DNA from: a virus
Direction: 5' to 3' (one strand)
IMG/VR virus record: IMGVR_UViG_3300045988_017927
Location: 1 to 43,643 of that record
Length of the DNA: 43,643 nt
The translations under genes were made by a program, and so were the position numbers. Shown piece after piece: positions 1-43,643 of the stretch; position 1 is the first letter of the stretch; every line of letters begins with the position of its first letter. The notes below the pieces were generated by a model. That model was not told where the DNA came from. It ran no database searches and saw only the letters and a program-made list of their open reading frames with translations.

Positions 1-94
1 TCCAATCAATGCGCCTTTCTTAGCCCAGTTAGCCAAATTTTCAGCTTGCTGGCGCCAGATAACACAGTTAATAAAGTCTGTTTCACGTTCACCA
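1..94. repeat. Direct terminal repeat copy A (identical to 43550..43643); circular-closure overlap of a complete phage genome
   Basis: Base-by-base comparison shows 1..94 equals 43550..43643. The repeat lies inside the ssb reading frame. Confidence 0.95.
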
Positions 95-216
95 TTAGCG
101 TCCTTGAAATTACGGTTAACCGCAAGGCTGAACGTAGCTACTGCGATGTTATTACCAGTGTATTTTAGTTCTGGGTCTCTTGTTAATCTTCCAACAAGAC
201 AGACTGAATTAATCAT
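1..216 (-). CDS. ssb: Single-stranded DNA-binding protein, N-terminal OB-fold part. The full gene is 43262..43643 joined to 95..216 (504 nt, 167 aa).
   Basis: Manual translation from the ATG at 216 gives [72 protein letters not shown]. This joins in frame to the ORF at the other window end. Confidence 0.85.
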
Positions 217-233
217 TTGTTTTTCCTTTCTCT

Positions 234-1070
234 TTATTCACGATTTAAGAAATCGTCCAGTGTTAGAACCTCATGTAGTTTCTTTTGAGACTTGCAATAA
301 TCACAATGTCCACATTTTTTAGGTTCTTCATTTCCGAGTGCTACTTGATACACTCTGGGAGCGTGCTCTGTAATGTATTTAAGTCCTTCGTCCAACCATT
401 CCTCGGTTAATTCAATGATTTCCTTATCCGGCTGTTTCTCTTTTGAGGCGGCCACGATAAACGGCTTGAATGTTGGGTAATCCATTTGGCGTAGCAATTC
501 TAGGTAAGTCCCTAGCTGGACATGGTATTGAAACCCTAGAATGTTATTGACGGCAGTTGGCACTTTGGTACGCAATTCCTCTGACCATTCCTTAGCCCAG
601 ATAGATTTCATGGTCTTTAAATCGACCACATAGCCTTTTGAAAAATTGATACTATCCAATTTGCCCTTGAATGGCACTCCAGCGATAAAACCAGTAACAA
701 TCTTTTCTTTTTCAACCTTGTCACCTTTTTTGCCGTGATAAAGATTATTGAATAGCGTGTCATCTTTAAGTGTGTCGATAACCTTCTCAGCTAACTTGAA
801 ATCAGATAACAGCCCATAAGGTTTGCGGCTTGAGAACATAGCTTTTTTGTTATCTTCTTTGAATTTCTCGTGTGCTTCCTCACTCTCGAAATAGCTATGG
901 ACATAGTTTCCAAACAGTAGAGGTTTTTGATCTCGTTCGTCATCCCAAATACCATCATCGATAGCTTTAGCTCTAGCCTCGCATTTCATGTATTCCTTGA
1001 AACGACTTACAGACATATAGGTTTTGTCAGAATAATAATTATCATCCGTCAAGATTGTTAGTTCAGTCAT
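234..1070 (-). CDS. PD-(D/E)XK (RecB/Cas4-like) exonuclease, recombination partner of RecT
   Basis: Motifs GNYVHSY, KLDSIN, VVDLKT and QYHVQLGTY. One N-terminal Cys (KCEAR) plus a C-terminal CGHCDYC. Overlaps the recT stop. Confidence 0.65.
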
Positions 1071-1890
1071 TTTCTACCTCTTTGATTTTGGTTGAATCAC
1101 CTTCGAACAAGCTGACTTCTTCGATGATTTCACCAGTTTCAGAATCTACGTTTTTATCCGTTTCTGGTTCATCACTCATAAGGTCGCCCAAAAGTGTCTG
1201 GGTGTCCTCGTTTTTTGGTGTAACATCGATAGGGTCAGCCTTAACTTCCTCAGTTTGATTATCTGAGATAAGGCCCTCTTGCATTTCTGTTGATAGAGGG
1301 GCATATTTGCTCAAAATGCTCTTGAGTACGGTTTTTTGAGCCATAGCGTCAAAATCTGTTGACCATGGCCCTCTTGCGTAAGTCTTTGAAAAGCGTTTAC
1401 CGTGTGATTCCGCTTGTTCTTTCGTCCAGAATGTCAGCTTTTTAAAGCCGTTTACAAGCTCGAAGGTTGCAAAATAGCCATATACTTCATCTTCTGGTTG
1501 GGTGAAATCAATATCCAATGTTTCAAATAGTGGGTCATACGATTTGAATTGTGCTTTATAAACCTTGCCGGAATTAATAGCCTTAAACTGACCGGAGCGG
1601 ATAGCTAGCTGGATAAGTCCTTTGTACCCTAATTGAAATTGTGCATCTTGCTTGTATGGCACGATATAAGCAAAACCCAAACTTGGCTCAATAGGTAGAT
1701 TTAGTACCGCTGCTTTCATTGCTGCCGTCATGATTGATGTATTACTAGCTCTTGCTAGTAGGTTGTTATTGTTTACGATTGACAATAGACTGGCCGTAAA
1801 TTGTCGTTCATTGCCGTTCAACACCTCTTGGAATTTCTGTTTGACTGCTGGTGTGTTGAAAAAATCTTTGTGTGCAAGTTGATTCGTCAT
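1063..1890 (-). CDS. recT: RecT-family single-strand annealing protein
   Basis: RecT-like core FAYIVPYKQDAQFQLGYKGLIQLAIRSGQFKAI with an acidic C-terminal tail. Sits between the loader and the nuclease. Confidence 0.8.
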   Translation of the reverse strand: MTNQLAHKDFFNTPAVKQKFQEVLNGNERQFTASLLSIVNNNNLLARASNTSIMTAAMKAAVLNLPIEPSLGFAYIVPYKQDAQFQLGYKGLIQLAIRSGQFKAINSGKVYKAQFKSYDPLFETLDIDFTQPEDEVYGYFATFELVNGFKKLTFWTKEQAESHGKRFSKTYARGPWSTDFDAMAQKTVLKSILSKYAPLSTEMQEGLISDNQTEEVKADPIDVTPKNEDTQTLLGDLMSDEPETDKNVDSETGEIIEEVSLFEGDSTKIKEVEND

Positions 1891-2025
1891 ACTTTTGTCT
1901 TCCTTTTTGTTTTAAATGCCCTTATTTCGCATTTTAAGGGGGTATAGTGCGATTTTAACGGTGTCTTAGTCAATTTATACCACCGAGCAAAACACACGCC
2001 TTAAAATCGATTTTAGAGGGGTTTT

Positions 2026-2208
2026 CTAGTGTGCGCTAAAAATCTGCGTTGATTTCTTAGCAAAATACATATATTCGTTGATTTTGCTGATAAACGAGTA
2101 TAAATCTAGCTCATCCATCATTTTCTGTTTGTGCCCCTCTGAAAACACAAGTCCATGAATACGCTCGTAGTCTTCAAAGAGTTTTAGTTTAACTTCCGTT
2201 TCTGTCAA
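2026..2208 (-). CDS. Hypothetical small early protein
   Basis: 60-aa ORF whose start overlaps the stop of the upstream loader gene. No recognisable motif. Confidence 0.4.
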   Translation of the reverse strand: MTETEVKLKLFEDYERIHGLVFSEGHKQKMMDELDLYSFISKINEYMYFAKKSTQIFSAH

Positions 2209-2996
2209 AGCATCATCCTCTTGTCTTGTTGCGTTTTGAATTGATAAACATGTTCGTTCGTCGTTCCAAGTCCTGTCTTCTTGAAAACCCTCGAATAGAC
2301 ACGTTTCCCATAAGTGCCCATGATGTCCCGTGGACTTAGGTTAGTAGTAACGATAGTCTTGGTACGTTTGTTCAAAATGCTGTACAAGATACCGTTAGAC
2401 CACTCTGTCACTTTTTCAGTGCCTAAATCGTCGAGCACTAGCCATTCAGCTTCCGAAATGCGTCTGATGTATTCGGCTTCAAGGCTGAAGTCCTCTTTGA
2501 TTTTCGCTAATAGGTCAACCACGTTGATGAATAGCCCCATCTTTTTCGTGTGATCAGACAAAGCTTTAAGCGTTGAATATGCTAGGTGGCTTTTGCCCAC
2601 TCCAGTATCGCCAATCAAAACAATGTTGTAGTCTTGACCGTCCAGGTAACCTTTAAGTTGGCTTCTAACATTTTTTAAGTCTTCTTTCTGTTCTCTGGTT
2701 ACTGCCTTGTAATTGTCAAAGCTAGCATTCTTCAAATCGTCATCCAGCAAACTGAAATCTTTGAGAAAGTACAAGCGTTTCTGTTCTTGTTCTCGTTCGT
2801 ACTGCTCTTGTGCTTTGATAGCATTCTGTTGATCTTGTTCTTCCCTGTGGCAAAGCTCACACACTGTGTAGGGTTTTGAGTTCGGAAACTGAATTGTGAC
2901 ATAGTGCCGTTTATGTTTCTCGCAGTATTTATCGCTAACCGTCATATACTGCCTTCGCATTTGCTTAGCTGTGCTTTCTAAACTCATAAGCATCAC
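2205..2996 (-). CDS. DnaC/DnaI/IstB-like AAA+ helicase loader
   Basis: Walker A GDTGVGKSHL and Walker B LVLDDLGTE. N-terminal Cys/His pairs (CEKHKRH...CELCH). Follows the replisome organizer. Confidence 0.75.
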   Translation of the reverse strand: MMLMSLESTAKQMRRQYMTVSDKYCEKHKRHYVTIQFPNSKPYTVCELCHREEQDQQNAIKAQEQYEREQEQKRLYFLKDFSLLDDDLKNASFDNYKAVTREQKEDLKNVRSQLKGYLDGQDYNIVLIGDTGVGKSHLAYSTLKALSDHTKKMGLFINVVDLLAKIKEDFSLEAEYIRRISEAEWLVLDDLGTEKVTEWSNGILYSILNKRTKTIVTTNLSPRDIMGTYGKRVYSRVFKKTGLGTTNEHVYQFKTQQDKRMML

Positions 2997-2998
2997 CT

Positions 2999-3778
2999 CT
3001 AATATTTGCTACAAGCTGGACCAAATTTAACTGGTTGGTCATCAAAGCTTTTACGACTGTCAAATTGGCGTTGTTCTTCATCTTGCTGAGCAACTGTATG
3101 AATCCCGTTTTGTGCCCAAGCTTTTAAAATAGAGTTGACATAGCCAAATGAGCGTTTTGAGTTGTCGGCAGCTCTATCTATGGCACGTTTGACTAACATA
3201 ATTTCTAACTTATCGAAATCGATATAACCTTTTAGTTTTTCCATTTGGTATCCGTCAATAGGTCCGATTCGTTCTTGATAATGTCTGAAAATATTAAAAT
3301 CTGATTGGTCATCAGCAGCAGAAGAAGAAAATTGACTAATTTCTGATGTTTCATCCTCTCTACTGTTAGATTTACTTAAATTAGATTTACTTATATTATC
3401 TTTACTTATATTGGGTAAACCAGTGGTTTCCGTTTGGTTTACCAGTGGTTTACCAGTGGTTTCATCGGTGTTTTCCTCTAGTAACTCTTTGTAAATACTA
3501 GGAACATACCTGTCTTTTCTGACCGTGTTTTGTTCGTGAAAATCAACCACGAAATAGACCATTTCATCATTAAGAGGTTTCACGAATTGTTTGATAACTA
3601 AAAGCCCTAGATTATCCTCGTTAGCCCCTATCATTCTGAGGATAGGGAACGCTTCCACCACTCCATCATCGTCGCAATTTTGGATAAGATGGAAATAAAG
3701 AGCTTGAGTTTCTAGCGGCAAGCGTAGAAAACGATGTGTTTGAGTTACGGTTTTACTTATCATCCTACGGTTTCCCAT
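2999..3778 (-). CDS. Phage replisome organizer with C-terminal DnaD/DnaB_2 domain
   Basis: N-terminus RFLRLPLETQALYFHLIQNCDDDG and C-terminus FGYVNSILKAWAQNGIHT, typical of the DnaD-like domain. RBS GGAGG. Confidence 0.75.
   Translation of the reverse strand: MGNRRMISKTVTQTHRFLRLPLETQALYFHLIQNCDDDGVVEAFPILRMIGANEDNLGLLVIKQFVKPLNDEMVYFVVDFHEQNTVRKDRYVPSIYKELLEENTDETTGKPLVNQTETTGLPNISKDNISKSNLSKSNSREDETSEISQFSSSAADDQSDFNIFRHYQERIGPIDGYQMEKLKGYIDFDKLEIMLVKRAIDRAADNSKRSFGYVNSILKAWAQNGIHTVAQQDEEQRQFDSRKSFDDQPVKFGPACSKY
3368..3462. repeat. Iteron cluster inside the replisome organizer gene (candidate ori)
   Basis: ACCAGTGGTTT at 3419, 3441 and 3452 (last two tandem) plus a partial copy at 3430. 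Three copies of (A/C)TTTACTTA at 3368-3410. Confidence 0.55.
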
Positions 3779-3854
3779 TTGAACCTCCTGGTATAGTATT
3801 TCTGATTATCTGCCATAATTAATGCCTACCCTCCCACCACTGCTAATTATTTAA

Positions 3855-5750
3855 TTACTTGTCTTCTTTGCCGTTGTACTTCTTGAAGCTCAATCCCAAA
3901 GTTGTGATACCAGCAGCAATTACTACCAATCCCAAAGTGCTAGCGATACCTTCTTTCTCACCAGTGTTTGGAAGAGTGCCACCGTAAACGGGTGTATTTA
4001 CCGCCTCTTTTGGCTCAGAATCGAGTTTATAAGATACTGTGGTAGATTGTGCCACTTTGTTATTAGGACGCTCTACGCTCGTTTTAGGGGCTTTTTCTGG
4101 TGTTGGTTTAGTTGGCTCTGCTGGAATTTCAAGCTCTGGCAAATCCAAGATAGGTGCGTCGTTTGGAATTACTCCACCCTCGAATGGTGGGAGTTCTCGC
4201 ACCTCTGGGATTCCCGGAATACCGCCTTGGAATTCTGGTTTATAATGAATAGGCGCTTCATTTGGTACTGTGCCACCGTTCCATTCTGGCTTGTCGTAAA
4301 CTGGAGCTTCATTTGGCACTGTGCCGATTGGCTCAGTGTATTCTGGAATTTCAACCACTGGTGGGTCAATAGGGACTACACCGCCTTCAAATTCCGGTTT
4401 TTCATACTTCGGAGCGTCGTTTGGTACAGTTCCAATCGGTTCGGTATACTCCGGCAACTCACGGACTTCCGGAATGCCAGGGATACCACCCTCAAATTCT
4501 GGGATGTCAACTTTTGGAGCTTCACGGGGGATTTCAAACGTTGGCTCCGGCTTATTCTCACCAGACGCATCACCCCGACCGCCTACGAGCTGAATTTTTT
4601 GGTATGCAACAGAACCATCATTTTCAGCTTTCAATTCAATCTTGTTAGTAGGGTTAGTTGAGTCCTTAACAGCATTTACAAGCTTAGTCTTGTAGTACAA
4701 GTAAATCATGTGGTCTAGTCTATCCATTCTGATTTCAAAACCATGCTCAGATTTTGAGATAGACTTAACTAAGTCCATAGATGAACCTTTGTCAATCCAA
4801 GGGTCTAAACTTTCAATGTTCTTGATTTCAAAGTAGTTATCAACAAGCTTTTGGTTTTCTGACATCTCGTCAATGATTGATACATAGTTTAGTACTCGTT
4901 TTGCATAGTTAACACGAGCAGTCCAATTAATAACAGTAGGGTCTTCTTTGTCTTGGAATCCCCACTTTGTGATAAGTTCATCTTTACCGATGACTCCCTC
5001 ATTACCAACATTAGCTGTTACCACAGTGCCGTTAAAGTTGACATTTACTGGCTTCCCTGCCACAACTTTATCTGTCCAACTTGCATCAAGTTTTAGACTC
5101 ATGCTCTTATTTAGAGGATGTGACTTAAAGTAGTCGTTGAATACAGTGGTTACTTTGTTAGTGGTAGCATCCGCTGTAGCTTTACCAACGACTGCCTTCT
5201 CTGGATTGTGTACATCAAACTCGTAAGAGGTTTGGAATTTCACTTCTTCGGGCAAGTCAAAAGTAACTTTGTCCCCCTCGTTAACCGGCACATTGTCTGG
5301 AATTTGAATATCTTTGTATTCAACTTCGAATGGTGAGTATTTACCATTGCCGTTAGGGAAGGTAACCTCAACGTTAGGGTTTTCGACTGTGATAGTGTCC
5401 CCCGCTTTAGTCACTGTAGTAGGTGCTGCTTCGACTGGTTGAGCTGCTTCTGTAGTTGTTGTTGGAGTTTCTGCAATAGGTTGTGCTTCTACTGGAGCTG
5501 GTGGAGTAAATACTGGTGTTTCCGCTACTGTTTCACTTGGTGTTACTGTAACATTCCCAGCATTGTCAGCGGTATAGACATTAGCGGCAGTTGGTTGTGT
5601 GTCTGCTACTGGTTGAGTGGTTTCGTCTGCTGATACTGCCCCAGCTCCAATCAATAGAGCTATAGCTAGCGCCAATGTGCCACAAAGCCCATAGGCTTTT
5701 GATTTAGTAAAAGATGGTTTAGCGACTGTTTGAGTGTTAAAAGATTTCAT
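3855..5750 (-). CDS. LPXTG-anchored surface adhesin (MSCRAMM / collagen-binding-like A domain plus proline-rich repeats)
   Basis: Start chosen at MKSFNTQ (AAGGAG RBS 8 nt upstream). Signal peptide ends ...GAVSADE. Beta-rich A region includes INWTARVNY. Repeats of type PEFEGG..P..APxYxKPE. C-terminal LPNTG, then a hydrophobic stretch, then KKYNGKEDK. Confidence 0.85.
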   Translation of the reverse strand: MKSFNTQTVAKPSFTKSKAYGLCGTLALAIALLIGAGAVSADETTQPVADTQPTAANVYTADNAGNVTVTPSETVAETPVFTPPAPVEAQPIAETPTTTTEAAQPVEAAPTTVTKAGDTITVENPNVEVTFPNGNGKYSPFEVEYKDIQIPDNVPVNEGDKVTFDLPEEVKFQTSYEFDVHNPEKAVVGKATADATTNKVTTVFNDYFKSHPLNKSMSLKLDASWTDKVVAGKPVNVNFNGTVVTANVGNEGVIGKDELITKWGFQDKEDPTVINWTARVNYAKRVLNYVSIIDEMSENQKLVDNYFEIKNIESLDPWIDKGSSMDLVKSISKSEHGFEIRMDRLDHMIYLYYKTKLVNAVKDSTNPTNKIELKAENDGSVAYQKIQLVGGRGDASGENKPEPTFEIPREAPKVDIPEFEGGIPGIPEVRELPEYTEPIGTVPNDAPKYEKPEFEGGVVPIDPPVVEIPEYTEPIGTVPNEAPVYDKPEWNGGTVPNEAPIHYKPEFQGGIPGIPEVRELPPFEGGVIPNDAPILDLPELEIPAEPTKPTPEKAPKTSVERPNNKVAQSTTVSYKLDSEPKEAVNTPVYGGTLPNTGEKEGIASTLGLVVIAAGITTLGLSFKKYNGKEDK

Positions 5751-5964
5751 GGTATAATCTCCTTGTAAATGTTTTTTTCTTGCGCAGGCCCTCACCTGTG
5801 CTTTTTTAGTGCTCTCAACGTGCACCCACAACCTCGCCGCTTTGTAAATATGTTTTTTTAGAAAGATTTTTGTGTGGGTAGTAAAGTGTTAATTTTTTGG
5901 GGAAAATTATGGGTATAAGATGCACTCCACGACGAGGTCATGGCTGCACGCTGAAATATTGACG

Positions 5965-6084
5965 TTATTTGCTATATTTCTGTTTAAGTCGTTCTTGTTT
6001 TTCCTCTGGGGTTTCAACCCATTCAAAGAACGGCTCTGGTTGTTTGGGTTTCTTTCTGTTTAGCAATTTCTTTAGTAGTTTCAT
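5965..6084 (-). CDS. Small basic ORF (39 aa), hypothetical
   Basis: Manual translation MKLLKKLLNRKKPKQPEPFFEWVETPEEKQERLKQKYSK. The ATG lies 4 nt after the stop of the upstream small ORF. Confidence 0.3.
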   Translation of the reverse strand: MKLLKKLLNRKKPKQPEPFFEWVETPEEKQERLKQKYSK

Positions 6085-6087
6085 GAG

Positions 6088-6231
6088 TTACCCCACAAGT
6101 TGGTCTTCTGGCAAGCCATGATCTAGGTTGTAACGTCTGGCCTTAGCTGTGTAAGATTCCCATCGTGGGACTACGTAAGTTTCAGTTTCTTGCTTTTTGT
6201 TTGACCAAATCCATCCGAATAATTTTTTCAT
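6088..6231 (-). CDS. Small ORF (47 aa), hypothetical
   Basis: Manual translation MKKLFGWIWSNKKQETETYVVPRWESYTAKARRYNLDHGLPEDQLVG. RBS AAAGGAA 6 nt upstream. Confidence 0.35.
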   Translation of the reverse strand: MKKLFGWIWSNKKQETETYVVPRWESYTAKARRYNLDHGLPEDQLVG

Positions 6232-6256
6232 TGTTAATTCCTTTCTTATTCCCTAA

Positions 6257-6284
6257 CCGCACTAGAGAACTAGTGAGGTTTTTT
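6257..6284 (+). terminator. Plus-strand intrinsic terminator inside the minus-strand early operon
   Basis: CCGCACTAG-agaa-CTAGTGAGG stem (one mismatch) followed by TTTTTT on the plus strand only. Confidence 0.5.
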
Positions 6285-6391
6285 AATTCATATATATTTA
6301 AGGAGACTTATGAATGTCAAATCGTTGTTGCTTACTTAGTTGGTATCGTTCAGTTTCCTCACTAGCTCACTGCTACGGCTAGGGGTATGTG

Positions 6392-6673
6392 CTAGGCAAT
6401 CTCTTGCCAGTTATTGTTAAACCAATCTCTTACGGGGTCCCGTGGGTATCTGATTTGTGACCCACGCCCTTTGTCGATTTTAGGGAAGCCGTCTAAGTTG
6501 GTTATCCGTAAAAATTCTGTGTAGTTGCCAATTCCAAGCATCGACTGGCACTGTTTAGCAGTTAAAATCATGGGTAGCGTTTCGTCTAAATCAAACGCTT
6601 TTGTTTTATCTGCTATCACTGCCGTTAACATGCTGTTAAATTGGTCAGCTAGTGGTTTGAATGGGTCGTTCAT
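6392..6673 (-). CDS. Excisionase/MerR-type HTH (HTH_17-like) DNA-binding protein, Xis candidate
   Basis: LTAKQCQSMLGIGNYTEFLRITNLDGFPKIDKGRGSQIRYPRDPVRDWF matches the excisionase-family winged HTH pattern. Confidence 0.5.
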   Translation of the reverse strand: MNDPFKPLADQFNSMLTAVIADKTKAFDLDETLPMILTAKQCQSMLGIGNYTEFLRITNLDGFPKIDKGRGSQIRYPRDPVRDWFNNNWQEIA

Positions 6674-6688
6674 GATACACCCCCCTTC

Positions 6689-7414
6689 CTATCCTGGCAA
6701 ATACTCTTGGTTAAGAAATTTGTTGATGAAATACTGCTGACCCTTGCCAGTGACCTTAGTCGTAGTGTTGACTGTGGTGTGACCGTCAGCGTGGTTGATA
6801 TTGGTCTTCTTGAGTTCAAACAGACCTAGTTGCATACTTTTCTGCGTTGGTTGATTCCAAGAATCCCCACGGCGACTAATTAGATAGCCGTTAGAGCGTA
6901 GCCACTGAAAGAGTTTGTTTTGACCGATATCAATCCCATTCTGTTTCAAGATTTTAGCCAGCTCACCAATTAGACAAGATGACTTACTAGCACTCACTGC
7001 GTCAGCAAACAGCACCTTAGGACGGTCAGCTTCAATTTGTGCTTCTAGCTTATGGACTTTCTTATCAGCCATGAGCAATGCTCTTGCCATGATTTTCTCT
7101 GGACTATTGAAGTCTTTTTCTACTTGGATGAAGTAGGTTCGGACTTCTTTGCCTTTGTCTGTTCGCTGAATCATTGCGATTTCTTTTGCCATGTCTAGCT
7201 TGATGATGTGGTCGACTTTGTTGTGTCCACCCCGTCCTGTTTGCTGCTCATTTTTGAGAAGCAAAAAATCTTGATTTTCTGTGAAGCCATAGTCAATCAT
7301 TCGATTGAACCAGTCGGCATATTTTGTTTTGACTCCCAAAGCCTCGTGTAATTGTCTACCAGAAACAACTGGCTCATGGTTTTCATTTAGTGTTACATTA
7401 ATTAACTTGTTCAT
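6689..7414 (-). CDS. Phage antirepressor (N-terminal Ant/pRha-like domain plus C-terminal KilAC domain)
   Basis: N-terminus VSGRQLHEALGVKTKYADWFNRMIDYGFTENQDF. C-terminus ADAVSASKSSCLIGELAKILKQNGIDIGQNKLFQWLR, typical of KilAC. Confidence 0.75.
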   Translation of the reverse strand: MNKLINVTLNENHEPVVSGRQLHEALGVKTKYADWFNRMIDYGFTENQDFLLLKNEQQTGRGGHNKVDHIIKLDMAKEIAMIQRTDKGKEVRTYFIQVEKDFNSPEKIMARALLMADKKVHKLEAQIEADRPKVLFADAVSASKSSCLIGELAKILKQNGIDIGQNKLFQWLRSNGYLISRRGDSWNQPTQKSMQLGLFELKKTNINHADGHTTVNTTTKVTGKGQQYFINKFLNQEYLPG

Positions 7415-7620
7415 TGTTTATTCCTTTCTAAATTAGCTTTGTTAGCTAATACTTTTTCTTTTAAAACATTAAGACCGAATGGATCTTCTTTGATTTCCAA
7501 GCAGGTTTTTTCAATCTGTTCAGCTTGGTTGAAAAGCATTTCACGGTCTTTGTTTCTTTCCTTGAGTTCTGCGTCGATAGACTCAAGGGTTTTTGCGATG
7601 CGTTCTAATATTTCGTTCAT
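7411..7620 (-). CDS. Small coiled-coil early protein (69 aa)
   Basis: Start moved to MNEILERIAK (RBS AAAGGAAC). The longer N-terminal extension in the ORF track lacks an RBS and overlaps the plus-strand gene. Confidence 0.45.
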   Translation of the reverse strand: MNEILERIAKTLESIDAELKERNKDREMLFNQAEQIEKTCLEIKEDPFGLNVLKEKVLANKANLERNKQ

Positions 7621-7638
7621 TTTGTTCCTTTCTATTTT

Positions 7639-7647
7639 TGATATAAT
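7639..7647 (+). promoter_or_regulatory. Extended -10 promoter element TGATATAAT for the opposite-strand gene
   Basis: TGnTATAAT at 7639-7647. GGAG RBS at 7665-7668. GTG start at 7676. Confidence 0.5.
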
Positions 7648-7675
7648 AGTTTTAAAAAATAATTGGAGTTTTATT

Positions 7676-8029
7676 GTGGAAGTTCTATCAAACAAAGCGC
7701 ATTGCTTAATCAAAACATTTATTAAAATTCGGAAATCTAACAAACGAGGTCGAATTTACTATCAAGACAATCAAGAATTACTTGATAACAATCGCATTTT
7801 TGTCCAAGAACTTTGTGACAAAGGCTTATGCGTCAAAGACGTTTCTGGCGACGTAGGTCTCACGGAGAAAGGTCTTTATTATCTGCCAGAACACAAAGCA
7901 TTCATGGATCGGACGCTATTAACTTCTTTATGGCTTCCATTCATAGTTTCTATTCTAGGAACATCTTTTACCTTGTTTCTTAATTATTTGATAAAACTTG
8001 TGATAGGCTTAATCAACTGTAAAGGGTAA
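7676..8029 (+). CDS. Opposite-strand (lysogeny-orientation) 117-aa protein with C-terminal transmembrane segment; function unknown
   Basis: GTG start 7 nt after GGAG. It fills a gap that has no credible minus-strand ORF. C-terminal hydrophobic stretch LLTSLWLPFIVSILGTSFTLFLNYLIKLVIGLI. Confidence 0.5.
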   Translation: MEVLSNKAHCLIKTFIKIRKSNKRGRIYYQDNQELLDNNRIFVQELCDKGLCVKDVSGDVGLTEKGLYYLPEHKAFMDRTLLTSLWLPFIVSILGTSFTLFLNYLIKLVIGLINCKG

Positions 8030-8209
8030 ACCAAATAACTTGTGGAGAAGCAGTTTGATAATAAGGAAAACCCCTACCCCAACAATCGAACCCAATATAG
8101 AGCCGACAATTGCCAAAAAGGTACAACTTATCATTAACCCGGTATAACTCCAAAGCCAATCGTCAATGACGTCTTTGATTTTTTCAAAGGCTTTTTTTAT
8201 TTTCTTCAT
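8009..8209 (-). CDS. Small membrane protein (66 aa) downstream of cro
   Basis: Two hydrophobic stretches (LMISCTFLAIVGSILGSIVGVGVFLIIKLLL). Overlaps the plus-strand gene tail-to-tail by 21 nt. Confidence 0.45.
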   Translation of the reverse strand: MKKIKKAFEKIKDVIDDWLWSYTGLMISCTFLAIVGSILGSIVGVGVFLIIKLLLHKLFGLPFTVD

Positions 8210-8234
8210 TTTGTTTATTGTTTCCTTTCTAATC

Positions 8235-8252
8235 TATACGAAATTTCGTATA
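8235..8252. promoter_or_regulatory. Perfect 18-bp palindrome TATACGAAATTTCGTATA, distal operator candidate
   Basis: It is its own reverse complement. The same half-site (T)ATACGA recurs in the switch region at 8506-8523, 8537-8543 and 8568-8574. Confidence 0.55.
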
Positions 8253-8268
8253 TCTAGGTTAAAAAAAT

Positions 8269-8472
8269 TTAGGCTTCGACACGTTCGCTGAATAGGTATT
8301 CTAATTCATATTCTGGGAAGAACGCCTTCTTGATAGCTACTGTTTCGCCAAAACTGAAATCTGTAACACCGTTGATTTTGCTACGAACCGTGCGGTAATC
8401 AACTCCGAGCAAGTCTGCGATGTCTACTAATGTTACGCCTTTACTCTTACGAATTTCTTCAATGTTTTTCAT
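8269..8472 (-). CDS. Cro-like XRE-family HTH regulator
   Basis: 67 aa with KGVTLVDIADLLGVDYRTVRSKING. First gene of the minus-strand early operon, divergent from the repressor. Confidence 0.75.
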   Translation of the reverse strand: MKNIEEIRKSKGVTLVDIADLLGVDYRTVRSKINGVTDFSFGETVAIKKAFFPEYELEYLFSERVEA

Positions 8473-8501
8473 TTGCTTCCTCCTTCCTTAAGCTTGATTT
8501 A

Positions 8502-8530
8502 AGTATATACTAATTTTCGTACACTGTCAA
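8502..8530 (-). promoter_or_regulatory. Early lytic promoter (TTGACA-17 nt-TATACT)
   Basis: Minus strand reads TTGACAgtgtacgaaaattagtaTATACT. An operator-like 15/18 match to the palindrome overlaps the spacer and -10. Confidence 0.65.
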
Positions 8531-8561
8531 CAGAAAAATACGATTTTTTTTACTTTTTTTA

Positions 8562-8590
8562 TTTACCTATACGATTTTCTGTGTTAATAT
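8562..8590 (+). promoter_or_regulatory. Repressor (lysogenic) promoter TTTACC-17 nt-TGtTAATAT
   Basis: Extended -10 TGTTAATAT at 8582-8590. The half-site TATACGA (8568-8574) lies in the spacer. Confidence 0.55.
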
Positions 8591-8621
8591 ATAGGTAGAA
8601 ATAAAAATGAGGGTTATAAAA

Positions 8622-8966
8622 ATGCAGGCTGAAGAAAGAATTAAAGAGCTTATTATAGCTAAATATGGAAATGTTAGAGCTTTTGCGACAGAAAGCGGCA
8701 TCTCTTACACTACTGTTCGCTCTATTTTGGAACGTGGTATCATGAACGCAAAAGCTGAGAATGTTTTCAAGATATGTCATTTATTGGGGATATCACCAGA
8801 CACTGTTGCAGATTGGGGAGTTTCCGAAGAACAACAACCCAGCCCCCATGACATCGACGAAATCATAGCCAATGCCATGATGTTCGACGGCAAACCTCTT
8901 ACCGAGAGCGACAAACGTGCCATTCGTGGCATAATCGCTGGTTACATGAGTAGCAAGGAGAAATAG
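8622..8966 (+). CDS. XRE-family phage repressor (ImmR/CI-like, no S24 peptidase domain)
   Basis: HTH NVRAFATESGISYTTVRSILERG. ATG 8622 is preferred (GAGGG 8 nt upstream); the alternative start is 8607. Confidence 0.8.
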   Translation: MQAEERIKELIIAKYGNVRAFATESGISYTTVRSILERGIMNAKAENVFKICHLLGISPDTVADWGVSEEQQPSPHDIDEIIANAMMFDGKPLTESDKRAIRGIIAGYMSSKEK

Positions 8967-8967
8967 T

Positions 8968-9396
8968 ATGGTAAGTATCGCTATGAAGCCAAATCCGTTT
9001 AAGGAAAAGATTGCTGGGGTCAAACTTTCTGAAGCTGACAGCGGCGAAGAACTTAGCACATTAAACAAGTTATCGAGTTATCCGACGGGCGTGGCGCTGA
9101 ATTGTTCTATAGACTTCTTCAACATCCAACCCGAAACGAACTACACGCTAGTAGTTACTGCAAATTTTCCGAGTGGAGAGTCTCATCCCTTCCATGCTAC
9201 GAACGTCTATATACCAAAGTCAAGCATTTCAGCCCCTGATAATGAAGGGTACGGGAAAGCGGCCGGGGATTTTGCCTTTGATTTAACCTTGATGGAAAAA
9301 GGGGATTTGTTCCTGTTGTTCGCTTTGATAAAGGGTGATAAGGTTGCTGATACATTTTACTGCTACTATTATTTCGGGGGTGGTATAAATGGATAA
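8968..9396 (+). CDS. Hypothetical soluble beta-rich protein (142 aa), lysogeny operon
   Basis: Starts 1 nt after the repressor stop. No TM segment, signal peptide or recognisable motif. Ends YCYYYFGGGING. Confidence 0.6.
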   Translation: MVSIAMKPNPFKEKIAGVKLSEADSGEELSTLNKLSSYPTGVALNCSIDFFNIQPETNYTLVVTANFPSGESHPFHATNVYIPKSSISAPDNEGYGKAAGDFAFDLTLMEKGDLFLLFALIKGDKVADTFYCYYYFGGGING

Positions 9397-9961
9397 TACT
9401 CGAGATATCGAAATTCCTAAAACAAATGACACCGCAAACGCTAGACAGTCTAAGGTAACTTCTATAGACTCCGGCAAAAGAATCAACACCCAAACACCCC
9501 ATGCAAGTGATATAATGGACTTACAAAATCAAATAGATGAGGTAAGAAAAATGGCTATTGACTTGTATCGTGAACTGGATATCCAGGCGCTTGAGCAAAG
9601 ATTGGAAAAGAACGAAGAAAACACTCAACGCATTCTCCAGCAAACAGCCCAGAGTTTAAATCAAGATAAGACTGAGCTATCTCTCCGCACTGACCAGTTA
9701 GGACGTCGTATTGAAAAAATTGAAAACAAACTGGACGACATGTATGCCAAAAACGAACTGGACTTAAAATTCCAGATGATGGACCAAAAGATTGACGCTA
9801 AATTTGATACCTTTGGTCAACGCATGGAAAACATGTTCTTAGCACAAACCAATAGGCAACTTGAGGAACAAGCCAAGAATAGAAAAGAATTCACTTATTG
9901 GTTTATTGGTATCCTTGTAGCTCTTGCCGGTATTGCTATTCCTGTCTGGTTCGGCAAATAA
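9389..9961 (+). CDS. Tail-anchored coiled-coil membrane protein (190 aa), XhlA-like architecture
   Basis: The ATG overlaps the upstream stop by 8 nt. Long heptad-rich region, then the C-terminal TM segment FTYWFIGILVALAGIAIPVWFGK. Confidence 0.6.
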   Translation: MDNTRDIEIPKTNDTANARQSKVTSIDSGKRINTQTPHASDIMDLQNQIDEVRKMAIDLYRELDIQALEQRLEKNEENTQRILQQTAQSLNQDKTELSLRTDQLGRRIEKIENKLDDMYAKNELDLKFQMMDQKIDAKFDTFGQRMENMFLAQTNRQLEEQAKNRKEFTYWFIGILVALAGIAIPVWFGK

Positions 9962-9976
9962 TATCATGGAGGCTCT

Positions 9977-10345
9977 ATGACTGAAAGTGAATTGCTTGAG
10001 CAGTTCAACGTGTCTCTTTGTGAGTTCGACTCTAGTCAGTGGCCCAGAAACGGCTTTATCGACACGATAAATAGGGTTGTTTACATCAACGGGGATTTAG
10101 ACCAAGACACTCGTTTAAAGGTTATTTTGCATGAAATAGGGCACTTAGAACACGATTCTAAAAACTATGAGCGATTGCGTGAGAAATACGAAGCTCAAGC
10201 TAATAGAAATATGATCCATGAATTGTTGAAAAACGAAAATCTTGATGATTTTAATTACTTACACTTTATGGAAAAATATAATCTCACCACTATTTGTGAT
10301 GAGACTTTTGTAAAAAATGAATATTTAAAAATGATGAGGAATTGA
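9977..10345 (+). CDS. ImmA/IrrE-family (DUF955) zinc metallopeptidase
   Basis: HEIGHLEH (HExxH) followed by EAQANRNMIHELL. Typical partner of XRE repressors that lack an autocleavage domain. Confidence 0.7.
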   Translation: MTESELLEQFNVSLCEFDSSQWPRNGFIDTINRVVYINGDLDQDTRLKVILHEIGHLEHDSKNYERLREKYEAQANRNMIHELLKNENLDDFNYLHFMEKYNLTTICDETFVKNEYLKMMRN

Positions 10346-10346
10346 T

Positions 10347-10802
10347 ATGAAACTTTTGAAAAAATACAAATGGTATATCTTAACAATTATAGTTTTATTC
10401 TGTTTTGGCTTAATGTTTGTGCCACGGTCTGGGAAGGAACCGAAGGAAACAAAACAGTCTAAGACTGTCAAAGTAACAAAACACTCCAAAAAGTCAAGCA
10501 AGCATAGTTCTTCTTCGACTTCAAAAGTTTCTAGCAGTTCAAGTTCAGAGCAACCGCAACAACCACAAGAACAGACGCAAACTGAGGCTTCTCAAGATCA
10601 GCAAGAAAAACCTATTGACGGTGTAGGGCCTACGCAATCACAAGTAGACCAAGCGACTGAACAATATGGGTATACTCCGGGGTATGGCGGAGTGCCTTCC
10701 GATTCTCCTGAGATAGCAAGAGAACAATCAGACCAACAAGCACGCGAAAACTGGCATGATAGTCAAGTTGAGTGGGCTAAACAACAAGGGCTTATGGATT
10801 AA
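10347..10802 (+). CDS. N-terminally membrane-anchored Ser/Gln-rich extracellular protein (superinfection-exclusion candidate)
   Basis: TM segment WYILTIIVLFCFGLMFV with no lipobox. Low-complexity stretch SSKHSSSSTSKVSSSSSSEQPQQPQEQ. Located next to int. Confidence 0.55.
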   Translation: MKLLKKYKWYILTIIVLFCFGLMFVPRSGKEPKETKQSKTVKVTKHSKKSSKHSSSSTSKVSSSSSSEQPQQPQEQTQTEASQDQQEKPIDGVGPTQSQVDQATEQYGYTPGYGGVPSDSPEIAREQSDQQARENWHDSQVEWAKQQGLMD

Positions 10803-10807
10803 CCCAA

Positions 10808-10831
10808 TAAAAAAACCAGTCTTTCGACTGG
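10808..10831 (-). terminator. Minus-strand intrinsic terminator between two plus-strand genes
   Basis: Minus strand reads CCAGTC-gaaa-GACTGG followed by TTTTTTTT. Confidence 0.6.
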
Positions 10832-10916
10832 CCAAACTATATCAAGGGAGTGTGTGAGATAAATAGTAAAACCCTCACCACCGCCCTTTTATTATACCAT
10901 AATAGAGGACTAAACA

Positions 10917-11996
10917 ATGGCATCATACAGAAAACGGGAGAACGGTTGGGAGTATCGGATAAACTACTACGATTCGACTGGGAAACGCAAACCAAAGTCA
11001 AAGGGTGGTTTTAGGACAAAATCTGAAGCCATCAAGGCTGCTGCTGAGATGGAGCTGAAAATACAAGACGGCTTGAATGTGGATGAAGATATTACTCTTT
11101 ACGCTTATTTTAAGCAATGGTGCGAAGTTTATAAGAAACCTACCGTTTCAAAAATAACTTATAAGGCATATATCAACACTCAACGCAAGATAGAATTATT
11201 CTTTAGTGACAAGAAACTGAAATCTGTTACTGCTACACAATACCAGCGTGTGCTGAATAGCTACGCTAAAACTCACGCTCAAGATACTGTCGAGCGTTTT
11301 AATGTGCATGTCAAATCATGTATTGAAATGGCAGTGCATGAAGGATATATCAAACGCAACTTTTGTAAATTCGCTAAAATCAATGCTAAGAACAAAGGGC
11401 GTGATATCGAAACGAAATTCCTGGAGGTCGAAGAATACGAGCGATTGATCTATGAGGCAAGCAAACATCCAGAGTATGCGTCTTATGCAGCACTCTATAT
11501 CATAGCTAAAACTGGTATCCGTTTTGCTGAGTGTCTAGGCTTAACGGTGGATGATATCAACAGAGACACTGGCATGTTATCAGTCAATAAAACGTGGGAC
11601 TATAAAAATAACACTGGCTTTCTACCGACAAAAACAAAAAGCAGTATCCGAGAGATACCGCTTGATGATGATTTTATAAATTTTATTGACCAACTACCAC
11701 CTACTGAAGACGGCAGACTACTACCTTCACTATCCAACAATGCAGTTAATAAAACCTTGCGGAAAATTGTTGGTCGTGAGGTGCGTGTCCATTCGTTAAG
11801 GCATACTTACGCTAGCTACTTAATAGCCCATGATATCGACTTGATTTCCGTGTCGCAAGTTTTAGGGCATGAGAACTTAAACATTACACTAGAGGTTTAC
11901 GCCCACCAGTTACAAGAACAGAAATCACGAAACGATGAAAAAATAAAACAAATGTGGACAGAATGTGGACAAAACGCTTTAAAACCGCATGGTTAA
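10917..11996 (+). CDS. int: Tyrosine integrase with N-terminal arm-type DNA-binding domain
   Basis: N-terminus YRKRENGWEYRINYYDSTGKRKPKSKGGFRTKSEA. Catalytic region GIRFAECLGL...HSLRHTYASYL...LGHENLNITLEVYAH (R, H-x-x-R and Y residues). Confidence 0.9.
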   Translation: MASYRKRENGWEYRINYYDSTGKRKPKSKGGFRTKSEAIKAAAEMELKIQDGLNVDEDITLYAYFKQWCEVYKKPTVSKITYKAYINTQRKIELFFSDKKLKSVTATQYQRVLNSYAKTHAQDTVERFNVHVKSCIEMAVHEGYIKRNFCKFAKINAKNKGRDIETKFLEVEEYERLIYEASKHPEYASYAALYIIAKTGIRFAECLGLTVDDINRDTGMLSVNKTWDYKNNTGFLPTKTKSSIREIPLDDDFINFIDQLPPTEDGRLLPSLSNNAVNKTLRKIVGREVRVHSLRHTYASYLIAHDIDLISVSQVLGHENLNITLEVYAHQLQEQKSRNDEKIKQMWTECGQNALKPHG

Positions 11997-12142
11997 AGGC
12001 TTAAAAATGTCCCCTGCCAACGAAAAGATGTAAAATATAAAAATAAATGAAAACTACAAAGGCTTGACTTTACTAGGTTTTTATAGTTTTTATTTTTATT
12101 TATTTTCGTAGTTTTTTGAAAAAGGTGGACAGAAAGGTGGAC

Positions 12143-12171
12143 AAAAAAAGAACCACCCATAAAAGGGCGGC
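12143..12171 (-). terminator. Intrinsic terminator (unit 0)
   Basis: Minus strand GCCGCCC-ttttat-GGGTGGT (two G-U pairs) followed by TCTTTTTTT. Confidence 0.5.
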
Positions 12172-12212
12172 ATCTACCTATGAAGGCTATTCTCAAAACC
12201 AATACTATTATA

Positions 12213-12241
12213 ACACAAAAAGGACTGTCGAAACAATCCTT
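12213..12241 (-). terminator. Intrinsic terminator (unit 1)
   Basis: Minus strand AAGGATTG-tttcga-CAGTCCTT followed by TTT, running directly into GTGTTATAAT. Confidence 0.55.
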
Positions 12242-12346
12242 TCCAGAAAATTCCATCGGGCTACGTGCACATAGCTTACATGGCGCTGAGCTCAATCAGT
12301 CTTTGGAACAGTCAAGGCTTGCTTGCTGTAGGTATATTATACCACA

Positions 12347-12380
12347 GAAAAATAAAAAACACCTCCTAACAAGAGATGTT
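12347..12380 (-). terminator. Intrinsic terminator (unit 2)
   Basis: Minus strand AACATCTC-ttgttag-GAGGTGTT followed by TTTTTATTTTT. Confidence 0.6.
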
Positions 12381-12663
12381 TTCCGCAAATGGGTCCCGTA
12401 AGATTATCCACAGCTATTCCTATTAATTTTAACACAAAAAAAATAAAAAACCCTGCGTCAGAGCGTATCTGTCCATAGTGGATGCAGGGGGATTGTCGTT
12501 TCATGTATATTATAGCACAAAAAAAGGCCTTAGCAGTCGCCAAACTCACAAGCCTTTAAGCATTCACAACTAAAACGCAACACACTGGCAGGCAAGCCAT
12601 ATTATGTCGGGTTTTAGAACACTTATAAAGATACCTCAATTATACCACAATCCGAATTTATAA

Positions 12664-12697
12664 CAAATAAAAAAGCCCCAGCACAATGCTGAGGCTT
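12664..12697 (-). terminator. Intrinsic terminator after the endolysin
   Basis: Minus strand AAGCCTCAGCA-ttgt-GCTGGGGCTT followed by TTTTTTATTT. Confidence 0.7.
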
Positions 12698-12776
12698 CGA
12701 CCACTACCACCATGATGTCCGAACTGTGGTCTGTCGGGAGGTGATATACTCCTTTTATTTTATTTTTGTTCGTGAT

Positions 12777-14162
12777 CTATTTTCCAGTTTGGCCTTGTGT
12801 AGCTTGTGCACGTTCTTCAATCGCTTTAACAACCGATGCGCTAGCTTCATTGATTGCCTTAGAGACTGCTGCCGTATCATTTGACTGACTATTCAAGAAG
12901 CGGTCAAAATCATCGTCTGGCAAGGTCAAGTGTTTAGCTCCCGCTGAACGTAGAGCGTCTACTGTTCCCATTGAGCCGATACCAAATACACGACCATTAA
13001 CTACACCAAGATATCCTTGGCTTCCGCTTTCGCTACGCAATACATAATCCATATTTTCTTCTTCCTCTTTCTGATTTACTAAACTATCACCGTCATTGAT
13101 GATAACAACATTTTTATCCAATCCACCAGCTAAGCCGGTTGATGTAAACTGCCACCAGCGTGTGTGTTCCATGTTTGGATACACGCCCCAATATGGCTCT
13201 GGGCGTACCTCATAATCTGGGTACGCTGCAATCCATAGGCTATTTGGATAGCGTGCAGTGATTTGATCTACATACACATTAGCTAGTGTATACGGCTTGT
13301 AACTGTAATAGATTGGTTCAAAGCCGTTTGATTTACAAACATCCATAAACGCTAGGACTGCATTAGTATTCGCTTGCTTATCACCGCTTGCCCCATCTTC
13401 ATAATCACACACTAAGTAGCGTGGGTGTGATGGCAGATTACTGATAAAATAATTAGCTTCAGCTTGCGCCGTTGCTACATCTCCACCGAATCGTGCAAAG
13501 TGATAGTAACCAATACAATTACTTGTGTTAGTTTGTTGAGTAGCTACTGAGCTAACCCAGCCCACACCCTCGGTTACTTTAATAACCGTGTTATTAGTGC
13601 CAGACGCTTGACAGATACCAGTCAAGTCTCCCGGTTGGTATGCTGATACGTCGATAAAATAATTATCTTGTGCCATACCGTCAAACGGCAATTCAAACCA
13701 CCCAACCATTTGCTGACTTGGTGCACTCCAGTCGATATAGCTGAAATTACCGGCGCTATCAAGATTGCGTGTTACCTTGCGTGTCCACCCACCGTTGTAT
13801 AGAGCATCACCGTTGCCGTCGATATTCTGTTCGACTGTGGTGACTGTCCCGTCTGGGTTTTCTGCGACCACGAAACCAATGTGCCCGAATTGGTGATATG
13901 GCAAGCAGTTAGTTACCCAAACACTGCCTACCGGTGGGTTATTCGCACCGTTAAAGTAAGTGACTTTCAAACCTAGACTTTCAGCACGGCTTAACGCATC
14001 AATAGCGTTTAAGTAGCTGAAATTAAGATTAAACAAGCCTTGATATTGCAACACGTTGTCAATCAAAGCCACGCACTGACCACCATAAGGATTGGTAGGC
14101 ACGGTTACACGTTGATTGACTAGGCTTTCAAGCGCGTTTAATAACTGTGTTTTAGATGTCAT
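12777..14162 (-). CDS. Endolysin: N-terminal CHAP, central GH25 muramidase, C-terminal putative wall-binding domain
   Basis: CHAP residues GGQCVALID and FGHIGFVV..EQN. GH25 motifs FIDVSAYQ, VIKVTEG, YYHFARF, CDYED. The distinct C-terminal ~90 aa follow a KEEEEN linker. Confidence 0.85.
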   Translation of the reverse strand: MTSKTQLLNALESLVNQRVTVPTNPYGGQCVALIDNVLQYQGLFNLNFSYLNAIDALSRAESLGLKVTYFNGANNPPVGSVWVTNCLPYHQFGHIGFVVAENPDGTVTTVEQNIDGNGDALYNGGWTRKVTRNLDSAGNFSYIDWSAPSQQMVGWFELPFDGMAQDNYFIDVSAYQPGDLTGICQASGTNNTVIKVTEGVGWVSSVATQQTNTSNCIGYYHFARFGGDVATAQAEANYFISNLPSHPRYLVCDYEDGASGDKQANTNAVLAFMDVCKSNGFEPIYYSYKPYTLANVYVDQITARYPNSLWIAAYPDYEVRPEPYWGVYPNMEHTRWWQFTSTGLAGGLDKNVVIINDGDSLVNQKEEEENMDYVLRSESGSQGYLGVVNGRVFGIGSMGTVDALRSAGAKHLTLPDDDFDRFLNSQSNDTAAVSKAINEASASVVKAIEERAQATQGQTGK

Positions 14163-14180
14163 AGGTCTCCTTTCTCATAA

Positions 14181-14453
14181 TTATTTTTGAATAGATTGTT
14201 TAATCTCCGAGATAGTTCTCTCCAACTCTTCGACCTTCTGTTTTAAAGTGTCAATTTCGTTTGTAGGTAATTGAGATTTGGTTACAAGTGGGTCTTCCGC
14301 AAATTTATTTTGTTCTAGAACCTGTAGGAAAAAGTTGTTATATGTTGGAAATAACCCATACGCTTGACCGATAGACAACGATGAAGATTGTTTCCCTTTA
14401 ATTTCACCGATATCGCGGCCAATGGCTTCAATGGCCTTGCTTAAATTGCTCAT
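14181..14453 (-). CDS. Hypothetical 90-aa protein; its N-terminus is related to the next ORF
   Basis: MSNLSKAIEAIGRDIGEIK resembles MSKLHDFAQAVGADIKEIK of 14466..14801. C-terminal coiled coil. Confidence 0.5.
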   Translation of the reverse strand: MSNLSKAIEAIGRDIGEIKGKQSSSLSIGQAYGLFPTYNNFFLQVLEQNKFAEDPLVTKSQLPTNEIDTLKQKVEELERTISEIKQSIQK

Positions 14454-14465
14454 AAATCAACCTCC

Positions 14466-14801
14466 TTAGAGGGTGTTTTTCGCTGTGTTATATACGCTCA
14501 CAAGGTCTTCTTGCTCGATTGTGTCGATACGAGTTCCCAATTCGGTCATTTTCGTAATGATGCCACTATCAGTATTGCCACCCGCTGCGCTGATTTTATC
14601 AGCGATTTCCTTGAGTGTATCAAGCTCTTCCGGTGCATTACCGATGATATCAGCCTTAGCCTGTGTAATTGCGGTGTTAAGTTGTTCTTGAGTGATGCCG
14701 TTAGTGGTCACTTCACCTTTCTCAGCCTTGCCAGCCAATGCTGCCTTGATTTCTTTGATATCTGCTCCGACTGCTTGGGCGAAATCGTGTAATTTACTCA
14801 T
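14466..14801 (-). CDS. Short tail-fibre-like protein (111 aa)
   Basis: Contains GNAPEELDTLKEIADKI, a motif common in phage fibre proteins. C-terminus EDLVSVYNTAK is shared with the upstream ORF. Confidence 0.5.
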   Translation of the reverse strand: MSKLHDFAQAVGADIKEIKAALAGKAEKGEVTTNGITQEQLNTAITQAKADIIGNAPEELDTLKEIADKISAAGGNTDSGIITKMTELGTRIDTIEQEDLVSVYNTAKNTL

Positions 14802-14814
14802 TTAATTATTCCTT

Positions 14815-15267
14815 TCAGATTTTAGCAAGATTGTAGACATTTACGAGGTCTTCCGTAATTTCACTGCCACCAGTAATCAACCCGGAATCTCGCAATTCAT
14901 CCACTAGTAACTTTAATTTAGGGCTCTTGTCCGATGGGATAGCACTATCTGCATTCAACGAGTTCTTCACTTTCACTTTAAAATTATTAGATGGGAAAAT
15001 ATGTCCATCCAGTTTAATTTCAAGGTAGTAAGTGCCAGTAGCTACCACGTTTCCCATTGAGAATGAGAAACGCCCATTTTCAACGGTAACATCTTGATAG
15101 AGTGCCACCATTTCGTCGTTTGACAACGTGAGCTTACCAGTTCCGGAAAGTTCCATGCGTTTACCATCGTACCCTAGAATTTCAAAACCAAAGACTGAGG
15201 TAACATCCCCAGACTTGAGAATGTCACCACCTTCTACTTGGTTGATAGAGGTCATGAGTTTAGCCAT
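14815..15267 (-). CDS. Hypothetical beta-sandwich-like protein (150 aa)
   Basis: Beta-rich sequence. C-terminus EDLVNVYNLAKI is shared with 14466..14801. Confidence 0.5.
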   Translation of the reverse strand: MAKLMTSINQVEGGDILKSGDVTSVFGFEILGYDGKRMELSGTGKLTLSNDEMVALYQDVTVENGRFSFSMGNVVATGTYYLEIKLDGHIFPSNNFKVKVKNSLNADSAIPSDKSPKLKLLVDELRDSGLITGGSEITEDLVNVYNLAKI

Positions 15268-15270
15268 AAG

Positions 15271-15501
15271 CTAGTCCTCACGAGGGTGGTTATAGTTTAA
15301 TGCACGCTCACTGTCTCCGACACCCTTAGTTGTTGGGTCGGTAACAATACCCAAAATTACCAAAATCACAACGAATGTATTTACCCCCTCTTGAATGTTA
15401 TGTGGGATTTCAAGCCCGAATTGTTGCAACATCAAGAAAACTGCTGAGATAAGAGCTACCAAAGTAGCTTTGTTTTGCAAACGTAGTTTAAAATTAATCA
15501 T
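15271..15501 (-). CDS. Holin, phi LC3 family-like
   Basis: Start set at MINFKLRLQNKATLVALISAVFLMLQQFG (RBS GAGGAGGAAG). Two TM segments. The N-terminal pattern matches phi LC3-type holins. Confidence 0.65.
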   Translation of the reverse strand: MINFKLRLQNKATLVALISAVFLMLQQFGLEIPHNIQEGVNTFVVILVILGIVTDPTTKGVGDSERALNYNHPRED

Positions 15502-15913
15502 TTTTTTCTTCCTCCTCGGTAAGATTAAATTTATCCTTATCAATATTTTTCTTGACAAATCTGTCAATAAAGGGAATTTCAACCCCTAGAGCCGATAAGC
15601 TAGCCAAAATACTAGCCCCGTATGCTGATAACATGGCGAAAATAAAAGCATCCATAGCACCGCCTAGATTCATAAAAACCATAAACGGATAAGACACGGT
15701 CACGATAATCAACATAGCCGTGTGGCTAACCAACCCTTTTCGAAACTTACGGCTCGAAAATTCGTGGAAAGCCCATGACCTTGAAACGCCCAACACGATA
15801 TCAGCAACGATTACAAGCATGAGCAGGAACACCCATAGATGCTCGTCTATGCCATGCTCATAGAAATCTTTGACGACTTCAAACACGCCAAAGATGCCGT
15901 CCGGTTTGTGCAT
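15494..15913 (-). CDS. Holin, Phage_holin_4 (TcdE/UtxA-like) family
   Basis: Multi-TM protein with VADIVLGVSRSW..SSRKFRKGLVSH..SILASLSALGVEIP and a charged C-terminal tail. Confidence 0.6.
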   Translation of the reverse strand: MHKPDGIFGVFEVVKDFYEHGIDEHLWVFLLMLVIVADIVLGVSRSWAFHEFSSRKFRKGLVSHTAMLIIVTVSYPFMVFMNLGGAMDAFIFAMLSAYGASILASLSALGVEIPFIDRFVKKNIDKDKFNLTEEEEKND

Positions 15914-15958
15914 TTAACACTCCTTAACATATTTATTTAACCCCCATTTTTTTACGCA

Positions 15959-16210
15959 TTACGCTTGTGTAGTATCAGCCAAGATTTCGTCTTCTACCTT
16001 GTAACGCAACTCACGTAGGGCACGTTCGTCTGTACGCATTTCTTGACGATGTTTTGCGTAGAGTTCGGCATTAAGAAGATTTTCTTGCACTGTAGAGACC
16101 GCATTGGAATCTACGCTGATGAAAGTCTGTTTTACAAGGATTGTAGCTCCTTCTTCTTCAACATTAAATTCTGCATTGATTGTACGTTGTTTTGTAATTT
16201 TAAGTGACAT
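15959..16210 (-). CDS. Hypothetical 83-aa protein
   Basis: ORF with an RBS, between the RBP candidate and the holins. No motif recognised. Confidence 0.45.
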   Translation of the reverse strand: MSLKITKQRTINAEFNVEEEGATILVKQTFISVDSNAVSTVQENLLNAELYAKHRQEMRTDERALRELRYKVEDEILADTTQA

Positions 16211-16227
16211 AATTATTCTTTCCTTTC

Positions 16228-18270
16228 TTAATTTGGATAATTATCTTCAGTGATGTAAGAAACAGTTCCGTTGTAAACAGCTTTGGTGTCCGATTGATTG
16301 GTTAAATTAATATTACCGTTTGGCAATAGATGCCACGTTGCTACACCAATTTGATTGCCACCAACATTTTTACTTGCGTTCAAATTCGTTTCGACGACTG
16401 GTCTAAAGCCTTCTGGCATCTTTTCGTTAAGCTCTTTATATTCGATCCCACCTAATGCCGAATAGATGCCACGAACCAAGCTGCACATTACTGTATTCCC
16501 TTTTCTTATCATGTTAGCTTTAATACCAAAGCCCATATCGACTTCTTTCTTTATCAAAGCCGGTTCTGGCTTTTCCGGTTTTTCGGGTTTGGGCGTGTAT
16601 TCAATCCACGAGCCGTTAGAGTTGCTAGTTACCGTCCGTTTAAACATACGACCAGAAACAGTCGTAAGTGTTTGATGATATCCAAAAATACTTTCCACGA
16701 CTTGCAAATAAGCCCCCTCGCCCGATGCCGGATGGTTTCGGTAGTTCCCTAGAATCGAATAGAAACCAGTGGTTCTATAGTCGTTTAGGTTATCCGCTTT
16801 AGTATCCATAGCTGCACCGTTTGGCTCGGTCAGTTTGTGGTGTTGAATCTGTTTCCGATTGGAATAGATCAAGCCGTCAACGTCCAATGCCCCACGCTCA
16901 CGGTATTTATTAATACCTATACCCTCTTTATCGTATGACATCACGATTCGGTCACTTGGAACGGTGACTTGGAACGATACACTGGTAAACTTATCCTCTA
17001 ACTTACCGACCACGATATAAGAGGTATCGGCTGGGTACGAATTACCGAGATTAGCGTTTGATGCGTTAAACCCTGAAATCTGCGACCAGTTACCACCAGC
17101 CCCGCCGTTATCGATAGTTTCTGTATCCGAATCGACTTGCCGTGTGGTGAACGTTAGCTTCATCGGGTTTTTTTGAACACCATTGACCATAAGTGGTGCG
17201 ACTTTGACAAAACGCTTAATTGTTAGCGTGCTATTGGTTGCACCACTCCTAGTTACTTCAAATTTCAACGTTGGACTGAAGTAATTTAAAACAGTAATGG
17301 TCGTTTCGTATGAATCAGATATAATCCCTCGACTGTCTTCAACATACCCTCTTAACGTGAATTGTGTATCTTTGTTAACGGATATTTCACGAAAAGTTCC
17401 GCTAGGTGCAGAAATCGTGTTATTATTCCCAACGATTTCCATAAAGTAGCCCGTAATGGATGCTCCGAACCGCGCTTGAACATTTTCAAAACGTGCATAG
17501 ATTTTGGATAACACGGAAACAAAGTGTCTATCCGATTGAGTAATATTCCTTGTCAATTCAGTTGCATCCGCTAAGGCAATCCTAGAGAATGTGGGCTTAA
17601 CTCTATTTAATGACAAACCAGCAGTGAATGTTTTTGATTGCGTATTGATTAGTTTTCCGTCGACGTAAGTATCTAGGAATATTGTTCCCCAACCGCTTGA
17701 GTTATTCGGAATGTCGTTGGCAAAACTATCTGGAATCGTCCATCTATACGATGTGTCAATGTTATCTGCCAGTTTTCCTTCGAGACCATACCATGAGTAT
17801 CGTAGTGCGTGCTTAGCTGAAGCTACTTTTTTAGAGATAGAGAAATTAACACTATCACCTAAAACGACATTACTAGGCATGGTTAAGACGCTAGCATTGG
17901 TAATCGGGTCAAGGGTTATAGCGTATGGACCGATATTTAGATCGCCCGGACCTTGTGGGCTGTAACAATAGAAGAACGCCTTTGAACCAAACACATTCTT
18001 GCCGTTGGTGTGTTCAACTTCAATGGTTTTATCGATTAGTTGCGTTTCTGAGTTTTGTCTTGAAACCTCTAAATGGTTAGTGTCACCAATAAATTGACCA
18101 AACGCATCAACATACCACTTACACATTCCTCTTGGAAACGTTTGATTAGTATTAAACAAAACTAATCTAATGCGGACAGTAGAACTATTTTTTTCGACAT
18201 TCTGACTAACTTGGTCAATCGTCATTTTGATGCGAAAACCTTTGTCGGTATTCGACCAATATTCTGCCAT
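16228..18270 (-). CDS. Tail fibre / receptor-binding protein candidate (680 aa)
   Basis: Directly follows Tal. The PKPEKPEKPEP linker precedes a ~110-aa C-terminal head-like domain. Confidence 0.45.
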   Translation of the reverse strand: MAEYWSNTDKGFRIKMTIDQVSQNVEKNSSTVRIRLVLFNTNQTFPRGMCKWYVDAFGQFIGDTNHLEVSRQNSETQLIDKTIEVEHTNGKNVFGSKAFFYCYSPQGPGDLNIGPYAITLDPITNASVLTMPSNVVLGDSVNFSISKKVASAKHALRYSWYGLEGKLADNIDTSYRWTIPDSFANDIPNNSSGWGTIFLDTYVDGKLINTQSKTFTAGLSLNRVKPTFSRIALADATELTRNITQSDRHFVSVLSKIYARFENVQARFGASITGYFMEIVGNNNTISAPSGTFREISVNKDTQFTLRGYVEDSRGIISDSYETTITVLNYFSPTLKFEVTRSGATNSTLTIKRFVKVAPLMVNGVQKNPMKLTFTTRQVDSDTETIDNGGAGGNWSQISGFNASNANLGNSYPADTSYIVVGKLEDKFTSVSFQVTVPSDRIVMSYDKEGIGINKYRERGALDVDGLIYSNRKQIQHHKLTEPNGAAMDTKADNLNDYRTTGFYSILGNYRNHPASGEGAYLQVVESIFGYHQTLTTVSGRMFKRTVTSNSNGSWIEYTPKPEKPEKPEPALIKKEVDMGFGIKANMIRKGNTVMCSLVRGIYSALGGIEYKELNEKMPEGFRPVVETNLNASKNVGGNQIGVATWHLLPNGNINLTNQSDTKAVYNGTVSYITEDNYPN

Positions 18271-18271
18271 C

Positions 18272-21200
18272 TTACTTACCTCCTACATATCTGATTACGT
18301 TACGGTCTGGATTGATAAAATCTTGTTCTTCCCTAAATCGACCAATCTGGATGGTTTTTGAGAAAATACCATTTTCAATGTGAATCACACCTTGCGAGAT
18401 ATACATCACCTCGTTACCAGCTGAGAACATTGAAATCCGACCGTTTGGATTGAATAGCATAGAGCTAGAATTATCCGTTTTACCAATGACAAGACCTTCG
18501 TTAGACGATGCCATGTAACTATCGATAAAGTTCCAACGCTCTGACATGTCATTCAGATTGTTCTCTAGTTTTGCTACACGAGCACTAGCGTCCGCAAGAT
18601 TCTTTTCAGCTTGTGCACGATTGGCGTTATTTGCATTAACAAAATCTTGGTAAGCCTTCACCCATTGGTTGAGCGTATCAAGAGACGCTTTCGCTTCAAT
18701 TTCTGCCTTCATCACTGAATTAATCTCATTCAATCGGTTTAATTGGCTTTGTGTCAATGCGCTATCAGCCTTGCTATCTAATTGGCTTTTTAGGTCTTTC
18801 GGTGATGCTTGCCACGCTCGGTCAGTCGTACCCTCGTAGCAGTCCAATTCAGTGAAGAACAATAGCGACTCGCTACTGTTACTCGTTCCCTTGTTATCGA
18901 TACGAATAAAACCTTCATCGCAGTCGCCAGAATTAAATGTCAAGTGCCACTTGGCTAGTCCGGTCGTTGACGGAGAGCCGTTATGTGACTTGAAATTAAC
19001 AACCTTGGTGAATGTTTTATTCGTTTCATTTGATTTACGACCAAGGAAATAGATGTCTACGCCCTTGATGTTCCCAGTGGCAAACGTCTGAATATTGAAC
19101 GAATAGTCAGTGTTCCGTTTGACTGGAAAACGTAGCGTTGAAGCTGGGAGTGACGATGATGCCCTTAGCAAGAATAGCGGCCTAGCGCCATTGTAGTAAA
19201 AGCCATGGCTTGAAATGGATAAGTTAGCGTTTTTCTGTGGCACTTCCCAATAACCCCAATTGTCAAGGTTATCCGGAAATGCTGAGTTAACGATCAGATT
19301 TTCGCCACCGACTGAAACGCTACCAACCATATCATTCCAAACATAATCTGCTGGATTAGTGCTGTCTGCTTGGTTGAAATTAGTACATACACCCAAATAA
19401 CGCTTGTTACCATTCTGGGTCAAACTGAAACCAGTTCGACCATCGGCGCTATCGGCATAGGCAAAGTGGACGTAAGGTGTTCTTCCGTCTGCCCCAGCTT
19501 TACCGGGGATACCGTCTCGTCCATCCGTACCTTTCCACTTCGACCATCGATAGTCTTGAGGGCTTCGGCTATCTGTGGCATTGAAATCTTGGTACATACC
19601 GATAAACGCCTTATTAGTGTCGGTTTGGCTAAAACCACTACCAGACACCGTGTCAGCGTAGGCTATGTGGGTGTACTGTGTTTTCCCATCAGCACCCTTA
19701 ACACCGGGTATGCCTTGGTCACCTTTTGGACCTTGCAAGCCTTGAGGGCCGACAGGGCCAGTTGATCCTTGCGGTCCTTGCAAACCTCTATCACCTTTTT
19801 CACCCCTATCACCTTTCGCACCAGTATCACCCTTGACACCTTGAGGGCCTTGTTCACCGATTTTAGAAACCGAGTATCCGGTTTCATTCGTATTATCGGT
19901 ATAACTCCAAACAGTTTTCGTCCATAGGTATTGCCCAGCCGGTACGTTAGGTACTTGACTAGTCCAACCAGTCGTTGGTGCTACGGTGCCTGATGTGCCC
20001 TGTGCATAGGTGATTGTGGTGCTACGAATACCGACACCATCTTTACCAGCGATACCATTGTTACCATCGTTACCATCTCTAGCTACGTAGGTTTTCTGAT
20101 AGCCCGTTTCGGAGGTGTTATCCGTGTAAGTCCAGACTGTCTTAGTCCAAAACCATTGCCCTTTAACCAATGATGGTGGGTTTTGATACCATGCCGTAGG
20201 TGGTACGGTTTCAGATACAGATAATCCGTATAGAACACTGGTATTTCTAATGCCAATACCATTTTTTCCGGGGATACCATCGTTCCCACGGTCTCCCTTT
20301 GGTCCTTGTTCGCCCATCTTAGCGACTGAGAAACCTTGCTCACTCGTACCGTCTGAATAGAACCATGTTGTCCTTGTCCATAGATATTCGCCGGGATTAA
20401 CCACGGGGATGTCTGGCGACCATGTACCGTCTTCAAACACAATGTTTTTAACCCAAATAGAGTTATCTGTCGCATAAGTATTGATACGGATTTCGTATTC
20501 ACCAGTCGGCCTGTTATGTGTGTATCTCGTACCGTTAGCTGTGTTGCCGTCAGAAATCACTGCCCACGTACTAAAACTTGGATTGATAATCCAGATTGTA
20601 GCACCTTTATTACTTGCACTCACATCGTGCTGGTTGGTAAACGTTCCATTCGTTTCAGCGGATAAGATATAAGTCTTCCCTTGCTCCAATCGAACACGTT
20701 GACCAGTCATGATGAGGTTGTCAGTCGTTGAATTAGATGGTTGGTATTTATCACTAATCGCTGCAATTACGCTACCAGACGGCTTATTGAGACCGTCCAT
20801 TGATTTCGCATAACGTAAGGTAGTATTCACTAGCCCCACACCATCCTTACCCGGCAAGCCATCATCACCTTTAGAACCATTCTGTGGGATGTATGTTTTT
20901 TGATATCCAGTTTCACTAGATAAGTCCGTATACATCCACTGGGTCTTAGTCCATAGGTATTTACCTTTAACCAAAACGGGTGGATTGGAAGTCCAGTTTG
21001 TAGGCATGGTGGTATCGCTGTCAGACATTCCGTAAGTGATAGTGGTAGATTTTAGGCCTACCCCGGTTTTACCTGGCAAACCGTCATTACCTCTATCACC
21101 TTTCGGACCTTGCTCGCCTTTATCTCCTTTAGGTCCGGGAGTACCATTCCTACCGTCCGAGACATTTAAAAAAGTAACTTCTTCCGAAGCTACTTCTTTA

Positions 21201-22627
21201 TTATCTACCCATGCGGAAACCGTCAACGCTGTCGGTTGGGTAATCTGTGATGCCACCATGTCGTAGGTCATACCCACGTATTTAATGACACCGTCAATTA
21301 CGAAACGCCACGTTGCGTTAACAGTTCTATCGCCTTGTTTTAAAACTGGTCTGACAGTCGAGCGACCAACACCGTTTTTAAATACTGTGCCGTTGGTAGT
21401 TGTGATCTCGACACGGTATGGCAATGATTTAGAAACAATCTCATCAATGCGTTGTTGCAAACTGCCAGACGGTTTATTGTCCAGCTTTCTGAAATTGGTA
21501 AAAACCACTGAATTATTAAGTGGCATGTCAAAACTAATTACCATTTCAGACACACGAGCTTCGAGGGCTAGCCCACCTCTAAAATTATTATTGATAATCT
21601 TGACGGTATCGCCTAAATTGATATTCTTGTAATTCTCAATAAAACTAGATTGAACATCGACAGTGTAGGTCAGCAACGGATAAGCGTACTGCTTGATGGT
21701 ACGCAATGCGTAAGCCTTGAGGGCATTGACATCTTTGTATTCTGTCTCAAAGTCCTTGCGTGTCCATCTATCTGTGTCACTATCCTTCAATGTGGACGGG
21801 TATTTTTCCATAGATAGCGGTGCATATACCATTGGACTGCCTTTTTTAGAAAAAAACTCCACTTGCCCACGCTCGTTTTTTTCTTCAAACTCAACGCTCT
21901 CAAGATTAGTTCCTTCTTGCCCAACGAAATACCCAGCATTGAATAGTTGAGTTTTATCACTAGCAACTTGAACACCTTTTAGCCCGTTTTGGTAGTAGAG
22001 AATAACATCTCCTCGGACCTTGCCAATACCGTGGTGATTTTCGTCTGGTTGCTGATAGATGTCGATGATAAACTTTTTCAAAGTTCCATCTCGGTTTAAG
22101 TCGGTACGGAAAATGAACTCTGCATCAAATTGATTCATCAAGCTATGAAGCTGCTCTAGTTTAGTGCCGTTTTGAGATTCAAACGTGATAGTTCTTGTTT
22201 TGTCAGCGATTTCATTGATACCAATTTCTAACCCAGCCAACCCTAGCAGGTCGAGATTTTGAAGATACCACTCTAACTTCTGGGCGCCATTGCTATTGCC
22301 AAGAGGTCGTGCGCTCTCCATTGCCAATTCCAAGTTGGTATTGTTACATGTCACTTGGAATGTTGTATCGTTTTCGACTAATTGCGACACATAGAAAACA
22401 TGGTAGGAATTATCGTAGTAGAACGAAACAAACATATCATCTTTGATATATTTGATATCATCATACAGTTTTCCGTTTACGATTTTAGGAATTGCAAAAT
22501 CGAATGTACTGGTTGAATACTCACGGTAAGTGTGCCATTGACTGTTAGAATAGGGCAACATGCCCGGAACGTTATTGTTTAGGGCACAAACCTTACGCAT
22601 GTTTTTGTCATGAATCCAAATTTGCAT
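18272..22627 (-). CDS. Tail-associated lysin/host-specificity protein (Tal) with prophage tail endopeptidase-like N-terminus, collagen-like G-X-Y stretches and repeated modules
   Basis: Start at MQIWIHDKN (TAATG overlap with the Dit stop). G-X-Y runs such as [25 protein letters not shown]. Four copies of the module ..YLWTKT.W.YTD..ETGY. C-terminal coiled coil. Confidence 0.75.
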
Positions 22628-24192
22628 TAAACAAAACGCTCCTTCCAAGTGATTTCAATAGTCGGGTCAGTTCTTACCCAACTTGATGTGTAAATGTCGA
22701 TTTCAGTTTCACCAGTGCCGATACCGAACGGCTCTGACAGATAAGTTAACTCATTAGATGCTGGCAGATTGTCAACAAAGGTTTTGCCTTTTGACATGTC
22801 GACTTCCAACACCGAACCTTTACCAAAACGGTTAGGTATATCTTCGGTAGCACTGACGAAATCTTTGCGGTAACAAAATTTATCGACATACATGTGGGTT
22901 ACAAACGAACTTTGACCGACACCGGACAATAGAATACTAACTTTTGCTGATTTGCGTCCTTTTAAAATAGGTACTTTATATTTTAAATAAGAACCCCACC
23001 AGTAAAAAATTAATTCATCATCTCTACGTGCCATATCAGACCAACCACGTTGTGCGTTAAATGGGTTATGTTCGTCTAAATGTGTCCCCAGAAAATGCCT
23101 ACTGTCAATAATTTGATAACTACCTTTGCCATCAGTAGTCATGATGTTGTAATCACAACCTAGACCATTTTCTTTCTTCTTGGACTCTACACCGTAAAGG
23201 AACCTTCCTTGATCGTCGGAAACACAAATTTTAAGATACCCATATTGGCTAGGCAAACCTAACCAAAAAACTTGTCTCCACCAAATATAGTCATTTAGTG
23301 AACCTCTTTCACCGTTTGAATCCGCTGGAATATCCCAAGAAATCGAGCCACCTTGAAGAAACTTACTTCCATTTCCTCTTGAAGTCAATGCGATATTTGG
23401 GCGGTTAAACACATCAACAATCCCAAGCGTTCCGTTTAAATCGGCACTGTTGTCATTGAAAATACCGTTGTTTTTTGAACCACTTGAAAAACCTTTTCGA
23501 ATGCCGGTTTCGTCTCGATAATCTAGCAATATTTCCGAACGCTTAACGTTTTGGGTATCGGCTTCATTAGGATTGCCAATCTCGTAGCTTTCGCTGGAAG
23601 ATTTTACAATCCCAACCCAGCCATTATCTGAGTTAAACTTCAGCTTAATGTCTGGATAGGTTTCAGCCGTACCAAAGTTCTTTAGAGTCGCCTTGTAGTG
23701 ACCAGTTGAAACCTTTTTAATACTGCCGTATTTCGTTTCACCATCGCTATTTACCAAGGCTTGCGCCTTGTTCTCACCATAACTTTTTGGAACATCGAAC
23801 GTAACCGTTACTGTTGCGGTAATCGGCGCCGTGTTCTTATCCACGGTAAGCGACGCTTGACCGGACGGGATAGCCTCCCAAACCTTGTTAGGTTCATCGC
23901 CAAAAATTAATGGTTTCGGTTTATCTACATTCAGATAACCGCCCAATGTTTCAGCGATGGTATTAAAGTAGTCGTAGTTTCCGACGAGAGTAAACGACAC
24001 TTGAATCTGCTTAACTGACAAGGTGCTATATAGGAATTGCTGACCGTAGCGTCTACGCCCTTGGTCTTGATAGTTGTTGTTGAAATTCGATGCCACGTTT
24101 TTCGTGACATCTACTGGAACGGTACGCCCTTGTCCCTCATTAAATAATTCGGTTAAGTTCTTACCGTCATAAGTTACTGACATTCCTATCAA
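22627..24192 (-). CDS. Distal tail protein (Dit), long form
   Basis: Position immediately after TMP. 521 aa, much longer than a minimal Dit. TTG start 9 nt after AGGAGG. Confidence 0.55.
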
Positions 24193-27100
24193 ATAATGCT
24201 ACCTCCTAGCAACGCTTGTCTGCGTTCATAATCGTTTGTTGCTTTTGTCATAAAGGGTGCTAGACCGTTTGACACGCTTCTACCATCGATGATATTTCTA
24301 ACTTCGATTGGGTTAGAACCGTTGGTTACCAACTGACCAAGCAAGTCAATCATGACATCTAATTTGCTTTCAAGCATAGAGACACGCTCACGGTCTGAAG
24401 TATTATCGTGATTGCCTTGTGGGGCATCGCCGGCAAAACGTGCCACTGCTTCAGTAAGTAGTTGCCACGCTCTGCCACGTTTGGCGATATCTGTTGGAAT
24501 GATATATTCTGGCATATCGCCTTCAGCCAATTCATAAACGCCGTTTTTGTGGACTAGACCACCGTTCGCGTAGCCATAAGCTGCGACACGGTTAAAGGCT
24601 GCGTCCGATGTACCATAACGATGCTTGATGTAGTTGATTGCAGCAAGCAAGTTATCATAACCATTTCGGATATTGTTGTGACCAGCGTGTTTATATGCGT
24701 CGAACGTTGGTTGGATAGTCTGCATCAAACCAATTGAAGGTGTACCAGCTCTGGCGTTACTATCCCAGTTATTTTGAACGTTAGGGTTGCCACCAGATTC
24801 ACGCTGGATGGTTGCCAAAATCTTAGATACACGGAAGTCATTCGGCTCGATTCCATTTGCTTTCAAGGCACGAACAACCGATTCACGCCATCTTGAAACA
24901 CCCGTACCTTGAGGTCCATCTTCACCGCCACCAGCTGGGCTGAGCAATGGACCAAGGGTTTTCTTAATCCAATCAAACATGCCACCGACTTGACGTTTAA
25001 TCAAGGTTTGAAGTGGGCTGTTACGGTCTTTTAACGGTTTGCTATTGTCTTCACCGCTACTGCCACTATCTCGAACACCGAAATCAAGGAAAGTAGCAGC
25101 GTTCGAAATATGTCGTCCGGCATATTGGTGATACTGACCATTACCGCCGTAGTTGTATTCTTCACCATCGTAGGTGTCGCCATGTACGGCTGTTACAAAG
25201 TCAACGTGGTTACTTGATACCGGACCACCAGTGTAGACGGCTACCGTACCCGGTTTAGGTCTGCTTAAGTGTGGCACGCTGGCAGAAATCCATTGGTTCC
25301 CGTTACCAAGGTGACTAAACAAGCTAGGTTTAACCCCGAGATTTGCCAAACGACTGGCAACGAATGATACACACTCGCGATAGAAATAGCCCCAAGGGTC
25401 AGCACCAGCGTCTTTTGCCTTGTCTTTGAAACGGTAGTCATCACCTTTGGCACCCATAGCGACAGTACCTTCATCCATTGAGGCATTAGCCATGGACCAA
25501 AGCTCTTTCCACCAGTTTTTGGCTTCTTCGACTGGTTTCTTATACAATGCGTTACCAAGTGGGTTAAACATCCCAGCCAGTTTATCAGCATTAGGGCTGA
25601 ATTTTTTAGCCAATGATCCAACGGGGTCTTTAACCACGTCACCGACAAACTCAATCATTTTCATGAATTTATCGACACCGTTTTTCATCGTATCCCAAAC
25701 CGAACCAGCAACGTTGGTAGCAGTGTCCCAGATTTTAGACCAGAAACCAGTACCCTTTGCAAACGCTCCACGTTCAACACCCATGAGCATAGCCAATTCA
25801 CTAGCGTTAATTACTTCCGAACCGGCTGGTAAGAGGTATTCAACATTGCGACCTTGTGGCAAGAATGACTTACCATTAGGTAGAATTACCATTTCTTGGT
25901 TGTTGGTTTCAGGACTATCGTAACCATCATTGAGAGTAGCTAACGTAGGCTTAGTAATTGGGTTTCGGTATGAGCTAAACATACCAGTACCACCGGCAAA
26001 CTTAACTTTAGGAATTTTAGAGATAGCTTCTTTGCTACCACCAAAATCAGAAATCAGTTTGTTGATACCGTCGATACCAGCATTTGGGAGAGCGATGACA
26101 GCGTTGATCCCGTCTCCGGCAAGTTTCTTCATGCCGTCCCACATTTCGCCAAAGCCTTTTTTCACGTTATCCCACGTATCTTTGAAGAACTTAGCGATAT
26201 TGGTCAATGCGTCGGTAATTAGCTTGGTAATATTAACACCGAATTTTTCTTGTGTTAACGCTCCGATTTCATCCCATTTTTTAGATAGGAATTTCTTAGA
26301 GTTTTCCCAACCATCAAACCAATTCTTATTGATACCTTTGTGGTGTTTGTCGATGTCTTTACCAAGGGCGGTCATGGCTTCCGTAGCGTTACCCTTGATA
26401 CCTTCCCATGTTTTAGATGCGAACTTCTTGACATTCTCCCACTTTTCGCCCCAATCTTTCTTAAGGCTACTCATGTGTTTTGCAACGCCTTTAGCCATAT
26501 CTTTGACATGGTCCACGGTGCTATCAACAAACTTCTTAAATGGTTTGTTGTGCTTGTACATCAACTCGAAACCAGCGACTACTGGATTAGAGATTACAAG
26601 CAATTTCTTAGCAGTGTTAGTAAAGGTTTTAATCCCTTTTTCGCCACCAGTGAAGTAAGTCTTGGTCTTTTCAAAGCCTTTCTTGGTGCTCTTGGTCATT
26701 GAGTCCATCGCACCCGTCCAGGTCTTCTTCATGCCATCCCATGTCTTACCAAGCCATTTACCAGCGTTAGAAAATCCGTCTTTGATATTTTTTACAATAC
26801 CATCAACGAATTTCTTGAATTTTTTGTTGTGCTTGTAAATTAAAGCAAACGCTCCAGCGATAGGATTGGCAATAAATAAAAGGACTTGTTTCCAGTCCTT
26901 CTTGAAGAAATCAATGATTTTGCCAAAGATTTCTTTAGTAACCTTGAAGATTTTTTCAAAGGCTTTCTTGGCAGCATTAAACATGCCGTCTACAAAGGCT
27001 TTGAATTTCTTATTGTGCTTGTAGAGTAGCACTAGGGCAGTGATAGCCGTAGTTACTGCAACCACAATCAAACCAATCGGGTTGGAAGCCATAGCTAGAT

Positions 27101-29153
27101 TCAATAATTTTTGTGCCGCAGTCATTCCGACTGTAGCTGTTCGCCATGCGTGAATGCCTTTGACTACTGCCGTTATTCCAAGAGCAACCTTAGAGCCTAC
27201 GAAATAAGCAGCAAACAAAGAACCGACTGTCTTAATAGCCGTCTTGTGTTTTGCAATACCACCCAAAGCCTTAGATAGTGATGTGACTGGTCCTTTAGCC
27301 TTCTTACCATTGCCAGTCATTAAATTGAAAGCACCAGCAACACCTTTAATCATGTCGACTGCAACTTCCCAGACACCGCCAGCAAAGTCTTTACCAATGC
27401 TGAAAACCGCACCTAAACTGTCTTTGGTTTCCTTGAAGAAAGCCACGATTTTAGGGGCGTTGTTAGCAATGCTCTTACTAAGATTATCGACAAACTTATT
27501 GAGACCGTCCATTAAGCCATTAAGTTTATCTGTACCATCACCGAGATTAAAGACTTTAGAAAAGGCGTCCATGATAGTGCCTAAGCCCTTAGAAACGTGT
27601 TCCCCTAAGTCTTTAAATTTAGTTTCAGTGTTAGGATCAGCAACCCAATTCCCAATCTGTTGTAAGAATGGGTTTTTCATTTTATCGATTGGGTCACGAA
27701 ACGCTGCAACTACCGCCGGCATACGAGACTGGATAGTCCTTTCAAGACCGCCGATAGTAGTTGAGAAGTTAGCTGTCGCATCCTTGTATTTGTCTTGCAA
27801 CTCAAACAAGGCTTTTTGTGCCATTTCAGCGGTAATCTTACCGTCTTTTTGGAGTTCCGCATATTTATCTGCGGTCATGTCTGCAATCCCAAGCTCTTGT
27901 GCTGCCACTTCTTTAAGTTGGTTTTTCATTTCCGGGAAGACATTGATAATTGACATCATATCTTGCCCTTGGACTTTACCATTGGCAATCATTTGAGACC
28001 ATTGAGTAGCAAAGTTTTCCACGGCTGCATCGGTCTGACCAAACGCATCTTGCAAGGTCAAGATAGCTTGTGTTTGCTGCTTAGTCAACTCGGTGTTGTG
28101 AGTTACGGCATAGAATTTCTGGTTCATACCGTCAACCATTTCGGTTGAGTTAGCCGCTGCTTGTGCCATTTGGTTGGTCATGTCAACCATCTTCTTACCT
28201 TCTTCGGCATTGCCCGTTAAGGTTAACCAAGTGGCATTCATGGTTTGTTGATATTTAACGTATTCGGCACTGGATTGTGCGATTTCGTCAAACTTGCCCT
28301 TGATAGCTCCCAATGCGTTTTGGAAACCGTTGCTGATTAAGTTAGCTGCGAACGTAGCCCCGAAGATACCCTTTAAGCGTGAGGTTTTCGTTTCAGTCTC
28401 ACTGACTTCACTACCTAAACGTTTAAAGCTATCTTTTAAACGTCCAATGAGTGAGCTAGAACGTTGACTTTGTTCGATTTCATCGTTCAGCTTATCAGCA
28501 GCATTGCGAGTGTGTGCTAGACTTGTCGCCGTTTCATCCAAGCGTTGCTTTTGCTTGCGATATTCATCGCTTGTTCTTCCGGACTGTTTAGCGACACGCT
28601 CAAGCATTTCTTTTTGGGTCTCGTACTGCTTGTTTAAGTTAGTAATAGAACCCTTGTATTGCTTGAGTTGTTCTTGCCTAGCTTCGTCCTCTTTGCCTTC
28701 TGCTTTCAGACGCTTGATATAAGTATCTGAGGCTTCATTTTGAGCTTTGTACTCACGCTGCAATTCAGCAAGCCCAGACCTATGATAATCTAGGCTATTC
28801 TTGGCTTGCCGTTGTTGATTTTCCAACGATGCCAAGCGGGTAGTAGCTTGGTCAATCTGTTGCTGGTACTTAAGGTACTGTTCAGCGGTTTCAGCGGTAC
28901 TACCTTTAAGTTGAGACTGCTCTTGTTTCAGTTTCTCAATCTTATGCTGTTGGTTTTGGATAGCGTTACCCAAACCATCGTACTTAGCTTGTGCTGCTCC
29001 CAAATAGTCACCAGCACTACGCATTTGGCTCTCTTGTGCCTTCCATGCGTTAGTAGAACTGTTGACTAACTGAGTTAACCGCTTAATCGAATTGGCAGCC
29101 TGTAGCGTATCCAAGGCGATTTCCGTGGACATGGTAGCTTGTACTTTTGCCAT
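24189..29153 (-). CDS. Tape measure protein with embedded CHAP-like and SLT lytic transglycosylase domains
   Basis: 1654 aa with an N-terminal coiled coil and a TM-like central segment. Three repeats of NP..G...L.YKHNK.FK.FVD. CHAP-like YRECVSFVASR...NHVDFVTAVHG. SLT TIQRESGGNPN...IGLMQ. Confidence 0.9.
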   Translation of the reverse strand: MAKVQATMSTEIALDTLQAANSIKRLTQLVNSSTNAWKAQESQMRSAGDYLGAAQAKYDGLGNAIQNQQHKIEKLKQEQSQLKGSTAETAEQYLKYQQQIDQATTRLASLENQQRQAKNSLDYHRSGLAELQREYKAQNEASDTYIKRLKAEGKEDEARQEQLKQYKGSITNLNKQYETQKEMLERVAKQSGRTSDEYRKQKQRLDETATSLAHTRNAADKLNDEIEQSQRSSSLIGRLKDSFKRLGSEVSETETKTSRLKGIFGATFAANLISNGFQNALGAIKGKFDEIAQSSAEYVKYQQTMNATWLTLTGNAEEGKKMVDMTNQMAQAAANSTEMVDGMNQKFYAVTHNTELTKQQTQAILTLQDAFGQTDAAVENFATQWSQMIANGKVQGQDMMSIINVFPEMKNQLKEVAAQELGIADMTADKYAELQKDGKITAEMAQKALFELQDKYKDATANFSTTIGGLERTIQSRMPAVVAAFRDPIDKMKNPFLQQIGNWVADPNTETKFKDLGEHVSKGLGTIMDAFSKVFNLGDGTDKLNGLMDGLNKFVDNLSKSIANNAPKIVAFFKETKDSLGAVFSIGKDFAGGVWEVAVDMIKGVAGAFNLMTGNGKKAKGPVTSLSKALGGIAKHKTAIKTVGSLFAAYFVGSKVALGITAVVKGIHAWRTATVGMTAAQKLLNLAMASNPIGLIVVAVTTAITALVLLYKHNKKFKAFVDGMFNAAKKAFEKIFKVTKEIFGKIIDFFKKDWKQVLLFIANPIAGAFALIYKHNKKFKKFVDGIVKNIKDGFSNAGKWLGKTWDGMKKTWTGAMDSMTKSTKKGFEKTKTYFTGGEKGIKTFTNTAKKLLVISNPVVAGFELMYKHNKPFKKFVDSTVDHVKDMAKGVAKHMSSLKKDWGEKWENVKKFASKTWEGIKGNATEAMTALGKDIDKHHKGINKNWFDGWENSKKFLSKKWDEIGALTQEKFGVNITKLITDALTNIAKFFKDTWDNVKKGFGEMWDGMKKLAGDGINAVIALPNAGIDGINKLISDFGGSKEAISKIPKVKFAGGTGMFSSYRNPITKPTLATLNDGYDSPETNNQEMVILPNGKSFLPQGRNVEYLLPAGSEVINASELAMLMGVERGAFAKGTGFWSKIWDTATNVAGSVWDTMKNGVDKFMKMIEFVGDVVKDPVGSLAKKFSPNADKLAGMFNPLGNALYKKPVEEAKNWWKELWSMANASMDEGTVAMGAKGDDYRFKDKAKDAGADPWGYFYRECVSFVASRLANLGVKPSLFSHLGNGNQWISASVPHLSRPKPGTVAVYTGGPVSSNHVDFVTAVHGDTYDGEEYNYGGNGQYHQYAGRHISNAATFLDFGVRDSGSSGEDNSKPLKDRNSPLQTLIKRQVGGMFDWIKKTLGPLLSPAGGGEDGPQGTGVSRWRESVVRALKANGIEPNDFRVSKILATIQRESGGNPNVQNNWDSNARAGTPSIGLMQTIQPTFDAYKHAGHNNIRNGYDNLLAAINYIKHRYGTSDAAFNRVAAYGYANGGLVHKNGVYELAEGDMPEYIIPTDIAKRGRAWQLLTEAVARFAGDAPQGNHDNTSDRERVSMLESKLDVMIDLLGQLVTNGSNPIEVRNIIDGRSVSNGLAPFMTKATNDYERRQALLGGSII

Positions 29154-29182
29154 GTAATATTTTTCCTCCTTTCCTTAAATAT

Positions 29183-29727
29183 TTAGAGTAAAGATGTTGG
29201 GTCAACCATTCTATCTTCTTCCTCTTTAGCATTCAAAATTTTCATTAGCTCATAATAGTCAGTGTCGTAATACTGATCTAGTGTCCACCCAAAACCTTGG
29301 ATTGATTTTTTAGCAATGATTTTTAAATCTTCAATGCGATTTTCTAAATCAAAAATCTGTTCGCCTTTAGACTTTAGTCTTTTGGGTCAGTTTCACCAGC
29401 GGCGTTTTCAAGTTGTTCGTCTGTCAATCCGTACATATAGCCCACCAATTTTTCGGCAATCTCTTGTGTACGGACATTATCCAAATCAAGCAATTTGTCA
29501 TAGGCTTCATCATCCAAATTGAGGACAGCACGGATAAAACCAAGCATTTCTTTGAGAATTGTGAAGCTTGCTTGTGCTTGCTCTTGTGTGTCGCTTTCTT
29601 CGACGGTGTCGCTGATTTTAAGCACGGCAAGTTGATACTCATGCATACGCAAGACGTTACGGTTGCTTGTAGTCACCTTGAAGGCTTTCTTACTGATTTC
29701 TGGGATTTGAATAGTTCTGATTTCCAT
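29183..29727 (-). CDS. Tail assembly chaperone -1 frameshift product (G-T analogue, 181 aa)
   Basis: The -1 frame is open from the slippery heptamer to a TAA at 29183-29185, just upstream of the TMP RBS. Total length is consistent (545+1 nt = 182 codons). Confidence 0.55.
29374..29727 (-). CDS. Tail assembly chaperone (G analogue)
   Basis: 117-aa acidic protein between the major tail protein and TMP. Ends just after a CCCAAAA slippery site. Confidence 0.65.
   Translation of the reverse strand: MEIRTIQIPEISKKAFKVTTSNRNVLRMHEYQLAVLKISDTVEESDTQEQAQASFTILKEMLGFIRAVLNLDDEAYDKLLDLDNVRTQEIAEKLVGYMYGLTDEQLENAAGETDPKD
29380..29386 (-). promoter_or_regulatory. Slippery heptanucleotide C CCA AAA (X XXY YYZ) for programmed -1 frameshift
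   Basis: Minus strand reads gaC CCA AAA gac taa in the zero frame. Confidence 0.55.
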
Positions 29728-29796
29728 TTATCTTTACTCCTTTAACACAAAAATAGAGGTCAGGCCATGAGCCCGACCTCTTGCGAATTATTTAGA

Positions 29797-30414
29797 TTAT
29801 CCACCGATTCCTGGTGTACCAGTGAGAACATATCCACCGAAAACTTCTTTGAACATGTTAGCTTTATCGAAAGTAGATGCTCCAGAATAATATTTCTTGT
29901 AAGGTTCACCACCGAATGCGTCCGCTGACAAAGCATTGAATGTCATGTTATCGTCTTGGCGAGTTTGGGCAGTATCTGTATCGGTTGCAACGTTTTGAGT
30001 TGATTCTTGCATGATTCCGTTAGCGAAACCAAAGAATACTGAGTGTTTGCGGTCAAGTGTTTCAGATTCAATCAACACCGCTGTGTGTGGTTTCTCACCG
30101 TCCATTACGTAACCACCCTTGCCGTCTGGTTTAAAACCAAGCATTTTTTGTTTGATTTCGAAGTCAAGGTTATTGAAGTCGAATGCTACTGTTGGTGAAC
30201 CCGGTGCGATCATTACATCTTGTACTGAGTTATTCCCGGGAACTTTAGTCGCTTGACCTTCCAAGTTGGAAATGTTAGCGGTACGAGTACCGAGCATCTT
30301 AGAATCAACTTCAATCACGCCATCAGTAGAAAGGCCGTCAGCACCTTTAAGTAGTTTTTGGGTTTTAGGGTCAACCAAAGCAAGGCGAACCATTTTCAAA
30401 CCTACAATTGCCAT
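29797..30414 (-). CDS. Major tail protein
   Basis: 205 aa, in the position upstream of the chaperone. Strong RBS and a high-expression context. Confidence 0.65.
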   Translation of the reverse strand: MAIVGLKMVRLALVDPKTQKLLKGADGLSTDGVIEVDSKMLGTRTANISNLEGQATKVPGNNSVQDVMIAPGSPTVAFDFNNLDFEIKQKMLGFKPDGKGGYVMDGEKPHTAVLIESETLDRKHSVFFGFANGIMQESTQNVATDTDTAQTRQDDNMTFNALSADAFGGEPYKKYYSGASTFDKANMFKEVFGGYVLTGTPGIGG

Positions 30415-30432
30415 ATAGTAATTTCTCCTTTG

Positions 30433-30804
30433 TTAAATTAATTTATCGAGAGCAACAAAAAAGACCGCCGTAATCTGCAACGTATCGGGGTCTATGCTAT
30501 GTTCTCTCATGTCTGTAATTGAGTAGTGTTCAGATTTCAGAAACTTCAATAGTTTCATTTCAAAGGCTTCAATATCAAAATCGATATCAGCCTTGTAGAA
30601 AATCTGGACCTCTACTCTATCTGTTTTTCCGAAAAAGGTATTGTTTCCGCTTAAGTCAAGGGATGGATTGCTTTCAGTGAGTAACACGATTGTCTTATCG
30701 GTATTTTCTTCGAGCTCTTTAGGCAAGTTGTTTGCAAACACTTCGCTTATTTCACCAAATTCTTTGCCGTCAATGAGCTCTTTTAGTTTTACGGTTGCTA
30801 ACAC
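30433..30804 (-). CDS. Tail completion/terminator-like protein
   Basis: Call is based on synteny (between the gp10-like and major tail genes), 123 aa. Confidence 0.4.
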   Translation of the reverse strand: MLATVKLKELIDGKEFGEISEVFANNLPKELEENTDKTIVLLTESNPSLDLSGNNTFFGKTDRVEVQIFYKADIDFDIEAFEMKLLKFLKSEHYSITDMREHSIDPDTLQITAVFFVALDKLI

Positions 30805-30808
30805 TTAA

Positions 30809-31240
30809 TCACTTTCCTCCTTTCTTGCGAATGAGTTTTTCATACTCCTCTTTTTCTGCCAATAGCACTTTCTTTTGAACGTTGCTATCGTTTTGGACAT
30901 TGGTAACGAAATGATCAGCACGGTATTTTTTAGTGCCGTCATTCAACCTTCTAGCATTTTGAGCGTGGTAATTATTTTTCCAGCCTACGGTTGCCACACC
31001 GTTCTTTCTGCCGTCCGCATTAGTGGATTGGACAGATAAACCGTCAGCCATGTGTCCATACTTCAAATCTTTTTTATTTGAGTAGTGTTTCTCCCTAGTA
31101 ACTTCTTCCAGTTCCTTTTGAAACACTTTCGCACCAGCGGTAGTAATTTTAGCTTGTTCCGCTGGTGTGATATCGCCAATACTGGCTACCGTTTCAAGCC
31201 AGCCCTCTAGTGCTTCATCAAGCCCTACCATAGCCATCAC
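30809..31240 (-). CDS. HK97 gp10-like head-tail joining protein
   Basis: Synteny and size. The N-terminal pattern GLDEALEGWLETV..AGAKVFQKELEE resembles the gp10 family. Confidence 0.5.
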   Translation of the reverse strand: MMAMVGLDEALEGWLETVASIGDITPAEQAKITTAGAKVFQKELEEVTREKHYSNKKDLKYGHMADGLSVQSTNADGRKNGVATVGWKNNYHAQNARRLNDGTKKYRADHFVTNVQNDSNVQKKVLLAEKEEYEKLIRKKGGK

Positions 31241-31587
31241 CCAACTTTCTTATGCTTTCTCAAGGTTAGAAAGTCGTAGCGGTTAAGCCCAAAATTTTCG
31301 TTAGGACTCACACGCACAATATCATACTGAGTGCCATTGAGAACAGCGACTTGACCTTCAATCACTTTGGCATTATGGCGAATAACAATCACTCGTGTAT
31401 CGCTTTCGCCATTCTGTTGGGCTAAATACTCTTGGTTGAGTGTGCGAGTATGAGGCTTATAGTGCAATGTAAACTGTTTGACGAATTTTGGCACGCTCAC
31501 GCCCGTAAATTTGTTAGGTGTGCTTTGGTATGTGCCAAAATCAGCCTTGAAACGAAAGTCTGAGGGTAAATATCTAACTTTAGGCAT
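31237..31587 (-). CDS. Head closure / head-tail adaptor protein
   Basis: 116 aa. RVIVIRHNAKV..GTQYDIVRV resembles the Phage_H_T_join family. Confidence 0.55.
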   Translation of the reverse strand: MPKVRYLPSDFRFKADFGTYQSTPNKFTGVSVPKFVKQFTLHYKPHTRTLNQEYLAQQNGESDTRVIVIRHNAKVIEGQVAVLNGTQYDIVRVSPNENFGLNRYDFLTLRKHKKVG

Positions 31588-31901
31588 TAGTCACCTCTTT
31601 CTTCACTATACGTTGCGTATAAGCCCCTTAATTGCCCGATTATGCTATTTAAAGTTAGGTTAATCGGATAAGTCACTGTATCAGTTAAAGCGACTCTATA
31701 AGTGAAATATGAGCTTGTGAGAGCTATTACAGCAGTGTCAAATAGAGATTCTACACTTTCAAGGTCGTAGAATTTCTGATCACTACCGACTGCATTGACA
31801 ATGTACTGTTGAGCCGATTCGATGTAAGCTGGAATGAGTGCAGTGTCGTCTGTCTCATCCAGATTGAGGGTCTGCATGATAGTTTCTTTAGATACACTCA
31901 T
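31587..31901 (-). CDS. gp6-like head-tail connector protein
   Basis: 104 aa. LNLDETDDTALIPAYIESAQQYI is typical of the gp6-like connector. Confidence 0.6.
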   Translation of the reverse strand: MSVSKETIMQTLNLDETDDTALIPAYIESAQQYIVNAVGSDQKFYDLESVESLFDTAVIALTSSYFTYRVALTDTVTYPINLTLNSIIGQLRGLYATYSEERGD

Positions 31902-31916
31902 TGCTTACCTCCTAAA

Positions 31917-33110
31917 TTAAGCTCCGGCAGTAAGATTAGCTTTTTGGTCAGCGATTGCTTTGAATGACGCTGGCACAAACGCTTCTTCATCCGTTTTAAC
32001 AACATCGAAACGGTCAATAACACGTACTTTAGTAGTGTCAGTTTCGAAAGCACCACCACCGATGTTTGTAGAGAGCAATGACAAGTGTTGACGGTCAAAC
32101 AATGTTACCGCTTGTTTCAAGTCACCGAAGTACAATGGCATAGCTCCAGTAGTAGCATTAGCAAGCCAGCGGTCAGAAACTTCTTTAACTGCGAAACCAT
32201 CGATTGAGTATCCAGTTGGTGATTTTACGTCACGTTCCATGAGGTAATCACCCATAGCGTTCTTAACTTTCTTAAGGGCAGTGAAGCCAGAAGTGTTCGT
32301 CAAGAAGAATGAAGTTTGTTTGATAGCTGGGTCAACTTTAGCTTCGAGGTCGATGATGTCATCCCATTTAGCCAATGTTGGTTTGGTTGGAAGTGTAGCA
32401 ATAACTTCCAAGATAGCTTTATTGCGAGTAACAACAACTTTTTTCGCAATCCAACCAGACAACCATGCAAGGATATTTTCGGCAGAATCAGCAAGCAAGC
32501 TGTTAGTTACTGTTGAGATACCAGCGTAGCGTTTGATAGCGTAGCGGATAAGAGAAAGTTTTGGATCGTCATTAGCACCGATTTGACCAGCTTCATCATC
32601 AAGTTTAGAAAGGCCAGTAATTTCAGCCCATTTTTCGTAAACGCGAGAACCAGTAAGAGTAGTTACGTTTTCAACGTTTACATACTCTTGCAATGAATCG
32701 TATTGACGAACCAATGTATTGATAGCTGTACGAATATCTTGTGGGATAGTCAAGCCAGCGTCAGCACCAGTCCCGTCTGTTTTAGAGTCAAGCAAGTTTT
32801 GGTAACGACCACGGACAAGGTTTTTAAAGTCTTTAACAAAGTTAGCTTTAACTTCTTCTTCGTTTTCAGTCAATGGTTGTTTTTCTTCTTCAGTCATGTT
32901 AGCTACTTCACTAGCACGAGCTTCTGTGTACTGTTCTTTGAACATGTCACGTTTCATTTTTGCAGTGTCACGTTCGTTTTTGATTGCTTGCAATTCTTCA
33001 GCGGTTACTGAATCATCAAGCATAGCTACGTTAAGTTTTTCATTAAGATTTTCGACCTTGTCGCCTTGTGCAACCCAAAGGTCATGCAATTCGTTTGATG
33101 TTTTCATCAA
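31917..33110 (-). CDS. Major capsid protein, HK97 family
   Basis: 397 aa. N-terminal coiled-coil delta-like region, then the capsid fold. Follows the ClpP-type protease. Confidence 0.85.
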   Translation of the reverse strand: MMKTSNELHDLWVAQGDKVENLNEKLNVAMLDDSVTAEELQAIKNERDTAKMKRDMFKEQYTEARASEVANMTEEEKQPLTENEEEVKANFVKDFKNLVRGRYQNLLDSKTDGTGADAGLTIPQDIRTAINTLVRQYDSLQEYVNVENVTTLTGSRVYEKWAEITGLSKLDDEAGQIGANDDPKLSLIRYAIKRYAGISTVTNSLLADSAENILAWLSGWIAKKVVVTRNKAILEVIATLPTKPTLAKWDDIIDLEAKVDPAIKQTSFFLTNTSGFTALKKVKNAMGDYLMERDVKSPTGYSIDGFAVKEVSDRWLANATTGAMPLYFGDLKQAVTLFDRQHLSLLSTNIGGGAFETDTTKVRVIDRFDVVKTDEEAFVPASFKAIADQKANLTAGA

Positions 33111-33121
33111 TCATCTTCCTT

Positions 33122-33799
33122 TCATTTTTCAAGTAAAATAGCCAATTTCTGCTCACGCAATGTATTGGTTTTAGGTGTAGCAATCATATTTTTAAATTTA
33201 GTGATTGCTGATTTGCTTGGTAGTTGATGCACTGCATTCGTAACCATGATTTCTTCTTCATCGTTATCGAAGAACATAATTTCGTCCGCAAAGCCTTTAT
33301 CAACGGCAGTTTTAGCATTAAGCCATGTCTCTTTAGCCATGAGATCAAGTAATTCTGGTTGTTTAAGACCAGTCTTCATTTCGTAGGCCAAAGCGATAGA
33401 CTCATCAATGCTATTAAGCACCGCTGATTGGTGCTCTAGGTCATCACTGTTTCCAATTATGCCAGTAGATGCCTTGTGAATCATAATATGTGCCGTTGGA
33501 CTAATACGCACGGTATCGCCTGCCATAGAAATGACACTCGCAGCACTAGCCGCAAGCCCTTGCACGTTAACCACAATACGTTTGCCACTAGCCTTAAGCA
33601 TTGTATAGATTTCGCTGGCTGCAAACACATCACCACCATTTGAAGCAATATTAAGCGTGATTTCTTCATCTTCATCGTTAGCAATGGCATCCTGTACCAG
33701 TTTGGGATAGGTACTAGACATGCCAAAGTATTCGTAAAAAGCACCGGCATCATCGCTTACAATATCGCCTTTAATGTCAATCTTGCCCATTTGTCTCAC
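33122..33799 (-). CDS. ClpP-family (S14) prohead protease
   Basis: INSNGGDVFAASEIY, GLAASAASVISMAGD and MIHKAS motifs. Confidence 0.85.
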   Translation of the reverse strand: MRQMGKIDIKGDIVSDDAGAFYEYFGMSSTYPKLVQDAIANDEDEEITLNIASNGGDVFAASEIYTMLKASGKRIVVNVQGLAASAASVISMAGDTVRISPTAHIMIHKASTGIIGNSDDLEHQSAVLNSIDESIALAYEMKTGLKQPELLDLMAKETWLNAKTAVDKGFADEIMFFDNDEEEIMVTNAVHQLPSKSAITKFKNMIATPKTNTLREQKLAILLEK

Positions 33800-34928
33800 C
33801 TCCTTTCAATACGGTTCGGTTAGGGTTTTCACCCTTCGGCAACTCTTTAGGCAAAATCTCAGCTTGTTGCAAAATATACAAGCCTTGATTTTGTGCGAGT
33901 GTGCCACTTTTAACCATGCTATTGATACGGCTGATATAGTTAGCACCAGTCGGGTCAACCGCTGGGAAAATATCCGCATCCACATCGCATGAAAGTTTTT
34001 GAGACAATTCACTAAGAAATGGTCTTAAATAGCGTGCGACTGCTTTAGAGTACACATTAGAGCTCATTTCTAGTGATGATTGTTGGTCACCTTGTCCACC
34101 GACAACGTTCTCTGGGATACCGTAGACTTTTGCAAATTGTCCGGTCGTCCAGTCCGCTTGCTTAAGTAGTTGGGCCACGTTGGACTTGATTTCAAGAGGT
34201 GTGAAATCCTCTAAATCATCCAGTACCAACGGACCGCCTTGCATTTGCTTCATCGCTTGTCGTGAGCGTGAGACCTTGGTTTTGAAATCGAGCAAACCAC
34301 CGCCCTTAATTTTTAAGATACCATTGGCGTTTAGGGCATTTTTAAGTGAATTAAGCGTTAACTTATCACTAGCCTTTTGAATATCTAATTCTCTACCAAG
34401 AGCCATCAACGGACTTACGCTTGTCAAACCACCATCTACAGATAGCAGTCTAAAATGTAAGATATCGCTTTGTGGTACATGTTGTTTTGGTGGGATGCGT
34501 GGATCATCAAACGTGATGTTGTAATAAAGACCATTCTGATTGTCCAATCGGTTGAAAGAGACTTGAGATGGTCTTAGATACTCCCACTTCATATCACGCC
34601 CATTGTCATTACGCCATCGATACGCAAAGGCTTCCCCACCCAAAAGCATTTGAGCAAAGATAGACTGGTAGAAATTGAAACGGTTAGCACTGTTTGACGG
34701 ATTATCCACAATGCCTTGCATTTGTTTTCGGCTAGTCGTTAGCTTAGCAGTCGCAAGGTCGTTAGATAGCTGACTGATAATAGAGAATAGGTCAGAGTTT
34801 TTTAGAGCAGTTTCGGCTGATACCCACTCACTACCATTCAAAGTAGCTAAAAACTCTGGATCAGTAATATCAAAAAAGCCCCCTTGATTGATCGGTGGGC
34901 TTTCGGTTGCTAAATTAAATATCGGCAA
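33777..34928 (-). CDS. Portal protein, HK97 family
   Basis: 383 aa between TerL and the protease, with portal-like sequence character. Confidence 0.8.
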   Translation of the reverse strand: MPIFNLATESPPINQGGFFDITDPEFLATLNGSEWVSAETALKNSDLFSIISQLSNDLATAKLTTSRKQMQGIVDNPSNSANRFNFYQSIFAQMLLGGEAFAYRWRNDNGRDMKWEYLRPSQVSFNRLDNQNGLYYNITFDDPRIPPKQHVPQSDILHFRLLSVDGGLTSVSPLMALGRELDIQKASDKLTLNSLKNALNANGILKIKGGGLLDFKTKVSRSRQAMKQMQGGPLVLDDLEDFTPLEIKSNVAQLLKQADWTTGQFAKVYGIPENVVGGQGDQQSSLEMSSNVYSKAVARYLRPFLSELSQKLSCDVDADIFPAVDPTGANYISRINSMVKSGTLAQNQGLYILQQAEILPKELPKGENPNRTVLKGGETNGQD

Positions 34929-34945
34929 TTATTATCACCTCCTTT

Positions 34946-35125
34946 CTAGCCTTTTTTGCTAGCTAGTTCACTAATCAACCCAGCGAGTACGAATGTGATG
35001 GTCATGCTAATACCAAACCATACATATCCGAGGTTATAAGTGGTTAAATTAAGCGAAATCGCAGCTAAAATAAACATCAAAATGTCAAAAATAGCCCAAA
35101 TTGCCTTAAAAAACTTCAAAATCAT
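34946..35125 (-). CDS. Small two-TM membrane protein (59 aa) between terL and portal
   Basis: Manual translation MILKFFKAIWAIFDILMFILAAISLNLTTYNLGYVWFGISMTITFVLAGLISELASKKG. GGAG 9 nt upstream. Confidence 0.4.
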   Translation of the reverse strand: MILKFFKAIWAIFDILMFILAAISLNLTTYNLGYVWFGISMTITFVLAGLISELASKKG

Positions 35126-35128
35126 GTC

Positions 35129-37006
35129 TTAATACTCCTCCAATAGCCCACTATCTGGGTTTTTTAGCCAATTTAAAACGGCTTCTTGGCTCATGTGTTC
35201 GACCTTCCACGTTGGATTGTTGGTAATAGCGTAGTCTTCGAACGCATACATACCATCATAGAACGCATCGATAAGAGCATCCACAACGTCGATTTTATAG
35301 GTCGATTTCATTTTATCGACTTGAATACCGATGTTATCTTCTTTGATTACCGCATTTATCAAGGCTTTACGCATGATTTCGTCATCTAAACGAGTGATAT
35401 TTCCTTCGATAAATAGCGTTTGAAGAAATTTCGTCGGGTCTTTCAGTTCGCTTGTCCGTTGTCTAATCGGCATGAGTGGAAAGCTAGTGTTAGATTCCAA
35501 GGTTTTGATAATCTTTGATACTCCCATAGCATCGTAGCCAAAAAAGACCACATCAAGCTGATTATCTTCCACATACTCACAAAACCATCGGTACACTTCC
35601 TCTGGATTGATAAGCCCTTGTGGGTGGCTTGTAATCGTACAAAAACCCTTGGCTTCCAAATCTCGATAGTTAACACCATCTTGTTCCATTTTGGCTTCTA
35701 GCGAGCCCGCTTGTTGCCAAGGAATGAAACTGTGTTGTTCAACATGCCATTTCTGACTACCTTCTTCAGTAACATAGGGATAGACGAAACCGATGGCTGT
35801 GTTATCGCTGAACATTGAAGCGTCAAGCCCAACATAAACACGCTTACCCTTGATATCAAATTCATCAACGACTGCATTTTCAATATCTGTTAGATCAAGA
35901 AAGCTATTGCTATCAGCAAGTAACCAACAATTCATGTTTTTGACTTGGAAATCAGCTAGTTTTCCCATGAGTAGCTTCTTATCACGTTCAGAAAGTAGCC
36001 CTTTCATCAGTCCATCCTTTAGTTTAGGGTGGTTAAGTAGTGGGTTACTTTTTGACCATGTTTCCGGTTTAAAAACTTCTTCCAAGTTATCTTGAGACCA
36101 GATTAGACATAACTGATCATCACCAGAACGGTCAAAATCACGTTCCATAATCTCAATCAGTTTTTTCTGCTCTTGATGGAATGGAACATCGGGTGTTTGG
36201 TAAGAGGTCGAAATCTCAATAAAACGTGAACCCTCGGTATTAACTTGTCCGGATGTAATTTTAGAGATACCTTCATCCGTTCTAAGCTCACCAACCTCAT
36301 CGGCTACGGCTAACTTAAAGTGCTTACCATCAAACTTACCGGATTCAAAAGAAATAGTATGGATAGTATTAGCGTCTACGAGCGACTTAATTTCTCGTGA
36401 ATACAATTGAAGTTGCGTTTCGTCTGCTAGCGACTTAAACGGCTCGTTTTCAATGATTCTCGCCATCATAGATTTAACATAAGTGAACAGCTTCATTGTT
36501 TGGTCGAAGTTTAGCGAGCTAACAAGGAAGTCTTGGTTGCTTTGCCCGATAATTTCAATCAGATAAGAGAAATTAAGGCAAATCCCAGCTATCATCGTTT
36601 TCCCTTGCGAACGGGCAATCGAGATAATGATATTCGAAAACCTTGGTACATCGTCTAAATCGAACCATGCGAATAGTTGGGCAAATATGAAATATTGCCA
36701 ATCCATAGGCTCTAGCTTTTGGCTAAGATCATCAACGTTTGGCACTAATGATAGGAATTTCAAGAAACGGTTAAATGCTTCAATCGAGTAGACATAAGGA
36801 AAATCGCTATCTCCTTGTCGTTGCAAGTCTCGGAGGTGTCGGAAACATGCTAATTGGATATTGTAACCAGCGACAATCTTGCCATCTAGCACGTTAAAAC
36901 AGTATTGCGTGCCATAGTCGGTATATGTTTTTTGCTCGTAAGAAAAATCGATGCTATTATAAGCACCGATTACATCTTTCGTTTTAGTTAAATCAATCTC
37001 TTGCAT
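35129..37006 (-). CDS. terL: Terminase large subunit
   Basis: 625 aa. Walker-A-like ARSQGKT, a VADEVGE acidic box, and a C-terminal nuclease-like region (GLDAS...DD). Confidence 0.9.
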   Translation of the reverse strand: MQEIDLTKTKDVIGAYNSIDFSYEQKTYTDYGTQYCFNVLDGKIVAGYNIQLACFRHLRDLQRQGDSDFPYVYSIEAFNRFLKFLSLVPNVDDLSQKLEPMDWQYFIFAQLFAWFDLDDVPRFSNIIISIARSQGKTMIAGICLNFSYLIEIIGQSNQDFLVSSLNFDQTMKLFTYVKSMMARIIENEPFKSLADETQLQLYSREIKSLVDANTIHTISFESGKFDGKHFKLAVADEVGELRTDEGISKITSGQVNTEGSRFIEISTSYQTPDVPFHQEQKKLIEIMERDFDRSGDDQLCLIWSQDNLEEVFKPETWSKSNPLLNHPKLKDGLMKGLLSERDKKLLMGKLADFQVKNMNCWLLADSNSFLDLTDIENAVVDEFDIKGKRVYVGLDASMFSDNTAIGFVYPYVTEEGSQKWHVEQHSFIPWQQAGSLEAKMEQDGVNYRDLEAKGFCTITSHPQGLINPEEVYRWFCEYVEDNQLDVVFFGYDAMGVSKIIKTLESNTSFPLMPIRQRTSELKDPTKFLQTLFIEGNITRLDDEIMRKALINAVIKEDNIGIQVDKMKSTYKIDVVDALIDAFYDGMYAFEDYAITNNPTWKVEHMSQEAVLNWLKNPDSGLLEEY

Positions 37007-37018
37007 GTTTCACCTCCT

Positions 37019-37495
37019 TTATTTGAAAAATGCTGCCATCTTATCTTTCATCGAAGAATTATCCGCTTGACTTCCGGCTATTTCAGCCAATTCTGCCCTT
37101 CCTTTAGGGGTCAAACCTAGCTGAATGCCTATTTTATTAAGGGTTTCAGTGGCATCTTTCATCGTCGCAACCGCTGGGTTCTTTCTAAATCCCATTGACT
37201 GCTCACCTAGAATCTCGCCACTACCTTGTGCTTGGATGACTTTCTTAATCTCGGTTTGGATACCGTTTTCTTTCACATCCTCATAGGCTTTTTTGTAAAT
37301 CTCGTAGTTAGTACAGTAGGTTTCCACAAGAAACGTGTCAATGCGTTCGACCTTTTCTGTTGCTTTTAAATACGGAATGATTTTAGTCCAAACTGACCTC
37401 GCCACTGTGCCCAAGTAGTTCGGTGGGTCAATGGGTAGAAAGCGGTCATTTTGCTCGTAAAACGGTTTTCGTTTAGCTGGTGACTTATTCGCCAT
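37019..37495 (-). CDS. terS: Terminase small subunit, P27 family-like
   Basis: 158 aa directly upstream of terL. Pattern VWTKIIPYL...LVETYCTNYEIYKKAYEDV. Confidence 0.7.
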   Translation of the reverse strand: MANKSPAKRKPFYEQNDRFLPIDPPNYLGTVARSVWTKIIPYLKATEKVERIDTFLVETYCTNYEIYKKAYEDVKENGIQTEIKKVIQAQGSGEILGEQSMGFRKNPAVATMKDATETLNKIGIQLGLTPKGRAELAEIAGSQADNSSMKDKMAAFFK

Positions 37496-37670
37496 TTTCT
37501 CACTTCCTATCTTGATTATGACACCGCTTAAAAACCCTCAAAATTGGCGTGCGGTGTAAGAAAACACCTTGTCGTGGCTCTCCTTGGCACGAGAAGGGGG
37601 CGGGGGTCAATTTTAAATTGGGTCAAGGGTTATTACACCACCATTATTATAAAATCGTGCTATGGGCTTA
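37496..37670. other. Candidate cos region between the HNH endonuclease and terS
   Basis: G/C block GGGGGCGGGGG at 37596-37606. Direct repeats GGGTCAA at 37604 and 37620. On the minus strand, inverted repeat ACACCGC/GCGGTGT (plus-strand copies at 37521-37527 and 37549-37555). The HNH-terS-terL arrangement is typical of cos phages. Confidence 0.45.
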
Positions 37671-38195
37671 TTAGAGGGGTTTAACGACGTCCTCTTTTTT
37701 GCGGGCTATTAAACCTGCCCACGCATCCACGGAAAGCCGCAGCTCCGTGTTCTGTTTCGTTCTATTTTGGCCAGTGCCATAGATTTCTTGTTCCAATGTT
37801 CTTTTGGTATTGTCGCAGCTCCTACACGTTGCTACCACGTTTGAAATTTCAGTCCTAAGTTCTGGAGCTATTTCAACAGGTGTTACGTGGTCGCCTATGC
37901 GTGCGTCTGGTGTGGTCACACCCAAGGCTAGACAGTACTGACACAGATAGTTGTCACGTTCTAAAGCTATCTTACGAATAGAAGACCAAATCTTTGAACG
38001 ATAGAACGCATACCGTTCCTTGCTCTCATCGTCTCGGTTCCTTACTCGTGTGTTGTATCTTGTGCGTGAGTATCTCTGTCTCTCTTGTGTGTATGCTGCT
38101 TCCATGTCCTTGTGTGCAGGACAGTAGTGTGCTGGTCTCTCTGTTAAGGCACGGCACCCCTCTGCCTTGCATCGTCTGACCATTGGCATTGGCAT
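37671..38195 (-). CDS. HNH endonuclease (packaging-associated)
   Basis: CQYC...GDHVTPVE...CRSCDNTK HNH/zinc motif, adjacent to the terminase genes. Confidence 0.8.
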   Translation of the reverse strand: MPMPMVRRCKAEGCRALTERPAHYCPAHKDMEAAYTQERQRYSRTRYNTRVRNRDDESKERYAFYRSKIWSSIRKIALERDNYLCQYCLALGVTTPDARIGDHVTPVEIAPELRTEISNVVATCRSCDNTKRTLEQEIYGTGQNRTKQNTELRLSVDAWAGLIARKKEDVVKPL

Positions 38196-38309
38196 ACCTC
38201 CTTTCAGATAAAGTAAAAGAAGAACACTGTTGTGTCCTTCTGATTCGATAATACTATGTTACCACGTTGGTAGTATGGTGCCGTATGAATTGGTATATAC
38301 CACTGTAAA

Positions 38310-38708
38310 TCAATCCAAATACTTCTCAGCCTGTCTTAACTTAACGTAGTAGGTAGCCTTACTAAAGCCCATACGGTCACATATCTGCCAGATATCCAGC
38401 TGGTCTATATAAACCATTTGCAGTAGGGACCTAGCGTCTATATCCCCCACGTTTGCTATCTGCCGGCGAAACTCTAGTTTCTGTTTGATAGCTTCAGCAG
38501 TGAAGCGTTCTACTTCTTCACGGGCCGTCATAAGCTCCACATAGATATCATCCTTCCCCTTACGTTTGCCACCTTGGACCATGTCTGTTTGCATTGCACC
38601 AGCCGTTACTTTTAGTGCTTGTGATTCCAGTCGTTTGATTTGTTCTATCTGACTGTCAATGTATCTATCAAGCGCCTTGATTTTTTGCAGCCGTTCCACT
38701 GTTCTCAT
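38310..38708 (-). CDS. ArpU/RinA-like late transcriptional regulator (sigma region-4-like HTH)
   Basis: 132 aa with C-terminal LLQMVYIDQLDIWQICDRMGFSKATYYVKLRQAEKYL. Position just before the packaging genes. Confidence 0.55.
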   Translation of the reverse strand: MRTVERLQKIKALDRYIDSQIEQIKRLESQALKVTAGAMQTDMVQGGKRKGKDDIYVELMTAREEVERFTAEAIKQKLEFRRQIANVGDIDARSLLQMVYIDQLDIWQICDRMGFSKATYYVKLRQAEKYLD

Positions 38709-39018
38709 AAATTACATTCCTTTATGGTATAATATTATTAATAGCGTTTGAACAGTCCTGGGCATTAGTCTGGGTCTTTTTTTATACAAGAATAAAGAAG
38801 GATTAGGGTACCACCTCCCATAAATTAGATTTAGCCATGCCACCAGCAATACAAGACTAGGTCTAAAAGAAATAAAAAAGGATTCCTCGATTCTATAACT
38901 TATTATTTACTGGATTTTCGTGTCGAGGTCTGTCAGCTCGACGGTGTCGAAAAAGTGTTAAAAAGTGTCCAAGCCACTAAAAATCTATATCCATTTTTTT
39001 AGTGTTTTGACAGACAAT

Positions 39019-39058
39019 AGCTAGTGAGGGAGTCGAACCCTCGCAAACCGTTCTAGCT
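39019..39058 (-). other. tRNA-like acceptor/T-arm minihelix (not a complete tRNA)
   Basis: Minus strand reads AGCTAGA-acggtttgc-GAGGG-TTCGACT-CCCTC-ACTAGCT-a. T-loop is canonical, T-stem is 5 bp, and the acceptor-like stem pairs 6 of 7 bp. Confidence 0.5.
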
Positions 39059-39263
39059 ACACGCCTAACGCATAGGCTTTATATAGGGCTTTTCTGACCG
39101 TGGTCTTCTCACGGCCTACCCTGCCTTTAGTTCTATATTCTAGGGTTATGCGGTCGACTTCATCATCTAATCTCTCGCTCCACTCGTAGTTATTGAAGAC
39201 AAAGTCAATAATCTCGCTGAATAGCTTTCTTGAAAGTAACCCTTCCATTTGAATAGCTTTCAA
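39057..39263 (-). CDS. Hypothetical protein (start uncertain: TTG 39263 or ATG 39248)
   Basis: ORF track only. No ATG with a good RBS. Confidence 0.3.
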   Translation of the reverse strand: MKAIQMEGLLSRKLFSEIIDFVFNNYEWSERLDDEVDRITLEYRTKGRVGREKTTVRKALYKAYALGV

Positions 39264-39329
39264 AGGTGTTAGGGCGGCTTTCTCCGCATAGCACAGATTA
39301 AGGGCATTTTGGGTTCTGTTAGCATTTTT

Positions 39330-39767
39330 CTAGTCGCAGTCCTTGACGTCTCTAATATAGTTGTTTAGGTTGTTAGGGTGTTCCTTACGTAGTTCTTCCA
39401 CTTCCTTACGAAACCGTTTAAACAGTCCCTCTGGCAGTCCTGCGTTGGTTTTATCCAAAACCGGTTTAGTGGTTTTCCCTCTCGTATAATTAGTAGACAG
39501 ATAATCTTGAAGGTCGTCGAATAGTTCATCGGAAATAATGCCTTCTAGTCTGTCTACAGTAGCTGGCGATATCCTCGCACGTTCCACGACTGCGCTATTA
39601 AATGCTTGGTAAATGATACGTGCTTGCACTTCACTGCACTGTTTCACATCTTGAAAAAACTGCTTATAAGAGCCTTTTTTATGTGCTTTTCTAAGTGCTG
39701 CATGCTCACTGACTAACCGTTGATATAATTCCTCGGTCAGCCCGGAATATTTGTATTTCACGCTCAT
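39330..39767 (-). CDS. Hypothetical protein with internal duplication
   Basis: GLTEELYQRLVSEHAALRKAH...QDVKQC aligns with GLPEGLFKRFRKEVEELRKEH...RDVKDC. Confidence 0.5.
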   Translation of the reverse strand: MSVKYKYSGLTEELYQRLVSEHAALRKAHKKGSYKQFFQDVKQCSEVQARIIYQAFNSAVVERARISPATVDRLEGIISDELFDDLQDYLSTNYTRGKTTKPVLDKTNAGLPEGLFKRFRKEVEELRKEHPNNLNNYIRDVKDCD

Positions 39768-40012
39768 AGGTGTCGCTCCTCTATCACTTTGTGATCTGTG
39801 ACATATCCCTCTAACGAGATTTCTGTAAGTTCTCCAAAACTATACTCATATCGGCCTTTTTTGACCATAACTGTTGACAGTGTCCGTCTGAACTGCGAGT
39901 CCATTCCGCAGACAATAGCCATATCTTTTCTGAAACGGCCACGTTCAAAAACTACATCATAGAGTTTTGAGACGTTTTTCATTACTGCTTTCTTTCGTTG
40001 TCGTTTATTCAT
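39764..40012 (-). CDS. Hypothetical early protein (82 aa)
   Basis: ORF with overlapping start and stop codons relative to its neighbours. Confidence 0.45.
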   Translation of the reverse strand: MNKRQRKKAVMKNVSKLYDVVFERGRFRKDMAIVCGMDSQFRRTLSTVMVKKGRYEYSFGELTEISLEGYVTDHKVIEERHL

Positions 40013-40410
40013 TGTTCCACCTCTACCAGTTCTGGATTTGTGTGGATGTCACCGATTATTTTAACTGTGAAATCTTTATTTAATAATTCACATAACGGTT
40101 CTGGTTCACCCTTAAGCACTGCGGCAATTTCTTGAGCTACGAACATTGCCTTAGACAAGTCGTACTCAACTAAATATTGGCTGCTAAAATAATCTGTAGT
40201 TTTTAGGATATCTCCTTCGAAAATCTCTTTTCCGGCACTGTCCGTCAATCCAGTTGATTGCATGAGATTGAGATCATTATTGATTATCCATTCATTTGAC
40301 CCTGAATCTTCATCAAGTATCCAAATGCATGAATCACCAACCATTACTTCTGACGGGCTATACATGCGACTTAACGAGCCGCCGTCCCATGCCTTAAATC
40401 TTGGTATCAT
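40009..40410 (-). CDS. YopX-family protein
   Basis: MIPRFKAWDGG...GKEIFEGDILK pattern characteristic of YopX. Confidence 0.65.
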   Translation of the reverse strand: MIPRFKAWDGGSLSRMYSPSEVMVGDSCIWILDEDSGSNEWIINNDLNLMQSTGLTDSAGKEIFEGDILKTTDYFSSQYLVEYDLSKAMFVAQEIAAVLKGEPEPLCELLNKDFTVKIIGDIHTNPELVEVEQ

Positions 40411-40715
40411 TGCCCCCGTCCTTTCAAATAGCTGGGAATATCATCCCCAACGTTAACGCTGTCATACTGTTCCTTGCTGACAAGGAATTTCCCATACGCC
40501 CCACAATCAAGCGTGTAGAGTTTCCCGACCATAGATTTGCCGGTTACCTTGCCGTGTAATTCAACGGCATTATCAGCCTTATGGATAACCACTGTCTCGA
40601 TAGGTCTATTAACCACTCGTAGAACGGTAGTTACGTTAATGGCTAGCGAGACCATGAGCAGCACCGTAGAAATAGCTAGGTCATTATAAATCCTCTTCTT
40701 TGACGAATGTTCCAT
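40407..40715 (-). CDS. Small N-terminally membrane-anchored protein
   Basis: TM segment AISTVLLMVSLAINVTTVL followed by a beta-rich ~70 aa. Confidence 0.45.
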   Translation of the reverse strand: MEHSSKKRIYNDLAISTVLLMVSLAINVTTVLRVVNRPIETVVIHKADNAVELHGKVTGKSMVGKLYTLDCGAYGKFLVSKEQYDSVNVGDDIPSYLKGRGQ

Positions 40716-41049
40716 TTACCATCTTTCCTTTTCTGTTCTTGATTTCCTCGTATGCAATGCTTAGACACTCAGTAACATCAAGGTCTAATTGATGTGCTAG
40801 CACGATAATCGTTACTAGCGTGTCACCGATAGCGTCCTTAAGTGCTGCTTGCGGTTCTGTGAATTTAGTCGGCTTCAAGAGTACATCTCGAATTTCTCCG
40901 ACCTCTTCCGTGATACGCATCCACTGAATCTTTGGGTCAGCTTGTTTTAAATTGCGTTCATCTGCCCACTCGTTGACCTTGTCGATTAGTTCTGACATAC
41001 TGTCATACGTCGGTTCTTCAGGCTCTGCGATAAATACGAGTTTTACCAT
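40684..41049 (-). CDS. MazG-like nucleotide pyrophosphohydrolase
   Basis: ITEEVGEIRD and AIGDTLVTIIVLA motifs (EExxE ... D) in a four-helix-type sequence. Confidence 0.65.
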   Translation of the reverse strand: MVKLVFIAEPEEPTYDSMSELIDKVNEWADERNLKQADPKIQWMRITEEVGEIRDVLLKPTKFTEPQAALKDAIGDTLVTIIVLAHQLDLDVTECLSIAYEEIKNRKGKMVNGTFVKEEDL

Positions 41050-41543
41050 TACTCCACCTCCTTAACTTCCACGCCTTCGCAATCGAACATCCAGCCAAAA
41101 TCAGCATCTTCTAGCTCTTTGCGGGTGTGTTCAAGAACGACATAGGAAGAGTTTTCCTTGCCCCCAAAATACCAACACTCCGTCAGTTTGCCGAAAGCCA
41201 ACCACTGATGAGACCCGTTTATTCCTTTCACTCTAACCGTATATCTAGGCTCTTTCTCGACCTCGTAGCCATCAACCCAAGCACGAGCAAAGATATCTTG
41301 GTTTCTTGCCTTTTTAATCCAGCAAATAAGTTCATCACTTTTATTCCACTGTTTCAAAAAATCTGGATTCATAGCAGTATATAATCCTATTGCCAAATTT
41401 TCTTTACACACATCAATCCAATCCGCCACACATTGCGGAACGATTGGCTTAGGGAAGAACGAATCATATAAGTCTTCTGCGTAAGCTACCGAAATCCGTG
41501 CTACCTTAGATAGTTTCTGTACTGCTTCATTTCTGTTCATCAT
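41049..41543 (-). CDS. Hypothetical early protein (164 aa)
   Basis: Start moved to MMNRNEAVQ (GGAGG 9 nt upstream). Resembles conserved unknown-function proteins of Lactobacillales phages. Confidence 0.5.
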   Translation of the reverse strand: MMNRNEAVQKLSKVARISVAYAEDLYDSFFPKPIVPQCVADWIDVCKENLAIGLYTAMNPDFLKQWNKSDELICWIKKARNQDIFARAWVDGYEVEKEPRYTVRVKGINGSHQWLAFGKLTECWYFGGKENSSYVVLEHTRKELEDADFGWMFDCEGVEVKEVE

Positions 41544-41664
41544 CGCTAATTTCCTCCATCCATACAGTGGCATCGTCCACTGCTATGCTTAGTTTTTTCA
41601 ATGCTTCAACGTGGTTCAGTGCCTTGTCCTTATCTGTGAAATGGCACTCTTTAACATCATCCAT
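41527..41664 (-). CDS. Small acidic ORF (45 aa)
   Basis: Manual translation MDDVKECHFTDKDKALNHVEALKKLSIAVDDATVWMEEISDDEQK. Overlaps the next start. Confidence 0.3.
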   Translation of the reverse strand: MDDVKECHFTDKDKALNHVEALKKLSIAVDDATVWMEEISDDEQK

Positions 41665-41681
41665 CGTGCGTGCTACTCGTA

Positions 41682-41840
41682 CTATCCACCGCATTCGACC
41701 AACTCCACTGTATACATCCTAGAATTGCGATATTTGACACCTCTCAAACGATGCAATTCGTTGATAGCGTCGTTCTTGTTATTGGAAACGTGCTCACTGT
41801 CTTCCATGTTGTCGTAATAAACGATTACTTTATATTTCAT
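41682..41840 (-). CDS. Small ORF (52 aa)
   Basis: Manual translation MKYKVIVYYDNMEDSEHVSNNKNDAINELHRLRGVKYRNSRMYTVELVECGG. ATGA overlap with the upstream ORF. Confidence 0.35.
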   Translation of the reverse strand: MKYKVIVYYDNMEDSEHVSNNKNDAINELHRLRGVKYRNSRMYTVELVECGG

Positions 41841-41959
41841 AGCTCTACTAATCTCCTTCCTCTTTCCGTTGTTCTTCGAGCGTATACTGGCGTTCCATAG
41901 TACCCAACGGTGCTAGGTGAAACACCTAACTGCTCAGCGATTTCACGCTTAGTTCCCAT
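41837..41959 (-). CDS. Mini HTH protein (40 aa)
   Basis: Manual translation MGTKREIAEQLGVSPSTVGYYGTPVYARRTTERGRRLVEL. The HTH-like stretch is REIAEQLGVSPSTV. Confidence 0.35.
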   Translation of the reverse strand: MGTKREIAEQLGVSPSTVGYYGTPVYARRTTERGRRLVEL

Positions 41960-41961
41960 CG

Positions 41962-42234
41962 CTAGCAATTCTTCACCCTTGTATAAGGCGTATTCTTTTG
42001 CTCGCATAGCTCCATCATTCCTTTCAATAATTCATCATCCGGCAACTGTTCTAGCGTTAAGATACGGTTGAGTTTATTTACGTTGATACCTAACTTAGCG
42101 CTGATATATTCCACATCTTCGTGATTGGCCCAGAACCATCTCGAGAATTCTTGCGTTTGACCTAATACGCTTGTGTGGTCATAACTCCCTGGAGCATGTA
42201 CACCGACTAGCTTGTCCTTGTATTTGCTATTCAT
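41962..42234 (-). CDS. Hypothetical early protein (90 aa)
   Basis: ORF whose start overlaps the rusA stop. Confidence 0.45.
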   Translation of the reverse strand: MNSKYKDKLVGVHAPGSYDHTSVLGQTQEFSRWFWANHEDVEYISAKLGINVNKLNRILTLEQLPDDELLKGMMELCEQKNTPYTRVKNC

Positions 42235-42692
42235 TCCAACTCCTTAATTTCAAATTCAATGCGTGGATTAGGACTGTACTTCTTGCGAGCTCTTAAATCG
42301 CAAACAATACTGTCATCCGTCCAGACGATACCCTTCTTATCAACTTTGTTATAGCCAGCATTTGAAATGCTATCAAAGAGCGATTTGACAAGATTATCAA
42401 CGTCTGGAGTTTTCGCATGCCAAAGCATTTCAGCCATGAATTTCTTGAATATATCCCACGTTTTGGCTCTAGCCTTTGGCGTGGGCATTTTTGATACATT
42501 AAGCGGGGCTTTCATGTAAAATACGACATCGACTGAAATAGGACCGTCGTAGAATTGTCCGTCATATTCTTGCTTGATAAGTTGCGAGCACTGACGACGC
42601 CACGCCTTCATTTTTGGGTCTTCATAAGTGCCAAATTTGCTGAATCGTGGCCTTGTTTGAGGTTTGGGCTCGATATTTAAAGTTATTTTCAT
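42231..42692 (-). CDS. rusA: RusA-family Holliday junction resolvase
   Basis: KPQTRPRF ... TPDVDNLVKSLFDSI ... VWTDDSIVCDL, the RusA signature. Confidence 0.8.
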   Translation of the reverse strand: MKITLNIEPKPQTRPRFSKFGTYEDPKMKAWRRQCSQLIKQEYDGQFYDGPISVDVVFYMKAPLNVSKMPTPKARAKTWDIFKKFMAEMLWHAKTPDVDNLVKSLFDSISNAGYNKVDKKGIVWTDDSIVCDLRARKKYSPNPRIEFEIKELE

Positions 42693-43252
42693 AGAACACC
42701 CACCACAATCTCGTAATTATCAAGCGTTCTTCCGTTTTTAATAACGCTGCTCAAATAGCCTTTGTTTCTCCCAAGAAATACACTAGCCGCTCTTAAACTG
42801 TCGAATTTTATTGTTACACCGTCCGTCTTGCTTACTAGAGTCACTTTCTTATTTGTTTGCAACAACCCGTTTTTAAAAGCGTGTCTAATATTTTCTGACC
42901 GCGTCACCCATTCAAGATTTCCTGCGGAGTTGTCTAAAGGGTTGCCGTTTTTGTGATTGACCTCTTCTTTGTTTTCTGGGTTCGGAATAAACGCAGTAGC
43001 AACTAACCTGCTTACTAGGTGCGTTTTCATTTCGCCGTCTTTCCACAATTTAACCTTTTTATCTCTCTTGCCACCTCTTTGTCGCTTTTGTGTTTGTAAT
43101 TTAAGTTTTCTGCGCTTCCATACACGCTTTCTAATTCTTCCGTGCCAATTACTGTAAGTTGTTTTTCCCTCGCATGACCAAATTGTCCCATCTGAACACG
43201 CTTCATAGATGCCTTCATATCCTTTTATCGGTTTAAATTCCATTTGTGACAC
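42689..43252 (-). CDS. Free-standing HNH homing endonuclease (NUMOD4 N-terminus plus HNH_3)
   Basis: FKPIKGYEGIYEACSDGTIWS (NUMOD4-like) and VNHKNGNPLDNSAGNLEWVTRSENIRHA (HNH). Confidence 0.8.
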   Translation of the reverse strand: MSQMEFKPIKGYEGIYEACSDGTIWSCEGKTTYSNWHGRIRKRVWKRRKLKLQTQKRQRGGKRDKKVKLWKDGEMKTHLVSRLVATAFIPNPENKEEVNHKNGNPLDNSAGNLEWVTRSENIRHAFKNGLLQTNKKVTLVSKTDGVTIKFDSLRAASVFLGRNKGYLSSVIKNGRTLDNYEIVVGVL

Positions 43253-43261
43253 TCCTTTGCA

Positions 43262-43643
43262 TCAGAAAGGAAGCGAATCATCGCTGATATCCAATGGATT
43301 TGCGTTCCCGTATGGGCTGCTATCCCTCGCAAAGTTTGGTCCTTGCTGTTGCGGTGCTTGTTGCCCGTAAGGCCCTGCATAGCCGCCGTCATTGCCAAAC
43401 GCTCCCGATGTATTGCCTTGAATAGCATTGCTGCCTTCACGCGCCGCACGGCTTTCTAACATTTGGAAGTTCTCAGCGACTACCTCAGTGACATACACTC
43501 TTTGACCTTGCTGATTCTCGTAGCTACGGGTCTGAATGCGTCCAGTAATTCCAATCAATGCGCCTTTCTTAGCCCAGTTAGCCAAATTTTCAGCTTGCTG
43601 GCGCCAGATAACACAGTTAATAAAGTCTGTTTCACGTTCACCA
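43262..43643 (-). CDS. ssb: Single-stranded DNA-binding protein, C-terminal part (wraps to 95..216)
   Basis: OB-fold continuation ([24 protein letters not shown]), a G/Q/P-rich linker and the acidic tail DISDDSLPF typical of bacterial and phage SSB. Confidence 0.85.
43550..43643. repeat. Direct terminal repeat copy B (identical to 1..94)
   Basis: Same 94-nt string as the window start. Confidence 0.95.

Follow-up and report, generated by a model that had tools for sequence, protein, structure and literature searches.

A conserved gene pair in the lysogeny modules of streptococcal prophages, a candidate Rex-like phage exclusion system

Lysogeny-module accessory genes and the A-B locus

RexAB of phage lambda is a two-component exclusion system, and in the lysogen the repressor promoter drives expression of cI, rexA and rexB alike. 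RexA, a protein of 278 aa, carries a DUF4747 domain and RexB has four transmembrane (TM) helices (PMC6426596). Prophage-expressed pairs of a cytoplasmic and a membrane protein that provide heterotypic defence have also been described in actinobacteriophages, namely gp30/gp31 of Sbash (PMC6426596) and gp30/gp31 of Butters (PMC7542560), with four TM helices in the membrane partner of each. General moron slots lie between repressor and integrase and also after the lysin (PMC3952083), and Ltp of TP-J34, orf203 of Sfi21 and Sie2009 are moron-type genes of the repressor-integrase region that are expressed in the lysogen (PMC3952083, PMC6356513). The lysogeny modules of pneumococcal prophages carry accessory genes for SzaL, SpaL and ThaL, and the role shown experimentally for SzaL and SpaL in prophage behaviour is the regulation of activation, not exclusion (PMC12637031).

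The locus analysed here lies in a viral sequence of 43,643 nucleotides (IMG/VR record IMGVR_UViG_3300045988_017927), the whole of which we call the window. A Cro-like HTH gene of 67 aa on the minus strand (8269-8472; HTH_3 E 7e-4, phrog_3 E 6.5e-7) is oriented divergently from a repressor operon on the plus strand. Direct reading of the switch region between them (8473-8606) revealed repeated ATACGATTTT motifs, and a promoter scan found a promoter-like site, TTGACA-17-TATACT, at 8530-8502 on the minus strand; the same scan did not resolve a plus-strand promoter in this region. The operon opens with an XRE/ImmR-like repressor that has no S24 domain (8607-8966, 119 aa; HTH_3, HTH_29, phrog_8), whose true start is probably the ATG at 8622, giving 114 aa, and whose stop is the TAG at 8964-8966. 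Contiguous with the repressor and in the same orientation are the two genes studied here, A (8968-9396) and B (9389-9961), followed on the same strand by an ImmA/IrrE-like M78 metalloprotease of 122 aa with a HEIGH motif (9977-10345; PF06114 E 1e-11, phrog_87 E 3e-29), by a 151-aa protein that combines a TM segment at its N-terminus with a Ser/Gln-rich region (10347-10802; phrog_30975 E 2e-78), whose ATG lies 1 nt past the protease stop, and by the tyrosine integrase that ends the lysogeny module (10917-11996; PF00589 E 8e-20, Arm-DNA-bind_4 E 2e-15). From the repressor to the 151-aa gene, neighbouring genes are separated only by overlaps or by gaps of 1 to 15 nt, and a sequence scan of 8607-10802 found no terminator-like site on the plus strand. 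A and B would thus be transcribed with the prophage repressor and made in the lysogen.

In the Streptococcus salivarius phage YMC-2011 the repressor and protease genes abut, with no A-B between them. By blastn, homology between this phage (L070) and the window ends at position 8962 and restarts at 9969, and with the junction alignment this delimits A-B as a clean indel of about 1 kb (8963-9968, plus strand). The repressor region is about 90% identical at the nucleotide level, and the slot of the 151-aa gene is occupied in YMC-2011 by a hypothetical CDS of 456 nt within a segment that is 88% identical. This slot is also the position of the sie genes in S. thermophilus phages.

The order of genes in lambda cI-rexA-rexB, with genes for a repressor, a soluble and a membrane protein in one orientation, is the same as here, and it is by this arrangement that we liken A-B to RexAB. 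The sequences showed no homology, since hhalign gave a probability of 0.1% over 5 aligned columns for the A family against lambda RexA and of 0.3% for the B family against lambda RexB. The proteins also differ in kind: the 278-aa RexA contrasts with the 142-aa beta-sandwich modelled for A, and the four TM helices of RexB with the one C-terminal TM segment and long, presumably cytoplasmic helix of B. The likeness to the Sbash and Butters pairs is similarly one of description, with no significant PADLOC match for A-B and one TM segment in B where their membrane partners have four. Ltp, orf203 and Sie2009 share the genomic neighbourhood of A-B, but each is a single gene whose product, either a lipoprotein of the cell surface or a membrane protein anchored at its N-terminus, acts outside or in the membrane, whereas A-B is predicted to be a cytoplasm-facing pair; a better positional analogue of ltp in the window is the 151-aa gene. 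SzaL, SpaL and ThaL (surface zinc proteins and a TM HIRAN-domain protein) are set apart from A-B by their published descriptions. Lactococcal AbiT was considered as a further analogue and proved a poor one: AbiTi has an endoribonuclease domain and the AbiTii homologues of other bacteria are HEPN proteins (2026 review).

The proteins encoded by A and B

The original prediction, made from the sequence of the window, gave the extents of the two ORFs, the 1-nt gap before A and the 8-nt overlap between A and B correctly. Gene A starts with the ATG at 8968, 1 nt past the repressor stop and with an AAGGAG 9 nt upstream, and gene B with the ATG at 9389, which overlaps the A stop (9394-9396) by 8 nt. 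Both proteins match PHROG families of the category unknown function, A phrog_10787 (E 4.1e-34, residues 1-137) and B phrog_6701 (E 8.7e-31, residues 118-189), and neither gave anything significant against Pfam or NCBIfam. The earlier statement that no family could be recognised therefore stands for characterised families, but not for PHROG. Homology to structural, replication, lysis or other housekeeping phage functions, which would have spoken against a defence role, was found for neither protein.

A was predicted to be soluble and rich in beta-strands, in agreement with the AF2 model (eight strands, pLDDT 88, pTM 0.80) and with the lack of any TM segment (maximum KD19 1.35). As modelled, the fold of this 142-aa, putatively cytoplasmic protein is a generic Ig-like beta-sandwich. 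A structure search had been suggested as a guide to function, and Foldseek against the PDB returned only generic sandwiches (TM 0.45-0.58, identity 8-18%, best E about 5e-5); the best matches, the lipid- or ligand-binding sandwiches of UNC119, PDE6-delta, RhoGDI, NPC2 and the Wzt carbohydrate-binding domain, share with A just this general architecture. Against BFVD, only uncharacterised phage proteins were matched. The A family (alignment A2) had 0 matches among PDB sequences at E up to 10 in hmmsearch, and A matched no HMM of PADLOC-DB v2 at E up to 1. Among 1.84e9 representatives searched, the family comprises 66 clusters only and is confined almost entirely to Streptococcus prophages. Long multi-domain proteins that matched the A profile were fn3, WD40 and Ig repeat proteins, and we rejected these as spurious beta-strand matches.

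Beginning with a polar N-terminus, B (190 aa) continues as a long, charged helical region and contains one hydrophobic segment, at about residues 168-189 (KD19 2.13), flanked by K/R on its N-terminal side and followed just by FGK. The C-terminal 70 aa are the conserved part of the family alignment, and the AF2 model of a short orthologue shows a disordered N-terminus and a single long helix (pLDDT 60-70). The C-terminal TM segment and, in the orthologue model, the disordered N-terminus that had been proposed for B were thus recovered. The proposed coiled coil fared less well; it is plausible, but the heptad periodicity of residues 45-165 did not rise above that of shuffled sequences (275/2000). 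The best match of B in PADLOC-DB v2 was LeoC (E 0.0069, 14.5 bits), which is not significant and of coiled-coil type, so that the search for known defence systems yielded no significant match for either protein.

A constant pair in variable surroundings

The PHROG matches, the Streptococcus orthologues and the low dN/dS values establish A and B as genuine genes and not chance ORFs; they are translationally coupled and under purifying selection, with a dN/dS of about 0.15 (medians: A 0.16, B 0.13). Many Streptococcus species have orthologues that are 27-45% identical, and the pair, of which roughly 15 lineages were recovered, was found in streptococci only, in prophages of S. pneumoniae, S. agalactiae, S. 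suis, S. thermophilus, S. salivarius and oral streptococci; a search for plasmid homologues found none. Conserved co-occurrence of the two genes, proposed as a check on their functional association, was readily confirmed. Of the 46 A-bearing sources in an HMM screen, 42 had B immediately downstream and three of the remaining four had in its place a 112-129 aa protein of B-like architecture; A directly preceded B in 61 of the 67 loci found through B. The A-to-B spacing in 16 curated pairs ranged from -16 to +6 nt.

Two independent morons that happen to travel together, or lysogenic-conversion genes serving some aspect of host physiology unrelated to phages (envelope, stress), would be consistent with a location in general moron slots (PMC3952083), with the occurrence of A and of B beside other genes and with the reassortment of their variants, the A of L001 being closest to that of L006 and its B to that of L007. 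Independent genes are, however, hard to reconcile with an adjacency held in about 90% of loci at a protein identity of about 30%, with overlaps or gaps of no more than 6 nt, and the cytoplasmic orientation predicted for both proteins makes a surface or adhesion role unlikely. We consider this explanation, in either form, very unlikely. The reassortment also counts against a finely co-evolved interface between A and B. A mirror-tree correlation (Mantel r 0.80, p 2e-4) was rejected as evidence of co-evolution, being driven by close clades in the face of this clear reassortment.

Three layouts of the pair were found, XRE-A-B-M78, XRE-M78-A-B and S24-cI-A-B. In S. suis and mitis-group phages A-B is placed after ImmA, and about 15 of the 67 B-ascertained loci, together with several A-ascertained loci, have an S24-type cI and no M78 protease, showing that ImmR/ImmA is not an obligate partner. 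Since the same pair occurs in all three layouts, its splitting of ImmR from ImmA is incidental; the original prediction of a cassette inserted between repressor and protease holds for the comparison with YMC-2011, but this position does not define the pair. A-B is a constant unit, mobile as such, and it is the regulatory context that varies. One further pair lies just after a lysin, and the match of its A-like first gene was not significant. Upstream of B, L127 and L148 encode proteins of 156-158 aa that look A-like, but an hhalign E of 0.016-0.047 was too weak to establish homology, and these were set aside.

The slot that A-B occupies is a cargo hotspot for toxin-antitoxin (TA) and Abi genes. 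Elsewhere it holds a RelE toxin gene with a small upstream ORF (L006), a PemK-like gene (L110) or a Fic gene with two Abi_2 genes (L004, L072). Partners are also exchanged within the pair: in S. intermedius satellites an Abi_2 gene takes the place of B, 3 nt after A, and in one lineage (L119, L120) a RelA_SpoT-like gene stands before B in the place of A. The RelA_SpoT domain family includes toxSAS toxins. Moreover, both A and B have been kept intact in an S. infantis prophage remnant of 3.5 kb that is devoid of lytic genes and retains no more of ImmA than a stub.

The presence of RelE and PemK-like genes in the same slot, and the ability of a RelA_SpoT-like gene to stand for A beside B, could also suggest that A-B is itself an addiction module stabilising the prophage, with B as membrane toxin and A as its protein antidote; a small soluble gene in first position, overlapping a membrane gene by 8 nt, is an arrangement met in many type II TA operons. 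Against this, B occurs without A (L110, L115) or beside a truncated A (L032, L057), decaying B fragments without A are found in S. thermophilus phages, with only a 27-codon stub left in L069, and A-B bears no likeness to known TA families. The persistence of such truncated-A and A-less variants, and of one in which an S24 domain replaces the TM segment of B (P0029), indicates that B is not obviously lethal by itself and that the pair is dispensable. The lone B copies of TP-J34 and TP-778L, in which at least the first 44 codons are missing and the starts are TTG or CUG, are remnants, and we rejected them as proof that B works alone. A 288-aa protein (P0033) that appeared to be a natural A-B fusion was rejected as well: its contig has a TAG stop between the two genes, identical to that of S. 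parasanguinis L010, which the gene caller took as sense. Used as an artificial fusion for AF2 (pTM 0.48), it gave a confident A domain, a disordered linker and B as one long helix, with no confident docking of the two, a result of limited weight because B probably oligomerises. The lack of a predicted docking also counts against the addiction reading, and we regard an addiction module as quite improbable.

The position of A-B within the repressor operon raises the question of whether the pair acts on the cycle of its own prophage, that is on excision, replication or the timing and strength of lysis, for instance by keeping a regulator bound at the membrane or by assisting lysis in the manner of XhlA. 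The non-homologous pneumococcal genes szaL and spaL affect activation, the timing of the burst and its dependence on density (PMC12637031), and the long charged helix and C-terminal TM segment of B recall both XhlA (PF10779) and CCDC90-like/DUF1640 proteins (PF07798). The XhlA-like character originally attributed to B is limited, however, to this architecture. B of the window gave nothing against PF10779 at E up to 0.1, the matches to XhlA in 3 of 11 B homologues were faint (best E 0.03), and those to PF07798, also in 3 of 11 (best E 0.0019), stayed below threshold (33.5 bits), with 17.9 bits for B of Javan576; the gathering scores of the two Pfam families are about 25-33 bits, so that all of these matches fall far short. 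XhlA genes are, furthermore, found in lysis cassettes beside holin and endolysin genes, whereas B belongs to the operon between repressor and integrase, and the lysin of the window (12777-14162) is on the strand opposite to B. The occurrence of the pair with both ImmR/ImmA and S24-cI switches, in variable positions, implies that it is not tied to one regulatory chemistry. Phages of the YMC-2011 type have a lysogeny module that looks complete without A-B, the S. infantis remnant has nothing left to induce, and the neighbours of A-B are TA and Abi genes. We thus find it unlikely that A and B are co-regulators of the prophage cycle and not defence genes.

Proposed function and implications

A-B is best described as a self-contained accessory module, a moron, carried by temperate phages of streptococci, for which phage exclusion is the most likely role. 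More specifically, we put at about 45% the probability that it is a Rex-like exclusion or abortive-infection pair expressed in the lysogen. This reading is favoured by the tight and conserved pairing, the constancy of the unit in varied contexts, the operon context, the TA and Abi neighbours, the swapping of partners, the retention in a remnant and the Rex, Sbash and Butters precedents. It is weakened by the lack of a significant PADLOC match and of homology to RexA or RexB, by the generic fold of A, by the reassortment of A and B, by the persistence of A-truncated, A-less and TM-less variants, and by the failure of the artificial fusion to dock confidently. The single TM segment of B, with three residues outside, is also unlike known ion-channel effectors.

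We propose that B would be the component acting on the membrane, a tail-anchored protein whose long helical region faces the cytoplasm, and that A would bind a ligand derived from the phage or from the cell and so gate or target its partner. B may then form oligomers that disturb the membrane, or it may stop DNA from entering at the inner face, and other phages would be excluded through a two-component mechanism resembling that of Rex. We infer the roles of A as sensor and B as effector, expression in the lysogen, an anti-phage phenotype and membrane damage. The stronger version, in which prophages and satellites of streptococci have in A-B a new two-component system of their own for abortive infection or exclusion, with A a small beta-sandwich sensor or adaptor wired either to the single-pass, tail-anchored effector B or to an Abi_2/HEPN effector, is a tentative and rather doubtful extension. 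On that view, sensor and effector would be combined in modular fashion within the immunity operon of phages of S. pneumoniae, S. agalactiae, S. suis, S. thermophilus and oral streptococci.

If the pair turned out to regulate induction instead, it would add to the recent evidence that prophage decisions in streptococci are shaped by accessory genes within the lysogeny module. If the candidate system does act in phage exclusion, A-B would form a new family without homologues among the catalogued defence systems, carried by prophages of the pathogens S. pneumoniae, S. agalactiae and S. suis as well as of the dairy and oral species S. thermophilus and S. salivarius, with a bearing on phage-resistant starter cultures, phage therapy and competition between prophages. 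The replacement of B by Abi_2 and of A by a RelA_SpoT-like protein would then be an example of modular partner swaps in a lysogeny-module cargo slot, and A-B would be a Gram-positive counterpart of lambda cI-rexAB with a much simpler membrane partner.

The two-gene cassette within the lysogeny module

On the plus strand of the window, an XRE-type repressor lacking an S24 domain (8607-8966) is followed by gene A (8968-9396, 142 aa), gene B (9389-9961, 190 aa), an M78/ImmA-like protease (9977-10345; PF06114, E 1e-11), a 151-aa membrane protein (10347-10802; phrog_30975) and a tyrosine integrase (10917-11996). Our ORF map reproduces exactly the gene arrangement and coordinates of the original prediction: the start codon of A lies 1 nt past the repressor TAG, with AAGGAG 9 nt upstream, and the ATG of B and the TAA of A lie in an 8-nt overlap. 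No terminator-like site was found on the plus strand within 8607-10802. Divergent on the opposite strand are a cro-like gene and an antirepressor. A minus-strand lysin (12777-14162) faces the integrase, which indicates that the genome in the window is in its phage form, attP lying somewhere around 12000-12777. The repressor start is likelier to be ATG 8622 than 8607, with GAGGG at 8609-8613 and an 8-nt spacer, giving a protein of 114 aa as annotated in the S. salivarius phage YMC-2011.

Two further features lie between the protease and the integrase. The 151-aa protein combines a TM segment at its N-terminus with a Ser/Gln-rich region, and its gene occupies the slot of the sie genes (ltp, orf203) of S. 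thermophilus phages; it may be the true candidate for superinfection exclusion in this phage. The same slot holds a 220-aa multi-TM protein in locus L007 (5840-6502) and a lipoprotein-like 148-aa protein in locus L009 (5952-6398). Downstream of the 151-aa gene is a terminator-like hairpin with a T-run on the minus strand (10814-10833), at which no minus-strand gene terminates; it could stop antisense transcripts arriving from the attP side or work bidirectionally.

The idea that A and B were inserted between repressor and protease holds in comparison with YMC-2011, where the two genes abut. At 88-90% nucleotide identity, homology ends at 8962 and restarts at 9969, about 1 kb in the window standing in place of 2 bp, and the insertion point is exact, between the repressor stop codon and the protease ribosome-binding site. 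Both are real genes, with median dN/dS values of 0.16 (A) and 0.13 (B) among 22 close relatives. They were said to belong to no recognised family; each does match a PHROG family of unknown function (A, phrog_10787, E 4e-34; B, phrog_6701, E 9e-31), but neither matches a characterised one.

The phage in the window is of S. salivarius type, and its A and B are 100% identical at the protein level to those of Javan534, Javan535 and Javan539; A (positions 2245-2670) carries no CDS annotation in the GenBank records of Javan535, Javan539 and Javan534 (MK448799, MK448800 and MK448979, respectively). Phages of S. pneumoniae (IPP34 and others), S. suis (phi20c and several Javan phages), S. agalactiae, S. 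parauberis, S. entericus, S. infantis, S. parasanguinis and S. thalassemiae encode orthologues with 27-45% identity. With the A profile, an HMM search run exhaustively over 1.84 billion representatives returned only 66 clusters, nearly all of stand-alone proteins of 130-150 aa, and the named members in the ten clusters looked up were all from Streptococcus or uncultured Caudoviricetes phage. The few long matches, to fn3, WD40 and Ig repeat proteins, are spurious. A search for plasmid homologues found none.

A conserved pair in variable surroundings

Starting from A, an HMM-detectable B lies directly downstream in 42 of 46 sources, with a gap of -16 to +6 nt in 16 curated pairs, and starting from B, A lies directly upstream in 61 of 67 loci, many of these loci being near-duplicates and about 15 lineages being distinct. 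Co-occurrence is thus conserved. In three of the four exceptions, A is followed by a protein of 112-129 aa with the same architecture, a 'YSKxEIDAKN' helix with a C-terminal TM segment. The pair is found in comparable numbers in three layouts, XRE-A-B-M78-int (the window, S. pneumoniae IPP34), XRE-M78-A-B-int (S. suis phi20c, mitis-group phages) and S24-cI-A-B-int (S. parasanguinis, S. thalassemiae and S. agalactiae types), so that the constant element is the pair and not its placement relative to ImmA. The splitting of the ImmR/ImmA genes, originally the headline feature, is therefore incidental.

Several loci depart from this pattern, and variants of A and B have reassorted. In one viral contig A is cut to about 68 codons with B intact downstream (L032, 5001-5207; L057, 3582-3788), reflecting either a sequencing error or toleration of B without A. 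B directly follows M78 in L110 and L115, and in L148 it directly follows a lysin and is preceded by a 156-aa protein with weak resemblance to A. At least three contigs (L079, 4001-4903; L080; L081) encode residues 1-160 of B fused to the C-domain of an S24 peptidase, a real 300-aa ORF joined at a shared RQLEEQ motif with loss of B's TM segment; the operon, XRE-A-B::S24-371aa-int without the M78 protease, looks like a recombination scar between both lysogeny-module types. The genes orf55 of TP-J34 and orf49 of TP-778L, annotated in a 'lysogenic conversion' module (PMC3952083), are 3' fragments of B downstream of the lysin, with about 91% nucleotide identity to the window. Such fragments form a progressive series of decaying remnants, from 156 aa in TP-J34 (L003, 3471-3941) and 123 aa (L066, 4070-4441), both with TTG starts, to a 27-codon stub (L069, 4001-4081). 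An apparent A-B fusion in the protein databases (P0033, 288 aa; L082, 168-1034) is a gene-calling artefact in which an in-frame TAG was taken as sense, a warning for Rosetta-stone inference from metagenome protein catalogues; AF2 gave no confident A-B docking on this artificial fusion.

Predicted structures of A and B

The claim that A is beta-rich is supported by AF2, which predicts a confident eight-stranded all-beta sandwich from a 20-sequence alignment (pLDDT 88, pTM 0.80). Foldseek against the PDB returned only generic sandwiches at TM 0.45-0.58 (UNC119, PDE6-delta, RhoGDI, NPC2, the Wzt carbohydrate-binding domain and beta-galactosidase Ig domains), and against BFVD the orthologue from phi20c together with phage proteins that are uncharacterised. 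The A profile had no match among PDB sequences, nor had A any in Pfam, NCBIfam or PADLOC.

B has a polar N-terminus (residues 1-44), a charged, Pro/Gly-poor region (45-165) and a single hydrophobic segment (168-189) preceded by K/R and followed only by FGK, features which predict a tail-anchored protein with its bulk facing the cytoplasm. The C-terminal anchor proposed originally thus stands, but heptad periodicity is not significant, leaving the long coiled coil putative, if plausible. AF2 models a short orthologue as a disordered N-terminus and one continuous helix (pLDDT 60-70). Across the family the last ~70 residues are conserved; the N-terminus varies, and so does how many short 'DLKF(D/E)' repeats are present. 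XhlA and CCDC90-like Pfam matches were all sub-threshold, in 3 of 11 homologues.

A possible role in phage exclusion

The slot between repressor and integrase is a cargo hotspot, holding a RelE toxin gene behind a small ORF in Javan576 and a PemK-like gene in L110. That A-B is itself an addiction-type toxin-antitoxin module seems improbable to us. In satellite prophages of S. intermedius, the order HTH-Abi_2-Fic-A-Abi_2-int (L004, 2160-4478; L072, 330-4511) is a small defence island in which a second Abi_2 gene (AbiD/F-type) takes B's place 3 nt past A. According to a 2026 review (PMC13064643), lactococcal AbiD/F genes require an upstream RNA element; in the satellites, the corresponding space is filled by A. 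Conversely, in L119 and L120 (2367-2924) a 185-aa RelA_SpoT-like protein (PF04607, E 2e-7) replaces A, its gene directly preceding and overlapping the B homologue downstream of S24-type repressors. Lastly, S. infantis OMI787 carries a ~3.5-kb prophage remnant (L007, 4027-7737), flanked by a host HAD hydrolase gene and rplS, in which A and B are intact and ImmA is reduced to a stub; a repressor, a membrane protein and an integrase make up the rest, and all lytic genes are missing.

The conserved coupling of the pair, its mobility as a unit, its TA/Abi neighbourhood, the Abi_2 swap and its retention in the remnant suggest that A-B is an autonomous accessory module that would be expressed in the lysogen, perhaps as sensor and effector, and would exclude other phages. 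This is the best-supported reading, with a probability of roughly 0.45. The main rival, that A-B regulates activation or lysis of its own prophage, is considerably less likely: szaL and spaL of pneumococcal lysogeny modules, non-homologous to A-B, have been shown to act in such regulation (PMC12637031), but A-B is indifferent to the type of switch and survives in a remnant where induction has nothing to act on. An unrelated host-physiology moron is, like an addiction module, improbable. The repressor-A-B order resembles lambda cI-rexA-rexB, although there is no homology to RexAB and, on the membrane side, B is much simpler than its counterpart; a similar organisation is seen in the Sbash gp30/31 and Butters gp30/31 pairs of actinobacteriophages (PMC6426596, PMC7542560).

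Morons of prophage immunity regions are already well known, as are exclusion systems made of two genes. Our search found no literature on either protein, and the A and B proteins match no characterised family. Conserved across important streptococci, the pair is a solid candidate for experiment.
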